Below, piece after piece: positions 1 to 64,000 of a DNA stretch of 64,000 bases. The notes below the pieces were generated by a model. That model did no database searches. It saw only the letters and a list, made by a program, of their open reading frames with translations, and was not told the origin of the DNA. Origin of the DNA: Escherichia phage fDHCT2; sequence record OR427838.1; one strand, written 5' to 3'. Made by a program: the position numbers and the translations under genes. Each line of letters starts with the position of its first letter. Within the stretch, counting starts at the first letter, position 1.

Positions 1-1073
1 ACGGCAGTAATGGCTTGCTGCTTATGAGTAGCTATCTGAGATTTAATACTCAATGCTTTATTACGTTGTTCGGTTACTTGGTCCTTAATGAGCTTGAGTT
101 CTTGGTACTGCTCGTTAATCTTATCTAAAGATTTTTGAAGCTCAAAGTTCTTATCCTTAATTTTAGTAAGGATATTTCCGTGCTCTTCTAGCCCTTGCAT
201 ACATGTAGGACAGCTGCCACCAGTTTCGTATAATTTCACGACCTTAGTAAAGGTTGCCATATCATTCTTGATTGCAAATCCTTTATTGCTCAGGTCACTC
301 ATGGAGTTGCTAGGGTCATCATCGACGACGACATTGAGTAATTCATCAGTTAGTTTTTCTATATTGCCCTTCGCAGTCCTGGCTTCTTTAACGAGCTCGT
401 CATACATTACTTGTAGTCTTGCTGCGTTCTCGCCAGATAATTTACGTTGACGTTCTTCGTTGTCATTATAAATTTTAATCTGTTGGGTAATAGAATCCTG
501 TTTAACGTCTATCACCTGGATTTGGCTATTAGTCTCACGAATCAGAGATTTGTTCAACTTATCCATATCCGCTAGTACAGAAACCTCTAAAAGGTCTTCC
601 ACCAGCTTTCGACGCGCTGGGGTTGACAAACCCATGAAGGGGGTATACCCTGCCGTGCCAAGAACGACAATCTGTTTGAAGCTTGCATAGGACATTCCGA
701 TAAGCTGTTCAAATTCTGCTTGGAAGTCTTTACTGCTGGCAGATTCATCAAGACGTTCACCGCCACAAGAGATTTCAAAAACGTTCGGTTTTTGCCCACG
801 TTTGATGTAGTATTCTTTGCCATCATATTCCATCCACAGTTCGACCAAAAGGTCTTTCTTGTTACTTGAATTAATCAACTGCCCTTTCTTAACATCGCGA
901 AAAGGCTTACCAAACAGAGCAAATGTTACGGCTTCAAGGAATGTTGATTTCCCTGCACCATTTTTACCAGTGACTAAGGTCTTTTGGACCTTATCAAGTT
1001 GGATTGTAATAGGTTGCTGGCCTACCGACATAATATTTTTATACGTTACTTTCTTTAACTTAAACGTTTTCAT
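1..1073 (-). CDS. 46: Recombination endonuclease subunit gp46 (SbcC/Rad50-like ATPase); N-terminal part only, C-terminus lies beyond window start
   Basis: Minus-strand ORF running off the window; N-terminus MKTFKLKKVTYKNIMSVGQQPITIQLDKVQKTLVTGKNGAGKST with Walker A; matches T4 gp46 from memory; ATGA overlap with upstream ORF. Confidence 0.9.
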   Translation of the reverse strand, partial: MKTFKLKKVTYKNIMSVGQQPITIQLDKVQKTLVTGKNGAGKSTFLEAVTFALFGKPFRDVKKGQLINSSNKKDLLVELWMEYDGKEYYIKRGQKPNVFEISCGGERLDESASSKDFQAEFEQLIGMSYASFKQIVVLGTAGYTPFMGLSTPARRKLVEDLLEVSVLADMDKLNKSLIRETNSQIQVIDVKQDSITQQIKIYNDNEERQRKLSGENAARLQVMYDELVKEARTAKGNIEKLTDELLNVVVDDDPSNSMSDLSNKGFAIKNDMATFTKVVKLYETGGSCPTCMQGLEEHGNILTKIKDKNFELQKSLDKINEQYQELKLIKDQVTEQRNKALSIKSQIATHKQQAITA

Positions 1074-1294
1074 GTATTGTTCTCACGAATTGTTTGTTCA
1101 GCATATTCTAGCATTTCTTCGGAAGAAGCAAACACGTCGTCAAGTTCCATGGCCCATGAAACACCTTCAGAATATTCAGAAGTGACATACATAGTTCCGG
1201 TATACCAAGAACCATCCACGTCCCATTCTACATTACCGAACCAGCCATCGCCAATATGAAAATCATGTTTATACATTTTCATCATTATAAGCAT
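1070..1294 (-). CDS. hypothetical small protein (46.1-like position)
   Basis: 74-aa ORF between genes 47 and 46, stop overlaps gp46 start. Confidence 0.5.
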   Translation of the reverse strand: MLIMMKMYKHDFHIGDGWFGNVEWDVDGSWYTGTMYVTSEYSEGVSWAMELDDVFASSEEMLEYAEQTIRENNT

Positions 1295-1532
1295 CCTTGA
1301 TGCATGATTCAGCCATATGGATTAATGTTTCTGGAGTATCATCTACCATTACATTAAAGCTAAATTCCACAGCCCAATCGGTAGCAACATAAACTTTAAT
1401 AAGCTCGTTGGTATCACGAGTGCTCACCGCTTCAAACCAGAACTTAATTGTATTCGGTTCGTTATCATCATCTAGAACCAGGCAGTCATGCTCAAGCTCA
1501 AGACCCGATTTTTTGAATTCATCTAATGTCAT
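1269..1532 (-). CDS. hypothetical small acidic protein (46.2-like position)
   Basis: 87-aa ORF, tightly packed between 47 and 46. Confidence 0.5.
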   Translation of the reverse strand: MTLDEFKKSGLELEHDCLVLDDDNEPNTIKFWFEAVSTRDTNELIKVYVATDWAVEFSFNVMVDDTPETLIHMAESCIKDAYNDENV

Positions 1533-2551
1533 CGCGTAACCTCATTATAAAGTTGTGCAGCCATGGTTTTGAGGGCCTTAACGTCATCTTCGGTATGTCC
1601 ATCTGGTAAAGCATCGATATAATCATACATCATATCCAAGAGGGACTTAACTTCATCTTCCTCTTCAGAATCATCGATATCAACGCTGTTATCTACCTTA
1701 GACACAATACGTAAAGAGTGAACAACCTTTTCAAGCTCTGATTCGAACTTAGTAAGACCGTCATCGATTTTATCGACTATAACACGAACTGCGATATTTG
1801 TAAAATCTTTGTAATCGATAGTCGCGTTAGGATAATGAATCTTACGATGCCAACAGGTTTCATTAATGATGAAATCCATTTTATGAGTTTCGGTATCGAA
1901 AATCCAGAAACCACGAGGGTCGTTCTCATCACCTGCAGTCAGGGTCCATGGAGTACCAATGTACTTAACGTTTGCTGCATCAGAAATAGTGTGGAAGTGG
2001 CCTGACCAAACTTGCTTATACTTTTTAAGGAAATCAGGTTCTAAACCATGGGATTTCATTCCTTTATAGAAATAGAAACCATTTAATTCCCAATGCCCAA
2101 TACAGAAATCTGCTGTGGTATTTTTGATATGGTCCATGATATCGGTCGTGTTTTCTTCACACATCCATGGAATCAAATCAATTTCGGTGCCATCAAAGTT
2201 AACCGTAGTAGGTTTTTCAATAACCTTGATATGGTCATATTTACCCAGAACTTCAGAAGCAGCATTAGGAGTCAAGGTATTTTTGTAGTGCATATCATGA
2301 TTACCAACAACGGTATACATGGTAATGCCATTAGCTTTAAGCAAATCAGAGATTTCGCGAGCGAATTCCATGCACTTGTGGGTAATTGCTTTACGAACAT
2401 CAAAGATATCACCGTATTGAATCCATACAGTAATGCCATTTGCTTTAGAATAATCAATAGCGTCTTGGATACCTTGACGTTGGATATTTTGTACCCACAC
2501 ATCATCAGCCTTAACTCCAAGGTGCCAGTCACCGGTGTTTAATATTTTCAT
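1529..2551 (-). CDS. 47: Recombination endonuclease subunit gp47 (Mre11/SbcD-like metallophosphoesterase)
   Basis: MKILNTGDWHLG N-terminus, GNHD and GHFH phosphoesterase motifs; start placed at internal Met (track ORF begins 9 codons upstream). Confidence 0.9.
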   Translation of the reverse strand: MKILNTGDWHLGVKADDVWVQNIQRQGIQDAIDYSKANGITVWIQYGDIFDVRKAITHKCMEFAREISDLLKANGITMYTVVGNHDMHYKNTLTPNAASEVLGKYDHIKVIEKPTTVNFDGTEIDLIPWMCEENTTDIMDHIKNTTADFCIGHWELNGFYFYKGMKSHGLEPDFLKKYKQVWSGHFHTISDAANVKYIGTPWTLTAGDENDPRGFWIFDTETHKMDFIINETCWHRKIHYPNATIDYKDFTNIAVRVIVDKIDDGLTKFESELEKVVHSLRIVSKVDNSVDIDDSEEEDEVKSLLDMMYDYIDALPDGHTEDDVKALKTMAAQLYNEVTR

Positions 2552-2693
2552 AAGCCAAGCGCCGTTATCGAAATACAAAATAAAATTATTGAAATGAACC
2601 CGTCAGAAGTGGAAAAGAATCCTATCCAACAAGCTCTTGTGAATGTGTAGAATGCCATGAATAACACGACATATCCTAAAAATAATTCCATAT
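2548..2693 (-). CDS. small hydrophobic peptide (~47 aa)
   Basis: SD gaggag + ATG; stop overlaps gp47 start (ATGA); below 60-aa track cutoff. Confidence 0.3.
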
Positions 2694-2711
2694 GTTCTCC
2701 TCAGTTGGTTC

Positions 2712-2740
2712 ATTTTATCATCCGAATATAAAGCAAAAAA
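2712..2740 (-). promoter_or_regulatory. candidate MotA-dependent middle promoter (GCTTTA box, 11 nt, TAAAAT)
   Basis: minus-strand ttttttGCTTTAtattcggatgaTAAAAT immediately after terminator T-run. Confidence 0.3.
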
Positions 2741-2754
2741 GGAGCCTAAGCTCC
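2735..2754 (-). terminator. rho-independent terminator
   Basis: minus-strand ggagcttaggctcc hairpin followed by TTTTTT. Confidence 0.5.
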
Positions 2755-2977
2755 TTTACCAATTAATACACCGTACAGAGGTTCGTGATTAGACCTGAAC
2801 TTGATAGGCTTATAGGTAATAGTACCTTCATTTTCCGCTTTAATACGAGCAGCTTCAAATTTAAGTATCATCTCATTTTTGTCAGATTTAATCTTATCAA
2901 AATCCGTCGAATTCGTCATTCATAAAACCTCTTAAACTTTTTCGTATTCGTCATTCATTAGCCTGCAGTCCATGTTA

Positions 2978-3178
2978 TCATCGCTGCCACCATTTCTTAA
3001 GTTGATGAGAATCTACCCAAACCTTGGCTACAGGTTCAATCTGAAAAATTCCATCAGAATACTGACCAACCATTTTGTATTCGGTTTCGGACTGCTTAAT
3101 ACAGATATTACCGTATGAGCGAAGTCTGAAAGCGGCTCCAACAAGAAGCCGTTTAAAGGGTTTATTTACTAAGGCCAT
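2978..3178 (-). CDS. hypothetical protein
   Basis: 66-aa ORF in tight minus-strand array. Confidence 0.4.
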   Translation of the reverse strand: MALVNKPFKRLLVGAAFRLRSYGNICIKQSETEYKMVGQYSDGIFQIEPVAKVWVDSHQLKKWWQR

Positions 3179-3473
3179 TGACGATTTCCCAAATTTGTTT
3201 GCGGGTAGATTCCCACATCAATTGAACAAGTTCATCAGTAACAGGTTGACGGTAAATACCGCGTAATTTAATTAAAGCGTACTTATATGCTTCAAAGTTG
3301 TTTTCAAGTACAGCGCCTTGGGCATGGAGATTTAAACGACGGATTTCACGAGCATTCTTCTTAAGAATCTTAGCCGCTTGCGAATTAGCTTCTTTAATAT
3401 TGTGCTCTTCTAAACGTTGCTGGGCTTCTTCAATTTGCTCATCAGTCAATTGAGAAATGTCATGGCTTTGCAT
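3162..3473 (-). CDS. hypothetical protein
   Basis: 103-aa ORF, helical/charged. Confidence 0.5.
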   Translation of the reverse strand: MQSHDISQLTDEQIEEAQQRLEEHNIKEANSQAAKILKKNAREIRRLNLHAQGAVLENNFEAYKYALIKLRGIYRQPVTDELVQLMWESTRKQIWEIVNGLSK

Positions 3474-3474
3474 A

Positions 3475-3741
3475 TTAATCCTTTGGAGTCAATTCGATAG
3501 TGAAGTAGAAATTAGCGTTCTCAACATGATAACGATAATCTACGTTATTGTCAGGAGAAGTGAATTCAATATTCCTGACGTTAAGTGGGTCAATATCAAT
3601 AGGAAGGCCTTTAACATCCCGTAATATCAATTTAATAAAATAAGGGAGTGCTTCGAAGTCTTCCATTCCATCTAAAAGTGGAGTGATATTAATCTGATGT
3701 TCCATATAAAAAATCCAGTTCGCCAACTTTAGGTTCGGCAC
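3475..3741 (-). CDS. hypothetical protein
   Basis: 88-aa ORF immediately downstream of gene 55; start may be an internal Met. Confidence 0.45.
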
Positions 3742-4246
3742 TCTTATCAGACCCTGGTGCTTTAGTTAAAGAGGTTTCATACTGTGTCATTTTATCGTAG
3801 ATATCTTGGATAAAGGTTTCATCTGCAATACCTACCATATCGTCATCATTACTGTCATAGACATTATGGACGAAGTAGCTGTATTTCTTTGCCATTTCTT
3901 TACGTTCTTTCTTGATACGCTGAACAAAGGCATTAAAACAAGCCATAGTGATATATGCATGTGGGTTGTCGTATTTTGTTTCGTCGAAGTTGTGAAGACC
4001 TTTAATAGAAGCTTCGATTCCATCAGCAATCATTTCTTGCTTCCAGGATTGGGTATACCCGGAGAAGTTGAAACGCTTAGAAAGGCCTTCAGCAATGAGC
4101 ATAATAGCCAAGCCGATAACATCGTTCTGACGAACTATTTTATTAGGATCGGTATTTTCTCGGAGCTCTGTTTTCCACTGGGTAATGGCTTTCAGAAGCT
4201 CCTTATTATTTACATAGTTATTTTTAGTCAGTTTAATTTCGGTCAT
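3689..4246 (-). CDS. 55: Late-transcription sigma factor gp55
   Basis: 185 aa; [63 protein letters not shown] match T4 gp55 from memory. Confidence 0.9.
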
Positions 4247-4312
4247 TGTTACCTCAGATAACTCAAATCATAGGTCTATTATATCATAGTATTTGAAGAC
4301 CCGTTTAAAGCA

Positions 4313-4576
4313 TCAACGGAGTAAGCAATAAGCCTGAAATACTGTTTCAAGAATTTTTTTGAACTCTTCAAAGGAAGGGGCCCCTTCAAACCCTTGGCTT
4401 TGAATGTAAAGGCAGAATTGTTGGTAAAGAACCAAATATTCGGATTGATTATATTTGGAAATATGAGACTTCCACACTTCAGAAGTCTCTCCGCAAATAA
4501 ACTCAACATTCATATAGTTATCTATTAAGAAAAATCCTAAGCCTTCATAAGCTAATGTTATGGATACAGGCGTCAT
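4313..4576 (-). CDS. hypothetical protein
   Basis: 87-aa ORF; 4-nt overlap with upstream ORF. Confidence 0.5.
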   Translation of the reverse strand: MTPVSITLAYEGLGFFLIDNYMNVEFICGETSEVWKSHISKYNQSEYLVLYQQFCLYIQSQGFEGAPSFEEFKKILETVFQAYCLLR

Positions 4577-4839
4577 TGTAGGAATCTGGCTCCTTCTAGT
4601 GCATCATCAAGATTATCAAACTCATCAACGTAATCAATACCGCCGACCTCATCTTTAGCGTATAGCCAGTACTGTTTAAATTCATATTCAATAATAAAGT
4701 GGTCACCCTCAATCTGGAGAACCCCATCACTATTAAATTGAACTGCATAACCGGTAAAGCGGACATCATTCAAGAGTTCTTCTTTCATAGCAATCATTTC
4801 CAAGTTTTTATCGTAATTAGAGAGTTTTATTTTAATCAT
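4573..4839 (-). CDS. hypothetical protein
   Basis: 88-aa ORF. Confidence 0.5.
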   Translation of the reverse strand: MIKIKLSNYDKNLEMIAMKEELLNDVRFTGYAVQFNSDGVLQIEGDHFIIEYEFKQYWLYAKDEVGGIDYVDEFDNLDDALEGARFLQ

Positions 4840-5080
4840 TTAAATAATCCTCAAATTCATTTAATGTCATGCCTTCGTCCCAAGCTATTTTAGGATCGGG
4901 CATTTTCATATAAGTGGTCTTAGAGCTTATAGGAAATATCCTGAAATCGCGATGACTTCCACTTAACATATTAGCCGCTTTTATAATAGTTTCACTATTA
5001 TTCATCATAGGGGTACGTTGGAAACCGGCTAAAGCTTTAAGGACTATTATAACCGATACATCTTCAGGCAAATTACTCAT
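4832..5080 (-). CDS. hypothetical protein
   Basis: 82-aa ORF. Confidence 0.5.
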   Translation of the reverse strand: MSNLPEDVSVIIVLKALAGFQRTPMMNNSETIIKAANMLSGSHRDFRIFPISSKTTYMKMPDPKIAWDEGMTLNEFEDYLND

Positions 5081-5406
5081 TTCGCAGCCTTAACAATTTT
5101 CAGGTCAACGAATTTTTTCTTACGTTGATTCTTCATACGACGGATGGTTTTGTCTGTGATTTCACCTGGCTGCCAAGCTTTAGATTCAACACCAAAGGCG
5201 GCCACATCAAACTCGTCGAGAATATATTGAACCAGGATTTCACGAATACCGTTCTTACCAATTTTTTGGTCTTTAGAGTGCATGATTGGTAACAGTTCAG
5301 CAACCCATTGGTCAAGAACCTGAGGAGTTACAAAGCCGGTTTTCATCAGTTCGTTAACTTTATCGAAAGCGAAAGAGTTCAGTACGTTTTTAATAGCTTG
5401 TGACAT
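5077..5406 (-). CDS. hypothetical protein (basic C-terminus)
   Basis: 109-aa ORF preceded by gaggaaa SD. Confidence 0.5.
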   Translation of the reverse strand: MSQAIKNVLNSFAFDKVNELMKTGFVTPQVLDQWVAELLPIMHSKDQKIGKNGIREILVQYILDEFDVAAFGVESKAWQPGEITDKTIRRMKNQRKKKFVDLKIVKAAK

Positions 5407-5474
5407 AATAATTTCCTCAGTTTAAAATTTATAATCCATGGGACCATTATACTCGGGTCCCAAGAGTTTGTAAA

Positions 5475-5675
5475 CTATTTTTGTGCTAATGCGCCTTTCC
5501 AACCTTCATACATCATTGCGGCCGATATTAATATTGCTCCTGAGCATTTTGAATATTTGTTATTCCAAAACCAGTTTAGAAAAACTTCATCATCAATACC
5601 TTGGGCTATCATATTTTCAAAGAACTGACGTCGAGATTCAGCAATTCGCTGTGATAATTTAGATTCAGGATTCAT
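5475..5675 (-). CDS. hypothetical protein
   Basis: 66-aa ORF. Confidence 0.45.
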   Translation of the reverse strand: MNPESKLSQRIAESRRQFFENMIAQGIDDEVFLNWFWNNKYSKCSGAILISAAMMYEGWKGALAQK

Positions 5676-5900
5676 TTAAATTTTCCAGTTACCGTGTTTA
5701 TCAATGAATTTAATCCAGTCATTTACTGACCACGTGGTTGTATCGCCCTTTGGACTGACATTTAAAGTGTATAGTCCTTGCTTAAAAAGCATCCGTTTGA
5801 TATTCATATTTTCCTCAGCTGTAACGATAGCATTCGTTTGATTTACGTTTTGCAACTTGATGAGAAGTATTGTAATCAGGTTCATCGTCGTTGTAAACAT
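5676..5900 (-). CDS. hypothetical protein (true start possibly internal Met near 5807)
   Basis: 74-aa ORF overlapping the 3' end of the next ORF. Confidence 0.35.
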   Translation of the reverse strand: MFTTTMNLITILLIKLQNVNQTNAIVTAEENMNIKRMLFKQGLYTLNVSPKGDTTTWSVNDWIKFIDKHGNWKI

Positions 5901-6108
5901 CTTTTTTCAGCTTTCTCACTTCTTTACGAAGCTGGCGATTCATTTCATTCTTAACTTCAGAATCAACACCGCGCATACGTTTCCACTTGTCGGAACGGAA
6001 GATATTTTCTTCAACTCGTTCCTGACTTACGCCGTCTGGTGCTTTACGGCGTCCGGAATAATAAAAATCTTTTACAGACAATTCTTTACGACGGATAGTT
6101 TTACCCAT
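5815..6108 (-). CDS. hypothetical highly basic protein
   Basis: 97-aa Lys/Arg-rich ORF. Confidence 0.45.
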   Translation of the reverse strand: MGKTIRRKELSVKDFYYSGRRKAPDGVSQERVEENIFRSDKWKRMRGVDSEVKNEMNRQLRKEVRKLKKDVYNDDEPDYNTSHQVAKRKSNECYRYS

Positions 6109-6110
6109 AG

Positions 6111-6365
6111 TTACCTCAACAGTTTGTATCCAATAAGATTTTTAATGTACTGGATGTCTTTGACATCCAAATCCAACTTAATATCTTTCAAGCGCTCAGC
6201 CAGAGTAAGAAATGTTACTCGCTTCCAATTCTTAACCGGACAGCAATAAGTTTTCGGCCCGTTAGCGATTTCAATATTTTTATCTGTGGCGGTGATAAAA
6301 ATCAAACGTTCATCATCAAGATTAAGGGTGATGACATTTTTCATTGAATGTAATTTCAGGCTCAT
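6111..6365 (-). CDS. hypothetical protein
   Basis: 84-aa ORF. Confidence 0.45.
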   Translation of the reverse strand: MSLKLHSMKNVITLNLDDERLIFITATDKNIEIANGPKTYCCPVKNWKRVTFLTLAERLKDIKLDLDVKDIQYIKNLIGYKLLR

Positions 6366-6544
6366 AATTTAATTTCCTTGGCTATCGAACAAAACAAACT
6401 ACGGTCACATACCATCATTGGAATATTTCTATGGTCCAGTACACGATACCATACGTCTGAATCGCTAGCAGCAATTACACGAACCGCACGCCCGTTTACC
6501 AAATAATACTGGTCGGCTTTAATTTCTTTATCTTGGATAGTCAT
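6362..6544 (-). CDS. hypothetical protein
   Basis: 60-aa ORF directly downstream of an early promoter. Confidence 0.5.
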   Translation of the reverse strand: MTIQDKEIKADQYYLVNGRAVRVIAASDSDVWYRVLDHRNIPMMVCDRSLFCSIAKEIKL

Positions 6545-6573
6545 AATGTTCTCCTCATGTGTTGATAGGATAG

Positions 6574-6602
6574 ACTATAACACGTGAGGAGAGGAAGTAA
6601 AC
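6574..6602 (-). promoter_or_regulatory. T4-type early sigma70 promoter
   Basis: minus-strand GTTTAC-17nt-TATAGT with TGn; -10 flanked by inverted repeat ctcctcacgtgt/acacatgaggag that includes the SD. Confidence 0.55.
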
Positions 6603-6603
6603 A

Positions 6604-6921
6604 CTAATCTTCAATTAAATCTCGGTCATAACCAAGTTCAATCAAAAGTGCTTTAAAAGCAGGAATATTTTCTATTTTCTTATTATCAACAAAGATGACA
6701 GGATAGCGTATAGCTAAGCTCTTGAAGCCGGCCCGTTTGGCCAATGATACTATAAGAGGCTTGTCATATACTGCGCCTGACAGCGTCCGGTTAATCACAG
6801 GATAGAAAGTATGTGGGATAGAAAGGGAATTTAGGAGCGATAGAACAGCAATGCACCCTGGACAGCGCATGACTGTCTCAGGGATACCGTAAATCTCAAT
6901 TTTAGTTAACTTTTGGTCCAC
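6604..6921 (-). CDS. thioredoxin/glutaredoxin-fold protein (CPGC active-site motif)
   Basis: KIEIYG beta-strand followed by CPGC; 105 aa. Confidence 0.55.
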   Translation of the reverse strand: MDQKLTKIEIYGIPETVMRCPGCIAVLSLLNSLSIPHTFYPVINRTLSGAVYDKPLIVSLAKRAGFKSLAIRYPVIFVDNKKIENIPAFKALLIELGYDRDLIED

Positions 6922-7198
6922 AGGAAATAACTCCTTGGTAGTCCCAAGTTTTTAGAACTTCGTCTTCATTAGTTCCATATGGGACGTAAATCTGGATAAG
7001 GAACCCAGTATCATCAAAAGAGAAGTAGACAGTAGGTTTAATACCATGAATCTCTGACAGAGCATAGATGTCCTTGAGGTCGTCTTCCTTACCTTTAAAG
7101 AATTCAGGGTTCAGGTCACAGTCATGGAAGTACCAATCATCACCAAACTTGTCCCATGCGGTCCAATTCAAAGCTACATATTCTTCAAAACGTTTCAT
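6902..7198 (-). CDS. hypothetical protein
   Basis: 98-aa ORF. Confidence 0.45.
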   Translation of the reverse strand: MKRFEEYVALNWTAWDKFGDDWYFHDCDLNPEFFKGKEDDLKDIYALSEIHGIKPTVYFSFDDTGFLIQIYVPYGTNEDEVLKTWDYQGVISCGPKVN

Positions 7199-7422
7199 TC
7201 TTTCACCTTCATCATTTTTGCTATAACACTATGAACAGCCTGGATTCGTTTGTTGAACTCAGACCCTTCAAGACCTTTTTCAGTACTCAGCGCACCAATA
7301 ATAACGAACAGCAATCCAAATGGGATGGCCAGGATTAAAAGGCACACGATAAACAGAACTAATGTAATATTGGCCAGGATATCAGAAACAGCATTACGAA
7401 ATTTATTCATTAAAGAACCCAC
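7195..7422 (-). CDS. small membrane protein
   Basis: 75 aa with a long hydrophobic stretch LANITLVLFIVCLLILAIPFGLLFVIIGAL. Confidence 0.5.
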   Translation of the reverse strand: MGSLMNKFRNAVSDILANITLVLFIVCLLILAIPFGLLFVIIGALSTEKGLEGSEFNKRIQAVHSVIAKMMKVKE

Positions 7423-7531
7423 ATATTAGTTACAACAAATAACCATTGAGCAGGATACTCAACACCCATAATACGCACTGCATCGTTCAGAGATTCAGCT
7501 AGAGCATAGAATGTGTAGCCATAAAAATTAA

Positions 7532-8005
7532 TCATTTAAGCGATTTCCTCAGTTGTTTTTTAAATGAATCGACCATTTGTTTCTTTGTGTCAGATTCATT
7601 ATAAGTCATTCCATGTGAAAGCATTTCAGCAATCATTTCTTCCTTACCTAATCTACTGAACTCTTTGGTTTTATCAGGAACGAAATTAGGATGGATATTG
7701 TTTTCAGTGTAATCAGATTTCAGATAGACCAGCAAATTCTCTAACCATTCGAGGTAGTCAACGTTTTGACCTTTAAGACCAGAACGGTTGAACTTATGCT
7801 TCATTTGTCCTTCTGCAGCATTGCACAGGTTACATAGTAAACCACGAACCTTACCGGCTTTCGGCCCATTCAATTCATGGTCGTGGTCAAGGTGGTTACT
7901 TTGAACATCAGGGTTTAATTCACGTTTACAAATCAAACACTTACCATGTTGTACATCATAAAGTTTTTGTTTTTCTTCTTTGTATAGTTTGCCAGTCAAC
8001 AACAT
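7532..8005 (-). CDS. 49: Endonuclease VII (Holliday-junction resolvase) gp49
   Basis: 157 aa; MLLTGKLYKEEKQKLYD...HLDHDHELNGPKAGKVRGLLCNLCN matches T4 gp49 from memory. Confidence 0.9.
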   Translation of the reverse strand: MLLTGKLYKEEKQKLYDVQHGKCLICKRELNPDVQSNHLDHDHELNGPKAGKVRGLLCNLCNAAEGQMKHKFNRSGLKGQNVDYLEWLENLLVYLKSDYTENNIHPNFVPDKTKEFSRLGKEEMIAEMLSHGMTYNESDTKKQMVDSFKKQLRKSLK

Positions 8006-8134
8006 AATAAACCCTTACCATTATTAGATAAGGGTATTTATTAATATCCTAATAGTTTAGCAGTGCAACTTAGCACTAACAACAATCCGAATAAAACGAC
8101 TCCGACCCAAAATACCGTAATAAGATCATCCATA

Positions 8135-8311
8135 TCAGACCCCGTAGAACGAGCGATGTAACCGTTTAAATTGACGAATCATCTTTTTGGTAGGACGGGT
8201 GTATAACCCTACACAGGTGGCCATAAACTGGTCAGTAGGACTTCCTTTGATAAGAAGTTTCCAGACCTTGTCACCATTTAACTTTTCAGTATAGACTAAT
8301 ACAGTTTTCAT
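8135..8311 (-). CDS. small hypothetical protein (58 aa)
   Basis: ATG ORF below the 60-aa track cutoff, in an otherwise unannotated 600-bp stretch. Confidence 0.3.
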   Translation of the reverse strand: MKTVLVYTEKLNGDKVWKLLIKGSPTDQFMATCVGLYTRPTKKMIRQFKRLHRSFYGV

Positions 8312-8484
8312 CAGAACGCCTTATCAGCAAAGCGAAGTTGGGCTTCAAGCCAATGGATATAATCCGCTGCAGCAGAAATCAAAGCAGATTCTTCATCAGG
8401 TAACTTACGAGAATCCGACAACTCGTAAAGCGAATGTTCAATCAGACGGCCTTTATGACGGCCGATTTCAATTTTGGTACTCAT
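8311..8484 (-). CDS. small hypothetical protein (57 aa)
   Basis: ATG ORF; stop overlaps start of the next small ORF. Confidence 0.3.
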   Translation of the reverse strand: MSTKIEIGRHKGRLIEHSLYELSDSRKLPDEESALISAAADYIHWLEAQLRFADKAF

Positions 8485-8600
8485 ATCCAAACCCCATATC
8501 GATTAAATCATTGTTTGAAGGTTCATTATACTCTATTTCGGAATCGTTGTAAACCGGTTCCTCTGGCTCGGTAGTTTTCCACCGAGCGACATACCATGGC

Positions 8601-8909
8601 TTAACGGTCACACCACCAACTACTTACTTCAAAATCAGGTTCACCGTGTTCCCAGTACCAAGGGCCGACTGGGTGCCAATCGCCATGTTCATCTTCTTCA
8701 AATTCTTCAGATTCAAGCCCAACATATTGCCATTGGACTTCATAAGCAGTACCACCGATTACAACGGTGTTCTCGCCATATGGGTGAGCTACAGCAAAGT
8801 CTATACCTTCTGCTTTAGCCAGCCAAACCATATATTCGTATAGTTTATATTCCAGGTCATCTTCGATGCCATCACCTAGAAAAATGGTTTGTTCGTTTAA
8901 TTCAATCAT
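8601..8909 (-). CDS. hypothetical acidic Trp-rich protein
   Basis: track ORF starts with a non-ATG codon; first ATG gives MIELNEQ... (102 aa). Confidence 0.45.
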   Translation of the reverse strand: MIELNEQTIFLGDGIEDDLEYKLYEYMVWLAKAEGIDFAVAHPYGENTVVIGGTAYEVQWQYVGLESEEFEEDEHGDWHPVGPWYWEHGEPDFEVSSWWCDR

Positions 8910-9063
8910 TTGAAGTTCCAGAATGAAGCACCAACCAGAAATAAAGGCCAACAAATCATAGACGTCAGCCACCAACAAAAATCACCGGAATCATCTAATT
9001 TAGCTAGGGTCTTAGCATAACCAATACCGATGATAAGATATAAAACAACCAACATTAATTCAA

Positions 9064-9327
9064 TCATTTGAAATAAGCTCGCAGTTGGTCAAAGCCACCA
9101 ATATGACTTCCATCCGGAGCAAATACCTGAGGCATAGTCAAACCCACCTGAGATTCGCGACCAAGAGCAGTCAAGAGTTCAGCAATCTTCTCATCATCAA
9201 ATACACCTTTTTCAGGCATCACGTTAATGAATTCGTAAGGTTGTTTCTTAACATCAAGCAGACGTTTGGCATTATCACAGAAAACACAGCGGTGAATATT
9301 TGAATCGTAACCATAAACTTTAAACAT
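9064..9327 (-). CDS. nrdC: Glutaredoxin NrdC
   Basis: 87 aa; MFKVYGYDSNIHRCVFCDNAKRLL with CxxC; matches T4 NrdC from memory. Confidence 0.85.
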   Translation of the reverse strand: MFKVYGYDSNIHRCVFCDNAKRLLDVKKQPYEFINVMPEKGVFDDEKIAELLTALGRESQVGLTMPQVFAPDGSHIGGFDQLRAYFK

Positions 9328-9328
9328 T

Positions 9329-9580
9329 TTAAATTCCTAATATTTGTTTGAATGCTTCAGAACGGTCGAGTTCTGTTCCATATTTTTCCATGTGCTCATA
9401 TTTTAAATCATACACATCAGACAGTATATTATTATACGAACGAGTTAAAGCAGATTTTAAAACTGAATAACTGTCCGGAAATTTACCATGCTCTTTATAA
9501 TAAGCTAGAGTAAGTTCGCGGACTGCCTTATCGGCAGCCTCTACATATTCTTTACGCTTTGCCATTTTCGTCTCGCTCAA
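9329..9580 (-). CDS. hypothetical protein
   Basis: 83-aa ORF. Confidence 0.5.
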
Positions 9581-9773
9581 ATCGGTGTTTACAATGACGG
9601 CATTTGTACTGAAGCGGATTGTGTCGCCAACAAGTCAATTGGACCTGTTCAGTTCCACATTCAGGACAGTTTGGAACATTCTTAGAAGCTCGTTCGCGAC
9701 GTTCTACAATTTTAATAATTTGATTCCAATCAGGAATAGTTTGGTCGATATCATCGGCTAATTGGTATTTCAT
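9552..9773 (-). CDS. zinc-ribbon protein
   Basis: CPECG...CRHCKH two CxxC pairs. Confidence 0.5.
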
Positions 9774-10780
9774 TTCAACAGCTCCAGAGCTTGTTCAAGA
9801 CGGTCTAAACGATTGGTAGACTCTTCCCAAAGTTTCTTGGCGGCGGTATATTGCCCGGTCAGTTTTTTGTTAATAGCAAGGGCATCTTTATATGCTTTTT
9901 CTAAGGCAACGACTTCCGGTAACTTGGATTTAGTAATTGGTGTAGGGGCCATGATAGGGCTGTTCAAGTCGTTAATCAAGTCTTCTAATGTAGCAGGCTC
10001 TTTATCAGTGTTCACAATTTCCTCACATTTTTCTTGGTAAATTTCAGCATCAGTTTTTGGAACGGGGCATTTGATTTCGCGAACTGTTACCAAAACTTCA
10101 TATCCTTTCCAGCCTAAGTGGTGTTTAACTTCTTGGGTCTCATATTTCTCTACTGTATCCATCAAAGCTAAGGCTTGTTCGATAGTATTCAAGGTATCGT
10201 AAGCAATATCTTGATACTTTACAACTTCCGCATCATCTTTAGGTTTCCTATTAGGTGACCAAATAACAGAAATAATAGCTTTTCCTTTATAACTATTTGT
10301 TTTAATCATGCAATTAGCCATCGGGTGAATAGTACGACAATCACCGGAAACTATAGTTTTAGAGGCCGCTTTGAGAATTAATGCAGAGTTAGCCTTGAAT
10401 TCGGTAACCCAACGTTGCGGAAATAAACTACTAGGGTCCATACCTTTAATTTTGATATAACTTTTTATGGTATCACCAAACCATTTGTAGCTAACAGCAT
10501 GGCTAGAACCCGGATATTTCTCTTTACCGAACTCAGAAAGGATGTCCTTATTGACCAGTCGAGAAAGCAGTCGAGAACCTTTAAATGTATCTACGATATC
10601 AGGAATAAACAAACGACCCGCTATCTTTTCGATTTCAGCTTTGAAACAGCGCGATAATGCATCATCAATTTGGTCGACCCATTTATTGATATTAGAAACT
10701 ATTACCACATATGGGGTTAATGGAGGGGTATTGGCAGTGATATACGTAGTAAAGGCATTGATGTATTCAGTACGGGTCAT
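9770..10780 (-). CDS. hypothetical protein (~336 aa)
   Basis: start placed at Met preceded by gaggag SD (MTRTEYINAF...); coiled-coil C-terminus. Confidence 0.55.
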   Translation of the reverse strand: MTRTEYINAFTTYITANTPPLTPYVVIVSNINKWVDQIDDALSRCFKAEIEKIAGRLFIPDIVDTFKGSRLLSRLVNKDILSEFGKEKYPGSSHAVSYKWFGDTIKSYIKIKGMDPSSLFPQRWVTEFKANSALILKAASKTIVSGDCRTIHPMANCMIKTNSYKGKAIISVIWSPNRKPKDDAEVVKYQDIAYDTLNTIEQALALMDTVEKYETQEVKHHLGWKGYEVLVTVREIKCPVPKTDAEIYQEKCEEIVNTDKEPATLEDLINDLNSPIMAPTPITKSKLPEVVALEKAYKDALAINKKLTGQYTAAKKLWEESTNRLDRLEQALELLK

Positions 10781-10839
10781 GATATTCTCCTCAGCAGTTG
10801 ATAAAAGGATTATACTCCATCCGTCCTTGGATGTAAACA

Positions 10840-11709
10840 TTATTTTAGAGCTAATACTGCCGCGCGAAGCTTGTCACGCTGGATTTCCATATTCTTGATG
10901 CGAATCAATACGTCTTGAATACTCTTTTTCTCATCTTCGATCTGACCATTTAAACGGTGGATTGATTCCTGGAGGTGGTCCTCATGATACTTCTCGATAG
11001 GTTTCATCGTAGGGTTAGTAACAACCAAAGAATTATCAGGTTTAATTTTCCAATGATACGGTTCTGAATTGAATGGACTCGGCACAGCCGTGGTTTTGAA
11101 TTTGTCATAAGTAGCATACTGGCCTACAGGCCCATATGACGCGGTGGAGATTCGACGTTCCATTTGTGGGTCCTTTTGTTGTGGTTGATAAGGCGCATAA
11201 GACAAAAGATATTCACGAGTTAGTTTAACATTAAAATACACTGCATCAGGCCGCCCGGAACAATCAGCATATTCATCTGTTGTAACCTTATATGATTCTA
11301 CTGCCTTAATACGAGTCATTGCCTCTCTGAATAAGGTTTCGAATGCTTCACGAAGGGCCTTATTGCCTTTTGAGGTGGGACGGAAACGAACTTGAATACC
11401 GTCAGGCAGAATATTAATGACCAGGTTACGAGCCGTAAAATTAATATTTTTGATATTAACAGGAACCGTAGAAATACGTCCTGCAGTAGCCAAGAGGTCT
11501 TTAATATTAGCTCGTAATGTCGCGCCAAATAAATGAGCTGGGCTACGGCAATAATCGTTCAAAGAACTAATATAAGTTCCTTTACGGCCTACGCCGTAAG
11601 TGTAGTTACCATTACGAATCTGACCAAAGTCTGCTAACCGGTCAATAGCGATACGACGAGTAGTGTCATGGTCGTATATAGAGTATTCTTTACGCGTTTT
11701 AATGTTCAT
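10840..11709 (-). CDS. hypothetical protein (~289 aa)
   Basis: long ORF, start at MNIKTRKEY; coiled-coil C-terminus. Confidence 0.55.
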   Translation of the reverse strand: MNIKTRKEYSIYDHDTTRRIAIDRLADFGQIRNGNYTYGVGRKGTYISSLNDYCRSPAHLFGATLRANIKDLLATAGRISTVPVNIKNINFTARNLVINILPDGIQVRFRPTSKGNKALREAFETLFREAMTRIKAVESYKVTTDEYADCSGRPDAVYFNVKLTREYLLSYAPYQPQQKDPQMERRISTASYGPVGQYATYDKFKTTAVPSPFNSEPYHWKIKPDNSLVVTNPTMKPIEKYHEDHLQESIHRLNGQIEDEKKSIQDVLIRIKNMEIQRDKLRAAVLALK

Positions 11710-11710
11710 A

Positions 11711-11911
11711 TTAAAGTCCAAATAATTTTTCATAGAGTTTAGCTAAAGGCCAAGTCACAATAGAAACTATTCCAAATAAAGCAAGCACCGGCCAAATAAA
11801 GGTAGCGAATACTGCTTCGCCACCTGAGCTAATTTCCATATGTTTGCGGCCAATCAGAACAGTAATGAATCCTAATGCAAGGTACAGAAGAATAAAACCT
11901 GCGATTTCCAT
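11711..11911 (-). CDS. small membrane protein
   Basis: 66 aa, two hydrophobic helices. Confidence 0.5.
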   Translation of the reverse strand: MEIAGFILLYLALGFITVLIGRKHMEISSGGEAVFATFIWPVLALFGIVSIVTWPLAKLYEKLFGL

Positions 11912-11913
11912 AA

Positions 11914-12753
11914 TTAATCCTTAAGAAGATTTAGGATATCGATATATTTCTGACGTTCGGCCTTAGCTTTAGCATTCAGACCAGAGAGTCGGAAAATCTC
12001 ATCATCTTGTTGCTGAATTGTAACATTCAAGCAAGTAAGCAAATTGCTAAAATACTCGATTTGAGCTTGATGTTTCTCATTGCTGCGCACTGGTACAGGT
12101 TCTGGTTTAGGAGCTTCTGGGTGCTCTTCAGCCAGGTCTTTAATTTTATAAAGTTTAATACGCTGACCTGCTCCAGTTTCGGCATCACCAAAACTAAGAA
12201 CACCGCGGCATTCCAGTACAGACAACGCCAAACGAAGATGGAATTTCCAGTTTTCGTATTGACATCCACTAAAAGAAGAAATACTGTATTCACCTTCATT
12301 TTGACCTTTAATAACATTAAATAGTTTATAATCTAAAGAATTATTGGTTTTAAATGTCATTTGTTTATCAAGACCTTTTGCAAGTCGAGCACCAAGAGCC
12401 AGTAGACGTCGTTGGTTGGCATGAAGGTCTTGAACAACTTCGTCAAATGACATCACCGGGATTAAACGACCATAAAGGTCGTAGCCTTTGTTATAATTTT
12501 TAAGAATAATTTTGGCATTAGCACGAGACAACATACCCGTTTTACGAAGAGTTTTCATGACTCGGTCTTCTAACGTAAACGAACCTTTAGTCTTGTCAAA
12601 GATTTTAGTGAAGTCATCTTTAACAGTACAAACGTTGAACTTGTCCCACATCATATATAGAACCTTTTCAACTACTTCTTTAGAACTCGGAATACGACCA
12701 AATTTAACAACTTTTTTAACTTCAGAACGAATTTGATTAATTGCCTGTGACAT
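11914..12753 (-). CDS. hypothetical protein (279 aa)
   Basis: long ORF with gaggaaa SD. Confidence 0.55.
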   Translation of the reverse strand: MSQAINQIRSEVKKVVKFGRIPSSKEVVEKVLYMMWDKFNVCTVKDDFTKIFDKTKGSFTLEDRVMKTLRKTGMLSRANAKIILKNYNKGYDLYGRLIPVMSFDEVVQDLHANQRRLLALGARLAKGLDKQMTFKTNNSLDYKLFNVIKGQNEGEYSISSFSGCQYENWKFHLRLALSVLECRGVLSFGDAETGAGQRIKLYKIKDLAEEHPEAPKPEPVPVRSNEKHQAQIEYFSNLLTCLNVTIQQQDDEIFRLSGLNAKAKAERQKYIDILNLLKD

Positions 12754-12816
12754 AATAATTTCCTCAGTAAGTAATTAAGAACCTAGAACCATTATACCAT
12801 CCTTGGTATAAAGCGT

Positions 12817-13341
12817 TTATGCGAGAACCGTCTTTAAACGCTCTTCAAATTTCTGAAGCAGAGCTTGGCGTTCAGCTCGTTGTGATTTGTACTGCTCGAT
12901 ACGACCTGAAGTGAGGGCGTACTGTTCGTTTACTGATTCCCGCATGAATTCAGGAATCTCTTTACAAGCTTTGATTTCGTCAAACTTATCAATAACAGCT
13001 TGTTGTTCAGCAATCAGATTATCGAAATAAGCGATATCAGATTTAACGTTTGCCAGGTCGGATTCAGTAGGCATTAAACGTTTGTTACGTTCAGCTTGAT
13101 AAGCTTGATTGTTTTCACGACTCCAGTGAAGAGTACGTTTTTTGTTAGTGTTTTTATAGAGCTCTACAATACCAACTGAATCGATGACTGCAATCCAGTT
13201 CCAATGGCTTTTGTAAATCTCTCCTCCAGATACGGTAATCTCATTACCACAAGCAACATCGTTAAAGAACTTGCTTTGTTTTTCAGATTTGAAATTACCG
13301 TTGTTGAAATTAATCAGTGAAAAAATATCTTTAGCGTTCAT
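12817..13341 (-). CDS. hypothetical protein (174 aa)
   Basis: ORF directly downstream of an early promoter. Confidence 0.55.
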   Translation of the reverse strand: MNAKDIFSLINFNNGNFKSEKQSKFFNDVACGNEITVSGGEIYKSHWNWIAVIDSVGIVELYKNTNKKRTLHWSRENNQAYQAERNKRLMPTESDLANVKSDIAYFDNLIAEQQAVIDKFDEIKACKEIPEFMRESVNEQYALTSGRIEQYKSQRAERQALLQKFEERLKTVLA

Positions 13342-13367
13342 GATAACCTCCAGTAGTTGATAGGTCT

Positions 13368-13396
13368 ATAGTATCATTTCTACTGGAGATGTAAAC
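13368..13396 (-). promoter_or_regulatory. T4-type early sigma70 promoter
   Basis: GTTTAC-17nt-TACTAT with TGa; inverted repeat ctccagtag/ctactggag flanks -10 and includes the SD. Confidence 0.6.
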
Positions 13397-13398
13397 AA

Positions 13399-13740
13399 CT
13401 AATAAAAACTTTTTTCACCTGCTTGCCCACTAAACCATGCGGATTGAGTGTTCTCTTTCCGTTGGTGTTTAATACGAATAAGGTATTCGTTCCTGATGGC
13501 GCAGAGTTCATCTCTGAAGTCGACTGCCAACTTAACCTGCTTACGGTCTAGATTTATTAAGGCCTGGGTCTTCGCGGCCAAGGCCAGTCTCTTGTAGTCT
13601 CCTTCTTCACAATCGGTTTTGTAAACCTTCTCGGCGAATTGGTGTTTAAATTCATTATCATAGTCTTCAATAGACTGTTTCATGGCATTAGAGTATTTCA
13701 ACTCTGCTTTTATAAGGTCATAACTAAATTGTTCGAACAT
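13399..13740 (-). CDS. hypothetical protein
   Basis: 113-aa ORF. Confidence 0.5.
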   Translation of the reverse strand: MFEQFSYDLIKAELKYSNAMKQSIEDYDNEFKHQFAEKVYKTDCEEGDYKRLALAAKTQALINLDRKQVKLAVDFRDELCAIRNEYLIRIKHQRKENTQSAWFSGQAGEKSFY

Positions 13741-13750
13741 AATTTCACCT

Positions 13751-14731
13751 TTATTTCAGAAGTGTAACTTCAGCGATTTCGCTCCAGTCATTTTTATCGG
13801 TGGCAATGAAGTCCGCCAGATAAAGAGCCGTACGTAATGATACGTTACGAAGACGAGATACATTGGCCTTCATCCATGCTAGAGCTTGATAAGTCTCAGC
13901 ATCAGTCAGACCTCGGTTTTGCATCATATCAGTGGACAGGATAACGTCTTCAACACGAACCATAATCTCTTCATTCGAGTGAACTCCGAGGTCTAAGTAA
14001 ACTGAACGAGATACTAAAGCCTGGAGGTGTGGAGCAAGTTTAGTGCCACGTTCTAATTCACGGTCAATATCAACGTTGGTGATGAACACGATGGTGCCTT
14101 CATATTCGAATTCTTTATCGATATTTTTATCATCGAGGTAAGAACTTGAAGTGCTCCAGCACACCTTACGTTTTTCACCGGTATCCAATGCCGCTTTTAA
14201 CAGGTTCAGGATATCCATATCAGAGAATACATCGACATCATCGATAAGAAGAACACTATTAGGGCCGCGGTTATTCCAAAGCTGCTCGTAAAGACCGATT
14301 CCACTAATCTTTCCGTTGATTGATTTATATTCGATAGTTTCATTTTCGTGGGCATTCTGTAATGCTTTATCCAAAGAATACGTTTTACCAATACCTGCGG
14401 CACCAGAGATGATAAGGGAACGAATTTTACCATCGATGATTCCGTTAGTCATCATGTTCATTACTTTAAAACGTTTGTTGATGCGGTGTTTCATTTCTTC
14501 AGCGGATTCAGTAACCACTACAGGAGCTTCAGCACCTTCCATTTCAACATCACATTTGAACACCCATATACCACGTTCAACACCATCAATCTGTACGAAT
14601 ACCTTACCATCACCGAGGTGAGCTTCGGATTCATGAATTTTGTTAGGGAACCAGGTTTTACCTGAACTCATGAACGTACCAGAGATTTCATTACCGCGAT
14701 AGATACCTTTGTTGATTTTGATAGTTAACAT
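13751..14731 (-). CDS. P-loop (AAA-type) ATPase with ~120-aa N-terminal domain
   Basis: Walker A GAAGIGKT, Walker B VLLIDDVD; start at MLTIKINKG. Confidence 0.65.
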   Translation of the reverse strand: MLTIKINKGIYRGNEISGTFMSSGKTWFPNKIHESEAHLGDGKVFVQIDGVERGIWVFKCDVEMEGAEAPVVVTESAEEMKHRINKRFKVMNMMTNGIIDGKIRSLIISGAAGIGKTYSLDKALQNAHENETIEYKSINGKISGIGLYEQLWNNRGPNSVLLIDDVDVFSDMDILNLLKAALDTGEKRKVCWSTSSSYLDDKNIDKEFEYEGTIVFITNVDIDRELERGTKLAPHLQALVSRSVYLDLGVHSNEEIMVRVEDVILSTDMMQNRGLTDAETYQALAWMKANVSRLRNVSLRTALYLADFIATDKNDWSEIAEVTLLK

Positions 14732-14768
14732 TATATTCTCCGTTTCACTCAGTAGATTTGATAGGTCC

Positions 14769-14797
14769 ATAATAACATGCTCTACGAGGTTGTAAAC
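14769..14797 (-). promoter_or_regulatory. T4-type early sigma70 promoter
   Basis: GTTTAC-17nt-TATTAT with TGt. Confidence 0.55.
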
Positions 14798-14813
14798 ACT
14801 TTTTTGCACTAAA

Positions 14814-14839
14814 CCCAAAAAAGGACCCCGAAGGGTCCT
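14814..14839 (-). terminator. rho-independent terminator
   Basis: minus-strand aggacccttcggggtcct hairpin + TTTTTT. Confidence 0.6.
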
Positions 14840-15033
14840 AAATTGCGCTCCAATAATTATGGAAGCGGATATTATTGATAGCCCAGTTAATACAACGTCT
14901 TATCTGCTTAGTCGTAGGCTTGCATACGTACTTGAAATTGATTCTTCTACCGGTTTCTCTACAAACTACTTCAAGATACCAACGACAGGTTTTATGAGGT
15001 CTTCCATATGACAGGAAAACCTTGATTTCTTCT

Positions 15034-16044
15034 TTAACGGTAATAAGAGTTGTGGTTGTCAAGATACACCTCTTCGACGAACTTGTCCCAGAACTTCATG
15101 TCCACCTTCGCAGGCATACCGTTCTTAGCAGCCCAGATGGCATTAGTTTCGACTTCATCAACTATAGCTTCAAGTTCAGCCTGCACATCTTTAAAAGCAT
15201 GTAACCCCTGTTTGATTTCAAGGATAAATGGCGCAGTACGTAAAGGGTATTGAAGGTCACCAGTTTGATAGATTTCCTTCAACTGGTATCCGGCCCTATA
15301 AGCATGACTCAGAGCTTTCCAGTCAATACCTTCATTGGCTTCTGCCTTACGAGCACGTTCACCATATTCGGCGTCAAGCTTATTCAGAGATTGCTTGAGC
15401 TCGATTAATGACAAAGTAGTCTGATATTTACGTCCGAGAACAGTATAGAACGTTTGTGGGCCTGTTTTCTCATGGTTATGGAATACCCATTCACAGAATT
15501 CGTTTTCAGGGAGTCGATGTTTGATATCTTCTACCTTAGTGCGACGTTGTTTAGTGGAACCATCTTCTTGATAATCGACCCACTGTTCAGGAATCTGGTT
15601 AACAATTGCCAGTACACCACGTAAAGCGGCCAGACGAGAACCTTTAACACCATATTTAGAAGCTTGCTTACGGACGTACCCTAAATAGGCTTTCATGTTG
15701 GTTGTATAGAAACGCGAACGGTTGTCTTGGATAAATTTCCATACGTCAGGTAAATCAGATTTAACCACCATTTCAGGTGGGGTGTGGAGCATATCCAGAG
15801 CAACGGTTTCGCCATCAGCAGCCAGTTTAAAGAAATATTTCAGGCTATAAAGCTCATGGTCAACATCATCTTTAGTGTTTTTGGAAGCAGTGTTATTCGT
15901 GTTCAGGTTGGTATGGTTCATAGCCGTACCTAACAGAATATCACGCGGATGTGGAACAAAGATTTCTTTAAAATCGATATCAGATTCCGGAGTACTTGTT
16001 CCATAAAGGTGGCTACCGAAGTAGCCTTTCATAACTGTTCTCAT
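15034..16044 (-). CDS. Pol-beta-superfamily nucleotidyltransferase (336 aa)
   Basis: GSHLYGTSTPESDIDF (GS-x9-DxD) motif and downstream DVDHE; ATGA overlap with upstream membrane-protein stop. Confidence 0.7.
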   Translation of the reverse strand: MRTVMKGYFGSHLYGTSTPESDIDFKEIFVPHPRDILLGTAMNHTNLNTNNTASKNTKDDVDHELYSLKYFFKLAADGETVALDMLHTPPEMVVKSDLPDVWKFIQDNRSRFYTTNMKAYLGYVRKQASKYGVKGSRLAALRGVLAIVNQIPEQWVDYQEDGSTKQRRTKVEDIKHRLPENEFCEWVFHNHEKTGPQTFYTVLGRKYQTTLSLIELKQSLNKLDAEYGERARKAEANEGIDWKALSHAYRAGYQLKEIYQTGDLQYPLRTAPFILEIKQGLHAFKDVQAELEAIVDEVETNAIWAAKNGMPAKVDMKFWDKFVEEVYLDNHNSYYR

Positions 16045-16493
16045 TCTTTGTTCTCGAAGTGGATTACAGGACACATCTTAGATTTACGAGCTTTAATGTA
16101 TTGAATAACGATATTTTCTTTAGTTTCTCGGCCTTCACGCTCAGCTTGAATACGTTGCCATTCCTTTTCTTCTCTACGGGCATCATACCATGCGTGTAAA
16201 TTCATCGCACCAAATGCCAAACCAATGGATAGCGCAATAATAAGAGCTATTGCAATCAACCCTAAAACAAACCCTAGACTCAACAGAACAGGAGTACTTA
16301 ATACAAAGAAATGCTCTAATACACCAGCTCCTGCAACAGTTAATCCAAAAAGCGTACTACCTGCAACAACAGCACAAGCAAAACAAGCCCAAATCATTTT
16401 CCAGAAATATGCACATAAAGAGTGTGGTCGAGAATGGCTGTCATAAAAATGGTCGTGTAATTTAACGTGCCAAGAGTTTGAATTGATAATCAT
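16041..16493 (-). CDS. membrane protein (2-3 TM helices)
   Basis: 150 aa with long hydrophobic segments; translationally coupled to the nucleotidyltransferase. Confidence 0.6.
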   Translation of the reverse strand: MIINSNSWHVKLHDHFYDSHSRPHSLCAYFWKMIWACFACAVVAGSTLFGLTVAGAGVLEHFFVLSTPVLLSLGFVLGLIAIALIIALSIGLAFGAMNLHAWYDARREEKEWQRIQAEREGRETKENIVIQYIKARKSKMCPVIHFENKE

Positions 16494-16503
16494 AATATTT
16501 TCC

Positions 16504-17064
16504 TTAAGAGTTCATAGTTGGGATAACAGAGTTCAGATAAGAGACTAAAACTTTTAGCTCGTCTTTAGTAAATACAACTTCACTTTCACCGTCATGTCTT
16601 TGGACAATGGACAACAAATCACGACCCTGATGTTGATACACGGATAATTCGGTATCATAATCCAGTTCTTCTTCATCACCTTCAAATGTTTCACTAGAAC
16701 GAATTACAGCATCTTGTCCAGGGACTTTCCATTCAACTTCTGGCTTGCATTCTTCCTGGAAGAGTTTGAAAATACATTTAAAGAAATTACTAGAATCGCT
16801 AATGCTTAGGCATTCCGTATCAGTTTCGATATTAAACCCGTTGTCATGGTTATAAATCTGGGCCCACATATCATCATTAATATCAAATACACCTCTAAAA
16901 CTACCATTAAGATATTCGTGTTTGTCCAAAACCTTTAAATCGTAAAGTGGTTTGATATCTTGGATAGTCAGTACGATTTTATCGTCTTCTTGTGAAAGCA
17001 CAATTGCATTATCAACTACTTCAGCGGTCAGGTCACCAAACAGCCCAGATGTTTCAATAATCAT
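16504..17064 (-). CDS. hypothetical acidic protein (186 aa)
   Basis: Asp/Glu-rich ORF. Confidence 0.55.
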   Translation of the reverse strand: MIIETSGLFGDLTAEVVDNAIVLSQEDDKIVLTIQDIKPLYDLKVLDKHEYLNGSFRGVFDINDDMWAQIYNHDNGFNIETDTECLSISDSSNFFKCIFKLFQEECKPEVEWKVPGQDAVIRSSETFEGDEEELDYDTELSVYQHQGRDLLSIVQRHDGESEVVFTKDELKVLVSYLNSVIPTMNS

Positions 17065-17074
17065 TTTCCGTTCC

Positions 17075-17257
17075 TCATTTCACATTTTGTTTAATAAAAT
17101 TTAACAACTCTTTAAGAGCTTCATCTTCTTCTTTAGAAAGCCTGCTGCATTCACTAGCTGGGTAATCATTGCAAAACGCAGTTTCAAATCTAGCAACTGT
17201 ACCTGCATAGGCCTCGATAAGCTCTTCAAGCTTTAAATGTTTTTCTTCGGTTTTCAT
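17075..17257 (-). CDS. hypothetical protein
   Basis: 60-aa ORF. Confidence 0.45.
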   Translation of the reverse strand: MKTEEKHLKLEELIEAYAGTVARFETAFCNDYPASECSRLSKEEDEALKELLNFIKQNVK

Positions 17258-17260
17258 AAA

Positions 17261-17527
17261 TCACCGGTTATGTTTTAAAATACTATAAAGCTCTTCGACC
17301 TGGCTCGCATTCAGACAAATCATATCATTTTCTTGTTGGAGCGTAATTCCACCTTTTTCTTCCCAATCTTTAACAAAGATGTCATCGTCAGATTCTTCAA
17401 CATCTGCCAAGAGGACAATAATACCGTCTTCAGAATTACCACTTGGGTCGTATAACATTACAGTTTCCTCGCTAACCATGAAAAGAATAAACCAATTAAA
17501 ACAGGCCCTATAAGCATTGTTAACCAA
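17261..17527 (-). CDS. hypothetical acidic protein
   Basis: 88-aa ORF; true start may be internal Met. Confidence 0.45.
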   Translation of the reverse strand: MVNNAYRACFNWFILFMVSEETVMLYDPSGNSEDGIIVLLADVEESDDDIFVKDWEEKGGITLQQENDMICLNASQVEELYSILKHNR

Positions 17528-17577
17528 GCCCAGGGTTCTAAGTAATAAATCATCTCATACTCCTGTGCCATCAGCCA

Positions 17578-17760
17578 TTATGCTTTCAACTCATTAAGAT
17601 ACTCAACCAATGCAGCTTTAGAATTAGCCAAATCTCGTTTACACTGCTCTATTCCGGAATATGAATAGCCTTCACAATATTCAACGGCCAGGTCATTGGA
17701 TGCGTTTTCAATGTGCTGGGCGAGTTTAAGGATTTGTTCAATCTGTTCAGTAGTTAACAT
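17578..17760 (-). CDS. hypothetical protein
   Basis: 60-aa ORF. Confidence 0.45.
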   Translation of the reverse strand: MLTTEQIEQILKLAQHIENASNDLAVEYCEGYSYSGIEQCKRDLANSKAALVEYLNELKA

Positions 17761-17764
17761 AATA

Positions 17765-18001
17765 TCACCAGTATTTGTTGATAGTAGAAATTAATTCTTG
17801 GGCTTGGGTGGTTTTCAGTTTACATCCACAACCCTTTAATGTGTCTTTAAGGAGCCACGGTTCCTTGAGCTCGCCCTTTTCTAGACGAATTCTGTATCCT
17901 CGATAATCAGCGAAGATACTTCGGTCGTCGAATATCTTAATCTCAAGGATACGACCGTTGATTTCATATTCTAATGAAACCGTAGTACTTGTAAGTTTCA
18001 C
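17765..18001 (-). CDS. hypothetical protein
   Basis: 78-aa ORF; first codon appears to be GTG. Confidence 0.45.
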   Translation of the reverse strand: MKLTSTTVSLEYEINGRILEIKIFDDRSIFADYRGYRIRLEKGELKEPWLLKDTLKGCGCKLKTTQAQELISTINKYW

Positions 18002-18029
18002 ACCGTTCTCCTCATTAGTTGATAGGTCT

Positions 18030-18059
18030 ATAGTATCACGTTCCTAGAGGATGTAAATA
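18030..18059 (-). promoter_or_regulatory. T4-type early sigma70 promoter
   Basis: ATTTAC-17nt-TACTAT with TGa, located just downstream of a terminator. Confidence 0.5.
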
Positions 18060-18065
18060 CCTAAA

Positions 18066-18093
18066 CGAAAAAAGGTCCCACCGAAGTGAGACC
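18066..18093 (-). terminator. rho-independent terminator
   Basis: minus-strand ggtctcac-TTCG-gtgggacc hairpin + TTTTTT. Confidence 0.65.
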
Positions 18094-18098
18094 TTTGA

Positions 18099-18482
18099 TT
18101 ATTCTAACGTTAACAAATATTTAGTCTGGTAAAAGACCCCAGTGATATCGTCCAAAGTCGACTGGATGGCCTTAGGAAGGGTAACATAGATTTTATCAGA
18201 TGCTTTAAGAAGCTCGTCAAGGAAATCTACAGGGTCCTTAGGCAAGTCTGAAGCAGACGGTAATGATGCTTTATATTCTTTGCCACTGAATCCAAGATAT
18301 TGCTCACTAAATTGGTCCAGCGGTCCTTGAACTTCTACATAATAGAAGTCATACGCTTTGTGTCTTGCATAGCTTTTGGTTTCTAAATGGGCTGACTTAA
18401 AATAGGCTAAAGAAACCAGTAGCCAACCAATATAAGAATCCACTTCAGACCCTCGACCGGGTACGAAATCATTGAACTTCAT
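18099..18482 (-). CDS. hypothetical protein
   Basis: 127-aa ORF. Confidence 0.5.
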   Translation of the reverse strand: MKFNDFVPGRGSEVDSYIGWLLVSLAYFKSAHLETKSYARHKAYDFYYVEVQGPLDQFSEQYLGFSGKEYKASLPSASDLPKDPVDFLDELLKASDKIYVTLPKAIQSTLDDITGVFYQTKYLLTLE

Positions 18483-18762
18483 CTTCCACCTTCATTAGTT
18501 TTGCATAACGCTCTCCGATGGCACGACCCTCAATTGAGCACGCTTCTATAGTCCGACAACTTGATATCTTCCAAGAAGCCGTAACATAGGCCCAATAGTC
18601 TTCGGAGGCCTTTATGCTAGGTCTACTCATTTGCGCATAAACAGGCATCGCACTACTAGCAAATGCATCCATCAATTTATCGTGAGTATTATTTGCTAGT
18701 GAAACTGTAGGGCTTAAACATCCTGCCATAAGGATACAAGCCGCTGTACGGAAAATATCCAT
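18469..18762 (-). CDS. rI: Lysis-inhibition regulator RI-like (antiholin) secreted protein
   Basis: 97 aa, N-terminal signal-like segment; C-terminal CRTIEACSIEGRAIGERYAKLM resembles T4 RI; upstream of tk as in T4. Confidence 0.6.
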   Translation of the reverse strand: MDIFRTAACILMAGCLSPTVSLANNTHDKLMDAFASSAMPVYAQMSRPSIKASEDYWAYVTASWKISSCRTIEACSIEGRAIGERYAKLMKVEDEVQ

Positions 18763-18854
18763 ACAAAAGTCCTTTGTTGTTTTATACTATTTGCCTTTCG
18801 GCCTTAACCGATAGCGATTACCAAAAGCTAAAGCTCTACGGTTAGTATTATTAT

Positions 18855-19133
18855 TTATAGCTTTTTAAGCTTACGACAATAAGAATAGAACACGTCGTTA
18901 AAATTATGCTCAACCCAATTCCTCTGTATAGGCGAGGTAATGGAAAGCATATAATGGGCTTTAATTAAATCCATCCCATTTTTATTAGGACATTCTTTAT
19001 TATTAGCATTATACGTCGCCGCTACAACCTCTATCTCTCTTTTGTAAGCCACATCATCCATGATAGGCGAAAGAACAATATAAGAAATAGCCACAGCGAA
19101 CGCTAGAATTAAAATCTTTGAATTTAGGTCCAT
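18855..19133 (-). CDS. hypothetical membrane-anchored protein
   Basis: 92 aa with N-terminal hydrophobic helix. Confidence 0.45.
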   Translation of the reverse strand: MDLNSKILILAFAVAISYIVLSPIMDDVAYKREIEVVAATYNANNKECPNKNGMDLIKAHYMLSITSPIQRNWVEHNFNDVFYSYCRKLKKL

Positions 19134-19140
19134 AGTACCC

Positions 19141-19713
19141 TCAACTCGTTATTTCTATCCAGTGCTTCCTGCACAATGACACGTAAGAATCGTTGCCACC
19201 TATAGAAACTTGGGCTCCGTCCTTAATTGCGACACCATCTTGGACCCTAGCAGTCATAGTAGCTTTACGGCCGCAATGGCACACACCTTTGTACTCAACG
19301 AGTTTATCTGCCGTAGCGAGTAATTCAGCAGAACCAGGAAACAGTTTACCCTGAAAATCAGTTCTTAGCCCATAGCACATAACTGGAACATTATAATTGT
19401 CTACTATCTTTGCCAGTTGTTTTATCTGTGCAGGTTCTAAGAACTGCGCTTCATCCACAAATACACAGTGGATATCTTTTTGAGATTCAGCCCAACGATA
19501 GAACTCGTATAGGTCCATATCCGGAGTCACTGCATTAGCCTCTTGACTAATCCCTATACGAGACGAAATGGTATGGCTTGATTCTCTATTGTCTATCGCA
19601 GGCTTTAAAAGGAGCACGCCCATACCACGTTCTTTGTAGTTATGAGCTGCCGTTAGCAATGAAGCGGTCTTACCTGAGTTCATTGCCGCATAGTGAAACA
19701 TCAAACTTGCCAT
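19141..19713 (-). CDS. tk: Thymidine kinase
   Basis: 190 aa; YAAMNSGKTASLL P-loop, VFVDEAQFL, CHCGRKA zinc motif; matches T4 Tk from memory. Confidence 0.9.
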   Translation of the reverse strand: MASLMFHYAAMNSGKTASLLTAAHNYKERGMGVLLLKPAIDNRESSHTISSRIGISQEANAVTPDMDLYEFYRWAESQKDIHCVFVDEAQFLEPAQIKQLAKIVDNYNVPVMCYGLRTDFQGKLFPGSAELLATADKLVEYKGVCHCGRKATMTARVQDGVAIKDGAQVSIGGNDSYVSLCRKHWIEITS

Positions 19714-19722
19714 ATCACCTTC

Positions 19723-19929
19723 TTAAAGCGTATTCACATAAGCAATTAATTCGTTTTCTTTCTCATCAAATCTATTAGCAAATTCTTCCAGATGTTCGGC
19801 ATCTATCGGGCCATATTCATCGTAAAAAGCGTTTGCTTCTGTATGCTCATCCAAAAGCTCATGGATAAGCTCAAACAATTTATCTTTCTGTTCTTTACTC
19901 AGACTCATAACCATTGCACCTTTAAGCAA
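19723..19929 (-). CDS. hypothetical protein
   Basis: 68-aa ORF. Confidence 0.45.
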   Translation of the reverse strand: MLKGAMVMSLSKEQKDKLFELIHELLDEHTEANAFYDEYGPIDAEHLEEFANRFDEKENELIAYVNTL

Positions 19930-20117
19930 TATTCTTCTACATGCTGTTTACGTTTATTTTTATCTATAAAAGTATATTCAACATATTCACCGATATACCA
20001 TTTATCAGTGTTGTGTTGACTTTTTATAGGGCATTTAGTTACTCGGGTTTCGGTCCAGCGCCGAATAATTTCAGCTTTATTTTTAGGGTCAAATGGATGC
20101 GGGTAATGTGCTTTCAT
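19905..20117 (-). CDS. hypothetical protein
   Basis: 70-aa ORF. Confidence 0.4.
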   Translation of the reverse strand: MKAHYPHPFDPKNKAEIIRRWTETRVTKCPIKSQHNTDKWYIGEYVEYTFIDKNKRKQHVEEYCLKVQWL

Positions 20118-20568
20118 AATCCACCACTATTAAATCAATATCAGGAGTAAACATGTCGATTAATTTAGAAACCTTGTCCCAATCGCCGCCAGCAATACCA
20201 CAACCTATGCGCGGAATATAAATTCTTGGTTTAAACAAAAGGGTTTCTGCTTGTAGATTTAATTCTATCATACAGTTTACTAAAGCACCGTAATCAAGAT
20301 TAGGGCCTGGTTCGTATTGTGTGTATAAATTATAGCACATTGCAAATCCATTAGGCTTATGTTTAAAAGCAATAGACATATCACCCAATTTATCTCGAGA
20401 GCCGTATTCGGTAGTAGTCTTATCAATTTCTAAAATTTTAGGATAAGCCTTAGCCAATTGTCCAGCTACACCTGAACCCATAGTGTGAAAACAATTACAC
20501 CCATGTGCAATAATATTACCTTGGAGAAACAGGGCGACGATATCGCCCTTAATATAATCAATAATCAT
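20089..20568 (-). CDS. Macro-domain (ADP-ribose-binding/hydrolase-like) protein
   Basis: 159 aa; N-terminal NIIAHGCNCFHTMGSGVAGQL and later GCGIAGG match macro-domain signature regions. Confidence 0.65.
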   Translation of the reverse strand: MIIDYIKGDIVALFLQGNIIAHGCNCFHTMGSGVAGQLAKAYPKILEIDKTTTEYGSRDKLGDMSIAFKHKPNGFAMCYNLYTQYEPGPNLDYGALVNCMIELNLQAETLLFKPRIYIPRIGCGIAGGDWDKVSKLIDMFTPDIDLIVVDYESTLPASI

Positions 20569-20921
20569 TTAGAGTTTAGCCCTCGATTGTAAGAGTCAAC
20601 GAGTCTGTCTACCATAGACGCGCACATTTCTTTGTACTTTTTATCAGACGGAACACATTCAGTAACGTTTAGACGTTGCTCGTATCTTTTAGAAAGAGTT
20701 TTCTCTTTCATTCGGCGATGCTCGACGTCGTTCTGTCCATCTTTAAAAGCAGCTGTTATTTTTGAACTGAATTCAATAATACATTCAGTATTACTAGGAT
20801 GACAATAATCTTTTGCTGTACGGGTAGCATACTCGACAATTGAATTATTGCTATCATCAACTTGTGACGCTAATACTCCCGGAGCGATCAACATAAGCGC
20901 TATAGTCATCTGTTTAATCAT
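20565..20921 (-). CDS. secreted/periplasmic hypothetical protein
   Basis: 118 aa with signal-peptide-like N-terminus MIKQMTIALMLIAPGVLAS. Confidence 0.5.
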   Translation of the reverse strand: MIKQMTIALMLIAPGVLASQVDDSNNSIVEYATRTAKDYCHPSNTECIIEFSSKITAAFKDGQNDVEHRRMKEKTLSKRYEQRLNVTECVPSDKKYKEMCASMVDRLVDSYNRGLNSK

Positions 20922-21461
20922 TTAATATACCGCCTCAAACATCTTTTTAGATTTTAGGTAATTGGCCTTTTCTAGAACTTCAGAAGCATATTTACTGCCT
21001 GCTTTGACGTCCCAGCCCGCATTATAAGAAGCAATCGCTTTTCTCAGGTCACCTTTGTGAACACCAATCCAATAAGACAGTTCAATGTAGGCCCAAGAGG
21101 CACTGTTCTGTCGTTTTTGGACCATACGGATTATTTCTTTATCAGACATCTTCCAACCTACCTGTTGAACACGACTTCTTAACGTAGGCAAGTAATTTTG
21201 GAACATGCCATAAGCATGGTGCTTATCTTTATTTAAACCCTGATTAATTCCGGCGGATGATTCCTGCCATAGTAATCCGGCCATGATATATCCTAATCCT
21301 TTTTGATTAGGGTTTTCTTTGAACTTTCCCGACTTTTGGTATTGTTCACCGAAAGCATACGCATAATGTAAATTATCGAGTTGTTCATTACTGAAAGTAG
21401 GCTCTACGCTATGGGCAGACATACTAACTGTCAATAGTAAAGTGGCTAATACTTTTTTCAT
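20922..21461 (-). CDS. secreted lytic-transglycosylase-like protein
   Basis: signal peptide MKKVLATLLLTVSMSAHS; QESS...GMFQ resembles SLT catalytic region. Confidence 0.5.
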   Translation of the reverse strand: MKKVLATLLLTVSMSAHSVEPTFSNEQLDNLHYAYAFGEQYQKSGKFKENPNQKGLGYIMAGLLWQESSAGINQGLNKDKHHAYGMFQNYLPTLRSRVQQVGWKMSDKEIIRMVQKRQNSASWAYIELSYWIGVHKGDLRKAIASYNAGWDVKAGSKYASEVLEKANYLKSKKMFEAVY

Positions 21462-21473
21462 GAGACCTCATTA

Positions 21474-21932
21474 TTAAAGATAGATTACTTTCGTGCTGGT
21501 TTTACCTTCTAAACGTTTAGAGTTAACAAATGCCATACGACATTTTAATGAATATCCTTTATCAGGATGTTTACGATCTACGGTCATACCTAGCCATAAG
21601 GTTTTATCGGTAATTTCGAGACGCAATGGACGATACACTTTACCAGGGACAATTTCGGATTCTACATCAGGCAGAGGTTCCTGGATTAAGAATTCATGGA
21701 TTTCTTTAACATGGTTATGGAGTTGCTTGAATAAAGCAAAAACGTATTTTTCGTCGATTTCACGTTGGATAGCACGGTCCAACAAGTGATTAGAGTACTT
21801 AATAAAGAAAGCTGGGACACCGCTCTTGATGGCGGCTTTTTTGATGGACGCGTTAAGTTCACGAAATTCGGTTTCGAACTGACGACGTAATTTGTTGCGG
21901 CGGATGAATACTTCTGAATTAATTTCTGACAT
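21474..21932 (-). CDS. regB: Endoribonuclease RegB
   Basis: EVFIRRNKLRRQFETEFRELN...HLLDRAIQREIDEKYVF...RLEITD matches T4 RegB from memory; start at MSEIN (track ORF begins 53 codons upstream). Confidence 0.85.
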   Translation of the reverse strand: MSEINSEVFIRRNKLRRQFETEFRELNASIKKAAIKSGVPAFFIKYSNHLLDRAIQREIDEKYVFALFKQLHNHVKEIHEFLIQEPLPDVESEIVPGKVYRPLRLEITDKTLWLGMTVDRKHPDKGYSLKCRMAFVNSKRLEGKTSTKVIYL

Positions 21933-21960
21933 TTTGTAATCTCCTGTAGTTGATAGGTTT

Positions 21961-21989
21961 ATAGTATCATGTCTACAGGAGATGTAAAC
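21961..21989 (-). promoter_or_regulatory. T4-type early sigma70 promoter
   Basis: GTTTAC-17nt-TACTAT with TGa; inverted repeat ctcctgtag/ctacaggag flanks -10 and includes the regB SD. Confidence 0.6.
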
Positions 21990-21993
21990 AGCT

Positions 21994-22272
21994 TTAGTAC
22001 TTTTCTTCCGGTTGGAACACGGAACGACAAGCCCACATACTAGCTTCTTTAAGACGGTCAATTGCATTACGAATCTGGGTAATGCGTTCATGAGCCTGGT
22101 CTAGTTCTTGTTCAGAAACCTCTTCGGTATCTAAGTTCATATAATAGGTAACATGTTCTTCTTCTAGAGCTTTAAACATCAGCCCTAACCGAACTTCAGC
22201 ATCTTTAATGGCATTCACTTTACCGATTTTATCGTCGGTATGTGGCTTGTAACCTTTGATATCTTCAATCAT
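21994..22272 (-). CDS. hypothetical protein
   Basis: 92-aa ORF. Confidence 0.45.
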   Translation of the reverse strand: MIEDIKGYKPHTDDKIGKVNAIKDAEVRLGLMFKALEEEHVTYYMNLDTEEVSEQELDQAHERITQIRNAIDRLKEASMWACRSVFQPEEKY

Positions 22273-22487
22273 TTCACTTCCTCATCAGATGCAATATCAT
22301 ATTCTACAAAACGAAGGCCATCGTATCCACCACTAACAGAGATATACGTAGTCGGGTAAACAATTTCTTTACCATTCCATTGGCCGCCGTCCCAACATTC
22401 CAAAAAGCCTTGTTCGCCTTGTTCGTGGAACCAATCAACAAACATCTTCAGAGCTTCATCAGAGCCTTCAATTGCCAATTTAGACAT
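22269..22487 (-). CDS. hypothetical protein
   Basis: 72-aa ORF. Confidence 0.45.
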   Translation of the reverse strand: MSKLAIEGSDEALKMFVDWFHEQGEQGFLECWDGGQWNGKEIVYPTTYISVSGGYDGLRFVEYDIASDEEVK

Positions 22488-22776
22488 ATTTCTTCCAGCC
22501 AGAAATCATATGAATCTCTTGGTCGTATGTCAAGAGACTACGAGTTATAATACCCTTACAAGGCCCTGAGATGAACTCGAGAGTGAAGTAAGGAACCTGT
22601 TTCATTAATCGGATACTAGGAGCATGACATCTAAAACGAGAGCCCTTAAAGGGCCCTGACATGAATACATATTCTAATGGATAGAAATAAGCATATTCGA
22701 AATTTGCAGTAAGGTCCTCTCTTCGAACCTTACGTGAGAAATAACAGAACTCAAAAAGTTCTTCATCAGTCATCAT
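22480..22776 (-). CDS. hypothetical protein
   Basis: 98-aa ORF. Confidence 0.45.
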   Translation of the reverse strand: MMTDEELFEFCYFSRKVRREDLTANFEYAYFYPLEYVFMSGPFKGSRFRCHAPSIRLMKQVPYFTLEFISGPCKGIITRSLLTYDQEIHMISGWKKYV

Positions 22777-23300
22777 TGCATTCCTATCACAAAGAACAGC
22801 GGCAGAGGTTTAGAACCCTGGCACATAAATTTGTTAATCATTACCTGGTAAGCTTCATAGAACTTATCCATCGATGGAAGGCGCATTGGCTCTTCGATAA
22901 TAATCAATAATCGAGTAACTGATAGACCACGATACTTATGGAAGTTATCTTCGTCTAAAAATGATCGCACGGTATCATATACAATAAACCCAGGACCTTC
23001 TACTTGAAGATGTGGATGAGCCTTAGAAACCCTTTTTATTACATTACAGATTTCGCGTGACCGGTGCGAAGAACTCGACATAACAATCACATCATTACCC
23101 TTGGAAACCCAATCAGCTGCGAACTGGGCAAGGGCACTTGTTTTACCTGTTTGGCGCCCGCCGTCAAGTCGAAGAGTACCAAACTCTTGCATTCTTGAAG
23201 TAGGTTCGTACCAGGTGTATTGGTTTGAGTCTAAACGTTCAATGGCGCGTTCAGCGAAGGCGTGCATTAAGGTTAGATAAATGGGAGTTAAAAATTTCAT
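22773..23300 (-). CDS. small P-loop NTPase
   Basis: Walker A GGRQTGKTS, Walker B LLIIIEEP. Confidence 0.55.
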   Translation of the reverse strand: MKFLTPIYLTLMHAFAERAIERLDSNQYTWYEPTSRMQEFGTLRLDGGRQTGKTSALAQFAADWVSKGNDVIVMSSSSHRSREICNVIKRVSKAHPHLQVEGPGFIVYDTVRSFLDEDNFHKYRGLSVTRLLIIIEEPMRLPSMDKFYEAYQVMINKFMCQGSKPLPLFFVIGMQ

Positions 23301-23460
23301 AGTGGTCTCTTAGTTGTGGGGCCATTCCTTGGCACATAATTCATCCATGTATCCGTATGTAAACCCTTTACCGCACTTGGGCTCGACCTTATTACAGGTA
23401 GGGAAAGGTCCATCACTCAGAGGACGCGACGTTCATGAGGAGAGGGCCGGCTTGCCTTTA

Positions 23461-23760
23461 TTAGAAAGAACCAGAACCTCTAATTGTGTTCTGGCGACCT
23501 TTATTTTCCAATTCGGAATGGTCGATTTCGTAGGCTTGTGCTACACCAAAAGCCTTTTTAACTTTAGCTAAAGAGCCTTTAGATGTAACAATATTAAAAG
23601 TATTACCTTTGGTAAAATCAACCAAATCCACTTGTACACCTTGTTTACCGAGGCTTGCTACAATAGCATCAACATATTCTTGGTCTAAGGTGCCTTGGAC
23701 GCCTATTTGGAATGCTTTAGGAGCTTTGGCTTCTGTAATAAATTCTTGATAAGTTTTCAT
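23461..23760 (-). CDS. internal-protein-like protein with capsid targeting sequence
   Basis: N-terminus [11 protein letters not shown] as in T4 IPI/IPII/IPIII; third CTS gene next to denV. Confidence 0.55.
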   Translation of the reverse strand: MKTYQEFITEAKAPKAFQIGVQGTLDQEYVDAIVASLGKQGVQVDLVDFTKGNTFNIVTSKGSLAKVKKAFGVAQAYEIDHSELENKGRQNTIRGSGSF

Positions 23761-23802
23761 ATTATTCCTTAAGTTGATAGAAGTATTCTACCACGGATTT
23801 AA

Positions 23803-24219
23803 TTAAGCGTAAATAGCCTTGCCATAGTGTTTGTACCAGGTAGGACGTTGTGCAATTTTTTCATCCAAACGGGCTTGTGAAATAGCGATAGAAGCTTCGT
23901 GAGGAACATAATCACCACGGAATTCCTGAGGAATATCACTAATGTCCTGGACTGTAGTATCCTTGATATTAAAGCCACGTTTTAAACATTCGGTTATAAG
24001 CTCGATTTGACGCTTACGTAAAAATTCAAGCTTATCGTAAAAGAATGTAACATGGCCTGTACCAAGGATAAAAGTAGGGCTGATTTTAAAATCACGAACG
24101 CGTTTACCGTTAGCAACATGCTTACGAACTGCACCGAAAACACGTGGTAATTCACGATATTCAGCCATTAAGTGTTGGTCAGCCAATTCAGATACTAAGG
24201 TAAGGTTGATACGAGTCAT
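23803..24219 (-). CDS. denV: Endonuclease V (pyrimidine-dimer DNA glycosylase) DenV
   Basis: 138 aa; [34 protein letters not shown]... near-identical to T4 DenV as I recall it. Confidence 0.9.
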
Positions 24220-24248
24220 TTTAGTGTTCTCCGTGTTTGTATGAGAAC

Positions 24249-24277
24249 ACTATATCACAGCTATCGTAAAAGTAAAC
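24249..24277 (-). promoter_or_regulatory. T4-type early sigma70 promoter
   Basis: GTTTAC-17nt-TATAGT with TGa; leader hairpin gtgttctc/gagaacac covers the SD. Confidence 0.55.
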
Positions 24278-24279
24278 TA

Positions 24280-24582
24280 TTATTTACCTTTAATTGCTTT
24301 AGCTGCTTCGGTAGCCGCTTGCTGAAGGTCATCCATAGTCATGCCGAACTTAGAAGCAAAGTTATCAATTTTCTTTTCGACAGAATTCAAAGGCTTGGCC
24401 TGTTTACCTTCATTAGCGCCAGGAAGAGCGAGAATACGCTCTTTGTCAATATAAAGGCTTACAAGTTTCTTACGGTCTTTATCGGACAAATCATGAAATG
24501 AATGAGCCTTTTTATTTATAGCGGCTTCTAATTTACCCGCAGTTACGCGGGCTTCAGTGATAAATTCTTGATAGGTTTTCAT
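24280..24582 (-). CDS. ipII: Internal protein II
   Basis: 100 aa, [14 protein letters not shown]; between denV and ipIII as in T4. Confidence 0.8.
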   Translation of the reverse strand: MKTYQEFITEARVTAGKLEAAINKKAHSFHDLSDKDRKKLVSLYIDKERILALPGANEGKQAKPLNSVEKKIDNFASKFGMTMDDLQQAATEAAKAIKGK

Positions 24583-24623
24583 ATGTTTCCTTTAAATGTA
24601 AATAGGCCTAAGTATCGGCCTTA

Positions 24624-25220
24624 TTAATTACCACGGGCTGCATTAGCAACGGCGTAAGCGTACTGAATATTAGCGTCTTTAAACGTACCTTTAGAGGTAT
24701 CTATTTCTGCCTTAAAGCCGCCTTTAGCCATAACATCGGCAAATTCTTTACGGAAAGCCATTGCATCAAGACCTTTCCATGATGATTTGTGCTTGGCAAA
24801 TTCAAGACCAGCGAAGTTGACAGCCTTAGCCAATTTATTATCAATAGTCCATTTACCTGCTTTAGGTACAACTACCGGGCCTTTTTGTTTAGAGAACAGT
24901 TTTAAATTCCAGCGACGAAGGTCGCCGTCAGCTTTAACAAAAGCTGCGTCCAAGTTACTAGCAACAACATCCTGAATATGGCCAAATTTAAGCCCATCAG
25001 CTTCAATATTTAGGTCGTTACGCCAGCGAAGTCCTTCCCAGGCGAAAGCTTTAAAGTCAGAAGCTTTTGTAGCTAAATACCGTTCAATAGGAGCTGTTTT
25101 AGCGTCAAAACCATTTCCTGGGTTGTCAACGCCGTTTCCTCGGTAGGTCCACTCATCTTTATTAATGCCTTGGACCTTTCCTACAGAAGCTTCGGCGATA
25201 AATTCTTTATACGTTTTCAT
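24624..25220 (-). CDS. ipIII: Internal protein III
   Basis: 198 aa, CTS MKTYKEFIAEA; adjacent to e as in T4. Confidence 0.75.
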   Translation of the reverse strand: MKTYKEFIAEASVGKVQGINKDEWTYRGNGVDNPGNGFDAKTAPIERYLATKASDFKAFAWEGLRWRNDLNIEADGLKFGHIQDVVASNLDAAFVKADGDLRRWNLKLFSKQKGPVVVPKAGKWTIDNKLAKAVNFAGLEFAKHKSSWKGLDAMAFRKEFADVMAKGGFKAEIDTSKGTFKDANIQYAYAVANAARGN

Positions 25221-25273
25221 ACGGGTTCCTTAAAGGTAAATATTTTAATTAGTCTGTTCAAGTAACTGTATAT

Positions 25274-25301
25274 ATACTATCACAATTCTAGGAGATGTAA
25301 A
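25274..25301 (-). promoter_or_regulatory. T4-type early sigma70 promoter
   Basis: GTTTAC-17nt-TAGTAT with TGa. Confidence 0.5.
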
Positions 25302-25306
25302 CTGCT

Positions 25307-25795
25307 TTATCTATAAGCAGCCCAAGTACCTGTTTTAAATGTTGAAATCACGCGCTTAGCACGATTAGGAGTTTGTTTATACCAACGGGATTGAGCCAGG
25401 TTAACTGCGGCATCATCCCAACGTTTCTGTTGGAGCATACGCAGAGAGTTGGTAAATCCTGCTACACCAGCTTCGCCCATTTGGAAGACCATGTTAATTA
25501 AAGCACAACGACGAACTTCGTCCAGCACATCATAAACAGGTTTCAATTTAGGATTACGCAGAATAGCTCTACGAGCATTATCAACCGACCGGTTAAAGAG
25601 TTGTTCTGCTTCAGCCATAGTAATACGACCATTACAAACTCGACCCATAAGCTTATCAAGTTCAGCGCGGGCAACATCTTTAGATGGGTTCTTGGTAACT
25701 AACTGGCCAATACCAATAGTCCAATAACCTTCAGTGTCTTTATAAAGATTTAAATCAAGACCTTCGTCTTGACGTAACATATCAAAAATATCCAT
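25307..25795 (-). CDS. e: Endolysin (T4 lysozyme)
   Basis: 162 aa; [35 protein letters not shown]...[18 protein letters not shown] matches T4 lysozyme. Confidence 0.95.
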
Positions 25796-25797
25796 AA

Positions 25798-25825
25798 TAC
25801 CTCCTGAGTATAGGAGGTATTTATA
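25798..25825 (-). promoter_or_regulatory. gene e late promoter (TATAAATA) abutting an SD-sequestering hairpin
   Basis: minus-strand TATAAATAcctccTATACTCAggaggta tt ATG; perfect 7-bp stem containing the SD. Confidence 0.7.
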
Positions 25826-26275
25826 TCAAAAGAGCGAATCTAAAACCTTAAACATCGACGGGCCCATGACATATTTCCATTGTGGACGTTTAATCAAGGC
25901 AAAAGCATCGAATTCAGGAATCGTACGACCATCAGGGAACGTATGGTAAGCTGTACATTTGCAATCCTTGAACTGCTCGTGTTCGACAGGCACAGTATAT
26001 AAGAACAGGTGTAGATTCTTATTGCTAGAATATTTGAACTCACCTAGGTCTTTCAGGAATGCAGGATCGTATGCCGTGAATCCAATCTCTTCTTCGGTTT
26101 CACGCATTGCGGCTTGAATAGGCTCTTCGCCTGGTTCTACATGACCTTTAGGAATGTCCCATTTATGACGCATGTTCTCTGGATTACGAGAGCCTGTTAC
26201 ACGACCCATAACTAGTTCTTTATCAACGGTCATGAACAAAATACCGGCAGATAGTTCTTTCACTTTCTTACTCAT
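25826..26275 (-). CDS. nudE: Nudix hydrolase NudE
   Basis: Nudix box GHVEPGEEPIQAAMRETEEEIG; position next to e as in T4; start at MSKKVKEL. Confidence 0.75.
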   Translation of the reverse strand: MSKKVKELSAGILFMTVDKELVMGRVTGSRNPENMRHKWDIPKGHVEPGEEPIQAAMRETEEEIGFTAYDPAFLKDLGEFKYSSNKNLHLFLYTVPVEHEQFKDCKCTAYHTFPDGRTIPEFDAFALIKRPQWKYVMGPSMFKVLDSLF

Positions 26276-26504
26276 CGTCTCGTTTCCATGATTGGTTAAA
26301 AATATCTTGCATAATAATTTGAAGTCTATTTTCTGATGATGGACTTTCACTATCAGACACTTGAAGCATATAGTCACCAATAGGACAGAACATATCCATA
26401 TCGCTTTCTAAGTCTTCTTTAATTTTCTCTTCTGATGTTCCGGTGTCATAGGAATACAGATAAGAATCACATGACTCAGATTTAATATAAATTGCAATAC
26501 TCAT
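26268..26504 (-). CDS. hypothetical acidic protein
   Basis: 78-aa ORF. Confidence 0.4.
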   Translation of the reverse strand: MSIAIYIKSESCDSYLYSYDTGTSEEKIKEDLESDMDMFCPIGDYMLQVSDSESPSSENRLQIIMQDIFNQSWKRDDE

Positions 26505-27094
26505 TTACGGCATTCCTTAATAAACTCATTTAAATTATGTTTGTTTTTACCTTCGTCGTAAAGACGTTGTTGACGACGTAAACGCCATGGCATTTCAATA
26601 GCCAAGCACCAAATACTTAAAGCAGCGCCAGCTGTGAAAAGATTCATTAATCCGGCGCCAATAATAGTTCGTTCTAGCGCATCATTCCAGTTAGCATCGA
26701 TTAAAAATGAACTCAACACTAACATTGGAAGTAAAGTAATAAAATACGCTACAACATATCGTCCGAACGTAAGCCATTCAGTATCGATGAGCTTAGCCTT
26801 TCCATCTTGGAGACAAATATACTTATCGTCAGTGCGGGTGATTTTCTTTACCGGTTGCCAACCATTTACGATATAACCCATTCTGAACTCCTCAATTAAA
26901 AGCTGTTTCATTTCGGCAGTACAACCTGACCAATCTATTGTACTGGCTGAAATTCCTTCATCACCGTCATCGATATTTCGCCAGGACTTTTTAATAATCA
27001 TAGTCTCACCACTTGGGATAATAATTCCGGCATTTTCCGACCGACGGATGAAGTTTGTATCAATACCCATACAACCAGGTTCATAAAGGGCCAT
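26501..27094 (-). CDS. membrane protein
   Basis: 197 aa with C-terminal TM helices. Confidence 0.5.
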   Translation of the reverse strand: MALYEPGCMGIDTNFIRRSENAGIIIPSGETMIIKKSWRNIDDGDEGISASTIDWSGCTAEMKQLLIEEFRMGYIVNGWQPVKKITRTDDKYICLQDGKAKLIDTEWLTFGRYVVAYFITLLPMLVLSSFLIDANWNDALERTIIGAGLMNLFTAGAALSIWCLAIEMPWRLRRQQRLYDEGKNKHNLNEFIKECRK

Positions 27095-27780
27095 TACCAG
27101 CCCTCCATAGGAAATTCCAGATATACTTGAGCATTAACGCGGATTTCATTTGTAATCTTTTTAACACGGTCGGTATTACGAGACACACGACCAAACCAGC
27201 GCCACCCGTTACTTACTGCACGAGAACCTGTATGCCATGTTTGCCAATCAAACTGGAGTAACGTGCGGTCAGGAGCATCCCACTTGGTTAATTCATTGGA
27301 CTCAATTTTTTCCAGAACTTCTTTATGCCACTGGCGATAGATAAGTTCGCCTTCAGGAATCTGACTGAACTGTGCAGTTCCGGTTGCAAAATGAGTAGGA
27401 CACACATCAGCATTAACAAGACCAAGAATATGTTCAGAATGGTATCGAGGATTATCATAATCAGGTTGCCCTGCGGTAATAAAGTGTTGACCCACCGGAA
27501 TATCTGGACGTGGTACATCATCATGGTGGAAGCCTGGAATTGCAGGGTACCAGCCGGGCATTAACATGTGTACACGGGAATCAAATACGCATTCAACGGC
27601 TTTCCACTCATCAGGGAGATTAGTAATAAAGCTACGAGTAATAGGACCACCATTTTGTGCAGCAAAATTCAAATCACAGTTAAAGAACATAGGCTCGTTT
27701 TTAATATCATCATTAGAAATATGACCTGCAAAACCACCTACTGCACGAGCTTTAGAATTAAAAGTTTTTGGACCGTTCAT
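27094..27780 (-). CDS. hypothetical protein (228 aa, His/Asp-rich)
   Basis: long ORF; HHDD and HSEH motifs suggest possible metal-dependent enzyme. Confidence 0.5.
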   Translation of the reverse strand: MNGPKTFNSKARAVGGFAGHISNDDIKNEPMFFNCDLNFAAQNGGPITRSFITNLPDEWKAVECVFDSRVHMLMPGWYPAIPGFHHDDVPRPDIPVGQHFITAGQPDYDNPRYHSEHILGLVNADVCPTHFATGTAQFSQIPEGELIYRQWHKEVLEKIESNELTKWDAPDRTLLQFDWQTWHTGSRAVSNGWRWFGRVSRNTDRVKKITNEIRVNAQVYLEFPMEGW

Positions 27781-27794
27781 AATATTTTCCTCAC

Positions 27795-28007
27795 TTACTT
27801 TTTATTGAAAAAGTACATTTTACCTTTAGGAGATAAGGATACACGAAGGGCGTTACCAATACCAACTGAACATTTAACCAGGTCAGCAGATTTCAATTCA
27901 CCAAATGCTTGACGAAGGTCTCCATCACGAGTGTTAACCATCAGGCATTTAGCACCAGCTGCACGAACTTCGTTTAACATGTTGATTGCTTGGTTAGAAA
28001 GTTTCAT
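27795..28007 (-). CDS. hypothetical protein (~70 aa)
   Basis: start at MKLSNQ preceded by ggag SD and early promoter. Confidence 0.45.
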   Translation of the reverse strand: MKLSNQAINMLNEVRAAGAKCLMVNTRDGDLRQAFGELKSADLVKCSVGIGNALRVSLSPKGKMYFFNKK

Positions 28008-28044
28008 TTTATTCTCCATTTCACTCTGTTGTTTTGATAGGTCT

Positions 28045-28072
28045 ATAGTATCACACCTATAGACCTTGTACA
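28045..28072 (-). promoter_or_regulatory. T4-type early sigma70 promoter (variant -35 GTGTAC)
   Basis: GTGTAC-17nt-TACTAT; palindrome aggtctatag/ctatagacct overlaps -10. Confidence 0.45.
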
Positions 28073-28085
28073 CTGTTTTGTGCAA

Positions 28086-29045
28086 TTATTTTTCGAAAGG
28101 ACGAATTAAATGATGGTTATCTTGGAAACGCTTGATGTAGTCGTTTTCACCTAAAGTCTTATACATATTCACTACAGCTTGGTAGTTTTCCCAGGCGTAC
28201 TCGCGGAACCAACCTGAAGTGATTGAGGTACACACTTTCTCAAGAGCCATATAAAAACTTAATGATGGTGAAATATTGAAGTCATTAGGAACCTGTGAAC
28301 GTTCTAGTGCCAGGACACAAGTTTCTTCATATACACCAGCCAGTTTAATAGCTTCAGGCAAAGCCTCGAACTTCTCACGAGAGGTCATGACTTCAGAACC
28401 TTCCTTCATATAAAAGGTATATGCAGGGCGTCCAGCCAATGCTACTGCTTCATGAATAGAGTCATGGTCCAGCGTATAAATGGTATCATTAAAGAACGAT
28501 GATTTGTTTACGTCCAATTTAGGGTGAGAATAGCTCAACGTTTCTTTTTGACGTTGCAACATAATTTCCCGGAGTTCTTCGTTCAGGGTGATACCTTTAT
28601 TACGAAGGTATTTGATGTGGGACATAGTTTTCAAGAAGAACGGATTATTCTTCAGGAAACGATGAGAGGTTTTGATAGCCAGACAGATATCAGGGGTTGC
28701 CCAATAGAAACCAGTAAGACGGTCCTTTTTAATATGATTTTCAGCATATTTCAGGAGACGATAACTTGAAGTGAAATCTTCGTCTTGAAGCTCGCCAGTA
28801 ATTTCTCGTACGTTAGTCAGAGCACGGACAATATAAGCTTCAAAATAGGTTTCTTTACCATTGTACATACATTTAAAGGCCTGGACATCAGGGTTATCCA
28901 CAGGAACATGAGCGCCGAACATCCGGGCTTTAAAGTGATTCCATGAGCCTTGGTCGGCAATGAAATCCCAATCAGAATTTTCGATATGCTTACTTTCAAT
29001 CAGACCAGCGTGGTGCAGTGCACGAGAACCAATAACTAGCATCAT
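28086..29045 (-). CDS. hypothetical protein (319 aa)
   Basis: long ORF; no motif I recognise. Confidence 0.5.
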   Translation of the reverse strand: MMLVIGSRALHHAGLIESKHIENSDWDFIADQGSWNHFKARMFGAHVPVDNPDVQAFKCMYNGKETYFEAYIVRALTNVREITGELQDEDFTSSYRLLKYAENHIKKDRLTGFYWATPDICLAIKTSHRFLKNNPFFLKTMSHIKYLRNKGITLNEELREIMLQRQKETLSYSHPKLDVNKSSFFNDTIYTLDHDSIHEAVALAGRPAYTFYMKEGSEVMTSREKFEALPEAIKLAGVYEETCVLALERSQVPNDFNISPSLSFYMALEKVCTSITSGWFREYAWENYQAVVNMYKTLGENDYIKRFQDNHHLIRPFEK

Positions 29046-29058
29046 AATATTTTCCTCA

Positions 29059-29226
29059 TTAATAAAGACGAGTTACTTCATATTTACCCAGTTCAGATTT
29101 TTTTGCTTCAATACGCGTTGCGGCTAGATTAGCAGCCTCTAGTGAAGAAAATTGGACCACTTGGGAAGTATTCTGCCTTACGCCACCTTGTGGGTGAGTA
29201 ACAAAAACAATAAGAACATTATACAT
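29059..29226 (-). CDS. small hypothetical protein (~55 aa)
   Basis: gaggaaa SD + ATG; below track cutoff. Confidence 0.3.
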   Translation of the reverse strand: MYNVLIVFVTHPQGGVRQNTSQVVQFSSLEAANLAATRIEAKKSELGKYEVTRLY

Positions 29227-29247
29227 AATATTTTCCTCAGAGTAAAC

Positions 29248-29487
29248 TTAAATTTCAGCAACGTAATCGTTATGCAATTCCCACATATCATCAGAATTAT
29301 TCTTAATGATAGGAATTATCTCATTAGAGATTTCTTCTGCATAAGGGTCATTGATACAGTGGGCATCTTCAAAACGAACACCGTAATCAGACTTCTTATA
29401 GGCAAAGCCATAAATCTTTTTAAACTTGGCACGACTAATTCGTACCGGCTCATCAGACTTATCAGACAATGGAGAGTAATACCACAT
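29248..29487 (-). CDS. hypothetical protein
   Basis: 79-aa ORF. Confidence 0.45.
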   Translation of the reverse strand: MWYYSPLSDKSDEPVRISRAKFKKIYGFAYKKSDYGVRFEDAHCINDPYAEEISNEIIPIIKNNSDDMWELHNDYVAEI

Positions 29488-29530
29488 ATGTTCTCCTCAT
29501 GTTTGTGTAGGGTAATAGTAACACAAGTTT

Positions 29531-29881
29531 TTAGAGTTGTACATCACTTCTGCAATATTCTAAAAATAATTTATCGTTGTCTACGGTATCCCAACGACGC
29601 CAAGATGGGTTCCAGACCAAAGCGTTGTCACCACAATCATTGAGCTTAAAATGGTCGTAGTACATAGCTATGCGTCTAGTCTCGTCACCGGAGAACCCTA
29701 GTATAGGCTCGCCGTGGGTATGATACATATGATGGTGCATTGAGAGGTCACATTTATAAAACATCTCACGTTTACCACGGACGAACAAGAAAGCTTGCCC
29801 ATTCATATAGAATTCTTTATCCGTTTTCAAAAGATATTTGAATACCGAATCTTTGTGCATAAGTCCTCCTACCACATCCAT
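29531..29881 (-). CDS. hypothetical protein
   Basis: 116-aa ORF. Confidence 0.45.
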   Translation of the reverse strand: MDVVGGLMHKDSVFKYLLKTDKEFYMNGQAFLFVRGKREMFYKCDLSMHHHMYHTHGEPILGFSGDETRRIAMYYDHFKLNDCGDNALVWNPSWRRWDTVDNDKLFLEYCRSDVQL

Positions 29882-29890
29882 GTGATTAAA

Positions 29891-30118
29891 TTATTTTCCT
29901 AACGAAATACGGGTAGGTTTTTTACCAAAATAGTCTTCATAAGAACCATCTAAACGACCTGCTTTAGACCGACAATATGAATCGTACTTTTTGTAATAAG
30001 TCATCTCAGTATTATAACGCGGGTGTCTATCAGCCATAATAATACTTAATGGCCAACCTTTGGCATAATCGCGAAGACTGTTTATTTTACGAATGTATCT
30101 TTTCTTTAATTTTAGCAT
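29891..30118 (-). CDS. hypothetical basic protein
   Basis: 75-aa ORF. Confidence 0.45.
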   Translation of the reverse strand: MLKLKKRYIRKINSLRDYAKGWPLSIIMADRHPRYNTEMTYYKKYDSYCRSKAGRLDGSYEDYFGKKPTRISLGK

Positions 30119-30336
30119 GAGCTCGGATACCAGATTTTACCATCAGAACGAGCAACGAAGGTTCTGCCGGCTTCTTCGCCGTAACAAGAGCTATTCAGCC
30201 AATCTTCAAGACGAACTTCACCATCATAATCATCAAGCTCAACACCAAAATCTTGTGCAGAAGCCATATCTTTTACTTTCTTATACAGCGCAGCCAGTTC
30301 AAGAGCAGCTTTTTCTAATTCATTAATATCAGACAT
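30112..30336 (-). CDS. paralog family member 1 (C-terminal W-x-SS-C)
   Basis: 74 aa ending KIWYPSSC. Confidence 0.55.
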   Translation of the reverse strand: MSDINELEKAALELAALYKKVKDMASAQDFGVELDDYDGEVRLEDWLNSSCYGEEAGRTFVARSDGKIWYPSSC

Positions 30337-30345
30337 TTTATTTCC

Positions 30346-30576
30346 TTAGCAAGACATAGAGGAGTTAAACCAGAAACCCTGGCCATCATTGATACCGTAA
30401 TCACTGCGAATCCAGTCATATTCTTCGTATTCTTCGCTAGAAGCCGGAATATAACGCTGGAAACGGTCTGCGGCGTGTAAATTAAAAATTTCGCCGGTTT
30501 TATCGGCCAGCTGCTCACCTTCACAGATTAGTGCACGGATTTGGTCTTCGATTTCTTTAACAGTTTTAGAAGTCAT
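30346..30576 (-). CDS. paralog family member 2 (C-terminal F-W-F-N-SS-M-S-C)
   Basis: 76 aa ending GFWFNSSMSC. Confidence 0.55.
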   Translation of the reverse strand: MTSKTVKEIEDQIRALICEGEQLADKTGEIFNLHAADRFQRYIPASSEEYEEYDWIRSDYGINDGQGFWFNSSMSC

Positions 30577-30585
30577 TTTATTACC

Positions 30586-30783
30586 TTAGCATTCGTAAGA
30601 GGAGGACACCCAAGAGGTACCACTAATTGTAATACAACCATTATAAAGCGTGATATGACGTTCCAGGTCACGAACACCGTCGATATAGATATCAGCTTCT
30701 TCGCGTTCTTCTTTACAAATCTGGATAACGTTTTCAATAGCTGCGGCTGCAGTACGGATTGCACAATCTAGTTCACGAGACAT
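30586..30783 (-). CDS. paralog family member 3
   Basis: 65 aa ending SWVSSSYEC. Confidence 0.55.
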   Translation of the reverse strand: MSRELDCAIRTAAAAIENVIQICKEEREEADIYIDGVRDLERHITLYNGCITISGTSWVSSSYEC

Positions 30784-30792
30784 AATAATTCC

Positions 30793-31074
30793 TTAACATT
30801 CAGAAGAAGAGGATACCCATCCACCATTTTCTAGGCTGGTAGTGTAATCATGTTGGTTTACAATAGCGTACTGAGCTTCACCGTATTCTTCCCAGTGGGC
30901 CAGGTCAGCTTTCAAGGCGCCAGGAGAATAATAGTCACCGCCCATACCGCGAGCAGGGTATATATTAAAATGAGTCTCATATTTGTTGGCAATTTCCTCG
31001 GCACGACGAATAGCTTTATGGATATCATTTACTGCAGCAGCCAGCTCTTTATTTTTACGGTAATCATTCATCAT
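30793..31074 (-). CDS. paralog family member 4
   Basis: 93 aa ending GWVSSSSEC. Confidence 0.55.
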   Translation of the reverse strand: MMNDYRKNKELAAAVNDIHKAIRRAEEIANKYETHFNIYPARGMGGDYYSPGALKADLAHWEEYGEAQYAIVNQHDYTTSLENGGWVSSSSEC

Positions 31075-31083
31075 AGCGTTTCC

Positions 31084-31374
31084 TTAGCACATTGCCGAAG
31101 AGGAGACCCAAGCACCAACTGTAACGACGCCATTTTCAACTTCACCACCATTGTTTTCAATTTCATCTTTAAACCACTGGGAGCATTCATAACCAACAGG
31201 GTAGTATGTACGTCCTGAGCCATAATCACCTGTTCCGAATTGAATACCGTACTTATCGGCAATAGCTTCACATTTGGATTCGATGGTATCCACTTTATTC
31301 AGAAGAGCATAGATAGCCTTTTCTGCAGATTTCTCGTCATTGTATTCAGGGATTTCAATTTCAATTTTATTCAT
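31084..31374 (-). CDS. paralog family member 5
   Basis: 96 aa ending AWVSSSAMC. Confidence 0.55.
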   Translation of the reverse strand: MNKIEIEIPEYNDEKSAEKAIYALLNKVDTIESKCEAIADKYGIQFGTGDYGSGRTYYPVGYECSQWFKDEIENNGGEVENGVVTVGAWVSSSAMC

Positions 31375-31757
31375 GATTTACATTCCTTAATAAAGGTTTC
31401 AAGGTCATTACGTTTGGTTTGTTTTACATACTCATTATAATTAGCCATCTCTAAAGCATATCTCTTTTTACGTGGCTTGTTTATCCTATTGGTGTTGATA
31501 ATATCCAAGACCAGAGGGATAAAGTATCCTATTAAAGCTGGAACCCAAATCCAGGCAAGGTTCAATTCAAATAGGTTTTGTGTCGTATCATTAACGACTC
31601 CACCAGCAATTAGTCCAACAAATCCGGCAATCGTACCAGTGACAAGTCCAGCGAATAAAGAAATAGCGATATCATAATCTGCTAATGCGTAACCAGGGTC
31701 GGTTTTACTAGGCTTATACATTTTGGACCTCTTTGGCGTATTCGCGGCATTCAGCAA
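31371..31757 (-). CDS. membrane protein
   Basis: 128 aa with two Gly-rich TM helices. Confidence 0.5.
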   Translation of the reverse strand: MLNAANTPKRSKMYKPSKTDPGYALADYDIAISLFAGLVTGTIAGFVGLIAGGVVNDTTQNLFELNLAWIWVPALIGYFIPLVLDIINTNRINKPRKKRYALEMANYNEYVKQTKRNDLETFIKECKS

Positions 31758-32250
31758 TAAAACGATTAAGCTTACGTTGTTGTTTACGACTTTCTAATGT
31801 GTATTCGTTGGCTAAAATAATAAGCTCATCTTTATCGTAGTTTTTGATATCCGAATAACTCGGACGGCGGTCGACCATTCCAAATACATCACCATTTTCT
31901 AAAGCTACATAGCATACTAAATGGTAATCATCGTCTGCCATATTAAGAAGCACACAATCAGCGCTCTCGTTTAAAGAATATACTGAATAACGTAGTCCGG
32001 CGAATTCCACTCGTTGAATAGCCAGATTTACGTCAATAATTTCCAAAGCATCTTCAAAAGAAAGGTCTTCAGCTAAAGCAAAAATAAAAGGTAATTTGGT
32101 AGTATCGCCACGGCTAGATGTTCTGCTTAAGAAATCGTTTGAATAGCCTAGGTCTTGGCGAATTCTATAAAGAACTGAATTGGTTTCATGGGAAAGACCA
32201 CTATTTTTAAACCAATCAATATTTGATATAAGGTTATCATATAAACTCAT
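31714..32250 (-). CDS. hypothetical protein (178 aa)
   Basis: ORF with ggagga SD. Confidence 0.5.
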   Translation of the reverse strand: MSLYDNLISNIDWFKNSGLSHETNSVLYRIRQDLGYSNDFLSRTSSRGDTTKLPFIFALAEDLSFEDALEIIDVNLAIQRVEFAGLRYSVYSLNESADCVLLNMADDDYHLVCYVALENGDVFGMVDRRPSYSDIKNYDKDELIILANEYTLESRKQQRKLNRFIAECREYAKEVQNV

Positions 32251-32298
32251 AATATTCTCCTCTCCTCCAAATAGGGAGACCGAAGTCTCCCGGTAATA

Positions 32299-32892
32299 TT
32301 ACTTAAGTGAATTAATGTAGTCTTCGATATCAGCAGAAGTCGTATCCATTCCAACTTGTGGGCCTTTAAACGTTTCTACACGCATCAGAGTATCTTCAAT
32401 ATCAATCTTAGTCAGTGCAGCGATTTCAACAACGTCATCGGCAGTAGCAATACCCAGGGCAGCCATATTACGAGTTTCACGAATGTACTCAAGCTTAACC
32501 GCTAGTTCCTGGCGAGAGTCATCAAGTTCCTTGACCTTAAGCTTAATTTCATTACGCATTTCAACATAATCATCGGCTTTCTTACGAAGTTGAGTAGCCG
32601 TACGACGATAAAGGAGGCCAAGTTTAGCATGCACCTGAACATCAGCACCTTCTTTAATCAGTTTACGAATTTCACGTTCTTTAGAACTAGCCAGTTGGTC
32701 CTTTTCGTTAGCGAGTTCACGAATACGTTTTTCTTCATTCACGGACTTAACATGAGCAGTCTGGAGTTCAGTGATTTTATCAATCAGAGTAGAAGCCGCT
32801 TTGGTGTATTGGTCTTCGATTGACAGGTTCTGAGACATTGCTGTACCCAGTTTAGAACGGATGAATTCAACGATTTTCTTTAAAGTGTTCAT
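32299..32892 (-). CDS. coiled-coil protein (197 aa)
   Basis: long helical heptad-rich ORF. Confidence 0.5.
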
Positions 32893-32935
32893 AGTATTTC
32901 CTTCAGTTGGTTAACGTTTTGTAATCCATGAGGAC

Positions 32936-32965
32936 ATTATACCCTGTCCTCTGAGGGATGTAAAC
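32936..32965 (-). promoter_or_regulatory. T4-type early sigma70 promoter
   Basis: GTTTAC-17nt-TATAAT; gaggac/gtcctc inverted repeat flanks -10. Confidence 0.55.
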
Positions 32966-32967
32966 AT

Positions 32968-33366
32968 TTATTTCATTTTTGCGAGGCAAATTTCATTGGC
33001 TTCCCATTGAGCTTGCTTAATAATAGCTTTGGATACAGGAGCCCTTTGGCCATAAGTTTTTGACGTTGAGAGAACAATACATTTGTTTGCTTCATTATGC
33101 CAGCCCCATGATTTTTCGCCATGGGTGCCTTTAACTACAGCTGACACCTCAACAGAGCAACCACCATCAGAAATCTTGGTTTCGACAATCCATTCATTTC
33201 TCTCAGCAGCTTCAAGTTCCAATCTAGTTTTTTCTTCATACATCGCGGCCCAATCAGTTTTTGCCAAGTTGAAAGTAAGAGCTTTCTCTAATTCTTTGGC
33301 ATATTTTTGTTGTTCAGGTGTTAATGAATTATACAACTCTTGCATTTCTTTATCTTCGATATTCAT
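32968..33366 (-). CDS. hypothetical protein (132 aa)
   Basis: ORF downstream of early promoter. Confidence 0.5.
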   Translation of the reverse strand: MNIEDKEMQELYNSLTPEQQKYAKELEKALTFNLAKTDWAAMYEEKTRLELEAAERNEWIVETKISDGGCSVEVSAVVKGTHGEKSWGWHNEANKCIVLSTSKTYGQRAPVSKAIIKQAQWEANEICLAKMK

Positions 33367-33391
33367 TATGATCTCCTCAAATTATGGGCTC

Positions 33392-33421
33392 ATAATATCT
33401 TAATCATGGGCCCATGTAAAC
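33392..33421 (-). promoter_or_regulatory. T4-type early sigma70 promoter
   Basis: GTTTAC-18nt-TATTAT; atgggc/gcccat inverted repeat flanks -10. Confidence 0.5.
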
Positions 33422-33424
33422 GTT

Positions 33425-33688
33425 TTATTTCATATTATTGAAATAATCTTCCGCATCAAAATCGTTATCATGATAAACTTTGGTAGACAATTTAACATAA
33501 CCTTCGGCGGCGAACATATTAACCACAACCTTTACAGTATACCATTGTCCATCATCATTACCCATTACTGCATAGGTTTCAAATATGGGATGGTCATCAC
33601 CGATAACTTTAATATCGTTAACTGTAGCACCAAATTCTTCAGGAACGCATTTCATAAAGAAATTAAACAATTCACCATAATTATCCAT
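33425..33688 (-). CDS. hypothetical protein (~87 aa)
   Basis: start at MDNYGELF downstream of early promoter. Confidence 0.5.
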   Translation of the reverse strand: MDNYGELFNFFMKCVPEEFGATVNDIKVIGDDHPIFETYAVMGNDDGQWYTVKVVVNMFAAEGYVKLSTKVYHDNDFDAEDYFNNMK

Positions 33689-33722
33689 TTTACTCTCCTT
33701 CACACTGTTGTTTTGATAGGTC

Positions 33723-33751
33723 TATAGTATCATGTTCTACGAAAGAGTAAA
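33723..33751 (-). promoter_or_regulatory. T4-type early sigma70 promoter
   Basis: GTTTAC-17nt-TACTAT with TGa. Confidence 0.55.
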
Positions 33752-33774
33752 CATCTTTTTTAAACTTTTTAGAA

Positions 33775-33803
33775 ACAAAAAAGGCCCAACCTTTCGGAAG
33801 GGC
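33775..33803 (-). terminator. rho-independent terminator (5-bp stem, 12-nt loop)
   Basis: minus-strand ggccc-ttccgaaaggtt-gggcc + TTTTTT. Confidence 0.45.
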
Positions 33804-33895
33804 CTAGAATCAGTTCTTGTAGAACCGGAATGGGTTTATGTGGAAGGCTAACATAGCTTTTATTTTAAAAGTTTCATATATTTCTCTAAGTTAAC

Positions 33896-33916
33896 CAAAA
33901 AAGCCCCAGACGGGGC
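33896..33916 (-). terminator. rho-independent terminator
   Basis: minus-strand gcccc-gtct-ggggc + TTTTTT immediately after the upstream CDS stop. Confidence 0.65.
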
Positions 33917-33921
33917 TTTCG

Positions 33922-34386
33922 TTATTTGATTTGTTTAGCAGACCAGATACGGTCTTTGATGATTTTCTGAATATCTTCAACATACTCTAAGTCGTGAGCA
34001 TGCGGATTATCTTTGAAGCTATGTGCTCGTGCCAGTTTCTGGCCTTCTGTTTTGATTACTAAAAGCTCTTTAAGAATTGCTTCATACTTAGAAATGATTC
34101 CTTTAGCGATATTTTTTTCTTGAGCGGCTTTAGGGTCCGCTTTTGACGCAGGTGCTTTACCTGTAGCTTTCTGGAACAATTCACCTGATGCAGCTAGGCT
34201 TTTAAAAACTCGGCTAACAGTATTAGCATTAGTAAAACCTTCGGCTTTAAAATCTTTAATAAAACGGAAACGTTCTTCATCAGAGGCGTCTTTGTAAGAA
34301 TATTTACCTGCTTGAATTGCTGCAATCGCGGCGGCTTTTACATCTGAACTAGATTGTTCGGTCAAAAATTCATTGTAAGTTTTCAT
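33922..34386 (-). CDS. internal-protein-like protein with capsid targeting sequence (154 aa)
   Basis: N-terminus MKTYNEFLTEQ (CTS-like); Lys/Ala-rich. Confidence 0.55.
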   Translation of the reverse strand: MKTYNEFLTEQSSSDVKAAAIAAIQAGKYSYKDASDEERFRFIKDFKAEGFTNANTVSRVFKSLAASGELFQKATGKAPASKADPKAAQEKNIAKGIISKYEAILKELLVIKTEGQKLARAHSFKDNPHAHDLEYVEDIQKIIKDRIWSAKQIK

Positions 34387-34427
34387 TATTATTTCCTAAG
34401 TTAATTAACTTATCTATTTATTATGCC

Positions 34428-34454
34428 AAAAAGCCCCAACCTTTCGGAAGGGGC
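34428..34454 (-). terminator. rho-independent terminator after the tRNA/stable-RNA cluster
   Basis: minus-strand gcccc-ttccgaaaggtt-ggggc + TTTTT. Confidence 0.5.
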
Positions 34455-34469
34455 TATGCCTTGCGGTAA

Positions 34470-34560
34470 CCTTGTCGGGGTTCCACCTGCTAGGCAAGTG
34501 TTTGTACGAAACGCCAGGATTCGAACCCGGTTATTAAGCAGTTGACGCTACTCAATATTT
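34470..34560 (-). ncRNA. tRNA-like / stable-RNA candidate (no clean cloverleaf)
   Basis: minus-strand T-arm-like ccgggTTCGAATcctgg with pairable acceptor-like ends cggaacg/cgtttcg, but no convincing D or anticodon arm. Confidence 0.25.
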
Positions 34561-34836
34561 TTAAAAGGCCATATCTCGACCATATCCGAACGTTCCGTCA
34601 AAAACGCTACTCGGCTTACGGCAAAGATATTTCCTCGAATCGATAATTAGGTGCGCCGTTTCTGCTGTGATGTAAGGGGACATTAACAGATCGTAAAGAT
34701 TTGTTAATGCCAGTCCTTACTCAGGGAACATCAGTCCGACGACTTACCGGTAGCGACCCGGTTTCTTGTTTGTTGCGCCGGTGAATGCTGGTAATCAGTC
34801 TTCATACGACGGCTTGACTATATAATAGTCTTCATT

Positions 34837-34911
34837 TGGTATCCCGCCCTGGGATCGAACCAGGACCGCAAACTTAGAAGGATCGTATGCTATCCATTAC
34901 ACCAGCGGGAC
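34837..34911 (-). tRNA. tRNA-Arg (anticodon UCU)
   Basis: hand-folded cloverleaf: acceptor gtcccgc/gcgggat, anticodon loop cuUCUaa, T-arm cctgg-TTCGATC-ccagg, encoded CCA. Confidence 0.7.
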
Positions 34912-34916
34912 ATAGT

Positions 34917-34993
34917 TGGTGACCCGGACCAGATTTGAACTGGTAACCTTTCCCTTATGAGGGGACTGCTGCTAACCATTGAGCTACAGGGCC
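34917..34993 (-). tRNA. tRNA with CAU anticodon (Ile2-lysidine type or Met)
   Basis: resembles E. coli tRNA-Ile2: anticodon loop cuCAUaa, T-arm accag-TTCAAAT-ctggt, encoded CCA; acceptor stem has one mismatch. Confidence 0.6.
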
Positions 34994-34998
34994 TTAAT

Positions 34999-35265
34999 TT
35001 AAATTACAAATCCAGCAGGGGCATTATCATCTTTAGCCATGTGCTGAATTGTATGATAAGTCATTTCTTCAGGAGCAACCAGATAAGCCGCAACGTTAAC
35101 TAGTGGAATTATTTTTGGTTTAGCGAACGTGCTATCAGAAATTGCCATAAAGGGCTCGCCGTCGGTCTCAACTTCGCCAAATTGGCACTCGTAAGAAATA
35201 GAACAACGTTTGGTGGTGGTTGTCTTGGTTTTAGGGTCATAAAAAGCTAATTTTAATACTAACAT
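34999..35265 (-). CDS. hypothetical protein
   Basis: 88-aa ORF just upstream of the tRNAs. Confidence 0.45.
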   Translation of the reverse strand: MLVLKLAFYDPKTKTTTTKRCSISYECQFGEVETDGEPFMAISDSTFAKPKIIPLVNVAAYLVAPEEMTYHTIQHMAKDDNAPAGFVI

Positions 35266-35443
35266 AATACCTCAAATAAAATTAAGTAAAGTAAGTTTGA
35301 TTAATAGACCTTGTCTATTATGAAAGGCTCTTTGAGGGAAGAACCTTTGGTAATAGAGGGTTACTTAATAATGTTAGAGTAATAATATCACATTACTCTT
35401 AAAGCATATTACTATTTTTAGGAATAGTCTGGTCAAATTTGAT

Positions 35444-35734
35444 TCATTGTGGCCACATATTAATGTAATCAAGTTTAATAGAAGCAATCTTCAAAGGATT
35501 TTTAAAGATGTCGTATTCGACCAATCCATTTTCAGTTGCAGTATAAAAAGTAAAATTAACAGAATTATAACGATGACTGTTAACTTTGAGTTTAACGTCG
35601 CTTGAACTACGGCCAATATTAACCTGTTGAACATCAAGCACGGCATCTTTGCCAAAGTTGCGAATCAGTAGCTCTGCTGCAACCTGGTCCGAATTATAGC
35701 CATTCTCTGGATTAGTAACTTTAACGTATAGCAT
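35444..35734 (-). CDS. hypothetical protein
   Basis: 96-aa ORF. Confidence 0.45.
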   Translation of the reverse strand: MLYVKVTNPENGYNSDQVAAELLIRNFGKDAVLDVQQVNIGRSSSDVKLKVNSHRYNSVNFTFYTATENGLVEYDIFKNPLKIASIKLDYINMWPQ

Positions 35735-36115
35735 TTAACCCTCGTCTACAATAGTGTGGGTATTGGCATTAACAATCTGCCACCAGTCAAAACGATTGGA
35801 ACCATAACAAGGCTTATTCTCGTTTTCTTTAATGATATCGCGCAGTTCATCTTCAGTCGCTGCCTTTGCGATTAAGTCAGCATAACCGCCACGAGGATAA
35901 TAGTTATCACCGGCAAAGAGCAAAAAGTTTGTTTTGATATTCTTGAATTCTTCAAGAGTAATAACTGTTCCGCCAGGTTGAACAATATCTATATAACTAT
36001 ATCCTAATTTCTGTGCTTCATTTACCGCTTCGAGCAGGGTGTCGTGTGCCCACCCAATTTGGCAATCTGGTTTTTCAGATGGATTTGCTTGATAATCCGC
36101 ATACACTTTATACAT
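35735..36115 (-). CDS. hypothetical protein (~126 aa)
   Basis: start at MYKVYADYQ. Confidence 0.45.
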   Translation of the reverse strand: MYKVYADYQANPSEKPDCQIGWAHDTLLEAVNEAQKLGYSYIDIVQPGGTVITLEEFKNIKTNFLLFAGDNYYPRGGYADLIAKAATEDELRDIIKENENKPCYGSNRFDWWQIVNANTHTIVDEG

Positions 36116-36116
36116 T

Positions 36117-36299
36117 TTACTCACCTTTAGAGATTTTATCCATAACGAAAGAAATTGAACCAATTAAGAATGCCACTACTAAAGAAATTATATTCTCGGA
36201 AGTTGAAAGCATATCGAGCATGAATCCTGCAAACATACTAAAGCCGAAAGCAGTAACAGCGGCCAGTGCAGTAACATTTCTAATTAATTCACAACGTTT
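36117..36299 (-). CDS. small membrane protein (~60 aa)
   Basis: start at MKRCELIRNV; hydrophobic helices. Confidence 0.45.
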   Translation of the reverse strand, partial: KRCELIRNVTALAAVTAFGFSMFAGFMLDMLSTSENIISLVVAFLIGSISFVMDKISKGE

Positions 36300-36338
36300 C
36301 ATTTTATTCTCCAATCACTCATTTGTTTTGATAGGGCT

Positions 36339-36368
36339 ATAGTATCACCACTAAAGCCCGTTGTAAAC
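36339..36368 (-). promoter_or_regulatory. T4-type early sigma70 promoter
   Basis: GTTTAC-18nt-TACTAT with TGa. Confidence 0.5.
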
Positions 36369-36370
36369 AC

Positions 36371-37317
<947 letters not shown>

Positions 37318-37325
<8 letters not shown>

Positions 37326-38079
37326 TTTTATTTCCTAATAATTTATCAATAGTAGTGTATAGTTCAGAAAGAGTGCCGTTATTTTCAACAACAACGTCAC
37401 CAGGTAAAATTGGTAGACCCGCTTCAGTGATGTGCGAGTCTTGTACTTGACCGGTTTCAGCGCGAACTACATGAATAATCGTAGCACCCATCGCTCTGAG
37501 CGAATCAATTTCGTGTGTTTGACGAACATCAGGTACGACATAGTATTTCGCATCAGAGTATATTTTATCAAAATAGTCTAAAGCGAACAACTTAACCCAA
37601 TACATCTTATCAAATTGGTTAACAATAATATCAGTCCCAAGGGTCTGCATGAGACGACGTACTGACCAATTGTTATTTTTATTTATTACTTCAAACAGTT
37701 GGTCTTTTGTTTCTTCAGACAGATACTGGACCGGGGTAAGACCATAATGATATGCGGTACGAACATCCATTCCTGGAATAGGAAGGATATTATTCAGTTT
37801 GACAATAGCATTTTCAAAGATATCAATCACATCATATGGTTTTAAAGGAAGGATTTCTTCACGGTCGTAACCGATACCTTCAAAACAGTTAAAATCGAGT
37901 TTAGGCATATAACTACGGTCGAATACAGGGTCATCAGAGATGTATTCATAGGCTTCAGCCAGATACTTTTTAATAGGACCTGCTAGCTGAAATTTTACCG
38001 AATCCATATTTTCGATTACATAGTTAGCAACGGTATCCTTACCGCTACGTTTGATTCCTACAATTGATATTAGTTTCAT
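37318..38079 (-). CDS. 1: Deoxynucleoside monophosphate kinase (gene 1)
   Basis: GIKRSGKDT P-loop, SVRRLMQTLGTDIIVNQFDKMYWVKLFALDY matches T4 gp1. Confidence 0.9.
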
Positions 38080-38669
38080 TATTTTCTCATAGATGGATGC
38101 ATAGACATACGAGCCACACGTTGTTCGGCATACGAATCAATTTGTGGACGACCTGTAACTATTGTACCATCTATTTCTACAGCAAACGATTTGAAGTTGA
38201 ATGTTGCTGTAGCGATTATCGCAGGGTCAGAATCTTCTTTATACGAGTACTGGATTTCCGAGAGGTCAGAGGGCCAACCACCATAGTAATGAATGCTCAT
38301 TACGATTTTCTGTTTGTTGTTATCAAGGATGTGGAGCGTAATTGCTTCAGGTAAGCCTTTAGGATGCCAGGCTTCTGAATCATGGGTTACGTAGTTGTTT
38401 AATGATAACATCCACTTATAAACGTCAAGCCATGATTTCAATTCTTTGTCCACAAGAAAGTTCACGACCAATGGGTCGAATTCTACAGTAGAACCTGGCA
38501 GCTTAGCACGATGTATGCCCTGGGTCGATCCTGGGACGTCTGAGATCGGAATATGGATACCAGGTAGTGTTACATCTTGTACGTTCAATTTGAATGACTG
38601 TGTCATTCCTGAGTCACTAACCTCTAAGATAAAGTTAGTGGTGTTAGTTTGGTTAAATAAACCGTTCAT
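38079..38669 (-). CDS. 3: Tail completion/sheath stabiliser gp3 (start uncertain: 38669, 38606 or 38831)
   Basis: ORF between gene 1 and gene 2 as in T4; AGGA SD before Met at 38669; longest ORF would overlap gp2. Confidence 0.6.
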   Translation of the reverse strand: MNGLFNQTNTTNFILEVSDSGMTQSFKLNVQDVTLPGIHIPISDVPGSTQGIHRAKLPGSTVEFDPLVVNFLVDKELKSWLDVYKWMLSLNNYVTHDSEAWHPKGLPEAITLHILDNNKQKIVMSIHYYGGWPSDLSEIQYSYKEDSDPAIIATATFNFKSFAVEIDGTIVTGRPQIDSYAEQRVARMSMHPSMRK

Positions 38670-38751
38670 AAGGTTCCTATATTGCTTAAGTCCCGGACAG
38701 TGTATAATGGTCCTAGGTCTGTTCCATTCAATAACTGGCTGGGATAATAGA

Positions 38752-39579
38752 TTATGAATTCTTCCATACTTTCTGAGCTGAGTAACGCTTACCTTTAGAC
38801 ATAAATTGCTGAAGTGGAAGCATGACCACATTAGCCCAATCAGCAGGTTTTATCTCTACTAAAGGGCCCTTGATATTTCCAGGGATATAAGCCTTAATCA
38901 TCACGTCTGCACCAGCGAATCCTTTTACCTTACTCCAATCGATTTTTAATTTAGTCGAGTTAGTAATGATAGGCGTACTCGCGTATTGCTTCAGCAATTC
39001 TTCCAGAAATTGTTGACGTGCTTTAGGTGGAATATAGTGTAAGTTCAGTCCGTACATTAAATTATGCTTACCTAACCCAAGATAAATGATTAAAGGATAT
39101 TTGTCCCAGTATGGTAGGGTATCCTTGTGCTTGGCGTCATAGATATAAGCATAAAGCTTACCAGGAGATGGTTTAGATACCTGGTGTCCACGAATTCCTT
39201 TCTTTAATGTTTCTGTAAACCATTTAGCTGATTTATTGTTTACAGCGGCGCCTTCGTTAGCAATCTTATCACGAATACTCTTTCTAAAACTATTCACCAA
39301 AATTAATTGACGTTCGGCTTTGGTTAATTTATTGCCAGGTTTATTCTGAAGTTTTTCAACCTGTACAGCAGTTTTAATTCGACTCGAGTATCGAGACATC
39401 GCAGATGTAAAGCTAGAATACTTAATGCCTTTATCTTCAGCGAATTTCTTAGCCGAGACACCTTTAGCCTTAGCCTTGGCATATTCAACGCCTAAAGTTA
39501 TCCATTGTTGTTCTGAACGAGTAGGCTTGGAACCTTTTGTGGTTTCAGTAGCCTCATTGATGTAGGAAAATATACTCAT
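38752..39579 (-). CDS. 2: DNA-end protector gp2
   Basis: ~275 aa between genes 3 and 4; ATGA overlap with gp4 stop. Confidence 0.8.
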
Positions 39580-40025
39580 CCTTTCCATCCTAATTTTTTC
39601 AGTGAATGTTCGGTAATCAATCTAAAGGTGATACCCATTTTATCTGCTGTAGCTTTAGCTGCTTTCCACTTATCAGTATTAACAGACCAAGTATAGTGTT
39701 CGTTGATATATCTCTTTTTAGCAGCCGTAGTCATTTTAACAGGCACCGCAGGAGCATGGGTTTCTTTAAAAGGTTTGACTTCAAAAAAGAATTGTTGGCC
39801 TGTATCAAATTTAACCCAGAAGTCCATAAAATATCGTCTTTTCTTTCCTTCAGCATTGCAAAAGTAAGGAATGACCACCTCTTCTGAATTCCACTGGACT
39901 ACATTAGGATGGTTGTCAAGCCAACGCATAAACCATGCTTCCCAAGAGGAACGATATTGGATTTTCTTCCAATCACCTTTATATTTTTGTAAGTTTGTAG
40001 GTTTAAATTTCCCTGAGTAAGCCAT
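39576..40025 (-). CDS. 4: Head completion protein gp4
   Basis: 149 aa, position and size as T4 gp4; divergent from gene 53. Confidence 0.85.
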
Positions 40026-40036
40026 AGTTGCCTCCT

Positions 40037-40044
40037 TATAAATA
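40037..40044 (+). promoter_or_regulatory. late promoter TATAAATA for gene 53
   Basis: exact TATAAATA ~30 nt upstream of gp53 ATG. Confidence 0.6.
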
Positions 40045-40051
40045 TTAATAT

Positions 40052-40059
40052 TATTTATA
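40052..40059 (-). promoter_or_regulatory. late promoter TATAAATA for genes 4-2-3
   Basis: exact TATAAATA on minus strand upstream of gp4 start; forms a palindrome with the plus-strand box. Confidence 0.6.
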
Positions 40060-40071
40060 CTCGGAGGCCCT

Positions 40072-40674
40072 ATGCTCTTCTCATTTTTCGATCCTATCGA
40101 TTACGAATCAAAAACAGTCAAGCCGGATTCGGGCTCATTAACAAATGCCGATGTACTGAGCGTGCCGATGACTGATATATTTAGAAATTATAAAGAATAT
40201 TTTGATAAAGTGGCTAAAAACTATACACTAAAGACTTATTATATCAACGGGGCCCCACGCCCTGAAGAATTAGCCCATCAACTTTATGGTAATGTCCAAT
40301 TATATTGGGTTTTATTGATGTGTAATAATGTATACGACCCTTATTACGGCTGGATTACAGGCCAAGAAGTCGCATATCAAGCGGCAATCCAAAGATATTC
40401 TACTGCAGGTGGCAATCAAGTTCTTTATCATGTTAATGAAAAGGGTGAGAAATTCTGGAATCTTGTTAATACTCCAGAAAACCCATATACTTGGTATGAT
40501 AAAGGTGATACAGAAAAACGTTATCCTCAATATGAGGGCCCTTTGGCTGCAGTAGATATTTACGAGGATGCTATTCGTAAAAATGAATATAAGCGCGAAA
40601 TAAAGATTGTAGACCCTAATGATATTGAGTCCTTTATTTCTGCCCTTATTCGCGAAATGGAGAAAGCCCTCTAA
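40072..40674 (+). CDS. 53: Baseplate wedge protein gp53
   Basis: 200 aa; first plus-strand late gene, followed by gene 5 as in T4. Confidence 0.85.
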   Translation: MLFSFFDPIDYESKTVKPDSGSLTNADVLSVPMTDIFRNYKEYFDKVAKNYTLKTYYINGAPRPEELAHQLYGNVQLYWVLLMCNNVYDPYYGWITGQEVAYQAAIQRYSTAGGNQVLYHVNEKGEKFWNLVNTPENPYTWYDKGDTEKRYPQYEGPLAAVDIYEDAIRKNEYKREIKIVDPNDIESFISALIREMEKAL

Positions 40675-42461
40675 TGATTAACATGTCTGATAATGTAAGT
40701 TGGTTCGTCGGTGTAGTTGAAGACCGAATGGACCCGCTCAAACAAGGCCGAGTACGTGTACGCGTATGGGGTATGCATCCCTATGAAAAGGTACAAGGCC
40801 CTGTAAAAGGTCTTCGTACAGAAGATTTACCATGGATGTCGGTATTAATGCCTACATCTTCGGCCTCTGTTTCAGGTATACAAACCGCTATGACCGGTAT
40901 GGTCCCAGGTACACAAGTTTATGGCCACTTTCTTGATAAGTGGAAATTAAACGGACTTGTCCTCGGTACATACGGTTCTGCATCAAAACAAAAAGCAAAC
41001 CCTAATGAAGGTTTTAGCGACCCAACAGGCCAATATCCACTTTATTTAGGTAACGATGCCGCTGCACTAAACCGAGGTGGTGAAGTTGGATATGATGCCA
41101 CTTCTAACGTAATCCAGGATTCTAACCTAGATTTAGGTATTAATCCTGACGGTTTAGATTTAAGTCAAGTCAAGCCTGACGATAATCCTAATTTCACAAT
41201 AGAAAACATGCTTCACCGTGATGAAGGGCTTCGACTGAAGGTATATTGGGACACCGAAGGTTATCCTACTATCGGTATAGGTCACCTTATTACGCCACAA
41301 CCTATTAGAGATATGAACCAAATAAACAAAATATTGTCTAAACAAATAGGTCGAGAAGTTAAAGGTAACCCTGGTGCAATATCAATGGACGAGGCTTCTA
41401 AATTATTCCAAGAAGACCTTAAAAAAGTCCAAAGCGATATAGGTCGACATAGTGTTGTGGGTCCGGTTTACAATAAAGAAAACCGTTCAAGACAAATGGC
41501 TCTTGAAAACATGGCTTTCCAAATGGGTTTAGGTGGGCTTGCTAAATTCCGTGGTATGCTCAGTGCTATGCTAATAGGCGATTATAAAAAGGCATTTGAG
41601 GAAGCTCGTAATTCAGTGTGGTTCAACCAAACTAAGGGCCGTGCATCAAGGGTATCAATGATTATCCTTACAGGTAACATGGAATCATACGGTATTATGG
41701 CCCCTAAAGAAAGGTCATTTAAAGGGCGTTCGTATAGAATGATTCAAACTTTTGCCGCACCTGCAAATTCAGACCCAGCCGACCCATGGACCCCAGAAGA
41801 TACAAGGATTCTGTTTAAAGAGCCAGAATCAAGTTACAAGGGCGAATATCCTTACGTGCAGACAATGCAAACTGAAGGTGGGCATATCCAAGAATTCGAT
41901 AACACCCCAGGGCAAGAACGTTATCGTTTAATCCATCCTACAGGTAGTTATGAAGAAGTTGCTCCTGATGGCCGCAAAACTTCTAAGACGGTAGCCGATG
42001 GTTATTATATGACCCAAGGCGATTCTAATACTTATGTCGGCGGTAATAATAAAGTCAACATAGGCGGTGATGAAACATATTATAATATGGCTAACGTTCG
42101 CCGTCAGACCGACGGAAACGAAAGCATTCATATTCGAGGGAATGAAACCAAAACTGTAGAAGGTAATGGAACTCTGCTTGTTAAAGGAAATGTTAAAATA
42201 GTTATTATGGGTACTGCTGATATAACTGTTGAACAAGAAGCATATATTACGGTTGAAAAAGATACAACAGTTAATGTCAACCAGAATGCAGATATAAGCG
42301 TTAAACAAAAGGCCACAATCAATGCTCAAAATATGGATGTAAATGTCGAACAAGATTTAAATTTTGCAGCGACGAACATTAATTTAAACGCATCAAATAC
42401 TGTGCATATGGATGGCGGTTCATTAGCTAAAGTATCTGGTGGCAACGTACAGGTCGGTTAA
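40674..42461 (+). CDS. 5: Baseplate hub/cell-puncturing protein gp5 with lysozyme domain
   Basis: N-terminal WFVGVVEDRMDP...RVRVRVWG, lysozyme-like GLRLKVYWDTEGYPTIGIGHL, C-terminal beta-helix repeats. Confidence 0.9.
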   Translation: MINMSDNVSWFVGVVEDRMDPLKQGRVRVRVWGMHPYEKVQGPVKGLRTEDLPWMSVLMPTSSASVSGIQTAMTGMVPGTQVYGHFLDKWKLNGLVLGTYGSASKQKANPNEGFSDPTGQYPLYLGNDAAALNRGGEVGYDATSNVIQDSNLDLGINPDGLDLSQVKPDDNPNFTIENMLHRDEGLRLKVYWDTEGYPTIGIGHLITPQPIRDMNQINKILSKQIGREVKGNPGAISMDEASKLFQEDLKKVQSDIGRHSVVGPVYNKENRSRQMALENMAFQMGLGGLAKFRGMLSAMLIGDYKKAFEEARNSVWFNQTKGRASRVSMIILTGNMESYGIMAPKERSFKGRSYRMIQTFAAPANSDPADPWTPEDTRILFKEPESSYKGEYPYVQTMQTEGGHIQEFDNTPGQERYRLIHPTGSYEEVAPDGRKTSKTVADGYYMTQGDSNTYVGGNNKVNIGGDETYYNMANVRRQTDGNESIHIRGNETKTVEGNGTLLVKGNVKIVIMGTADITVEQEAYITVEKDTTVNVNQNADISVKQKATINAQNMDVNVEQDLNFAATNINLNASNTVHMDGGSLAKVSGGNVQVG

Positions 42462-42462
42462 T

Positions 42463-44526
42463 ATGAATTACTACGATAAAGTTGATGAAGTGGTAGGGAC
42501 TGTAACAAGTCCCTGTGATGACGCAGTAGGACCTGGTGAATATCGCCGGGTTAAATGGGAATTATATAACCCAACAGGTGCTTTTATTCAACCCGGGAAT
42601 GGCGTTGAATGGGATACCGAGATTATTCCACTAGCTACACATTTATACACACAAAATCCATTTGGTAATAAGTCCGAAACTTTTCCTGCACCTCCCCCGC
42701 CGGAAGATGGAACAAGTCAAGGTATCTGGTGTGCTAAACTCGGAATATTCTTTATTACGCAATTGGATTTAGAAAATTATGTAGAATCGATTGGTGCAAC
42801 TCTTTTGCCCGGTAATGATTGGTACGGCGCTGATTTATCAAAATCTGTATTGTATAAAACATCTATTGAATATGATATGTATCGCATCGAAAACTGTGGC
42901 GGTGTATGGACGTCACAAGGCCCCAGAATGGACCCCAGGACGATGATTGCAGTTACGGCTGATTATCATATGTATGTCAACTTTAACGGCCTTGGTGACT
43001 CCCGCAGGGCTTATTTGAAGTACTATGAGACAAAACCTTGTACTTATGTTGGACTGGTATTAAATCTAGATGTTGATATGAGTATCCCAGGAACTCCGAT
43101 TCCAGGACCGGTATCCATCGGGTCTTTACCACCAGAAATAACCGGGCGAGCCAGGGCAATAAGCTGTGTTCCTTTTACAGCGGAATTCCCTTACAACGGA
43201 TTGACCAATGCGATTATGGCTTCATGGAATACATCTAGGAATTCATTCAAATTATATTGGGATATGCTCCCTGGATGGCCATCATCTGGTGGAACCGATT
43301 GGGAAAAATTCTTCGATTCCGGTTATAGTAAGCTATCGGTCGCAATGGAAGAGCTAGGCAACTCAGCTGTTGCTATGTGTCAATATGTTCAGCAAATGGC
43401 TTTTCTTGCATTTAAAGATGCCATATCACAGGTCTTGGATATTGTTGGTGGTGGGTGGGACTTACTTAAAAGCTTTTTACCCTCGATTACTATTATGGGC
43501 ATGACTATTGACCTGGAAGACCTCTGCACTTCAGGTGATGGTGTACAGAAATTAAAAGAAGCATGGAAAAACTTTAATTTAGAAGAAACCATCCAATCGA
43601 TTTATTCTGCCATTGGGTCGGCATACGATTATTCGGTTGAACGCGTCAAGATGTATTCGCGTGACCTTATTGATGCAATTACAGATTTGTATGACTGGGC
43701 CTGGTCTCAATTGCTTATGGCTGGTGTTGCATTATCAAAACTGTGTGTAGACCTCGCTCAAATATGGAGTATGCCTCCTATAGTTCCGAACCCAGTTTGG
43801 AGCGTTATTACTGCGGTCAAGGAAATGATGAAGCAAGTTAAACCACTGGACATGATAATGAGCGGTAACTTTCCAGGATTCACAGCATCAGATGTTTATC
43901 AAATGGTTATGGAAAAGGTAGACCAGAAAATAGACGAAGCTTATGCAATGATTGAGGCTCTTAAAACCCAGGCACTCAATCTGTGGAATGAGATTAAGCT
44001 CAAAAAGCAAGAAGTACAAAAACAAGCTATTGAATTTAAACAATATCTTTCAGGAATGTACGAAAAAGTTACAGACGAGCTAACTGCTCAGAAGGAAGCC
44101 GCATTAGCACAAGCTGAAGCTGCACTTGAACTTTTAAAGAATAAATATAAACAGATTAAGAACTCTATTACCGAAAGTCAAACCTCCGTTTCTGATGTAT
44201 TAGATATGGCTTTAGAAGAATTCAAAAAACTTCCTATTGTGGCTCAAATGGAAGAACTTCTCGGTATGCTCGGAGCTACTGTAGATGATATCATGGTTAT
44301 ATACGAGAACTCAGTAACTAAAGCAAAATCTTTATATCACGAATTTACTGATGGTTCCAGGTCAATGAAAGACTTGTGCAAATCAATGTATAACCAAATA
44401 TCAACATTATCCTTAAGTAAGGTGGTACAATGGATTAATAAGATGCTGGGAATATTCGGTTTAACGATTGCATTTCCATCCCTTTCCATTTGCATACCTT
44501 GTTTAGAATCTCCTACTAGGAATTAA
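42463..44526 (+). CDS. hypothetical 687-aa protein (baseplate-module insert; coiled-coil C-terminal half)
   Basis: ATG 1 nt after gp5 stop, stop 1 nt before gp6 ATG; no T4 counterpart of this size that I know at this locus. Confidence 0.6.
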   Translation: MNYYDKVDEVVGTVTSPCDDAVGPGEYRRVKWELYNPTGAFIQPGNGVEWDTEIIPLATHLYTQNPFGNKSETFPAPPPPEDGTSQGIWCAKLGIFFITQLDLENYVESIGATLLPGNDWYGADLSKSVLYKTSIEYDMYRIENCGGVWTSQGPRMDPRTMIAVTADYHMYVNFNGLGDSRRAYLKYYETKPCTYVGLVLNLDVDMSIPGTPIPGPVSIGSLPPEITGRARAISCVPFTAEFPYNGLTNAIMASWNTSRNSFKLYWDMLPGWPSSGGTDWEKFFDSGYSKLSVAMEELGNSAVAMCQYVQQMAFLAFKDAISQVLDIVGGGWDLLKSFLPSITIMGMTIDLEDLCTSGDGVQKLKEAWKNFNLEETIQSIYSAIGSAYDYSVERVKMYSRDLIDAITDLYDWAWSQLLMAGVALSKLCVDLAQIWSMPPIVPNPVWSVITAVKEMMKQVKPLDMIMSGNFPGFTASDVYQMVMEKVDQKIDEAYAMIEALKTQALNLWNEIKLKKQEVQKQAIEFKQYLSGMYEKVTDELTAQKEAALAQAEAALELLKNKYKQIKNSITESQTSVSDVLDMALEEFKKLPIVAQMEELLGMLGATVDDIMVIYENSVTKAKSLYHEFTDGSRSMKDLCKSMYNQISTLSLSKVVQWINKMLGIFGLTIAFPSLSICIPCLESPTRN

Positions 44527-44527
44527 A

Positions 44528-46486
44528 ATGGCTACTCCTACGAATTACCAATTAACAAGAACCGTTAACGCTATCCCAAAAGTATTTGTGGGAGCTACGT
44601 TTGAAGAAATTAAAAAGAATATTATAGACTGGCTTTCTAGCCAGGACGAATTTAAGGATTATGATTTCGTTGGTTCTCGAATGAATATCCTTATTGATAT
44701 GCTTGCTTATAATACCCTTTATATGCAGCAATTTGCTAACACCGCTTTATACGAATCTTTTATAGGAACTGCAAACCTTCGTTCTTCGGTTGTCCAGGCT
44801 GCACAAGATAATGGATATCTTCCTAGTTCTAAATCCGCGGCAAAAACTTCCGTAATGCTTACGTGTACTCAGGCCCTTAATGAAAAGAATATTCGTATTC
44901 CACGTGGTACTAAATTCTTGGCTTATGCTCGTGATACTTCAGCCGATCCATATGCCTTTGTGACCACTGATAACGTTATTGCAGTGCGTGACGTTAATAA
45001 CCAGTACTGGCCCATTGTTTCTCTGGCTCAAGGACGTATTATTCGTACCGAACTTAAATACGACCCTAAAACTCCTATTCTTATTCGTGACCCGGATATT
45101 GATAGACAAGAAGTTAAACTTTATGTTGATGGGGCAGAATGGATTAACTGGACCGATAAATCAATGGTTCACGCTGGTAGCACCTCGACAATTTACTATA
45201 TGCGCGAAACCGTAGATGGTAATACTGAATTCTTCTTTGGTGAGGGTGAAGCCGAGAAATCTGTTGCAGGCGGAGTATTAGAAGCTAATTATATCGGCGG
45301 TCTAAAACCTGTTAAAGATTCTACCATTGTTATAGAGTACCTTCGTACAGACGGTGAAGTTGCAAACGGTGCAGTTGACTTCAGTTATGCTGACTCCTTG
45401 GCTTATATTACTGTAGAAAAAATTACTGAAAACTATAACGACGACCCCGATTATGTGGGTGCTGACGGTGGTGGTGACCCTGAAGATATTGAACGTATTC
45501 GCGAATTAGCCGTAGTTAAGCGTGAAGCCCAGATGCGTGCTGTAACAGGAACCGACTATGATACATTCGTATCTGAACGTTTTGGCTCTATTGTACAAGC
45601 AGTACAAACCTTTACAGACCCAAATAAACCAGGTTATGCTTTTGTCACCATTAAACCTAAATCAGGGCTATATTTGACAGCCGTCCAACGTGAAGACATC
45701 CAAGACTACCTAAAAGAATTTAACTTAGCCCCTATTACCGCTTCTGTTATTTCTCCTGATTATTTGTTCTTAAAGCATAAAATTAAGGTATCATATGCCT
45801 TGAATAAATTACAGGAATCTGAACAGTGGCTATCGGCTCAAATTCTTTCTCAGATAGACCGCTATTATATTAACGAAGTAGAAATTTTTAACCACGGATT
45901 CGCTAAGTCAAAAATGCTGACTTATATTGATAATGCTGACCATAGTATTTTAGGCTCCTCTGCTACCATAACAATGGTTCGTGAGGTATTGAACTTTTTC
46001 AAAACCCCTGAATCAGGTATTAAATACTATAATCAATACACCAACCGTTCTGTGGTTTCTAGTGAATTTGAGTTTGTCCCTACTATCGTTTCTGAAGACA
46101 GTCCGGCGTATAATGTCAGAATTGCCGCTACAGATAAAGACGAACGTGGTGATGGTAAAATGGTTATTGGTCCTTTCCGACCAGGAGATGTAATTGAAAA
46201 CCAATATATTAAACCATATACAGGAAATGACTTTGATAAAATGCCTGCTCCTGCAGACCAATCCGTTTATTACGTTATAGGTGAAATTGATTATTATTCA
46301 GATTTCATTTTCTGGGACATTGCGGCTATCGGTTTAACGTCCGATCGTTTTGAAGTTCAATCTATAGAACTTTATGCGGGACCTGACCAAGACAACATCT
46401 TTACAAAAGACGGTTCGTTAATCGTATTTGAAGATGACCTCCGCCCTCAATACACGACCATTGAATTAGAACCTATTACAATATAA
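44528..46486 (+). CDS. 6: Baseplate wedge protein gp6
   Basis: 652 aa; MATPTNYQLTRTVNAIPKVFVG..., GADGGGDPEDIERIRE match T4 gp6. Confidence 0.85.
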   Translation: MATPTNYQLTRTVNAIPKVFVGATFEEIKKNIIDWLSSQDEFKDYDFVGSRMNILIDMLAYNTLYMQQFANTALYESFIGTANLRSSVVQAAQDNGYLPSSKSAAKTSVMLTCTQALNEKNIRIPRGTKFLAYARDTSADPYAFVTTDNVIAVRDVNNQYWPIVSLAQGRIIRTELKYDPKTPILIRDPDIDRQEVKLYVDGAEWINWTDKSMVHAGSTSTIYYMRETVDGNTEFFFGEGEAEKSVAGGVLEANYIGGLKPVKDSTIVIEYLRTDGEVANGAVDFSYADSLAYITVEKITENYNDDPDYVGADGGGDPEDIERIRELAVVKREAQMRAVTGTDYDTFVSERFGSIVQAVQTFTDPNKPGYAFVTIKPKSGLYLTAVQREDIQDYLKEFNLAPITASVISPDYLFLKHKIKVSYALNKLQESEQWLSAQILSQIDRYYINEVEIFNHGFAKSKMLTYIDNADHSILGSSATITMVREVLNFFKTPESGIKYYNQYTNRSVVSSEFEFVPTIVSEDSPAYNVRIAATDKDERGDGKMVIGPFRPGDVIENQYIKPYTGNDFDKMPAPADQSVYYVIGEIDYYSDFIFWDIAAIGLTSDRFEVQSIELYAGPDQDNIFTKDGSLIVFEDDLRPQYTTIELEPITI

Positions 46487-46514
46487 GCCTCTTAGGAGGC
46501 TTTGAGGAGATTTA

Positions 46515-49500
46515 ATGTCTGTGCAAGCGCCTTCCGTTACTAGTTTGAGAATTGATAAACTCTCGGCTAACCATGTAAGTATTCTTTGGGATGACGTAGG
46601 CGCCAATTTCTATTATTTCGTAGAACTGGCCCAAACCAAGGATGCGGGTGAATCTATACCCGATGATAAGTTATTTTGGAGAAATTTAGGTTACACCCCG
46701 AACAATAACTGGTTCGAAGAAAGATTTATTTCTCCTAATTCGTTTTATAAAATGCGTGTCGCTGTAGCTGCTCAAGGATTTGAACAATCTGAATGGGTTT
46801 ATACAGAAGAATTCGAGACATTTTCTACTAACGCATATACCTTCGAGCATATGCGTGAATTTACTTTATCCAATAAATTCATTGAAGAAAAATTTACCAA
46901 AAATAACCAGAGTTACGTGGATTTTAATAGTGACGCTATTATGGCCTCTATGATGTCCGAAGATTTTACTTGGACTCCGGCATATTCACACCTTTCTTCA
47001 ATTTCTAATTATGTATTAAAGGCTGACCGCTTCCATGAGATTCAAGGAAGTATCCAAGCTGTTTGTAAAGACCCTAATCGTTCTATTTTAATGGAGCTTG
47101 GTGGTGTACTTTACCTTTTAGAAAGATTCCAGAACACAGCTAAGGTATCTAACGACAAAGCTCAAAACTGGCACTATATTCGTTTGTTTAATGACCGAGT
47201 AGGTAATCCAGTTTCACGTACGGCTCATTATCAAACAGACACCACAACTTATGTTTTAGGTTATGACCGTATATTTTACGGACGTAAATCGAGCGATATC
47301 AGATGGTCTGCTGATGATGTACGTTTTAGCTCACAAGACGTGACATTTGCTAAAATTGGTAGTGATATCGACCTTGATTTTGAAATTGAAATTTTTGGTT
47401 CTTATGCACGTTTACCATTAGCTATTTCTACTATCTCAGAAGCTATGTGTGCTTCGGACGATTTTATTTACGTTGCAGCCCGTGATAGAGTTTACAAAGC
47501 AAAAACTACTGACGCCCCTATTGACACCGACCCAGGTTCTCCTACTTACGGTGAGAAAATATTTGAAAGCGGATATTCGACTATAACCGGTAACCCTAAA
47601 GCAGTTTGTTATAAATTAGATTCAATCCAAGGAAATACCTTTGCCTTAATTACAGGTGAAGTTAAAGAAGAAAGAATGGACCCTACTAAAGAAGAAAACG
47701 TGGTTGATTCTGAATCTAAAGGTGTTTATTGGTTGGATGCCGAAACCGATACATGGACCAGAGTATTTGGTAACACTGAAGAAGAGAGACGTCGTATTGA
47801 GCACGGGTACACTAGCATGTCTACCGATGGCGAAGAAATATTCTTTAGCTCAAGTAACTTCAAATATGAAGTAGAAGTTGATAACGAATTACCTTTAGAA
47901 TACCCTATTGTGGCCTCAGCGGTAAAATATGTTAAGGACGAACAGTGGATTCACGATAAACATTATCTGATGATGAGCTTTAGAGCTAACAGTAAGTCAG
48001 ATTTTAAAGAATTCAAACCTGGTCGAATGGCCTATTATGCTGAACCATTCTTTAGTTGGTCTAGACGCGACGGGACCCGTTCTTGGATTACCACAAGTAA
48101 TCATGCAATGGTTGTTTATAACGATGCCTTATACCAGAAAATTATTGATTTAAACAGTGGTTCTTCTCCTGAACGTATTATTCATGAAATTTGGGATAAA
48201 GGCTTTTGTACTGTAACATGCCCTAACATTGAATTCAGTGGATTTAAAAAATATTCCTCGGGTATCATGATTCACAAATCATCAGGTGAATTGGTTGGAT
48301 ATTTCGAGTTCGACTACCGAGTTCGAGATGAAGTTAGAATAATTTGGAAGCCTAAAGAAATAATGTTTACGGCTGAACTCCAAAACCAAGAGCATGAAAT
48401 TCCATGGACCCCTAAAGAGGAAACTGGTGAACAAGACCCTGATTTGCGTCCTTTATTGGTTAAAATGGTTCCCGATAGTTATTTGCTTCAAGATTCTAAC
48501 TTTGAAAAATTCTGCGAATATTATCTCCAGTTTATTAGTGATGGCTCCGGTACCCATTATAATAATCTATTAAATCTTATTCGTAACCAATATCCTAGAG
48601 AAGAAGATGCATGGGAATACTTATGGTCTGAAATCTATAAACGCAATATCTATTTGTCTAAAGAAAAACGCGACGAAGTAGTTCGTTTCTTCCAAGCAAG
48701 ACAATCGGATTTCTGGTCTACAAAAGGTACCGAAGCTTCATATAAATTCCTGTTTAAATTACTTTATAACGAAGATGTTGAAATTGACATCGAGTCCAAG
48801 AACTCGATTGAATATGATATCATCGTAGAATCTGACAATATCAGTGAAGATATCGTGGGCCAAACGATTTATACTCCTACAGGAAGAAGTAATGTTACTT
48901 ATATAGAACGAAATTACAAAGAGGGTAAATTGCAATGGCGTTTAACCATTCACAATCTTTTAGGCCGTTTTATAGTAGGACAAGAGATTAAATCTGAACG
49001 CACCTCATTTAAAGGTATGATAGTGCAGGGTGTACGCGGTAAAGAATTGTTAAGTAACAATATCGATTATATTAACCGTAACCGTTCTTATTATGTTATG
49101 ACTATTAAATCCAACCTCCCTACTTCTCGATACCGTAATGACGTGTTGAGATTTGTCCACCCTGTAGGATTTGGCTTTATAGGGATTACGTTGCTTTCTA
49201 TGTTTGTTAACGTTGGTTTGACATTAAAGCACACGGAAACCATTATTAATATACTTAAGAACTATAAGTGGGACTCAGGTCTTCCATCCGAGTGGTACGA
49301 TAGAGTTGCTGTAATCGGATTTGATGGTAATATAGAAAGAGACCCTAGAACAGGACTTCCGGTTTATAACGTTGGGCCTAAAGCAGGCGAACCGTTCCCT
49401 ATTCCTAATGATTATGATGCAGAAAATGATTTCTCTGTATTCCAAGGTCAATTACCTCATGAACGTATTAAAAAGCATAGTCCTTTATTTGACCAAAGTG

Positions 49501-49607
49501 CAGTAACATTTTCAAAATGGCGCGCTTTAGTTGACGATAGGCTTAAAGCTGATATTGGAAACCCTAGAGACCCGCAAGACCCAACTCAGGTAAAAATTGA
49601 TGATTAA
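46515..49607 (+). CDS. 7: Baseplate wedge protein gp7
   Basis: 1030 aa; MSVQAPSVTSLRIDKLSANHVSILWDDVGANFYYFVE matches T4 gp7. Confidence 0.85.
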   Translation: MSVQAPSVTSLRIDKLSANHVSILWDDVGANFYYFVELAQTKDAGESIPDDKLFWRNLGYTPNNNWFEERFISPNSFYKMRVAVAAQGFEQSEWVYTEEFETFSTNAYTFEHMREFTLSNKFIEEKFTKNNQSYVDFNSDAIMASMMSEDFTWTPAYSHLSSISNYVLKADRFHEIQGSIQAVCKDPNRSILMELGGVLYLLERFQNTAKVSNDKAQNWHYIRLFNDRVGNPVSRTAHYQTDTTTYVLGYDRIFYGRKSSDIRWSADDVRFSSQDVTFAKIGSDIDLDFEIEIFGSYARLPLAISTISEAMCASDDFIYVAARDRVYKAKTTDAPIDTDPGSPTYGEKIFESGYSTITGNPKAVCYKLDSIQGNTFALITGEVKEERMDPTKEENVVDSESKGVYWLDAETDTWTRVFGNTEEERRRIEHGYTSMSTDGEEIFFSSSNFKYEVEVDNELPLEYPIVASAVKYVKDEQWIHDKHYLMMSFRANSKSDFKEFKPGRMAYYAEPFFSWSRRDGTRSWITTSNHAMVVYNDALYQKIIDLNSGSSPERIIHEIWDKGFCTVTCPNIEFSGFKKYSSGIMIHKSSGELVGYFEFDYRVRDEVRIIWKPKEIMFTAELQNQEHEIPWTPKEETGEQDPDLRPLLVKMVPDSYLLQDSNFEKFCEYYLQFISDGSGTHYNNLLNLIRNQYPREEDAWEYLWSEIYKRNIYLSKEKRDEVVRFFQARQSDFWSTKGTEASYKFLFKLLYNEDVEIDIESKNSIEYDIIVESDNISEDIVGQTIYTPTGRSNVTYIERNYKEGKLQWRLTIHNLLGRFIVGQEIKSERTSFKGMIVQGVRGKELLSNNIDYINRNRSYYVMTIKSNLPTSRYRNDVLRFVHPVGFGFIGITLLSMFVNVGLTLKHTETIINILKNYKWDSGLPSEWYDRVAVIGFDGNIERDPRTGLPVYNVGPKAGEPFPIPNDYDAENDFSVFQGQLPHERIKKHSPLFDQSAVTFSKWRALVDDRLKADIGNPRDPQDPTQVKIDD

Positions 49608-50604
49608 TTCAACAGTAATATATCGTTCTATTGTTACTTCTAAATTTAGAACGGAAAAGATGTACAACTTTTACAGAACAATCGGTGATGGTGAAGACCA
49701 GAACACGATGTATGTATCTTTCGGGAGAGCCCAACCATGGGCTCCTAACGAAAACGACCCAGGCTTTGCTCCACCTTATCCTGTAGATGATTCTGAGGGC
49801 GTAGAAGACGTCTGGACAAACATGATGGGTTGTGTTAAGGTTTATAAGAGTATGCTGGATTGTGTTGTTCCTCGCAAAGACTGGGGCGATACCTCTTATC
49901 CTAACCCTTTCACTTTCCAAATCGGTGAAATTGTAGTGGCGAATAGTCAACCTCAAAACCGTACTGATGTTGGTGCAGGTTGGATGGTTTATCGTTGTGT
50001 AGACGTGCCTGAATCAGGAGCATGTTCTATTTTGTCCCTTGATAATAAAACCGAGTGTATTAAACTTGGCGGTAAATGGACTGCTAATGTTCCTTCAGTT
50101 AAAGCTCCAGCAGGACAAGGCGATACGGAAGGTATGGTAGACACTGGTGATGGTTACCTTTGGGAATACCTTTATGAGATTCCACCTGATGTAAGTATCA
50201 ACCGTTGTACTAATGAATATATTGTAGTTCCATGGCCAGAAGAAATTGCTGAAGACCCTGAACGTTGGGGATACGAAAACAACTTAACTTGGCAGCAAGA
50301 CGATTATGGTTTAATTTATCGTATTAAAGGCAATACTATTCGTTTTAAAGCATTCTTAGATTCGGTTTACTTCCCTGAATTTAGTCTGCCTGGTAACAAA
50401 GGGTTTAGACAGCTTTCGATAATTTCTAACCCGTTAGAAGCTAAAGCTCACCCATCCGATCCGATCATTAAAGCCGAAAAAGAGTACTACGATGTTATAG
50501 ACCTCTCCCACCATTCAGGTGAAATGATTTATATGGAAAACCGTCCTCCGGTTATTCGTTCCATGGACCAAACAGAAGAAATTAACATTATCTTCGAATT
50601 CTAA
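49597..50604 (+). CDS. 8: Baseplate wedge protein gp8
   Basis: 335 aa; VIYRSIVTSKFRTEKM, INRCTNEYIVVPWPEE match T4 gp8. Confidence 0.85.
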   Translation: MMINSTVIYRSIVTSKFRTEKMYNFYRTIGDGEDQNTMYVSFGRAQPWAPNENDPGFAPPYPVDDSEGVEDVWTNMMGCVKVYKSMLDCVVPRKDWGDTSYPNPFTFQIGEIVVANSQPQNRTDVGAGWMVYRCVDVPESGACSILSLDNKTECIKLGGKWTANVPSVKAPAGQGDTEGMVDTGDGYLWEYLYEIPPDVSINRCTNEYIVVPWPEEIAEDPERWGYENNLTWQQDDYGLIYRIKGNTIRFKAFLDSVYFPEFSLPGNKGFRQLSIISNPLEAKAHPSDPIIKAEKEYYDVIDLSHHSGEMIYMENRPPVIRSMDQTEEINIIFEF

Positions 50605-50607
50605 TAA

Positions 50608-50624
50608 GGGCCGCAAGGCCCTTT
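50608..50624 (+). terminator. hairpin/weak terminator after gene 8
   Basis: gggcc-gcaa-ggccc followed by ttt. Confidence 0.4.
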
Positions 50625-50630
50625 CGGGGG

Positions 50631-50638
50631 TATAAATA
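50631..50638 (+). promoter_or_regulatory. late promoter TATAAATA for gene 9
   Basis: exact TATAAATA ~27 nt upstream of gp9 ATG. Confidence 0.6.
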
Positions 50639-50664
50639 CAGTATATCAATAATGAGGCATACCT

Positions 50665-51525
50665 ATGATTAAGCAAACTGGTAAGTTACTAATTGACGTC
50701 GGTGAGATTGGTAATGCTAGCACCGGCGACATTCTTTATGACGGTGGCGTTAAACTGAACACCGACTTAAACAACATCTATAATACTTTTGGTGACCAAC
50801 GTAAAACAGCCCTTACGGGTGAAACCACCGGTCAAAAATTACATGCCACTGGATACTATCAAAAATTCGGCGATACCGACCAAGCGGGTTCTGTTGATTT
50901 AGGCTCTTTGGTGGATGTCGATGCTTCTACCGGTTCTATAGTTTTAACAACCGTAAAAGGAGCTGTAGGTGAAGGTATTGAAATAATTAACTCTAATGGA
51001 AGTATTTCAGCTACTAACTATCTTGAAATCCGTATATTGGATTCGTTTTTGAACCATCCTACATCAGCCTTAAGAATAGTAACTCCTTATACTCGAGTTC
51101 TTTTATGGTGTGTAAGCGATATAAACGGTATAGCTGTATGGGATTATTCTATTGAGAGCATGTTTGGTGACAAACGAGTACCATTAAATAGAACATATAA
51201 CATTTCCAACGTACCTAGAGATATACCGGTGGTTTATTCAGGTCAATATTCTTTAGTTAAGCTTTTGGTTACGGCAGTAAATGCCAATGAAACCGTTTAT
51301 AAAGCTTCTGAATATCTTTTGTTTATGGATAACCAAGCTAAAAAAATATATTCCACGGAATATGCTGTTATCCGTCGTGGACAAGCCACTGATGAAGACG
51401 AAATTTACAATCTCGATTTTAAATTTGATGCATCCAACTATATAGTGGCTACGGCATCATCTGAAACCCCTATGAGATTAGCAATTAAAGTCGTAGATAC
51501 CCAAACTATTGGAGTCCCAGTATAA
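50665..51525 (+). CDS. 9: Baseplate wedge / long-tail-fibre attachment protein gp9
   Basis: 286 aa; GEIGNASTGDILYDGG, HATGYYQK match T4 gp9. Confidence 0.85.
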   Translation: MIKQTGKLLIDVGEIGNASTGDILYDGGVKLNTDLNNIYNTFGDQRKTALTGETTGQKLHATGYYQKFGDTDQAGSVDLGSLVDVDASTGSIVLTTVKGAVGEGIEIINSNGSISATNYLEIRILDSFLNHPTSALRIVTPYTRVLLWCVSDINGIAVWDYSIESMFGDKRVPLNRTYNISNVPRDIPVVYSGQYSLVKLLVTAVNANETVYKASEYLLFMDNQAKKIYSTEYAVIRRGQATDEDEIYNLDFKFDASNYIVATASSETPMRLAIKVVDTQTIGVPV

Positions 51526-53336
51526 TGAAACAAGAATTAAAAATCGGCCAGGCCGTTGATGATGGCTCCGGAGATTACCTGCGCGCAGGTGGTCTAAAAA
51601 TCAATAATAACTTTAATGAGTTATACTATCAATTAGGTGACGGAGATAATCCTCACGCTGCTGGTGCCTGGAAACAATATTCTACTGCAGACGGTCCTTT
51701 ACTTAATGCTGTTATGGGTCATAGCTATACATTGAATACCCAAGGTGGAAGGATTAACGTTCAACTTCCTAAAGGCACTCCATCAGAATATAACTTTGTA
51801 ATTCGTTTACGTGACGTTTATTCTTCTTGGCAAGCTAACCCTGTGACTATTATACCAGCCCCAGGTGATACAATTAAAGGTTCCGCTGTACAGGTTGAAA
51901 TAGCTCGTAATTTTGCCGACCTTGAACTTGTTTACTGTGCCCCGGGACGTTGGGAATATGTTGAGAACAAGCAAGTTAACCGTATTCCAAATAACGACCT
52001 CGCTACTGTAGCAACTAAACAGTTTATTGCTACTGAAGGTCAAACTGATTTCTTGGATATTTTCCCAGGCCTAACCTATAATATTTCAAGTCTTAGCGTT
52101 ATCCAACGTGGTAACACCTTGTTCTACGGTGTGGATGATATATTTGATGAAGCTACTTCTGAGTTTGGTAGCCCAGGTACAAACCCAGGCGAATTGGTTG
52201 AATTGAACGGTAAAGATATCCGTTTGAAATATCCTTGTGAAGCCGGCGATACGGTAATTATTAAATCGTATAACGATGGATTGGCCCAATGGCGCAGTTC
52301 TTATAATCGTCGTGATATTACTATTTTAGATACGACCCTTACCCATGAAACCACAGTTAACGGTTCTAAAGTAGTATTAGACCTTTCTACCGTACAGACT
52401 ATTACATCAGCAGAATTAAATGTTTCTCCTACAAGCCCTATTAACCCTAATGCTTGTCAGGTAATGCTTAATAGTACTTTATTGCACCAAGCTGGTACTG
52501 CCGGATTCCCTGCTTTCTATTGTGAAGGTGTTGATACGGATGATGCAGGCCTTTGTGCAGATTCAGGTGGGGTATGGACCCAATCTAAATCCGATTATAT
52601 TTTGAATATTGCAGATGACGATAAAATCGAGTCATTTGAATTTGGACGTAAACTGGAACATGGTGATATCCTTACTGTAATTTGGTATAACAATGATATT
52701 GGTACCACTATGACTATTGATGAGATTTTAGATACCACAAATGATATCTATATTTCTCAAGGTCCTTCAGTATCTTTAACCGGTCGGGTTCGTATTACTG
52801 ATGTGGATAATCCATTTTCTCCTAACTTTGAACCTGTAGCAGAATCTGAAGTTTCTATTAATACGGCAGCAGTGATGTTTGATTTGTTCCACCCTATTGG
52901 AACGATTTATGAGAACACCGTGAACCCTAATAACCCTGCAACTTATATGGGTATGGGTAGCTGGAAAAGACTGTCTGATAGTTTCCTTGTAGGTTGGTCT
53001 CCGGACGCCGATTCATTGTTCAATGCGAACAATAACGATTTAGATTCTGGCGGTGCTCCTAAATCTACTGCAGGTGGTACGGGTGGTTCTCATAATATTT
53101 CCATTAAATATGAAAACGTTCCTGAACTTAATACAGATGACAAGGTATTAGTTGCCGATGATAACGGCCCTATTGTTATTGGCGGATGTTTGGTAGACCC
53201 GGATGCCCAAGGCCCGGCTTATACAAAATATCGTGAAGATAAAGCTACGATAAACAAACAGCAATCTACAACGCCTATTCCTATTGGCACTTTGCCTCCA
53301 TATACAACCGTTTATCGCTGGGTGAGGATTGCGTAA
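51525..53336 (+). CDS. 10: Baseplate wedge protein gp10
   Basis: 603 aa; DDGSGDYLRAGGLKINNNFNELYY, LELVYCAPGRWEYV match T4 gp10. Confidence 0.85.
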   Translation: MKQELKIGQAVDDGSGDYLRAGGLKINNNFNELYYQLGDGDNPHAAGAWKQYSTADGPLLNAVMGHSYTLNTQGGRINVQLPKGTPSEYNFVIRLRDVYSSWQANPVTIIPAPGDTIKGSAVQVEIARNFADLELVYCAPGRWEYVENKQVNRIPNNDLATVATKQFIATEGQTDFLDIFPGLTYNISSLSVIQRGNTLFYGVDDIFDEATSEFGSPGTNPGELVELNGKDIRLKYPCEAGDTVIIKSYNDGLAQWRSSYNRRDITILDTTLTHETTVNGSKVVLDLSTVQTITSAELNVSPTSPINPNACQVMLNSTLLHQAGTAGFPAFYCEGVDTDDAGLCADSGGVWTQSKSDYILNIADDDKIESFEFGRKLEHGDILTVIWYNNDIGTTMTIDEILDTTNDIYISQGPSVSLTGRVRITDVDNPFSPNFEPVAESEVSINTAAVMFDLFHPIGTIYENTVNPNNPATYMGMGSWKRLSDSFLVGWSPDADSLFNANNNDLDSGGAPKSTAGGTGGSHNISIKYENVPELNTDDKVLVADDNGPIVIGGCLVDPDAQGPAYTKYREDKATINKQQSTTPIPIGTLPPYTTVYRWVRIA

Positions 53337-54001
53337 TGACTTTAACAGAAATGAAAAGCGGGTTAAAATCCCGCCTTGCCGACTTTTTAGAATTTTCTTT
53401 TACAACTAATCAACCTGCCGCAGTGGCAGGTCAACGCCCTATTGGTGGTCCATCGGCAAACCAAACCCAAAAAGGTGTTTATTACCCTACGGTCCAAAGT
53501 GCTATTGATGATATTGCTTTCCGTGCAGAACTTCCTGTCAATGCAGTGGTAACTACTACTGAAAACAGGGCACCTGGCTTTATTCAACAATCAGATAAAT
53601 TAACTTTCTCCGGCTCCATTTCTTCTGGTGGCGAATTAGGCGATACGGTTATTATTAAGGTATTCGGTTTGCCTGTTGAAGTTATTGTGGGTGATTCTTC
53701 GGTCCTGGTTGCTTCTAAAGTTAACGATGCTTTTATAAGCGCTATTGCCGATAGTTATATTTTGGCAGAAACGTCTATCGACCCTCTAGACCAGTCTACT
53801 TTAAACATTAAATATAACGACTACCAAAACCATATTTTTGAGCCATTTAAACAAGCAGGATGCACCATTTCTCAGACTATAGTTCAACAGCCTCGCGCAG
53901 GTTATGGATACTGGGAATATTTAGGTTCTACTACAGAATCTATGACAGGTGGAACCGTAAATGGAACAACAACCTTATATCACTATAAGCGAGTAAGTTA
54001 A
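53336..54001 (+). CDS. 11: Baseplate wedge protein gp11
   Basis: 221 aa; VFGLPVEVIVGDSS region matches T4 gp11. Confidence 0.85.
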   Translation: MTLTEMKSGLKSRLADFLEFSFTTNQPAAVAGQRPIGGPSANQTQKGVYYPTVQSAIDDIAFRAELPVNAVVTTTENRAPGFIQQSDKLTFSGSISSGGELGDTVIIKVFGLPVEVIVGDSSVLVASKVNDAFISAIADSYILAETSIDPLDQSTLNIKYNDYQNHIFEPFKQAGCTISQTIVQQPRAGYGYWEYLGSTTESMTGGTVNGTTTLYHYKRVS

Positions 54002-55533
54002 TGTCTACAAATACACTAAAACACATAAGTGATAAATCAGAATTTAAAACATTCGACCCTACCGGGTCGAATTTTGACCCCTCTATTACTAATGTCCAGG
54101 ATGCATTGGCGTCTATTTCCGCTATAGGTGTTACAGGTAATATACCTTCGGCTTCTGAAACAGAACAGGGTATTATTAGATTAGCGACCCAACAAGAAGT
54201 TATTGATGGCACCGATACTTTCTCTGCAGTAACTCCGGCCACTTTAAAAGGCCGTTTAGATATTCCTACTCAAGCAACAGAAACTTATGTAGGTATCACC
54301 CGTTATGCCACTAATGGTGAAGCCATTGCTGGAACAGAAACCCAGGCTGCAATCGTAGCATCGTCTTTGAAAGCTACTATAGATTATACATTCACCAATC
54401 GTTTAGCCACAGAGAACACTACAGGCGTACTCAAGATTTCAACCCTGCCGGCCGCTCTAGCAGGTACAGATGATACGACGGCAATGACACCGCTGAAAAC
54501 CGCCCAGGCAATTGGCGCTGCTACATCGGCATTACCGACTTATGCCAGTGCTACTCAAACTACTGAAGGTATTGTTAGAATCGCAACAAATGCTGAAGTG
54601 GCAAATGGCACATTGACTAATGGTGTGGCAATTTCTCCTTCTGGGTTAAAATCTTTAACTTCTACCCAAGGACGGGCAGGTATTATTAGATTAGCCACTC
54701 CACAAGAAGCTTCTGCTGGCAGTGATTCTAATATAGCTTTATCTCCTTCAACTCTTCTTTCTCGTACTGGTACTACCGGAAGAGTGGGCGTTGTTAAATT
54801 AACAACTACGGTCGGTTCTGGTGATGGAAGCACTGCATTGGCATATAATGCTAACGTTATTTCTACCACAGGCGGCACCATTAATGGTACTTTAAACGTT
54901 AACGGTACTTTACGTCGCAATGGGCGCGATGTTGTTACTATCGACCAATTAAAAGATTCTGTCCCTATCGGTACTATTGTTATGTGGGGTGGCCAGATTA
55001 ATAATATCCCTGCAGGTTGGGCCGTTTGTGATGGCGGTAACTCTGGTGAACAAGGATTCCGAAATGTAGTTGGTAGTAAATGGGGTTCAACTGGAGCACG
55101 TCCTGACTTCCGTGGATTATATCCTAGAGGTGCAAACCAGACTAACGACGGTGGATTAAGAGAATGGGATGCCAACGTTAGAATTAGAGATGCCAAAGGT
55201 AATGATGCCAAAGGTAAACCTAAATTAGGCGTGGGTTGTGGTTCATATGGCCATGGTACTGTACAAGCCCAGCAGCTTCGTTTCCATAAACACGCTGGTG
55301 GTTTTGGCGAACACGACAACGCAGGTGCATTTGGTAATACCGTTCGTTCCAACTTTGCCGGTACTCGTAAAGGGCTGGACTGGGATAACCGTTCCTACTT
55401 TACAAACGAAGGATATGAAATTGACGGTTCTGGTTCACGAGATTCAAGAACTACTCTAAACAGTGAAGGGTTGGTTGGTAACGAAAACCGTCCTTGGACT
55501 ATGTCCATCCTATTCATTATTAAAGTTGCTTAA
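54001..55533 (+). CDS. 12: Short tail fibre protein gp12
   Basis: 510 aa; AGADDTTAMTPLKT, PKLGVGCG...HKHAGGFGEHDNAGAFGNT...RKGLDWDNRSYFTNEGYEID match T4 gp12. Confidence 0.9.
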   Translation: MSTNTLKHISDKSEFKTFDPTGSNFDPSITNVQDALASISAIGVTGNIPSASETEQGIIRLATQQEVIDGTDTFSAVTPATLKGRLDIPTQATETYVGITRYATNGEAIAGTETQAAIVASSLKATIDYTFTNRLATENTTGVLKISTLPAALAGTDDTTAMTPLKTAQAIGAATSALPTYASATQTTEGIVRIATNAEVANGTLTNGVAISPSGLKSLTSTQGRAGIIRLATPQEASAGSDSNIALSPSTLLSRTGTTGRVGVVKLTTTVGSGDGSTALAYNANVISTTGGTINGTLNVNGTLRRNGRDVVTIDQLKDSVPIGTIVMWGGQINNIPAGWAVCDGGNSGEQGFRNVVGSKWGSTGARPDFRGLYPRGANQTNDGGLREWDANVRIRDAKGNDAKGKPKLGVGCGSYGHGTVQAQQLRFHKHAGGFGEHDNAGAFGNTVRSNFAGTRKGLDWDNRSYFTNEGYEIDGSGSRDSRTTLNSEGLVGNENRPWTMSILFIIKVA

Positions 55534-55542
55534 GGAAATAAA

Positions 55543-57090
55543 ATGATTGACAAACTGAGTATTAAAGAACTTCCGTTTGTCGATGGTGTACCCGATGCAT
55601 CCCAAGAGCGTATCCGTTGGATACGCAATGGAGAATGTATTGAAGGAGCCACGACTAAATACGGTCACGACGGTAATTTGAATGCCCCTGCTTTAGGAGT
55701 ACAAACCAACGTAGTTAGATTAGAAGAAAACAGTATAGCTTCTAAAGACAAAATTAACGAGCTTGTGGATAACGTTAATTTGATTAATGAAGCCCTAGAT
55801 ATTTCTACTGATACGGGCGTTATTCAGCAAATTGAAAAGAACCGAGTTGATATACTGGCTGTGGATGCAAAGGCTTCCGAAACTAAACAAGAATTAGGTG
55901 ACTTAACCGTTAATTTTAATTTTTTAGAAGAAGATGTAGGTTATTACGACCCGTCTTTAGATGGCCCATATCTCACCGTCAGAGAAAATATAAATCTTCT
56001 TAAATCTGAAATTGGTCATTATGCGAACCAGGATATAAACAGCCAACCGCTTCCTCCAGGTGAAACTTCTGAAGCCACCGGCATGAAACGACGCATTATG
56101 GATAATACCAGTGCTATTGTCGACCATTCACAACGTATAGATACCCTTGAAAAGAATTACGAAGATTCCGATGTAGGGCAGCTCGGGCTTAAGATTAACG
56201 AAATTCGTGAAGAACTAGGTCCTCATATCGATACCGTAGGTAAACAACCAACGTATACCAGGATTTCTACTCTTGAAACTGCTGCTGTAAGCTTTAACGA
56301 ATCAATAGATTCTATCAAAACCAGTATAGGTTTTAATAAAGGCCCTATTGATACAAGAGTAACCACGCTGGAAACTAAAACTTCCACTTTAGAAAACACT
56401 GTTAATAACGGTTTGACCCCTAGAGTTACTGCAGTGGAAACCGCTATCGGCGAGGCAGGTACCCCTACTTCTATTAATGGTAGATTAGGTGGCTTACGTA
56501 CTGATGTTAATGAACTAAAAACTATAGTAGGTGCCAGTTCGTCTGAAGGGCTTCGTTTCCAGGTTTCTGATATTGACCGTAAAATTGGCGCCGATGTAAG
56601 TCCGGCTGCAGGAACAATTAATAAACGTTTGAATGACCTTACGACTCAAGGTAATACTTCGGCCTCAACTATTCAGGATTTACAGGCTGAAATTGGTAAT
56701 AACCAAACCGGTATTAAAGGTTCTATTCTTAAAATTACCAACCAAATTGAAGGAACAAACCCTAACGGTAGCACTGTAGAAGAACGAGGGTTAATAAACT
56801 CTGTTAAAGGCCTTGAAGCTCAAATGCCTACTAAATTGGGCGATGCCCCTGCTGATGGTAAATTGTACGGGCGTAAAGATGCTGCATGGGCTGAAATCCT
56901 TGGTGGCACTACAGAAATTGATACGGTCAAAGCTTCTTTATTGGAGGCTGAAGGTAAAATCACTGCACTAGAAACTGAGTTGGCTAAACGCCCTCCTGTT
57001 GCTCCTGCGGCTGATGGACTCCCGTATGTTCTGGTTGATAACGCATGGGTGCTATTGTCAGATTTTGTGACTTTAAACCCGGCACCATAA
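55543..57090 (+). CDS. wac: Fibritin (whisker antigen control protein)
   Basis: 515 aa; N-terminal LPFVDGVPDA...RIRWIRNGE and NPNGSTVEERGLINS match T4 fibritin; C-terminal foldon-like motif. Confidence 0.9.
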   Translation: MIDKLSIKELPFVDGVPDASQERIRWIRNGECIEGATTKYGHDGNLNAPALGVQTNVVRLEENSIASKDKINELVDNVNLINEALDISTDTGVIQQIEKNRVDILAVDAKASETKQELGDLTVNFNFLEEDVGYYDPSLDGPYLTVRENINLLKSEIGHYANQDINSQPLPPGETSEATGMKRRIMDNTSAIVDHSQRIDTLEKNYEDSDVGQLGLKINEIREELGPHIDTVGKQPTYTRISTLETAAVSFNESIDSIKTSIGFNKGPIDTRVTTLETKTSTLENTVNNGLTPRVTAVETAIGEAGTPTSINGRLGGLRTDVNELKTIVGASSSEGLRFQVSDIDRKIGADVSPAAGTINKRLNDLTTQGNTSASTIQDLQAEIGNNQTGIKGSILKITNQIEGTNPNGSTVEERGLINSVKGLEAQMPTKLGDAPADGKLYGRKDAAWAEILGGTTEIDTVKASLLEAEGKITALETELAKRPPVAPAADGLPYVLVDNAWVLLSDFVTLNPAP

Positions 57091-57095
57091 TAAAA

Positions 57096-57113
57096 GGGCT
57101 TCGGCCCTTTTTT
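57096..57113 (+). terminator. rho-independent terminator after wac
   Basis: gggc-ttcg-gccc + TTTTTT. Confidence 0.7.
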
Positions 57114-57115
57114 GC

Positions 57116-57123
57116 TATAAATA
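57116..57123 (+). promoter_or_regulatory. late promoter TATAAATA for gene 13
   Basis: exact TATAAATA ~22 nt upstream of gp13 ATG. Confidence 0.6.
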
Positions 57124-57144
57124 CGGTTATTAGAGGAATAAAAC

Positions 57145-58077
57145 ATGGCAAGCGAATCATTTAACCCTAAGCAACTCAAGGACGCTATTCTGCGCCGCCT
57201 GGGTGCACCGATTACAAATATTGAAGTAACTACAGACCAAGTATACGATTGCATCCAGCGCGCTCTAGAGCTCTACGGTGAATACCATTATAACGGGTAT
57301 AACAAAGGTTATCAGGCTTTTTATATCGGCCATGACGATGAAGAAAAATTCCGTAATGGTGTATTTGACCTTAAAGGCCGTAATATATTTGCGGTGACAC
57401 AAATTTTGAGAACCAATGTAGGTTCTTTAACATCTATGGATGGGCAAGCAACTTATCCATGGTTTACTGATTTTGTATTAGGCTTAGCTGGTATTAATGG
57501 TGGGCTTGGGTCTTCATGTAACAGTTTTGGACCTAATGCCTTCGGCGCCGACCTTGGTTATTTTACCCAACTAATGCAATATCGTTCTATGATGCAGGAC
57601 CTTTTGGTTCCACTACCTGATTATTGGTATAACGATGCCACTGAACAGTTGAAGGTAATGGGTAACTTTGTTAAAGGCGATTTTATTGTAATCGAAGTTT
57701 ATACTCGTTCTTTTAATGGAGTCGATTCTATGGTAGGAAACACCGTAGGCTATGGTTATGCTTCGGCTTGTGGTGAAAACGAATGGAGCCCAGGTGCTAT
57801 TTGGGATAACCCGGCGCGTCGTATTTCCGGTATGCGTGTAGGCGAGGACCTTGGTCTTCAAGACGGTGCATATAATAACCGTTGGGTTAAAGATTATGCC
57901 ACGGCATTGGTTAAAGAAGTCAATGGCAATATTCTAGCCAAACACCAAGGCATGCAACTTGCAGGTGGAACCACCGTAGATGGTATTCGATTGATTGAAG
58001 AAGCTCGTTTAGAAAAAGAACGACTTCGCGAAGAATTGGATTTGCTCGACCCACCAACACCTATTTTAATTGGATAA
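57145..58077 (+). CDS. 13: Neck protein gp13
   Basis: 310 aa; [33 protein letters not shown] match T4 gp13. Confidence 0.9.
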
Positions 58078-58079
58078 TT

Positions 58080-58853
58080 ATGGCTACTTTCGATTCGAGT
58101 TTATTCGCTAAGCTAGAAGATAATACTGGCTATGCTAACACGAACGAAACTGAAATAATGAACCCTTTCGTCAACTTTTATCGCCATGAGAATACCCAAA
58201 CCTTGGCTGATGCTTTAGTTGCTGAGTCTATTCAGATGCGTGGTATTGAGCTTTATTATATACCACGTGAATATGTTAAACCGGACCAGCTATTTGGCGA
58301 AGACCTTCAGAACAAATTTACTAAAGCCTGGAAGTTTGCAGGATATTTGGATTCCTTTGAAGGTTATTCCGGTGACAATACTTATTTCAGTAAGTTCGGT
58401 ATGATGGTTAATGATGAAGTAACAATCACAATTAACCCTAACCTTTTTAAACATCAATGCAATGGCACTGAACCTGTTTCAGGCGACTTGATTTATTTCC
58501 CAATGGACAACAGCCTATTCGAAATTAACTGGGTTCAACCTTACGACCCGTTCTATCAAGTGGGTGCTAACGTCCAGCGTCGAATCACTGCTACCAAGTT
58601 CATTTACAATGGTGAAGAACTTCGTCCTGAATTACAGAGAAATGAAGGTATTAATATTCCTGAGTTTAGTGAGCTTGATTTAATGCCTATTAAGAATATC
58701 GACGGATTGGCTGACGTCTCCGACATTCAATATGAAGAGGTCAATGAGATTAATTCTGAAGCGACGGAATTCGTACATCCTTATGTTGTGATTAATGGAC
58801 GAGGAGAGGATGCTCCTCCTACAGCATTTGATGATGCTTTTTTAGATGATTAA
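58080..58853 (+). CDS. 14: Neck protein gp14
   Basis: 257 aa; [43 protein letters not shown] match T4 gp14. Confidence 0.9.
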
Positions 58854-58863
58854 ATAATACATG

Positions 58864-58879
58864 GCGCATGGTGCGCCAT
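58864..58879 (+). other. short hairpin between genes 14 and 15
   Basis: ggcgca-tgg-tgcgcc followed by attt. Confidence 0.3.
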
Positions 58880-58891
58880 TTAGGAGGTTTG

Positions 58892-59754
58892 ATGTTTGGA
58901 CATTGGTATAATAGTTCGCTACGTCGCTATATTGTTTTGATGGGTGATTTATTTTCCCATGTTCAAGTAGCACGTCAAAGAGAAGATACAGGACTTAAAT
59001 TTATTAAGGTTCCTATTACATATGCTTCTAAAGAAAGATTTATGGCTAACTTAGGTAAATGGACGGCAGTACAGAATATTCCAAACCCTAATATGACAGC
59101 TAAAGAACGGGCCGAACAAAAAGCTAAAGTGGAAACAGTTCTTCCGCGTATGAACCTCCAAATGGTTGATATGCTTTACAACTCACAATATAAAACGGCC
59201 CTTCAAAACAGAACACAAATTCAATTTGAGAATGGCGACCCACGTAAGCGTGTCAGCCAATATTCTCCTACTCCGGTTAAAATGATTTTCGAACTGGGTA
59301 TTTACACTAGAACCCAAGATGATATGTTCCAAATTGTAGAACAGATTATGCCTTATTTCCAACCTCACTTCAATACAACTATCACTGAACTCTATACAAA
59401 CGAAATTAAATTTGACCGTGATATCCGTATTGTGTTCCAATCTATAGCAATGGATGAACAATTAGAAGGTGATACCACTTCTAGACGTCGCTTAGAGTGG
59501 TCTATGATGTTTGAGGTTAATGGTTGGTTATATCCTCCTGTGAAGGAAATGGAAGGCGAAATTAAAACCATTTATCTTGATTTCTTTGCCAACTCAAAGG
59601 AACTCGCTCCTGAAGGTAATTTCGAATCGGTTGATAGCGAAGTGGTTCCTAGAGGTGTAGAAGAAAAAGAATGGGATGGAAGTTCTGTTCAAACATATTC
59701 ACAAGATATTCCAGTGCCTGTCGAGCCAGCGCCTCCAGCACCAAGGAGAAACCC

Positions 59755-59758
<4 letters not shown>
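58892..59758 (+). CDS. 15: Tail sheath stabiliser/terminator gp15
   Basis: start at MFGHWYNSS after aggagg SD; [19 protein letters not shown] matches T4 gp15. Confidence 0.9.
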
Positions 59759-62068
<2,310 letters not shown>

Positions 62069-62097
62069 ACAATAAAGCATAACCAAGAGGATTCAAA

Positions 62098-64000
62098 ATG
62101 TCTTTATTATCACCGGGCATTGAGCTCAAAGAAACGTCCGTACAGAGTACTGTCGTTCGTAACGCAACGGGTCGTGCAGCGCTGGTTGGTAAATTCCAGT
62201 GGGGCCCTGCTTTCCAGGTAACTCAAATTACTAACGAAGTTGAACTGGTGGATTTGTTTGGAGGTCCTAACAACGAAGTGGCAGATTATTTTATGTCTGG
62301 TATGAACTTCCTCCAATATGGTAACGACCTTCGTACTGTTCGTGTTGTTAACCGTGAATTCGCTAAAAACGCATCTCCTGTTGCAGGCAATATCGAAACC
62401 ACTATTACTACGGCTGGTTCTAACTATGCAGTAGGCGATAAAATTAATATCAAGCACAACCAAACTGTTGTTGAATCTGAAGGTCGTGTGACTTCTGTAG
62501 ATACGGATGGTAAAATTCTTTCCGTGTTTATCCCATCAGCAAAAATTATTGCTTATGCACGTTCTTTAAACCAGTATCCTACCCTGGGCCCGGCTTGGAC
62601 GGCTGAAGTTACTTCCGCTTCTTCTGGTGTTTCCGGTACTATTACCGTAGGTAAAATTGTTACGGATTCAGGTATTCTTTTAACTGAAGCAGAGAACAGT
62701 GAAGAAGCTATTACTTCCCTGGAATTCCAAGCATCTCTTAAGAAATTTGCTATGCCAGGCGTAGTTGCTCTTTATCCAGGCGAAATTGGTTCCACCTTAG
62801 AAGTAGAAATCGTTTCCAAAGCCGCTTATGATGTTGGTTCTTCTAAAATGCTGGATATTTATCCGGGCGGTGGTTCTCGTGCTTCTATTGCCAAGGCGGT
62901 ATTTAATTACGGGCCACAAACAGATGACCAATACGCGATTATTGTTCGTCGTGATGGCGCTATCGTAGAATCTGTCGTACTTTCTACCAAAGAAGGTGAA
63001 AAAGACGTTTACGGTAATAACATTTATCTTGACGACTATTTCGCTAAAGGTACTTCTAACTATATTTTTGCTACCTCTTTGAACTGGCCTAAAGGCTTCA
63101 GCGGTATCATTAATCTGATGGGTGGTGTATCTGCTAACGATAAGGTTACTGCGAGTGATTTGATGCAGGGTTGGGATTTGTTCGCCGACCGTGAAGCACT
63201 CCATATTAACCTTTTGATTGCCGGGGCCGTTGCCGGTGAAGGTGATGAAGTTGCTTCTACCGTCCAGAAACACGTTGTTAGTATTGCTGATGAACGTCAG
63301 GATTGCTTAGCATTTATTTCTCCTCCTAAAGGACTGTTGGTTAACGTTCCATTGACTCGTGCAGTAGATAATCTTATCGACTGGCGTACCGGTGCAGGTA
63401 CTTTCGATACCAACAACATGAACATTAGCACCACTTATGCTGCTATTGACGGTAACTATAAATATCAGTATGACAAATATAATGACGTAAACCGTTGGGT
63501 GCCTCTGGCCGCTGATATGGCTGGTTTGTGTGCGCGTACAGATGATGTTTCTCAGCCTTGGATGTCTCCGGCCGGTTATAACCGTGGTCAGATTCTTAAC
63601 GTTCTGAAATTGGCAATTGAACCTCGTCAAGCTCAACGCGACCGCATGTACCAAGAAGCTATTAACCCGGTTGTTGGTTTTGCTGGTGGCGATGGTTTCG
63701 TATTGTTTGGTGATAAGACTGCAACTAAAGTTCCATCTCCGATGGACCATATTAACGTTCGCCGTCTGTTCAATATGCTTAAGAAAAATATCGGTGATGC
63801 CTCTAAATATAAACTGTTTGAATTGAACGATAACTTCACTCGTTCAAGCTTCCGTATGGAAGTTTCTCAGTACTTAGATGGTATTAAGGCACTTGGTGGG
63901 ATTTATGAAGGACGCGTGGTTTGTGATACTACAGTGAACACCCCTGCGGTTATCGACCGTAATGAGTTTATTGCTAATATCTACGTTAAACCGTCGAGAT
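62098..64000 (+). CDS. 18: Tail sheath protein gp18 (N-terminal part; continues beyond window end)
   Basis: MSLLSPGIELKETSVQSTVV..., GNDLRTVRVVNREFAKN, ADMAGLCARTDDVSQPWMSPAGYNRGQILNV match T4 gp18. Confidence 0.95.
   Translation, partial: MSLLSPGIELKETSVQSTVVRNATGRAALVGKFQWGPAFQVTQITNEVELVDLFGGPNNEVADYFMSGMNFLQYGNDLRTVRVVNREFAKNASPVAGNIETTITTAGSNYAVGDKINIKHNQTVVESEGRVTSVDTDGKILSVFIPSAKIIAYARSLNQYPTLGPAWTAEVTSASSGVSGTITVGKIVTDSGILLTEAENSEEAITSLEFQASLKKFAMPGVVALYPGEIGSTLEVEIVSKAAYDVGSSKMLDIYPGGGSRASIAKAVFNYGPQTDDQYAIIVRRDGAIVESVVLSTKEGEKDVYGNNIYLDDYFAKGTSNYIFATSLNWPKGFSGIINLMGGVSANDKVTASDLMQGWDLFADREALHINLLIAGAVAGEGDEVASTVQKHVVSIADERQDCLAFISPPKGLLVNVPLTRAVDNLIDWRTGAGTFDTNNMNISTTYAAIDGNYKYQYDKYNDVNRWVPLAADMAGLCARTDDVSQPWMSPAGYNRGQILNVLKLAIEPRQAQRDRMYQEAINPVVGFAGGDGFVLFGDKTATKVPSPMDHINVRRLFNMLKKNIGDASKYKLFELNDNFTRSSFRMEVSQYLDGIKALGGIYEGRVVCDTTVNTPAVIDRNEFIANIYVKPSR

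Follow-up and report, generated by a model that had tools for sequence, protein, structure and literature searches.

Early promoters of T4-type phages embedded in hairpins predicted to mask Shine–Dalgarno sequences

In T4-type phages, a subset of early promoters is embedded in an inverted repeat whose 5′ arm is taken from the promoter and whose 3′ arm is the Shine–Dalgarno (SD) region of the gene served. The arms pair more often than expected by chance, they covary and the pairing is conserved in T4. Folding predictions set long transcripts, in which both arms are present and the SD is closed, apart from short transcripts that begin at the promoter itself. On the model presented here, promoter-embedded SD-masking RNA hairpins probably act as translational insulators.

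The window is the 64,000-nt stretch of Escherichia phage fDHCT2 (OR427838.1) that was analysed. A segment of ~4 kb around its regB site is 92–94% identical to JS10, IME281 and other JS98-like T4-type phages (genus Dhakavirus). The JS10 annotation maps the window to the early hyperplastic region, from genes 46/47/55 through nrdC, tk, vs, regB, denV, e and the tRNAs to 57B/1/3/2/4, all on the minus strand, where the early genes of the window lie. A promoter scan of this strand found about 16 GTTTAC-type early promoters. All sites have the form GTTTAC-N17/18-TAnnnT, many with an extended −10 TG, and the 20 nt upstream are AT-rich by inspection. An SD and a start codon complete the promoter cassettes at their 3′ ends.

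Promoter-embedded stems in the window

The minus strand at regB (21930–21989) reads GTTTAC-a-TCTCCTGTAG-acatga-TACTAT-aaacctatcaa-CTACAGGAGA-ttacaaa-ATG (Table 1). GTTTAC, the 17-nt spacer and TACTAT with its preceding TG match the T4 early promoter consensus (PMC1524935). The gene product is 98–100% identical to RegB of JS98-like phages, and JS10 annotates the region as regB. An inverted repeat straddling the −10 box had been predicted here and is confirmed: ATCTCCTGTAG and CTACAGGAGAT form an 11-bp stem with the 3′ arm over the SD GGAG, and folding of the 60-nt segment gives −18.9 kcal/mol (z −6.4), a stability that none of 200 shuffles attains. Because the 5′ arm sits in the −35/−10 spacer, it should be missing from transcripts of regB's own promoter. 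The upstream ORF stops at 21994–21996, 4 nt ahead of the −35 hexamer.

Table 1. Positions of promoter elements, repeat arms and related stems in the window
Feature	Position	Strand	Details
−35 hexamer GTTTAC, regB early promoter	21984–21989	−	T4 early consensus match; 17-nt spacer, then TACTAT
5′ arm ATCTCCTGTAG, within −35/−10 spacer	21973–21983	−	pairs with 21939–21949 in MFE and centroid folds; covariation in related cassettes
Extended −10 (TGa) and −10 hexamer TACTAT, in hairpin loop	21961–21969	−	TG ahead of hexamer flagged by promoter scan
3′ arm CTACAGGAGAT with regB SD GGAG	21939–21949	−	from ~+6 of predicted transcript to 6 nt before ATG
regB start codon	21930–21932	−	ORF from ATG 21932 down to 21474
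SD-type cassette, nrdC.8 homologue (ATG 13341)	13346–13396	−	−35 13391–13396; 5′ arm ATCTCCAGTAG 13380–13390; −10 13368–13373; 3′ arm CTACTGGAGGT 13346–13356
SD-type cassette between nrdH and 55.6 homologue (ATG 6544)	6550–6602	−	−35 6597–6602; 5′ arm CTCTCCTCACGTGT 6580–6593; −10 TATAGT 6574–6579; 3′ arm ACACATGAGGAGA 6550–6562
denV cassette (ATG 24219), shifted geometry	24223–24277	−	−35 24272–24277; −10 TATAGT 24249–24254; 5′ arm AGTGTTCTC 24243–24251; 3′ arm GAGAACACT 24223–24231
Bulged repeat before ATG 14731	14748–14797	−	CTCGTAGA 14781–14788 and TCTACTGAG 14748–14756; SD GGAG 14738–14741, outside repeat
−10-type promoter-embedded stem	28039–28066	−	spacer AGGTCTATAG pairs with CTATAGACCT (−10 and discriminator)
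Further −10-type stems	36334–36359; 33384–33415; 32930–32951; 5439–5462		like 28039–28066
Gene e, positive control	25797–25825	−	late promoter TATAAATA 25818–25825 overlaps 5′ arm ATACCTCCT 25812–25820; 3′ arm AGGAGGTAT 25797–25805 is the SD

Four promoters had been named in the original prediction, and those upstream of 13341 and 6544 stand alongside regB. The 13341 hairpin folds at −18.3 kcal/mol (z −3.6), and this cassette differs from that of regB by a compensatory T:A to A:T change. The arms at 6544 contain one mismatch and fold at −21.1 kcal/mol (z −6.1). The fourth, upstream of 14731, is lost from the list: its repeat ends 6 nt upstream of the SD and does not fold beyond shuffles (z +0.42). 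An intrinsic terminator (14822–14839) lies directly upstream of the 14731 promoter, and the site probably represents a decayed cassette. At 18001 and 33688, weak stems likewise fold no better than shuffles, and the SDs there open alike in long and short RNA.

A true SD-masking case that had gone unlisted is found at denV. Its 5′ arm overlaps the −10 box and ends approximately at the expected transcription start, and its 3′ arm overlaps the SD; the 61-nt segment folds at −13.8 kcal/mol (z −2.7). SD-masking cassettes are therefore present at regB, 13341, 6544 and denV, that is at 4 of the ~16 early promoters of the window, which falls short of the systematic use at early genes that had been claimed.

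Stems of a second type are also embedded in promoters of the window. At 28039–28066, the spacer pairs with the −10 box and discriminator, which places the entire hairpin before the start site and leaves the SD untouched.

The original prediction also pointed to a core shared among early promoters, and this is indeed recurrent: TGATACTATA(G/A)ACCTATCAA has seven copies in the window at three mismatches or fewer, against 0.01 expected. The core amounts to the promoter itself, running from the extended −10 TGn and −10 hexamer through the discriminator into the start-site region, and the protein-binding element that had been suggested finds no support. A protein-binding palindrome was rejected on the grounds that TATCAAC recurs at promoters that do not have TGATA (other −10 contexts, T4 included). 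The TGATA/TATCA quasi-palindrome is invariant across the aligned cassettes and so provides no test of pairing. In Rfam searches, two tRNAs were the only matches at gathering score in the window, and nothing credible was obtained for 21850–22050 even at E up to 10.

Pairing, conservation and predicted SD accessibility

We assembled promoters from the window, JS10, T4 and 60 IMG/VR loci containing the promoter core into 55 non-redundant promoter-leader units. Nine of the 55 are SD-type units, in which the 3′ arm is the SD, and 11 are −10-type units, in which the spacer pairs with the −10 box and discriminator. SD masking cannot be the sole role of promoter-embedded stems, since the SD-free stems are present at 11 promoters and the SD-type at nine. 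Pairing exceeds chance: comparison of each spacer with its own −10-to-ATG region gave a helix scoring at least 9 in 13 of the 55 units, against 0.44 expected with spacers shuffled and 0.94 with spacers paired with the leaders of other promoters, although the promoters are paralogous cassettes related by descent and copying, so that these counts, and the Fisher test below, overstate independence.

Covariation was analysed in 13 in-register cassettes. Double changes are seen in 5 of 11 outer pairs; none of 500 shuffles reaches the observed covariation, and slid registers give almost none. The alignment rows were picked for pairing, which makes the percentage paired circular; the unbiased test is the helix count over the 55 units. 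The variable part of the helix occurs as TG/CA, AG/CT, AT/AT, TCATG/CATGA and TCTGG/CCAGA, such that the outer arms keep complementarity, not sequence.

This is most readily appreciated by comparison with T4, where regB has the arms TTTTCCTCTTGACTG/CAGTTAAGAGGAGAA (−23.1 kcal/mol, z −5.4) and nrdC.8 the arms GTTCCTCTGTGG/CTACGGAGGAAC (−19.4 kcal/mol, z −4.4), both unrelated in sequence to their counterparts in the window. Another lineage (L077) has unrelated arms again, TTTCTCCTCTTTATG/CATAAAGAGGAGAAA, and pairing is kept. denV is a case of one SD with two masks. Its leader, ...GGAGAACACTAAAATG, is common to T4 and the window; in T4 (−18.0 kcal/mol, z −4.3) the SD is paired with TCTCCTGTAG from the spacer and in the window with AGTGTTCTC from the −10 region. 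The regB orthologues vary: three lineages show strong masking, two weak (3.9–6.6 kcal/mol) and one none; lineage L068-70 has a −10-type, non-masking stem only.

The mismatches within helices scoring at least 9 are informative as to the nucleic acid involved. Internal G–U pairs number nine and A–C pairs two (one-sided p = 0.03); six helices reach this score only with G–U allowed and one only with A–C allowed. The bias points to sense-strand RNA as the paired species, over DNA or antisense RNA.

SD accessibility was quantified as the free-energy cost of releasing the SD core from pairing (constrained-ensemble opening energies), at equilibrium and leaving out S1, standby binding and kinetics. Read-through RNA was taken from 60 nt upstream of the −35 box to +35, and promoter-proximal RNA from the predicted start, the seventh nucleotide after the −10 box. 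Mean unpaired probability over a 10-nt SD window proved too coarse, and opening energies were used in its place.

At the four SD-masking sites of the window, the predicted cost of opening the SD is 9.5–15.3 kcal/mol in read-through RNA and 1.7–4.2 kcal/mol in promoter-proximal RNA: 11.3 versus 4.2 at regB, 15.3 versus 2.3 at 13341, 13.6 versus 2.3 at 6544 and 9.5 versus 1.7 at denV. The difference of 7–13 kcal/mol between the two leaders, which is the contrast that had been foreseen, is comparable to that for gene e of the window (13.0 in the long and 3.7 kcal/mol in the late RNA). In T4, the corresponding values are 12.3 and 2.7 kcal/mol for regB, 10.9 and 1.7 for denV, and 15.4 and 3.1 for nrdC.8. 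At nine other promoters of the window (14731, 18001, 33688, 10780, 23760 and four −10-type stems), long and short RNAs differ by only −1.6 to +1.2 kcal/mol. The 14731 SD opens at 2.2 versus 2.1 kcal/mol, and the difference is close to zero at the −10-type stems 36334, 33384, 32930 and 5439, a set that does not include the 28039 stem.

We also ranked genes without regard to promoters. Among 77 minus-strand genes of the window, the median cost of SD opening in long RNA is 3.0 kcal/mol, and the top eight are 13341, 6544, an overlapping-gene junction at 27094, e, gene 4, gene 49, regB and denV, with 13341 first and 6544 second. Seven of these eight have a promoter between the arms or on the 5′ arm (four early, three late). 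The equivalent scan of T4 (71 annotated genes, 40–80 kb) placed nrdC.8, regB, e, I-TevII, denV, segB, e.8, rI, 4 and 49 in its top ten, of which e, I-TevII, segB and 49 are known or published as predicted cases. The scan thus recovers such masking cases and sets the early-promoter cases among them.

In the early regions of T4, the difference between long and short RNAs is bimodal over 32 promoter-gene pairs, with 10 pairs at 5.7 kcal/mol or above (ndd.4 region, nrdC.8, alt.-3, modB, regB, 30.8, denV, motB.2, alc and e.8) and 22 at 2.3 kcal/mol or below. With spacers shuffled, 8.5% reach at least 5 kcal/mol, a null that is not negligible because the spacers are pyrimidine-rich; 2.7 cases are expected in T4 and 10 observed (p = 2e-4). 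The same null for the window gives 1.3 expected against 4 of 16 observed.

The original prediction held that read-through RNA sequesters the SD and promoter-proximal RNA leaves it free. Predicted folding, the top-eight ranking, covariation and conservation in T4 all agree with this at the four cassettes; it fails at 14731, and the effect on translation is one that we infer from these data. A stem of 10–15 bp could still be overcome by S1, by ribosome standby or by ribosomes that load during transcription.

Relation to known promoter-associated hairpins

Composites of an early promoter and a stem-loop have been described in T4-type phages as PeSL (promoter-early stem-loop) cassettes (Arbiol et al. 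2010, PMC2839356; Comeau et al. 2014, PMC4122927), and JS98 is mentioned there as a bearer of PeSL-like sequences. The original prediction made no reference to these published composites. As in PeSLs, an AT-rich stretch leads into a predicted strong early promoter of the sigma-70 type, which carries a stem-loop in or over it and is followed by an SD and start codon. Again as in PeSLs, the cassettes are repeated many times in hyperplastic early regions, upstream of different genes in related phages. Gene shuffling between related phages is seen at the cassettes too: regB in the window has almost the same cassette as denV in T4 and JS10, JS10 has a hybrid cassette, and the denV promoter of the window differs from that of JS10 despite ~94% genome identity.

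PeSL stems have been reported between −35 and −10, overlapping either box, just upstream of −35, or between −10 and the start site (PMC2839356, PMC4122927). All five of these positions precede the start site, and in none does the SD serve as an arm. Hence, the −10-type stems of the window are ordinary PeSL members, whereas SD-type stems, with a 5′ arm in the spacer but a 3′ arm past the start site, fall outside the five subclasses. The terms translation and sequestration have no occurrences in the PeSL papers, where the stem is read as a terminator or attenuator and a recombination linker.

The closest functional parallel is with late genes. In T4, SD-masking hairpins with an internal promoter have been established at e, soc, 49 and I-TevI, the mechanism being proven for e, and SD masking has been proposed for I-TevII/III, segB and mobE; all the known or proposed cases have late or middle promoters (Uzan and Miller 2010, PMC3014915). 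The window has this known form at its own genes e and 49. The early cassettes resemble it in that the 5′ arm precedes the predicted proximal start and the SD or AUG forms the 3′ arm, and the predicted energy contrast is of the same size. For T4 e, soc, 49 and I-TevI, proximal transcripts are translated and long ones are silent, and the same contrast is predicted for the early cassettes. The two differ in the internal promoter. In the e type this is late (TATAAATA, gp55-dependent) and separates early from late expression. In the early cassettes, TATAAATA is absent between the arms and the internal promoters are GTTTAC/TAnnnT; a sigma-70 promoter with the 5′ arm in its spacer would distinguish own-promoter from read-through RNA during the early period or shortly after it.

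The PeSL composites and late-gene masking are thus already known, and the early cassettes unite the two: masking of the e type is built around an early sigma-70 promoter, with the 5′ arm drawn from the spacer. In the accessible literature, which covers only part of the older T4 work (1980s–90s), we found no description of masking by an SD arm at early promoters, and papers of the subscription era may contain one. Valerie et al. reportedly noted, in 1986, possible stem-loops before ipIII, ipII, denV and tk, and are said to have assigned them no function.

Proposed mechanism and alternative readings

In the model that we favour, the 5′ arm lies upstream of the gene's own start site (in the −35/−10 spacer or, for denV, across the −10 box) and the 3′ arm is the SD region. 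With start sites placed from the promoter consensus, own-promoter RNA would begin ~5 nt before the 3′ arm; it could not form the hairpin and would be translated. RNA from upstream promoters, expected here from the lack of terminators, would carry both arms, fold once the 3′ arm emerges and hide GGAG from the 30S subunit. The folded GGAG would be hidden from RegB too, because RegB needs it single-stranded. RegB, DenV and other products would then be made solely via their own early promoters, read-through RNA being silent for that cistron. T4 early promoters are shut off 2–3 minutes after infection (PMC3014915), and dependence on them would therefore confine synthesis to the first minutes.

More tentatively, masking may form a conserved insulation layer in T4-type phages, in which the spacers of about a quarter to a third of early promoters pair with their own SD, leaving read-through RNA silent and shielded from RegB. 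The T4 genes assigned to this layer include regB, modB, alc, denV, motB.2, alt.-3, 30.8 and nrdC.8.

Were masking to work in this way, the T4 early programme would contain a post-transcriptional rule by which only own-promoter RNA counts for a defined set of genes, among them those for the RNase RegB, the ADP-ribosyltransferase ModB and the transcription inhibitor Alc. It would account in part, in a way so far unrecognised, for the abrupt early halt in synthesis of certain proteins while RNA still crosses their genes, and would give PeSL stem-loops a function beyond termination. Cassettes would also stay self-contained when moved, so that shuffling spares neighbouring genes. A promoter nested in the hairpin that masks its own ribosome-binding site is a compact design for insulating genes in synthetic operons. 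The idea is directly testable in T4, the best-developed phage genetic system.

The published reading of PeSLs offers a different explanation, in which the stem-loop is a terminator or attenuator that stops or weakens upstream transcription and its overlap with the SD is incidental. It has experimental backing in RB49/phi1, where one such stem-loop cut lacZ expression like rrnB T1, a strong terminator (PMC2839356). Position is a further likeness to intrinsic terminators: the hairpins sit at the end of the upstream gene, placed relative to the next promoter as are the true terminators at 18071–18096 and 14822–14839, which lie exactly in front of two promoters with decayed stems. An intrinsic terminator is present in the 60 nt upstream of 0 of 20 stem-bearing promoters and 13 of 35 stemless ones (Fisher p = 0.002, paralogues included; the 13 represent ~7 distinct terminator sequences). 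Such absence is expected if the stems deal with read-through, to which the four sound cassettes, directly adjoining the stop codon of the upstream ORF, also point; mutual exclusion of stems and terminators fits termination equally well. In addition, −10-type stems cannot act on the SD. However, the stems themselves do not look like terminators. They have A-rich tails with no U tract, SD-type loops are at least 23 nt, which is atypical of intrinsic terminators, and the terminator scan flags none of them. The missing U tracts led us to reject an intrinsic terminator identity, the scan finding true terminators only. Termination also leaves unexplained why the 3′ arm covers GGAG every time and why denV has two unrelated 5′ arms. 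We consider this reading unlikely, although, speculatively, it could be reconciled with masking if an untranslated leader triggers Rho-dependent polarity. Taken together, the compensatory changes, the G–U pairs and the absence of upstream terminators point to an RNA structure acting on read-through transcripts.

An RNA structure of this kind could instead serve translational coupling. In coupling of the MS2 coat/replicase type, the polycistronic RNA folds so that a segment further upstream pairs with the SD of the downstream cistron and closes it; a ribosome finishing the upstream ORF would open the SD, and read-through RNA would be translated in step with the upstream gene. The base pairs of the stem are those of the SD, and the window has a classical coupling hairpin at the 27094 start. 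Upstream ORFs stop 0–5 nt ahead of the −35 box, which would bring a terminating ribosome near the base of the stem. Coupling designs, however, normally have the 5′ arm inside the upstream coding sequence. Here the promoter lies between the arms and the upstream segment is outside the upstream ORF, the 5′ arm starting 8–28 nt past its stop codon in the four window cases (8–10 nt, and 28 at denV). By footprint geometry, the arm would thus be at or beyond the leading edge of a ribosome on the stop codon, and upstream ribosomes would not melt it. Coupling is for these reasons a decidedly unlikely account of the stems.

Nor do the data favour an element that works in DNA and has no RNA role, whether as homology patches or structures for recombination (PeSL shuffling) or as a palindromic protein site. 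Shuffling is evident in the occurrence of the same cassette before regB in the window and before denV in T4 and JS10, and in the mismatched arms of the JS10 hybrid; mini-circles of PeSLs have been demonstrated in RB49/phi1 (PMC2839356). Yet recombination needs direct homology between cassettes, not complementarity inside one, and the compensatory changes keep pairing rather than sequence. G–U pairs would be G–T mismatches in a DNA hairpin and the wobble bias is strand-specific, while a protein site would conserve the sequence of the arms, which are unrelated in T4 regB, nrdC.8 and L077. A purely DNA-level role is therefore quite improbable. Recombination between cassettes is probably real and is compatible with a role in RNA.

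Finally, translational insulation could be secondary to protection from RegB, with the hairpin guarding GGAG in read-through RNA from cleavage and stabilising long transcripts for downstream genes; RegB does require its GGAG to be single-stranded, secondary structure inhibits the enzyme, sixteen GGAG sites of T4 that lie in stable structures proved resistant (PMC1702504) and all SD arms contain GGAG or GGAGG, but shielding as the main purpose, which is compatible with translational masking and inseparable from it by sequence, is highly improbable given that the T4 denV GGAG is poorly cut even when unstructured, for lack of an A-rich tail (PMC1702504).

Late promoters within SD-masking hairpins, and a possible coupling junction

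The hairpins of gene 49 and gene e served as positive controls, and both were found in the window with embedded late promoters, the known T4-type form. The head completion gene 4 carries a hairpin of comparable layout, in which the 3' arm is the gene's own SD and a late promoter lies between the arms. It folds at -20.6 kcal/mol (z -4.2), with a predicted cost of 12.9 kcal/mol for opening the SD; T4 gene 4 has the same arrangement but a weaker one (7.6). By its predicted fold, gene 4 is an e-type design, a late promoter inside an SD-masking hairpin, outside the classical list of e, soc, 49 and I-TevI. At the gene starting at 27094, both SD and AUG lie inside a 12-bp hairpin whose 3' arm falls within the gene's own coding sequence (predicted SD opening, 14.4 kcal/mol), and the start looks like a classical translational-coupling junction.

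Features of the window and of the T4 record
Feature	Position	Strand	Details
Gene 4 hairpin region	40023-40068	minus	
Gene 4 arm	40063-40068	minus	GCCTCC
Gene 4 late promoter	40052-40059	minus	TATAAATA
Gene 4 arm (SD)	40030-40035	minus	GGAGGC
Gene 49 SD-masking hairpin	8003-8043	minus	arms ACCCTTA/TAAGGGT; -14.1 kcal/mol, z -3.9
Gene e SD-masking hairpin	25789-25825	minus	arms ATACCTCCT/AGGAGGTAT
Overlapping start of the gene at 27094	27080-27110	minus	TAATG; start overlaps upstream stop codon
Paralogous -10-type promoter cassettes	5439-5462; 32930-32951	minus	
Near-perfect E. coli sigma-70 promoter	22505-22533	minus	TTGACA, 17 nt, TATGAT; 11/12 matches
Canonical intrinsic terminators	18071-18096; 14822-14839	minus	UUCG-type loops, U tracts
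T4 pairing sites: modB; alc; motB.2; alt.-3; 30.8	T4 record (L081/L082) 13130-13186; 136278-136336; 8161-8218; 123032-123093; 130253-130310		

Read-through, terminators and promoter stems

Pairing of the -35/-10 spacer with the SD is also predicted in T4, at modB, alc, motB.2, alt.-3 and 30.8, where SD opening would cost 6.7-12.3 kcal/mol more in read-through than in promoter-proximal RNA. The two terminators in the table stand directly 5' of the early promoters for ATG 18001 and 14731, and at both the embedded repeats are decayed. Among 55 non-redundant T4-type early promoters, an upstream terminator precedes none of the 20 with a stem versus 13 of the 35 without; the two were never seen together. 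The sigma-70 match lies within an ORF upstream of regB; it may have arisen by chance, or it may supply some of the read-through RNA.

Cassettes compared across loci and phages

The paralogous -10-type cassettes share a downstream ATGGATTA. Around TATAAT each has a stem of 6-7 bp (TGGGACC/GGTCCCA in one, GAGGAC/GTCCTC in the other), with pairing preserved by three compensatory double changes; neither stem contacts the SD.

The regB cassette of the window (21939-21989) is nearly identical to the denV cassettes of T4 (L062, T4 record 65355-65413) and JS10 (L001), and the denV promoters of the window and JS10 differ although the genomes are ~94% identical. The JS10 nrdC.8 promoter is a hybrid, its 5' arm ending in ATTAG and its 3' arm beginning with CTACT, with one mismatch. 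This pattern of sequences is consistent with recombination between cassettes, and resembles the inter-cassette recombination already proposed for PeSLs, the published promoter-early stem-loops of T4-type phages.

The window has just two tRNA genes (34837-34993, minus strand), one for Arg-TCT and one for Met-CAT; JS10 carries three, for Arg, Asn and Met.

Follow-up and report, generated by a model that had tools for sequence, protein, structure and literature searches.

A vs.8 homologue predicted to encode a minimal stand-alone ATPase, and a conserved RNA element in its leader, in Escherichia phage fDHCT2

The 64,000-nucleotide stretch of Escherichia phage fDHCT2 analyzed here (OR427838.1; the window) carries on its minus strand, in order, nudE, the lysozyme gene e, three internal-protein genes interleaved with denV, a 175-codon open reading frame (ORF), four small ORFs, regB, vs.1, vs, and tk.4. 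Features described below are on the minus strand unless noted. This gene set is that of a T4-type phage, and the window DNA is 93%–95% identical over 6.5 kb to JS98/JS10/MX01-like Dhakavirus. The original prediction placed a 175-residue P-loop NTPase at 22773–23300, between regB and denV. An ORF listing of the window returned exactly this ORF, with an ATG start and on the minus strand, and both flanking genes were confirmed (denV, 23803–24219; regB, ~21474–21920). A Shine-Dalgarno-like AAGAG (23307–23311), read from the sequence, lies 6 bases 5' of the ATG. The stop codon overlaps the start of a 98-residue vs.7 homologue (22480–22776; PHROG 2049, E = 2e-45) in an ATGA at 22773–22776. The vs.7 gene is directly 3' of vs.8 in 30 of 44 loci examined, and was undetected in CGG4-1, phiR1-RT, and the loci of distant vs.8 homologues.

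Other features were observed in the flanking genes. A near-consensus sigma-70-type promoter (22505–22533; TTGACA, 17 nt, TATGAT, 11 of 12 matches) sits in the 3' end of vs.7, just upstream of a small gene at 22269–22487, and by its sequence may be an early promoter. Within the vs.7 coding sequence, a G+C-rich palindrome followed by a T-run (22639–22657) resembles a terminator and overlies the codons for G-P-F-K-G-S; Vs.7 also has two G-P-x-K-G repeats. The three genes flanking denV (23461–23760, 24280–24582, and 24624–25220) have in common an MKTY(Q/K)EFI(T/A)EA leader, presumably the capsid-targeting sequence of T4 internal proteins, and the product of 23461–23760 matches internal head protein PHROG 2667.

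The 175-residue protein matches PHROG 1488, a family with no assigned function, over its full length (E = 6.1e-69; residues 1–175 on positions 1–177 of a 177-position profile). In Shigella phage SP18, a 92%-identical gene in the same gene order is annotated as vs.8, and the T4 gene at the matching position is vs.8 (T4p119; NP_049732, UniProt P13318). Gene order is kept in SP18, T4, Moon, kv_tblp2, VPA32, and CGG4-1, with vs.8 located 3' of denV or internal-protein genes and directly 5' of vs.7. By sequence and synteny, the ORF is the orthologue of T4 vs.8, a real, conserved, and syntenic gene. The known family to which it belongs has it as an ordinary member, and in at least one GenBank record, that of phage Moon, the homologue is already labeled a P-loop NTP hydrolase. 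By itself the finding adds little, being one more copy of a conserved T4-type gene.

A tblastn search with the vs.8 product matched 1,010 phage records (998 with a coverage of at least 80%), from phages of Escherichia, Klebsiella, Shigella, Salmonella, Yersinia, Citrobacter, Serratia, and other hosts. Of 1.84 billion cluster representatives searched exhaustively with a profile, only 62 reached E ≤ 0.001, nearly all of them stand-alone and ~90–260 amino acids in length. Judged by these searches, the family is small and without domain fusions. One distant homologue lies between split topoisomerase genes and rIIA, another adjoins a RecA-like protein (Pfam RecA_N) and thymidylate synthase, and a third occupies a syntenic nudE...vs.6-denV-regB-vs region in a 167-kb phage. 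In T4, the genes vs.8, vs.7, denV, and regB all fall into the "early RNA, early protein" class of a time-course omics study (PMC9697503, supplementary files 4 and 6), and T4 Vs.8 is thus made, and made early. A literature search on vs.8 found no paper on the function of the gene and no biochemical or genetic data for any member; the term mostly matches numerical text.

Identity to the window protein is bimodal among the 1,010 records, with 63 at 90% or above, one between 60% and 80%, and 946 below 60%. The window allele is of the Dhakavirus/Gaprivervirus type, 92%–98% identical to SP18, SHP1, and Ec2-ASingh, and has 38.5% identity with T4 (tblastn). Three close relatives (L013, L022, and L051) have DNA that is 93%–96% identical to the window up to ~47 nt into vs.8, and identity resumes at 86%–91% ~30 nt before the vs.8 stop. 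Across the ~450 nt of vs.8 body that lies between (window ~22803–23253), blastn found no similarity to these three relatives. They carry a T4-like allele, with a protein only 38%–40% identical to that of the window. The breakpoints fall inside conserved N- and C-terminal codons, and we infer that the conserved coding ends (M-K-x-L-T...M-H-A-F and L-P-L-F-F-V-I-G-M-Q), the RNA element upstream, and vs.7 could serve as recombination arms. Exchange of the vs.8 body between near-identical genomes hints at selection through host-phage conflict.

The start codon is annotated inconsistently. T4 vs.8 (L002, NC_000866, 5254–5913, minus strand) is annotated as 219 amino acids, with a 44-residue N-terminal extension. 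The first 44 T4 codons overlie a conserved leader RNA and have no conserved protein counterpart in other phages, where the same nucleotides are in other frames. Because the frame of the leader varies between phages and its indels are not multiples of three, the conserved protein begins at M-K/R-x-L-T. The T4 annotation is therefore probably 44 residues too long, with M45 (MRTFLTGPY) the likely true start, and the SP18 annotation (L001, 3034–3528) probably starts 11 codons too late. The position of the start matters for anyone cloning the T4 gene.

The leader itself is G+C-rich, ~160 nt long, and separates vs.8 from the internal-protein gene upstream of it. At the nucleotide level it is conserved across eight genera, although the Vs.8 proteins of these phages are only ~40%–60% identical. 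It holds a pseudoknotted RNA element of ~124 nt (23338–23461), delineated by a covariance model and by covariation, around a core hairpin at 23368–23398. The 31-nt core, CCUGUNNNAAGGUCNAGCCNAAGNGNGGUAA, has a single occurrence in the window. From 19 T4-type sequences, RNAalifold predicted a helix P1 (AAAGG/CCUUU in the window) and a closing helix P3 around the core hairpin, which consists of CUGUA/UGCGG, an internal loop, GGU/GCC, and a three-base loop. In this alignment, 94.4% of cells pair compared to 80.4% in shuffles, a value reached by none of 500 shuffles, and pairing falls to 49%–54% when the partner is slid by one column. Double changes occur at all five P1 pairs, and at least 10 complementary forms of P1 were found among the loci (AAAGG/CCUUU, AAAGC/GCUUU, GGGAA/UUCCC, GGGAG/CUCCC, GAAUG/CAUUC, GAGUG/CACUC, GAGGG/CCCUC, GUAG/CUAC, GGGG/CCCC, and GGAAC/GUUCC). 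The covariance model has 23338–23461 as its only significant match in the window (129.8 bits). In a 39-sequence alignment, which was fitted to the model and leans towards it, pairing is 92.3% versus 77.2% and covariation 0.445 versus 0.157 (0 of 500 shuffles).

The pseudoknot is formed by bases just 3' of the first P1 strand, which pair with bases ~5–15 nt 3' of the core. The pairing is CCG/CGG in the window, and elsewhere CCUGG/UCAGG, CUCGA/UCGAG, UCGCCGA/UCGGUGA, CGGA/UCCG, CUCCGG/CCGGAG, and GCCAG/CUGGU. Pseudoknot segments pair better within a phage than across phages (mean duplex energy −6.8 versus −4.1 kcal/mol; Mann-Whitney P = 8e-6) in narrow, alignment-anchored windows; with wide windows the same comparison is marginal (P = 0.065). 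From its G-U pairs, the RNA is assigned to the vs.8 strand. Folding of the leader as a single sequence gave a stability that is not unusual (z = 0.66), so the case for a structure is carried by covariation alone.

Other identities for the leader were considered and rejected. ARAGORN found no tRNA in it. A copy of a host sequence found no backing: blastn of the whole 162-nt leader against 5,426 E. coli genomes returned nothing, and a pattern search for the core drew a blank across 185,579 species genomes. A protein-coding extension of Vs.8 is contradicted by a frame that differs between phages, by indels that are not multiples of three, and by covarying flanks. Resemblances to 16S rRNA helix 45, 4.5S RNA, RNase P RNA, 6S RNA, ToxI, and the pistol ribozyme are short and were taken as chance. 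No Rfam 15 match overlapped window positions 23301–23462 at E ≤ 10, and at seven further phage loci the element was free of matches at E ≤ 1. The leader RNA is a more novel object at this locus than Vs.8.

We searched for the core in viral, metagenomic, and cellular sequences. It was found in 31 IMG/VR loci and 20 metagenome loci, and an exact copy was absent from all 185,579 species genomes of bacteria and archaea. A literature search with the core sequence turned up nothing relevant. Beyond T4-like phages it occurs in rV5-like phages (isim), the N4-like Klebsiella phage Pylas, ~46-kb Klebsiella phages (BUCT541-like), and a ~45-kb group (Ivi), always in intergenic gaps, and the covariance model recovers all of these other groups at 42–58 bits. 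In the ~46-kb Klebsiella phages, a same-strand tRNA cluster lies 200–360 nt downstream of the element, and in the rV5-like phages such a cluster lies ~520–600 nt downstream of it. In Pylas the order is the opposite, with the element 720 nt past a tRNA cluster and within an unannotated gap of 1 kb. That gap (L067, 1052–2057) also holds a tRNA-like T-arm sequence, GCGGTTCGATTCCGC, and weak matches to tmRNA models that are below threshold (33.7 bits, cut-off 47), and it may encode more non-coding RNA. A second and more divergent tandem copy of the RNA (31–44 bits) was seen between the first copy and vs.8 in an Edwardsiella PEi20-like phage and a 172-kb relative (L024, 5071–5170, minus strand; L030, 9101–9201, plus strand).

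The RNA and Vs.8 are not strictly linked. The covariance model found no copy beside the distant vs.8 homologues, the kv_tblp2 element sits one gene further upstream, and unrelated genes follow the element in other phage families. That the core is nearly invariant while the helices around it covary and differ between lineages suggests that a conserved host factor recognizes it. The RNA could be an undescribed pseudoknotted class common to unrelated virulent enterobacterial phages. It would bind a conserved host component (candidates would be RNA polymerase, the ribosome, or an RNase) and serve either as a decoy or as a portable module for cis-regulation or processing. Vs.8 would be one of the cargoes under its control, and the cassette-like exchange of vs.8 alleles between this element and vs.7 would identify Vs.8 as a factor in an arms race. 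Our confidence in this reading as a whole is evenly divided. A function for the RNA, if found, could disclose a shared mechanism by which virulent coliphages exploit a host factor.

A smaller putative hairpin, GUGCCAAGGAAUGGCCCCAC (GUGCCA-N-GGAAUGGCCC; 23316–23335), lies 16–35 bases before the vs.8 ATG and is conserved across T4-type genera. Its bases G148-C149-C150-A151 and G153-G154-A155-A156 are invariant across eight T4-type genera in any reading frame. The hairpin also adjoins the vs.8 start in kv_tblp2, a phage whose larger RNA is at another position. A 15-codon upstream ORF, MNYVPRNGPTTKRPL (23297–23344), spans the hairpin and ends in ATGA on the vs.8 start; in T4, an upstream ORF in a different frame likewise ends in ATGA on the vs.8 start.

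The Vs.8 protein was compared to 39 homologues with 39%–75% identity (alignment A1). The Walker A and Walker B motifs named in the original prediction, GGRQTGKTS and LLIIIEEP, are both present, and their key residues are invariant in all 39. The first corresponds to residues 47–55, with the Walker A pattern G-x4-G-K-[ST] matched by G47–T54. In the P-loop D46-G-G-R-Q-T-G-K-T54 (23139–23165), D46, G48, R49, G52, and K53 are the same in every sequence and Q50 in nearly every one. K53 and T54 count among the invariant nucleotide-binding residues, and R49-Q50 forms an arginine-glutamine pair within the P-loop, as in the large terminase gp17. The Walker B strand L131-L-I-I-I-E-E-P138 (22887–22910) has invariant L132 and E137 and a nearly invariant P138. 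Position 136 is D or E, which with the invariant E137 indicates a Walker B of the ASCE type. Five residues before this strand is an R124-G125 pair (22926–22931), with G125 invariant and R124 in at least 90% of sequences. The C-terminal strand P167-L-F-F-V-I-G-M-Q175 (22776–22802) has invariant P167, F170, G173, and Q175, and all sequences in the alignment end at the glutamine equivalent to Q175. F60, W64, and Y148 are also invariant. We estimate that G-x4-G-K-[ST] arises by chance in roughly 0.5% of random 175-residue sequences. A chance match would not be conserved across 39 homologues, and the motifs are therefore not chance.

In a distant subclade (P0076, P0084, P0094, P0097, P0099, and P0103), histidine replaces the Walker A lysine (S-G-H-[ST] or T-G-H-T), Walker B reads D-C, D-V, or D-T instead of D-E, and the C-terminus is mostly ..F-x-E. 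This looks like a coordinated loss of catalytic residues. Because both the Walker A lysine and the catalytic glutamate appear to have been lost, hydrolysis would not be required throughout the wider Vs.8 family.

An AlphaFold2 model of Vs.8 (pLDDT 88.0, pTM 0.86) has one compact alpha/beta domain in the order beta-P-loop-alpha-beta-alpha-beta-alpha-beta(Walker B)-alpha-beta. Predicted strands are at residues 42–45 (leading into the P-loop), 70–75, 106–110, 131–136 (Walker B), and 168–172 (after the Walker B helix). The original prediction also suggested a kinase-like or regulatory NTPase. The P-loop NTPase part of that reading is supported and the kinase part is not; the predicted fold is nearest to terminase and helicase cores. 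In the suggested comparison with small nucleotide kinases, none occurred among the 60 fold-search matches listed, and LID and NMP elements are absent.

The best structural match of the model is the ATPase domain of T4 gp17 (PDB 2O0H). Foldseek against the PDB also gave weak matches to the packaging ATPases of HK97, phi29, P74-26, and phi28 (E = 5e-3 to 2.6e-2). The window phage has a separate 611-residue gp17 (60230–62065, plus strand), to which hhalign aligned the profile of the 39-homologue alignment with a probability of 81% (E = 1.2e-5). Walker A, R-G, and Walker B are paired collinearly in this alignment (D-G-G-R-Q-T-G-K-T with N-L-S-R-Q-L-G-K-T, Y-R-G-L-S with V-R-G-N-S, and L-I-I-I-E-E with M-I-Y-I-D-E, which in gp17 is followed by C). 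PHROG 2 (large terminase) matches Vs.8 at E = 0.0066, and Pfam Terminase_6N (PF03237) scores 12.2 bits (E = 0.14) against the window protein, below its cut-off of 22. Sub-threshold Terminase_6N matches occur in 23 of the 39 family members (best E = 2.4e-6), AAA_14 matches in 35, and a marginal CobU match (E = 0.038) in three. The AAA_14 matches of the window protein cover the P-loop region only (residues 45–91). No family in Pfam, NCBIfam, or PADLOC was above threshold for Vs.8, and a profile search of PDB sequences gave nothing better than E = 0.75, over P-loop segments only.

We consider it likely, from the conserved residues and the model, that Vs.8 is an active stand-alone ASCE ATPase, as the orthologue of T4 vs.8. 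It would bind Mg-ATP and hydrolyze it, with catalysis by E137 as the base. The P-loop residue R49 may take the part assigned to R162 of gp17, and the C-terminal G-M-Q would sit at the position of the terminase coupling motif or helicase motif III. Because Vs.8 has no substrate-binding domain of its own, it would need to act as a homo-oligomer or docked on a partner. Vs.7, whose start overlaps the vs.8 stop, is possibly that partner and is the best candidate, on adjacency alone. Our confidence in any particular target, whether nucleic acid, host protein, or phage protein, is much lower than in the ATPase itself. The early timing and the exchange of divergent alleles fit an accessory role in host takeover or an arms race better than one in DNA packaging.

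The same observations bear on a different use of the fold. Vs.8 could be a terminase-derived decoy or regulator that binds nucleotide without being a motor and docks on something that normally recognizes the ATPase domain of the large terminase; the portal, the small terminase, or a host terminase sensor would be examples. Some bacterial immune sensors recognize large terminases. The gp17 ATPase domain as best structural match, the three motifs collinear with the phage's own gp17, and early expression of T4 vs.8 (PMC9697503) are all consistent with this, as is the exchange of divergent alleles between near-identical backbones, which is often seen in arms-race genes. Catalytic residues that are invariant across the T4-type clade, however, argue for real hydrolysis rather than mimicry, identity to gp17 is only 16%, and PADLOC, a library of defence rather than counter-defence proteins, gave no match. 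We regard such a decoy, which would tune packaging or blunt host immunity early in infection, as improbable. A nucleic acid-dependent ring ATPase, that is, a minimal helicase, translocase, or loader with one RecA-like domain per subunit that serves early DNA or RNA transactions, is somewhat less probable again. Vs.8 has no second RecA domain and no obvious nucleic acid-binding motif, and its neighborhood, in the hyperplastic regions of T4-type phages, is a poor guide to function.

Small size, a P-loop, and the three marginal CobU matches are what a small-molecule or nucleotide kinase has in its favor; given the absence of LID and NMP elements, and of any kinase among the 60 fold matches listed, we hold a kinase to be very unlikely. 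That the gene is non-functional and its motifs fortuitous is barely credible. The lack of a curated family match is all that speaks for it, against 1,010 phage records, a full-length PHROG match, an "early protein" in T4, and a confident structure prediction. We return, then, to an active stand-alone ATPase as the preferred reading, and compare it below to known systems.

T4 gp17 has 611 amino acids with a second ATPase subdomain and a nuclease, whereas Vs.8 has 175 amino acids and neither of these, with 16% identity. T4 vs.8 is early in RNA and protein (PMC9697503), a timing carried over to the window phage from T4, whereas a large terminase would be expressed late with the head and packaging genes. 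Vs.8 is not a terminase, because it has no nuclease domain or second subdomain, its Pfam score is below threshold, and its expression is early. The first RecA domains of SF1/SF2 helicases (DRH-1, Mfd, DDX1, RecD2, and T4 Dda) are similar in fold, but Vs.8 is a single domain without RecA2. Helicase motifs Ia, IV, V, and VI were not recognized in it, and there was no significant helicase sequence match. With one domain and 175 amino acids, Vs.8 is not a helicase by this comparison. AAA+ ATPases have a C-terminal alpha-helical lid, whereas Vs.8 ends right after the last core strand, and it is not assigned to the AAA+ group because it has no lid. Nucleoside and nucleotide monophosphate kinases are alike in small size and P-loop, but have LID and NMP-binding elements; Vs.8 does not, has an ASCE-type Walker B, and had no such kinase among the fold-search matches listed.

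In Foldseek searches of BFVD, many uncharacterized proteins of ~150–175 amino acids from myoviruses and jumbo phages rank ahead of helicases and terminases. They include proteins of Proteus phiP4-3, Stenotrophomonas Mendera, Ralstonia phiRSL1, Pseudomonas 201phi2-1 and EL, Acinetobacter 133, and Aeromonas Aes012, with E values of 4e-10 to 5e-4, TM scores of 0.5–0.7, and matching lengths. All are unannotated and unlike Vs.8 in sequence (10%–26% identity), and the likeness is structural, by homology or convergence. Stand-alone mini-ATPases of this predicted fold appear to be widespread in myoviruses and jumbo phages. Vs.8 is best described, from its model and profile alignments, as a predicted minimal ASCE (RecA-like) ATPase. 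Its nearest detectable relatives are two, the ATPase subdomain at the N-terminus of T4-type large terminases and, in SF1/SF2 helicases, the first RecA domain. This sharper description of the family, as a terminase/helicase-like ASCE ATPase and not a kinase, guides the choice of mutants and assays.

Follow-up and report, generated by a model that had tools for sequence, protein, structure and literature searches.

The gene at positions 23461-23760 of the window (the whole stretch of phage DNA analysed, 64,000 nucleotides) is ordinary and already carries an annotation: it belongs to the Ip7 family of internal proteins of the T4 type. It encodes a real protein under strong purifying selection. 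Taken as a whole, it is probable that this protein is packaged into the head, cut by gp21, and ejected with the DNA, most probably in an anti-defence role; its target is speculative. The gene itself adds one more allele to a family already labelled internal head protein. The more interesting by-product of the analysis is a conserved non-coding element downstream of the gene, which is a candidate new phage RNA from its conservation and its covarying helices. The coordinates of the features are collected in Table 1.

Table 1. Coordinates of the ip7-like gene, its signals and neighbours, the other capsid-targeted genes, and the downstream element.
Feature	Position	Strand	Basis or remark
ip7-like gene, 99-aa internal head protein precursor (Ip7 family)	23461..23760	-	PHROG 2667, E 8.5e-43
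Capsid targeting sequence (CTS), codons 1-10; predicted gp21 cleavage after Glu10 (I-T-E/A)	23731..23760	-	9/10 residues as in T4 IPII/IPIII
Predicted mature protein, 89 aa, ~9.5 kDa, pI ~9.0	23464..23730	-	composition; AlphaFold2 model
Shine-Dalgarno AAGGA, 5 nt 5' of ATG	23766..23770	-	read from sequence
Sigma-70 / T4-early-like promoter candidate, TTTACG-17-TAGAAT with upstream TG, overlapping the denV 3' end	23785..23813	-	consensus scan
denV (endonuclease V), upstream neighbour	23803..24219	-	PHROG 1183, E 1e-62; Pfam Pyr_excise
ipII homologue, CTS gene	24280..24582	-	PHROG 7857, E 3e-53; 91% aa identity to T4 IPII
ipIII homologue, CTS gene	24624..25220	-	PHROG 5341, E 1e-114; 88% aa identity to T4 IPIII
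154-aa CTS gene, MKTYNEFLTEQ...	33922-34386	-	PHROG 2280 "unknown function"
90-aa CTS gene, start overlapping the 57B end	36371-36643	-	PHROG 7673, internal head protein
57B homologue, 151 aa, directly followed by a CTS gene	36640-37095	-	PHROG 755, labelled "RNA ligase"
vs.8 body, downstream neighbour	22773..23300	-	PHROG 1488, E 6e-69; vs.8 in JS98 and T4 annotation
Conserved non-coding element between the ip7-like gene and vs.8	23317..23460	-	core motif at 23364-23403
39-aa GTG/ATG ORF over part of the element	23297-23416	-	
Copies of the element elsewhere	L006 (T4) 3300-3440; L003/L004 upstream of ip7-like genes; L037 1480-1700; L030 8430-8640; L038 1440-1560		

The ORF runs from ATG to TAA and encodes 99 aa with the C-terminus ...GSGSF. 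The 501 bases around it show 95-98% identity to MN04, JS10, JS98, MX01, QL01, and IME08, which are JS98-like phages of the genus Dhakavirus, and JS98 is 97% identical to positions 23300-23800. The window is a JS98-like Dhakavirus. Its gene order is e - ipIII - ipII - denV - (ip7-like ORF) - vs.8, and that of JS98 is e - ipIII - (ipII slot) - denV - (orf112) - vs.8. In T4, the order is e - ipIII - ipII - denV - vs.8, with 26 nt from denV to the annotated vs.8 start and no ip7-like gene between them. The DenV proteins of the window and T4 share 97% aa identity. The initial annotation had given the T4 order as denV-ipII-ipIII-e, in agreement with the T4 annotation, and had described a third CTS gene across denV. 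Its position on the far side from ipII and ipIII is correct and has no counterpart in T4, but the window contains five CTS genes, not three.

Residues 1-99 of the ip7-like protein align to positions 1-101 of PHROG 2667, "internal head protein". JS98 orf112 (YP_001595241) and its alleles are 97-99% identical to the window protein; RefSeq names the product internal head protein, and the same label is used in JS98, JS10, MX01, QL01, and IME08. The gene name ip7 is used in the records of VR7/VR20/VR26, CC31, and T2. A tblastn search recovered homologues in 283 phage records, 282 of which cover at least 80% of the protein. These records fall into ~70 with 88-99% identity from Dhakavirus and VR-type phages, ~57 with 60-73% identity from Klebsiella T4-like phages, and ~155 with 46-57% identity from T2, RB69, CC31, and their relatives. 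T2 ip7 shows 50% identity to the window protein over 98% of the query (E 1e-20). The sole significant match among predicted viral structures (BFVD) was "Ip7 protein [phage MX01]" with the E-value 2.9e-11. The protein had initially been taken as new CTS cargo, to be compared with the internal-protein repertoires of other T-even phages. This novelty is not upheld: the gene is in RefSeq and in a named family, ip7 is already present in T2, CC31, and VR7/20/26, and as orf112 in JS98, and an ip7 is included in a published functional screen (PMC12373910).

No genuine relative outside the Ip7 family was found in an exhaustive HMMER profile search against 1.84 billion representative proteins. This search returned 9 matches, in which the real ones are two Ip7 clusters and short proteins or fragments of 50-84 aa. 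Repeats or low complexity account for the large matches, among them HEAT/NACHT and RTX adhesin proteins, which are artefacts. Pfam gave sub-threshold noise only and NCBIfam gave nothing for the window protein. The PDB sequence search gave no match at E <= 0.001, and a repeat match there to a "flagellin hook IN motif" protein was insignificant (E 0.017).

The genomic position of ip7 differs among phages. The T2 gene is at the classical hypervariable ipI locus, in the order 57B - ip5 - ip7 - trna.4. CC31 ip7 is also at the ipI locus beside 57B, and the RB69 locus is 57B - (ip7-like) - ipI. The e-denV region houses ip7, beside vs.8, in the window as well as in phages of the JS98-like, VR-like, and Klebsiella T4-like groups. 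JD18 and EI, two phages of Klebsiella, also have the ip7-like gene adjoining vs.8, but they order denV and the other internal protein genes differently from the window. The ipI-locus position, between 57B and the tRNA genes, is a habit of the Ip7 family, not its definition; the window gene sits between denV and vs.8.

Dhakavirus MX01 seems to carry two Ip7-family genes. The first is the denV-side allele, with 96% DNA identity to the window, and the second encodes a 102-aa protein named Ip7 (BFVD A0A172Q2C4) that is only 50% identical. The apparent coexistence of both Ip7 branches in one genome would suggest that they have different targets.

The N-terminal CTS is of the T4 type. A six-frame scan with M[KR][TS][YF]x[ED][FY][ILV] gave exactly 5 matches in 64 kb, at positions 23760, 24582, 25220, 34386, and 36643, and all are at ORF starts on the minus strand. 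The concern that the N-terminal match might be a coincidence is thereby answered. The first 11 residues of the ip7-like ORF are identical to those of the window ipII homologue and differ at 2 positions from those of the window ipIII homologue (MKTYKEFIAEA). The family alignment A1 shows no variation at M1, K2, T3, E6, F7, I8, T9, E10, and A11. Across genera, conservation in the Ip7 family is highest in the CTS and the adjoining residues (MKT..EFITEAK.PK), and further conserved blocks are LD.EY..AI, KGS.AK.K, and R.NT[IL]. Amber-suppressor work assigned targeting to Tyr4 and Phe7 and processing to Ile8 and Glu10 (PMC9026906). Both targeting positions, Y4 and F7, are present in the ip7-like CTS. 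The protein has only one [LIV]-x-E site, at residues 8-10 and followed by Ala11, which gives a predicted mature N-terminus of AKAPK / AFQIGVQGTLDQEYVDAIVASLGK.

The predicted mature protein contains 11 K+R and 9 D+E (net charge ~+2). The AlphaFold2 model has a pLDDT of 72 overall and 77-87 over residues 11-80. The predicted elements are E15-21, H27-39, E43-49, E54-61, H64-69, and E73-79, that is, beta-alpha-beta-beta-alpha-beta, and the structure matches of the model are generic ACT/RRM/HMA-type (ferredoxin-like fold) only. The median dN/dS was 0.07 for 45 pairs among 10 distinct 99-codon alleles, and the JS98 allele differs from an IMG/VR allele (L008) by 14 synonymous and 0 non-synonymous substitutions. 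Genes 21, 22, 67, and 68, for the gp21 prohead protease and the gp22/gp67/gp68 scaffolding core, are annotated in JS98; they are outside the window, which ends near gene 17/18.

The window phage encodes at least five CTS proteins. The mature ip7-like domain shows <=20% identity to the other four. The five CTS copies differ at synonymous positions, such as ACT/ACC/ACG for Thr3 and ATT/ATC for Ile8, which shows that selection, and not recent gene conversion or DNA copying, maintains the peptide. Two of the other CTS genes, at 36371-36643 and 33922-34386, occupy the window ipI locus. The 154-aa gene lies downstream of tRNA-Arg and tRNA-Met, and its PHROG label is not an internal protein. Internal proteins have a second locus of cassette exchange in the e-to-vs.8 segment. 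Dhakavirus phages vary in the ipII slot: the window has a T4-type ipII, versus an unrelated 132-aa CTS gene in JS98, orf114 (L001 4460-4858; MKTYNEFIAEAVIPAP...), and JD18 and EI have yet other arrangements. At the other locus, the record of phage COW86c gives the 57B-position gene, which adjoins ip7 there, the annotation of an Acb1-like anti-CBASS protein. The 57B locus thus appears to place an anti-CBASS gene next to genes for injected proteins.

The CTS, the I-T-E/A site, the dN/dS of ~0.07, and the machinery genes in JS98 suggest packaging, trimming to 89 aa, and ejection with the DNA. By homology with T4 IPIII, the 99-aa precursor would be made in the infected cell, and its 10-residue N-terminal CTS would direct it to the scaffolding core as the prohead assembles. 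Cleavage by gp21 after Glu10 would leave an 89-aa, mildly basic beta-alpha-beta-beta-alpha-beta domain, which would be kept in the head and then enter the next host along with the DNA on ejection. In the new host, Ip7 would most probably inhibit a DNA-targeting defence within the first minute, and a type IV (modification-dependent) restriction enzyme would be the most likely target class. No virion report on Ip7 was found in the accessible literature. The JS98 genome paper reportedly may include virion mass spectrometry.

An anti-defence role of the ip7-like protein would be reasonable by analogy, and it is the working hypothesis of the field. Each of the T4 proteins Ip1-Ip3 inhibits a single GmrSD variant, without cross-protection (PMC12373910). 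IPIII is required on ECOR17 (PMC9391042), and the CTS protein Bas37_0260 blocks McrBC (bioRxiv 10.1101/2025.11.20.689424, 2025 preprint). Since all four characterised CTS proteins (T4 Ip1-3 and Bas37_0260) inhibit type IV restriction enzymes, such an enzyme is the most likely target class. For this class in the wider sense, type IV or other DNA-targeting defence, the chances are about even. The mature domain shows no sequence or fold likeness to a characterised anti-restriction protein in the PDB search and the structure matches; the characterised type IV inhibitors are not homologous to each other, and therefore the missing similarity is no argument against such a function of Ip7. An ip4-10 set including an ip7 was screened against a GmrSD panel and gave no reproducible interaction; an apparent interaction between ip7 and CLS_011 was not reproducible (PMC12373910, Supplementary Fig. 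9). The passage on this screen does not state the ip7 allele and its source phage, and thus the screen may not cover the Dhakavirus allele, which is ~50% diverged from T2 Ip7. The very strong purifying selection is counted against the anti-defence explanation, as it is not the usual signature of an arms race. Tentatively, the Dhakavirus/Klebsiella branch of Ip7 may be an injected inhibitor of a still unmatched defence, acting through a ferredoxin-like fold that would be new to anti-restriction proteins. Conceivable targets would be type IV enzymes or DNA glycosylases recognising the non-glucosylated hydroxymethyl-cytosine DNA that these phages have. The denV-side ip7 allele is strongly conserved over ~70 genomes of Dhakavirus and its relatives, and would be a sensible choice for further screening.

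In the classical view, T4 internal proteins are head-filling or DNA-associated proteins. It is conceivable, though unlikely, that Ip7 is packaged with no specific host target and is such a generic protein, aiding DNA condensation or ejection. The basic character of mature Ip7 (pI ~9.0) fits this role, although a net charge of ~+2 is weak for a DNA counter-ion. Its strong conservation (dN/dS 0.07), unlike that of a fast-evolving inhibitor, and the lack of a reproducible GmrSD interaction of ip7 in the published screen (PMC12373910) are also in its favour. However, ip7 is accessory and mobile between loci: T4 lacks it, T2 and RB69 have it at the ipI locus, and Dhakavirus and Klebsiella phages have it beside vs.8. 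Moreover, all CTS proteins of known function are specific restriction inhibitors, which argues against a generic role.

The expression signals bear on a further alternative, in which Ip7 is not packaged and the CTS is a vestige of cassette shuffling on an ordinary early cytoplasmic protein of the producing cell. Directly upstream, the sole promoter-like sequence belongs to the sigma-70 / T4-early class, and no TATAAATA late promoter (<=1 mismatch) is present within 200 nt upstream of the gene. Late synthesis would thus need upstream read-through or a non-consensus promoter. However, the promoter-like sites in the region are not above the number in shuffled sequence. The window ipIII also has a similar early-type promoter-like site upstream (25221-25306, minus strand) and no exact late promoter, yet T4 IPIII is a proven packaged protein. 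Thus, the promoter data neither support nor refute the packaging of Ip7. Against a vestige, the CTS and adjoining residues are the best conserved of the family, and a vestigial peptide would decay. This alternative is highly improbable, and packaging remains the preferred reading. As for the signals themselves, the early-type pattern before both the ip7-like gene and ipIII is GTTTACA / TTTACG, 17 nt, TG-n-TA...AT, and e alone is preceded by an exact late promoter TATAAATA (25818-25825).

A chance ORF or pseudogene can be dismissed, given the near full-length homologues in 282 of the 283 records, the dN/dS of 0.07, the good Shine-Dalgarno sequence, and the confidently predicted fold over residues 11-80.

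The spacer between the ip7-like ORF and the vs.8 ATG is 160 nt and G+C-rich, and contains the conserved non-coding element. Its core motif of ~40 nt is CCCU-ACCU-GUAAUA-AGGU-CGAGCCCAAGUGCGGUAA-AGGG. T4, JS98, and the two Klebsiella phages JD18 and EI share an unchanged core, ACCUGUAAUAAGGUCGAGC-NNN-AG-N-GCGGUAA (23399-23368, minus strand). With an rV5-like copy as the BLAST query, 968 phage records from unrelated groups were recovered. The carriers include T4-like phages of the Tequatro-, Mosig-, Dhaka-, and Jiaoda types, Vequintavirus, and the 45-kb phage Ivi, and pattern scans of IMG/VR add CC31-like contigs, ~46-kb contigs, and one 90-kb contig. The CC31-like contigs have two tandem copies. 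In JES2013 (Vequintavirus), the element is intergenic, ~600 nt upstream of a tRNA cluster, and in a related rV5-like contig a sigma-70 promoter, TTGACA-17-TATACT, is directly 5' of it. The element was not found in 5,426 complete E. coli genomes or in 185,579 species genomes; 33 bacterial matches to a 17-nt half pattern are chance, as ~70 were expected and the second half of the motif is in none. It matches no Rfam 15 family, and its sequence was not found in the literature searched.

The element does not code for protein, as the reading frame is not conserved. In the T4 RefSeq annotation it forms the first ~44 codons of vs.8 (L006, locus 2754-3413). The window DNA homologous to this T4 vs.8 start needs three frames, with PVIRSSPSAV, MCQGMAP, and the vs.8 body starting MKFLTP at 23300. 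In a Tequatrovirus contig closely related to T4 (L009), the ORF ends before the vs.8 ATG. The frame split in the window and the stop in L009 indicate that the vs.8 starts of T4 and JS98 are probably annotated too far upstream. The JD18 element has a stop and no start.

A hairpin and the helix that closes the core covary in a 19-sequence alignment, which is evidence for a structured RNA. Paired cells amount to 88.9% versus 80.6% in shuffles, and the covariation score is 0.245 versus 0.084 in shuffles, a value reached by 0/500 shuffles. One base pair shows five standard pair types with zero mismatches. The hairpin ACCU-GUAAUA-AGGU is changed to GCCA/UGGU in the 90-kb contig and to GCCU/AGGC in the second tandem copy of the CC31-like contigs. 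The helix closing the core is CCCU/AGGG in the window, CCA/UGG in T4 and rV5-like phages, CUGG/CCAG in CC31-like contigs, and CGCG/CGCG in Ivi. The G-U pairs place the element RNA on the gene-sense strand. The single-sequence minimum free energy of the element is not better than that of shuffles (z = +0.77). An alternative RNAalifold pairing of the invariant core in T4-like copies is unsupported by the divergent copies. In the 3' half, T4-like copies have two GGA-loop hairpins, ACAU-GGAUGAAUU-AUGU and GCCA-AGGAA-UGGC, which resemble CsrA-binding sites. A CsrA-binding role suggested by these hairpins is speculation. Dhakavirus has ip7 on the 5' side of the element and Klebsiella phages have it on the 3' side; the element thus marks the junction where the ip7 cassette was shuffled. 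If the element is a functional RNA, annotation has overlooked it in hundreds of coliphages, T4-like and rV5-like ones among them.

Among known proteins, T2 Ip7 (LC348380, BBC14756) is homologous to the window protein over the whole length, with ~50% identity and the same length class (99-108 aa), and shares the CTS, the three conserved blocks, and the predicted fold. The two differ in about half of their residues and in location, the T2 gene being at the ipI locus beside 57B and the window gene beside vs.8. The ip7-like protein resembles T4 IPII and IPIII in the CTS and cleavage motif, the gene cluster (e - ipIII - ipII - denV), small size and basic character, and presumably in the route of packaging and ejection. 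No similarity is detectable past the first 11-16 residues, the mature parts share 16-20% identity, and PHROG cross-matches cover residues 1-25 only. T4 IPII (Ip2) inhibits GmrSD-ECOR21 and T4 IPIII (Ip3) inhibits GmrSD-ECOR17 (PMC12373910). T4 IPI* (Ip1), the inhibitor of GmrSD of E. coli CT596, is likewise a small CTS-directed, processed, and ejected protein of a hypervariable locus (PMC9026906; PMC12373910). However, it belongs to a different family, from which the match lists set Ip7 apart: IPI* is absent from the sequence and fold matches of the Ip7 model. Bas37_0260 of KarlGJung (MZ501089) is also a small CTS protein of a T-even phage. It is not an Ip7, as it has 77 aa and BLASTP aligns residues 1-10 (the CTS) only. 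This protein shows that CTS cargo can target type IV enzymes besides GmrSD.

Follow-up and report, generated by a model that had tools for sequence, protein, structure and literature searches.

A phage-restricted family of small proteins with a conserved Cys-ending tail and its likely nucleotidyltransferase partner

What is the role of five small paralogous genes that stand in tandem in a phage genome and all end in the same short motif closed by Cys? The question is raised by a 64,000-nucleotide stretch of Escherichia phage fDHCT2 (OR427838.1), hereafter the window. A preliminary description, made from the sequence alone, had reported five consecutive minus-strand paralogous ORFs with Cys-terminal tails in the region between the lysozyme gene e and the tRNA genes. 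The window ORF listing gave the five ORFs in tandem at 30112-31374, and their coordinates, lengths and tails were all verified (Table 1). The location was likewise borne out: the array occupies the plastic stretch between e and the tRNA genes in a JS98-like (Dhakavirus) phage of T4 type, and the e homolog agrees with the annotated e of T4 and SP18. Each of the five tails runs straight into a TAA stop, and all four intergenic spacers are exactly 9 nt long (TAA-GGAAACGCT-ATG; TAA-GGAATTATT-ATG; TAA-GGTAATAAA-ATG; TAA-GGAAATAAA-ATG), with an SD (AAGGA/AAGGT) overlapping the stop codon. Of the earlier claim of identical 9-10 nt spacers carrying an SD, the SD and the equal length stood, and the sequences proved alike but not identical. 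The window ORF upstream of the array encodes an e.3-like membrane protein; T4 e.2 and e.3 were checked as possible family members and are not members.

Table 1. Positions of the array, its surroundings and the candidate promoter in the window
Feature	Position	Strand	Description
Lysozyme e homolog	25307..25795		
NTase-fold protein (likely partner)	28086..29045	-	319 aa; Pfam DUF7277 at residues 2-101 and DUF7275 at 120-305
Four unrelated small ORFs	29059..30118	-	75, 116, 79 and 55 aa; between array and NTase gene
Small gene 5	30112..30336	-	74 aa; tail KIWYPSSC; dN/dS 0.03-0.16
Small gene 4	30346..30576	-	76 aa; tail GFWFNSSMSC; phrog_899, E 5e-15; dN/dS 0.16-0.23
Small gene 3	30586..30783	-	65 aa; tail TSWVSSSYEC; short class; phrog_4882, E 2e-36; dN/dS 0.00-0.20
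Small gene 2	30793..31074	-	93 aa; tail GGWVSSSSEC; 'RGMGGDYY' class; phrog_899, E 6e-20; dN/dS 0.05-0.25
Small gene 1	31084..31374	-	96 aa; tail GAWVSSSAMC; 'YGSGRTYYP' class; phrog_899, E 9e-24; dN/dS 0.03-0.15
Candidate T4-type middle (MotA-box) promoter	31434..31458	-	TGCTTTA-N12-TATAAT; consensus match only
tRNA-Arg and tRNA-Met	34837..34993		

Comparison with orthologs in six related phages gave dN/dS of 0.01-0.25 for all five genes. The ending W..SS.{0,2}C is confined to these five among the 265 ORFs of 50 aa or more in the window, and just 10 of the 265 have Cys as the last residue. The motif codons vary synonymously (Ser TCC, TCT, TCG, AGC and TCA, which include both Ser codon families; Val GTC, GTA and GTG; Cys TGC and TGT). 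Because dN/dS is low and the Ser codons of the motif differ, the five ORFs are genuine proteins under purifying selection. The regular 9-nt spacers and the similar junctions (TGY TAA GGW A) are what one might expect had a DNA unit comprising the stop and translation-initiation region been duplicated, leaving non-functional ORFs with a shared tail as a by-product. That reading, to which we attach next to no probability, is refuted by the low dN/dS in five of five genes, by the use of different codons, from both Ser families, for the same motif residues and by the persistence of the motif in over 280 divergent clusters whose downstream sequences are unrelated; the confident fold prediction also speaks against it. 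Nor does the tail reflect mere nucleotide-level conservation of the downstream initiation region, the outcome that the preliminary description had named as fatal to its claim: besides the synonymous variation, the last array gene retains the tail though no SD spacer lies downstream, and the tail is retained in hundreds of distant homologs with different downstream contexts.

The same comparison did not sustain the view of the array as diversified and rapidly evolving, since each paralog has conserved orthologs and low dN/dS. The paralog classes are old, because they are common to RB69, Aeromonas and Enterobacter phages; the double-motif form, represented here by small gene 5 (DWLNSSCYGEE ... 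IWYPSSC) and by ORF058c of Aeromonas phage 25, occurs also in the non-T4-type Phapecoctavirus ESCO13. Tandem arrays of 1-6 copies recur across phages, copy number being what varies among them. With small gene 1 as query, tblastn returned 378 phage records. Small gene 2, whose motif RGMGGDYY is the nearest of the classes to the family consensus YGMGGTY, had phmmer matches in 25 of the fetched loci. Small gene 3 is without the YGxGG loop; its ortholog is RB69ORF136c, and phage Bp7 has none.

The family so defined is large, phage-restricted and uncharacterized, with 283 clusters at 50% identity reaching E<=1e-3. Of the 148 representatives read, 138 finish with the Cys, and in these 138 positions -7 and -3 are W and S, respectively, in 136 each, while position -4 is S in 137; in roughly 7% of those read, further residues follow the Cys or it is missing. 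More than half of the 148 (79) contain a single Cys, the terminal one, which leaves no intramolecular metal or disulfide site possible. Spacing from SS to Cys is either 0 or 2 residues (SSC and SSxxC forms), and all five window tails fit the family definition of W-x-x-S-S, 0-2 residues and Cys. Three of the five window proteins pass a profile built from 101 diverse members, and the two that fall below it are joined to the family by their tails, PHROG matches and orthologs in arrays. The earlier statement that the family is not a recognized one was confirmed: none of the five proteins matched Pfam, NCBIfam, PADLOC (E<=0.1) or the PDB, and the only assignments were to PHROGs 899 (four proteins, E 4e-10 to 9e-24) and 4882 (the 65-aa protein), both labelled 'unknown function'. 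Scans of the 101 family members against Pfam, NCBIfam and PADLOC found nothing beyond two isolated weak Pfam matches, a PDB sequence-profile search with the family returned only noise (coiled-coil and designed helical proteins), and no domain fusions were found in the longest members. Some database records mislabel these genes 'major capsid protein' or 'prohead scaffold'.

The products are small and acidic, their pI being about 4.3-5.2, and are predicted to fold into a long N-terminal helix and a small beta domain bearing a Y-G-x-G-x-x-Y loop; this loop and the C-terminal tail are the conserved elements of the family. In the AF2 model of the 96-aa protein (pLDDT 91), the N-terminal helix seen in the preliminary description is predicted at residues 14-42, the Trp of the tail belongs to a beta strand, and S-S-x-x makes up a short helix at the terminus, closed by the Cys, so that conservation of the tail could be partly structural. 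Fold comparison revealed no similarity to any PDB chain, and a Foldseek search of BFVD found only uncharacterized members of the same family.

About 1 kb downstream of the array, and in the same direction, lies a gene for a 319-aa protein with a nucleotidyltransferase (NTase) fold. Its AF2 model (pLDDT 92) is nearest in fold to MenT1, the top match, and to ANT(2'') and TglT, and a MenT-like three-dimensional fold is predicted; the closest solved relatives move NMP onto hydroxyl acceptors. Across 56 homologs G6-S7, D25-x-D27 and E69 vary little or not at all, and the pol-beta catalytic triad appears intact in the NTase. The large C-terminal helical domain (DUF7275) is highly conserved, His, Asp, Arg and Tyr being invariant at many of its positions. 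The Pfam scan (E<=0.1) found DUF7277 and DUF7275 only and no AbiEii/DUF1814 match, a PDB profile search found nothing, MenT chains included, and PADLOC gave no match at E<=0.1; the protein is a clear member of PHROG 2141, which, like DUF7277 and DUF7275, carries no functional assignment. The median pI of the NTase family is 6.1; that it is not basic says little either way.

The two families were found together in searches started from either side. Among loci found via the small protein, an NTase homolog follows on the same strand, at about 10-1300 nt, in 37 of 38 informative loci; among loci found via the NTase alone, at least one small gene lies upstream in 79 of 85. Across the compared neighbourhoods these two were the only families in common (39 and 36 loci; the next family, 9), and no conserved neighbour other than the NTase gene was detected. 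By genus, the numbers of phage genomes with each gene were similar, for instance 54 vs 59 for Aeromonas, 34 vs 36 for Enterobacter, 30 vs 35 for Klebsiella and 17 vs 18 for Shigella phages. The linkage covers Straboviridae, Phapecoctavirus, Otagovirus, Menderavirus and jumbo-phage contigs. The position varies: the pair follows nrdD in Aeromonas phage 25, is close to gp41 in Acinetobacter AM101 and to DprA/Sir2 in ESCO13, and has the opposite order in Stenotrophomonas phage Mendera; the module is mobile as a unit. The e-to-tRNA region of T4 has neither gene. A contig scan with the NTase yielded only five MAG contigs, probably phage DNA, and apart from these the module is confined to phages.

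The pairing has exceptions. No intact small gene lies near the NTase in one NTase lineage (loci L104, L105, L108 and L119) or in CC31 (L068), and remote NTase homologs of about 250 aa in Streptomyces, Gordonia and Vibrio phages are also without one. The enzyme can therefore exist alone, and its main substrate may be a different one, for instance tRNA or a small molecule. Conversely, at one jumbo-phage locus (L016) no NTase lies within 8 kb of the small gene. In the window itself four unrelated genes part the array from the NTase gene, which counts against a partnership. These intervening ORFs are present in close relatives only and fall outside the conserved core; the two that were tested had low dN/dS.

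Given the gene neighbourhood and the analogy with known NTases, we consider it likely that the small proteins and the NTase are functional partners, probably working together in a way not yet described. The link between the two families is new: it is recorded neither in PHROG or Pfam clusters nor in the literature searched, in which we found no publication on the small-protein family or its NTase link and no mention of DUF7275, DUF7277 or the RB69/JS98 ORF names.

Do the small proteins instead act on their own, through a reactive thiol? Redox motifs of the form SxxC or TxxC are known from helix N-termini, and the S-x-x-C at the start of the terminal helix could be such a CxxC-derived thiol, serving in redox chemistry, metal binding or covalent trapping of a target, which might be a host or defence protein, with the NTase a co-inherited neighbour and not a partner. 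Most representatives read (79 of 148) have no Cys other than the terminal one, the short S-S-x-x helix of the AF2 model ends at it, the small genes of Aeromonas phage 25 stand among nrdD, nrdH and nrdC.2, and the L016 gene is without an NTase. However, the SS-to-Cys spacing is not fixed, and no thioredoxin-like or other redox fold was matched. Inheritance alone also explains poorly why only these two families stay together across unrelated contexts, even in reversed order, and we regard independent thiol proteins as rather improbable.

If the two are partners, the small proteins might be antitoxin-like regulators that, unmodified, bind, block or tune the NTase, whose real substrate would be tRNA 3' ends, another nucleic acid or a small molecule; acidic bodies and tail would mimic the substrate in the active site. 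A precedent is MenT1, controlled by MenA1, a 68-aa helical protein with a long helix that blocks the MenT1 active site (PMC10435456). The small proteins are acidic and have a long N-terminal helix, their genes usually lie directly 5' of the enzyme gene, an arrangement common for antitoxin genes, and in Tevenvirinae the module has tRNA genes close by. It is nevertheless hard to see why a genome should keep several old paralog classes, each conserved separately, as redundant inhibitors of one enzyme, and the NTase lineages without small genes indicate that toxicity of the enzyme to the phage is not obligatory. Furthermore, the C-terminus of MenA1 is dispensable (PMC10435456), whereas here it is the most conserved part, the small protein resembles no PDB chain in sequence or fold, and the NTase has no match to the AbiEii/DUF1814 Pfam model. 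On balance regulation of this kind seems doubtful.

Conserved linkage to an NTase gives more weight to a putative role of the tail as a modification or binding element. We propose, with some reserve, a two-component module in which the tail would engage the NTase either as nucleotidylylation acceptor or as regulator, a mechanism that we judge quite possible while granting it less than an even chance. The small proteins would be cognate partners of the NTase, the conserved tail would enter its active site, and a Ser hydroxyl of the tail or the terminal Cys would most likely take up the nucleotide, by analogy with MntA/HepT, GlnD/PII and CitX/MdcG; through bodies that diverge between the old paralog classes, each modified protein would acquire a separate target. 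The acceptor role specifically, with tail Ser or Cys nucleotidylylated by the NTase, is a tentative proposal drawn from those analogies. A bolder version, which we hold to be very unlikely, would make the pair a new protein-modification system: the NTase would nucleotidylylate the tail Ser, after which the Cys would either form a lanthionine-like C-terminal ring by elimination and addition or carry a nucleotide(-derived) group onto host targets, the array supplying enzyme-armed effectors, each with a different host or defence target.

Expression of the array is probably pre-replicative, as judged from a middle-type promoter consensus just upstream and from the absence of late promoters, on the strand that encodes the array, over the array and onwards to the end of the NTase gene. 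The candidate MotA site precedes the first array gene by about 60 nt and falls within the end of the e.3-like coding sequence; JS98, vB_EcoM_005, dhaeg and SP18 have it in the corresponding place, and the window has 4 matches to the MotA-type consensus vs 1.1 expected. Packaging like that of the internal head proteins, whose ip genes are nearby in T4, was considered and rejected, for the N-termini share no capsid-targeting sequence and no late promoter was found.

Hundreds of sequenced phages, including therapeutic-type T4-like coliphages, Phapecoctavirus and Acinetobacter, Klebsiella, Aeromonas and Pseudomonas phages, hold this gene pair unannotated. Tying the tail family to a MenT/ANT-like NTase turns an anonymous 'hypothetical' array into a testable hypothesis. 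Were the partnership real, it would be a phage-encoded addition to the short list of NTases acting on or with small protein partners, and may uncover new host-takeover or counter-defence chemistry; at minimum, the family is defined and misannotations are corrected.

Among known systems, ThiS/MoaD (Gly-Gly), LysW (EDWGE) and RiPP precursors are small, often acidic proteins with an invariant extreme C-terminus as the working end, and RiPP clusters have tandem paralogous genes beside a single enzyme. The tail chemistry of the carrier proteins differs from that seen here, the small protein matched neither a beta-grasp nor a zinc-ribbon fold, and no E1-like, ATP-grasp, radical-SAM or lanthionine synthetase gene is conserved in the compared neighbourhoods. 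Unlike RiPP leader-core peptides, the window proteins are predicted to be stably folded domains (pLDDT 91), and no dedicated maturase (LanB/C, LanM, LanKC/L or radical SAM) is conserved beside them, the sole conserved neighbour being the NTase. ANT(2'') and LnuA act on small molecules without a protein partner, and the window NTase has a much larger C-terminal helical domain (DUF7275). From MenAT1 of M. tuberculosis and the MenT/AbiEii enzymes it differs in its lack of an AbiEii Pfam match and in a GS-to-DxD spacing of 17 residues vs 9-13 in their pol-beta motif, hG[GS]x9-13Dh[DE]h with one more acidic residue; the small proteins differ from MenA1 in sequence and fold, in having as their conserved element the C-terminal tail, which MenA1 can dispense with, and in forming arrays of old paralogs within a phage-only module. 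PII is uridylylated by GlnD, and for CitX/MdcG the residue loaded is a Ser on a small carrier protein. MntA adenylylates the HepT toxin on Tyr (PMC7641770). The window proteins have no sequence features of HEPN, PII or ACP, no HEPN-domain RNase was found as partner of the NTase, and the AF2 fold of the small protein is not the HEPN helical bundle. What the pair would have in common with HEPN/MNT, GlnD-PII and CitX/MdcG-ACP is an NTase of the pol-beta superfamily that modifies a small partner encoded nearby, moving a nucleotide(-derived) group onto a side-chain hydroxyl; the putative acceptor here, setting it apart from all three, would be a Ser or Cys of the extreme C-terminal tail.

The five minus-strand ORFs of the array (96, 93, 65, 76 and 74 aa) lie back to back in a JS98-like (Dhakavirus) T4-type phage; at the nucleotide level the window has matches of 80-95% identity in 84 phage records. 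They are flanked by lysozyme e/nudE on one side and tRNA-Arg/tRNA-Met on the other, with an e.3-like membrane-protein gene directly upstream. At the junctions TAA is followed by exactly 9 nt to the next ATG, the stop codon lying inside a Shine-Dalgarno (SD) sequence (TAAGGA/TAAGGT); the spacers, described at first as identical, are equal in length and similar in sequence, though not the same. Among the 265 window ORFs of at least 50 aa, the array's five were the only ones to end in W..SS.{0,2}C.

Features of the window and of the phage loci compared (L numbers are handles of fetched loci)
Source	Feature	Position	Strand	Sequence
Window	lysozyme e homolog	25307-25795		
Window	nearest minus-strand late-promoter match	25818-25825	-	TATAAATA
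Window	319-aa nucleotidyltransferase-fold (NTase) gene	28086-29045	-	
Window	five-ORF array	30112-31374	-	
Window	74-aa protein, tail	30112-30336	-	KIWYPSSC
Window	76-aa protein, tail		-	GFWFNSSMSC
Window	65-aa protein, tail		-	TSWVSSSYEC
Window	93-aa protein, tail		-	GGWVSSSSEC
Window	96-aa protein, tail		-	GAWVSSSAMC
Window	candidate middle promoter, T4 consensus, perfect match	31458..31434	-	MotA box TGCTTTA-N12-TATAAT
Window	tRNA-Arg/tRNA-Met	34837-34993		
RB69 (L004)	split 96-aa-class gene	3989-4295		
Aeromonas phage 25 (L005)	ORF058c, double motif	4246-4461		DWLSSSCYGEG ... VWMESNC
JS98 (L042)	69-aa ORF of 76-aa class, end	about 2048-2257		GFWFSSSMSC
vB_EcoM_005 (L043)	small genes and NTase gene	66-2755		
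Enterobacter phage CC31 (L068)	ORF directly upstream of NTase gene, end	3748-3987		...QVCYSSSTF
Streptomyces phage Circinus (L133)	remote NTase homolog			
Gordonia phage Engineer (L134)	remote NTase homolog			
Vibrio phage TCU-VP03-AIR1 (L135)	remote NTase homolog			
Phapecoctavirus ESCO13 (L131)	double motif	2371-2631		WQSSSCYGEGDEGF ... VWHSSSC
Stenotrophomonas phage Mendera (L136)	NTase and small genes; small-gene ends	3001-4752		GWQASSQSC, LWMPSSQEGC

The array ORFs encode real proteins. Compared with orthologs from SP18, VR7, JS98, vB_EcoM_005, dhaeg and Bp7, all five genes gave dN/dS of 0.01-0.25 at dS up to 1.5, which argues against the "rapidly evolving" character proposed in the preliminary description. 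The codons of the tail differ among the genes (Ser: TCC, TCT, TCG, AGC, TCA; Val: GTC, GTA, GTG; Cys: TGC, TGT), and the last, 74-aa gene keeps the tail with no SD spacer behind it, its stop codon overlapping the ATG of the next ORF. The idea that the tail reflects only nucleotide-level conservation of the following initiation region therefore fails, and a non-coding or duplication-artefact reading of the ORFs is refuted. It is copy number that differs between close relatives, since phage Bp7 wholly lacks the 65-aa gene; JS98 carries an intact 76-aa-class ORF that is unannotated in its GenBank record. The RB69 copy of the 96-aa-class gene is broken into two ORFs, RB69ORF139c (71 aa, with the end QWYEK) and RB69ORF138c (33 aa, with the end AWVSSPALC, in which Pro replaces a Ser of the motif). 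It is a pseudogene caused by a frameshift or else an error of sequencing; in other Mosigvirus phages the gene is intact, at 101 aa (P0030).

Neither sequence nor fold links the family to a characterised protein. The array proteins matched nothing in Pfam, NCBIfam or PADLOC, none of 101 diverse members carried a Pfam domain, and PHROGs assigned the 65-aa protein to phrog_4882 and the other four array proteins to phrog_899, two families of unknown function. A profile built from 38 close relatives and searched against 1.84 billion representative proteins recovered 283 clusters at E<=1e-3. Two elements are conserved, the tail and a loop: Cys is the last residue in 138 of the 148 representatives read, with the logo G-x-W-x-[S/P/A]-S-S-x-x-C (W 136/138, S 137/138 and S 136/138 in those ending in Cys), and the second element has the consensus A-E-x-I-A-D-E-x-G-x-x-F-x-F-x-x-x-Y-G-M-G-G-T-Y-x-P. 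The terminal Cys is the sole Cys in 79 of the 148; a role of the S-x-x-C end as a reactive-thiol motif working independently of the NTase seems to us improbable. Mean net charge is about -8. The AF2 model of the 96-aa protein (pLDDT 91) has a helix at 14-42 followed by a small beta domain, with Trp89 in a strand and S-S-A-M as a short terminal helix. By tblastn this protein was found in 378 phage genomes, with hosts including Escherichia, Aeromonas, Enterobacter, Klebsiella, Shigella and Serratia, and the T4 e-to-tRNA region held no member. The 74-aa protein bears the motif twice (DWLNSSCYGEE ... IWYPSSC), as do proteins of Aeromonas phage 25, ESCO13 and several metagenomic representatives; from this spread the double-motif form is a separate subclass of long standing, marked by a W-x-x-S-S-C-Y-G element inside the protein.

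The small genes and the NTase gene form a conserved two-family module. The forward sample comprised 35 IMG/VR loci found via the small-protein motif plus annotated RB69, Aeromonas phage 25, Enterobacter phage PG7, SP18 and VR7; small genes occurred singly or in tandem arrays of up to five, and in 37 of the 38 loci with enough downstream sequence a same-strand homolog of the 319-aa ORF followed about 10-1300 nt downstream. Clustering of every ORF that runs in the same direction as an array and lies no more than 5 kb from it gave only two widely shared families, the small family (39 loci) and the 319-aa family (36), the next reaching 9. Conversely, 79 of 85 loci found with the 319-aa protein alone had at least one tailed small gene upstream on the same strand (75 by HMM, 4 by motif scan), the exceptions being one closely related lineage (L104, L105, L108, L119), a 2.3-kb contig and CC31, whose ORF ending YSSSTF had no family-profile match and may be a decayed copy. 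Phage genomes with small gene and NTase were close in number by genus (Aeromonas 54/59, Enterobacter 34/36, Klebsiella 30/35, Shigella 17/18). Outside Straboviridae the pair was present in ESCO13 and Pseudomonas Otagovirus phiPsa397, and we list Acinetobacter Lazarusvirus AM101 here too; its genome position varies (Aeromonas phage 25 has it behind nrdD, AM101 close to gene 41), and in Mendera the order is reversed, with NTase, a 246-nt gene and two tailed small genes. In bacterial and archaeal assemblies the NTase was found on five MAG contigs only, most likely phage DNA. In vB_EcoM_005 and Klebsiella phage vB_KpnM-VAC36 (P0191), both members are labelled "major capsid protein", "prohead assembly scaffold protein" or "tail completion protein", evidently propagated misannotations.

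The 319-aa protein comprises Pfam DUF7277 (residues 2-101) and DUF7275 (120-305), and belongs to phrog_2141. Its homologs fall into more than 2000 clusters, almost every one of which bears the name "hypothetical". G6-S7, D25-x-D27 and E69, the pol-beta nucleotidyltransferase signature, are invariant or nearly so in 56 diverse homologs, so that the catalytic triad reads as intact, and the gene's dN/dS is 0.05-0.10. By its AF2 model (pLDDT 92.4) the protein is predicted to belong to the nucleotidyltransferase fold as a new branch, distinct in sequence and closest to MenT and ANT; it was not assigned to the MenT family because the AbiEii/DUF1814 Pfam model was unmatched. Conservation is much stronger in the DUF7275 half than in the N-terminal, catalytic one. 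Among the many invariant residues of the DUF7275 half (K125, H128, R165, E168, Y172, H174, D193-H194-D195, H198), beside the conserved run GVYEExCVLALER...KVCTSITSGWFRE, H128, H174, D193-H194-D195 and H198 resemble a site for metal or phosphate, and no structural match accounts for this half. No small gene accompanies the remote, shorter homologs of the DUF7275 region (about 250 aa) that occur in phages of Streptomyces and Gordonia and in KVP40-like Vibrio phages. The Circinus homolog is about 2 kb away from a gene for polynucleotide kinase, and the Engineer homolog precedes a tRNA cluster by about 1.2 kb.

Promoter matches, which are consensus matches only, suggest that array and NTase gene are expressed pre-replicatively. 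The MotA-box consensus falls within the 3' end of the e.3-like gene and precedes the first array gene by about 60 nt, a position conserved in JS98, vB_EcoM_005, dhaeg and SP18. On the minus strand, the stretch running from array to NTase gene, both included, has no match to the late-promoter consensus TATAAATA; the nearest match on that strand is immediately upstream of the lysozyme e homolog, as would be expected for a late gene. A scan of the coding strand detected no intrinsic terminator-like site between array and NTase gene, its single hit lying upstream of the array within the e.3-like gene.

We infer that the small proteins are probably cognate partners of the NTase, whose active site the tail would engage. 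Among pol-beta-type enzymes with small partners, GlnD modifies PII, and CitX and MdcG modify acyl carrier proteins. By analogy, a tail Ser hydroxyl (or the Cys) could be nucleotidylylated by the NTase, a tentative reading supported by the structural relatives of the NTase, in all of which a hydroxyl group accepts the NMP; a single NTase serving several paralog classes of old origin would fit a scheme of one enzyme with many substrates. The pol-beta-type enzyme MntA modifies the small partner protein HepT (PMC7641770). That the small proteins instead block or tune the NTase has a precedent in MenT1, blocked by the 68-aa helical MenA1 (PMC10435456), and appears rather unlikely. Both modification and regulation must be set against NTase lineages that lack small genes, locus L016, where a small gene has no NTase nearby, and tail conservation, which may be partly structural.

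The literature searched made no mention of DUF7275/DUF7277, the ORF names or a link between the small family and the NTase. The likeness of these genes to known "NTase plus small protein" modules is one of analogy only: an NTase with small cognate protein partners is of a kind already known, and there is a modest chance that its chemistry is of a new kind.
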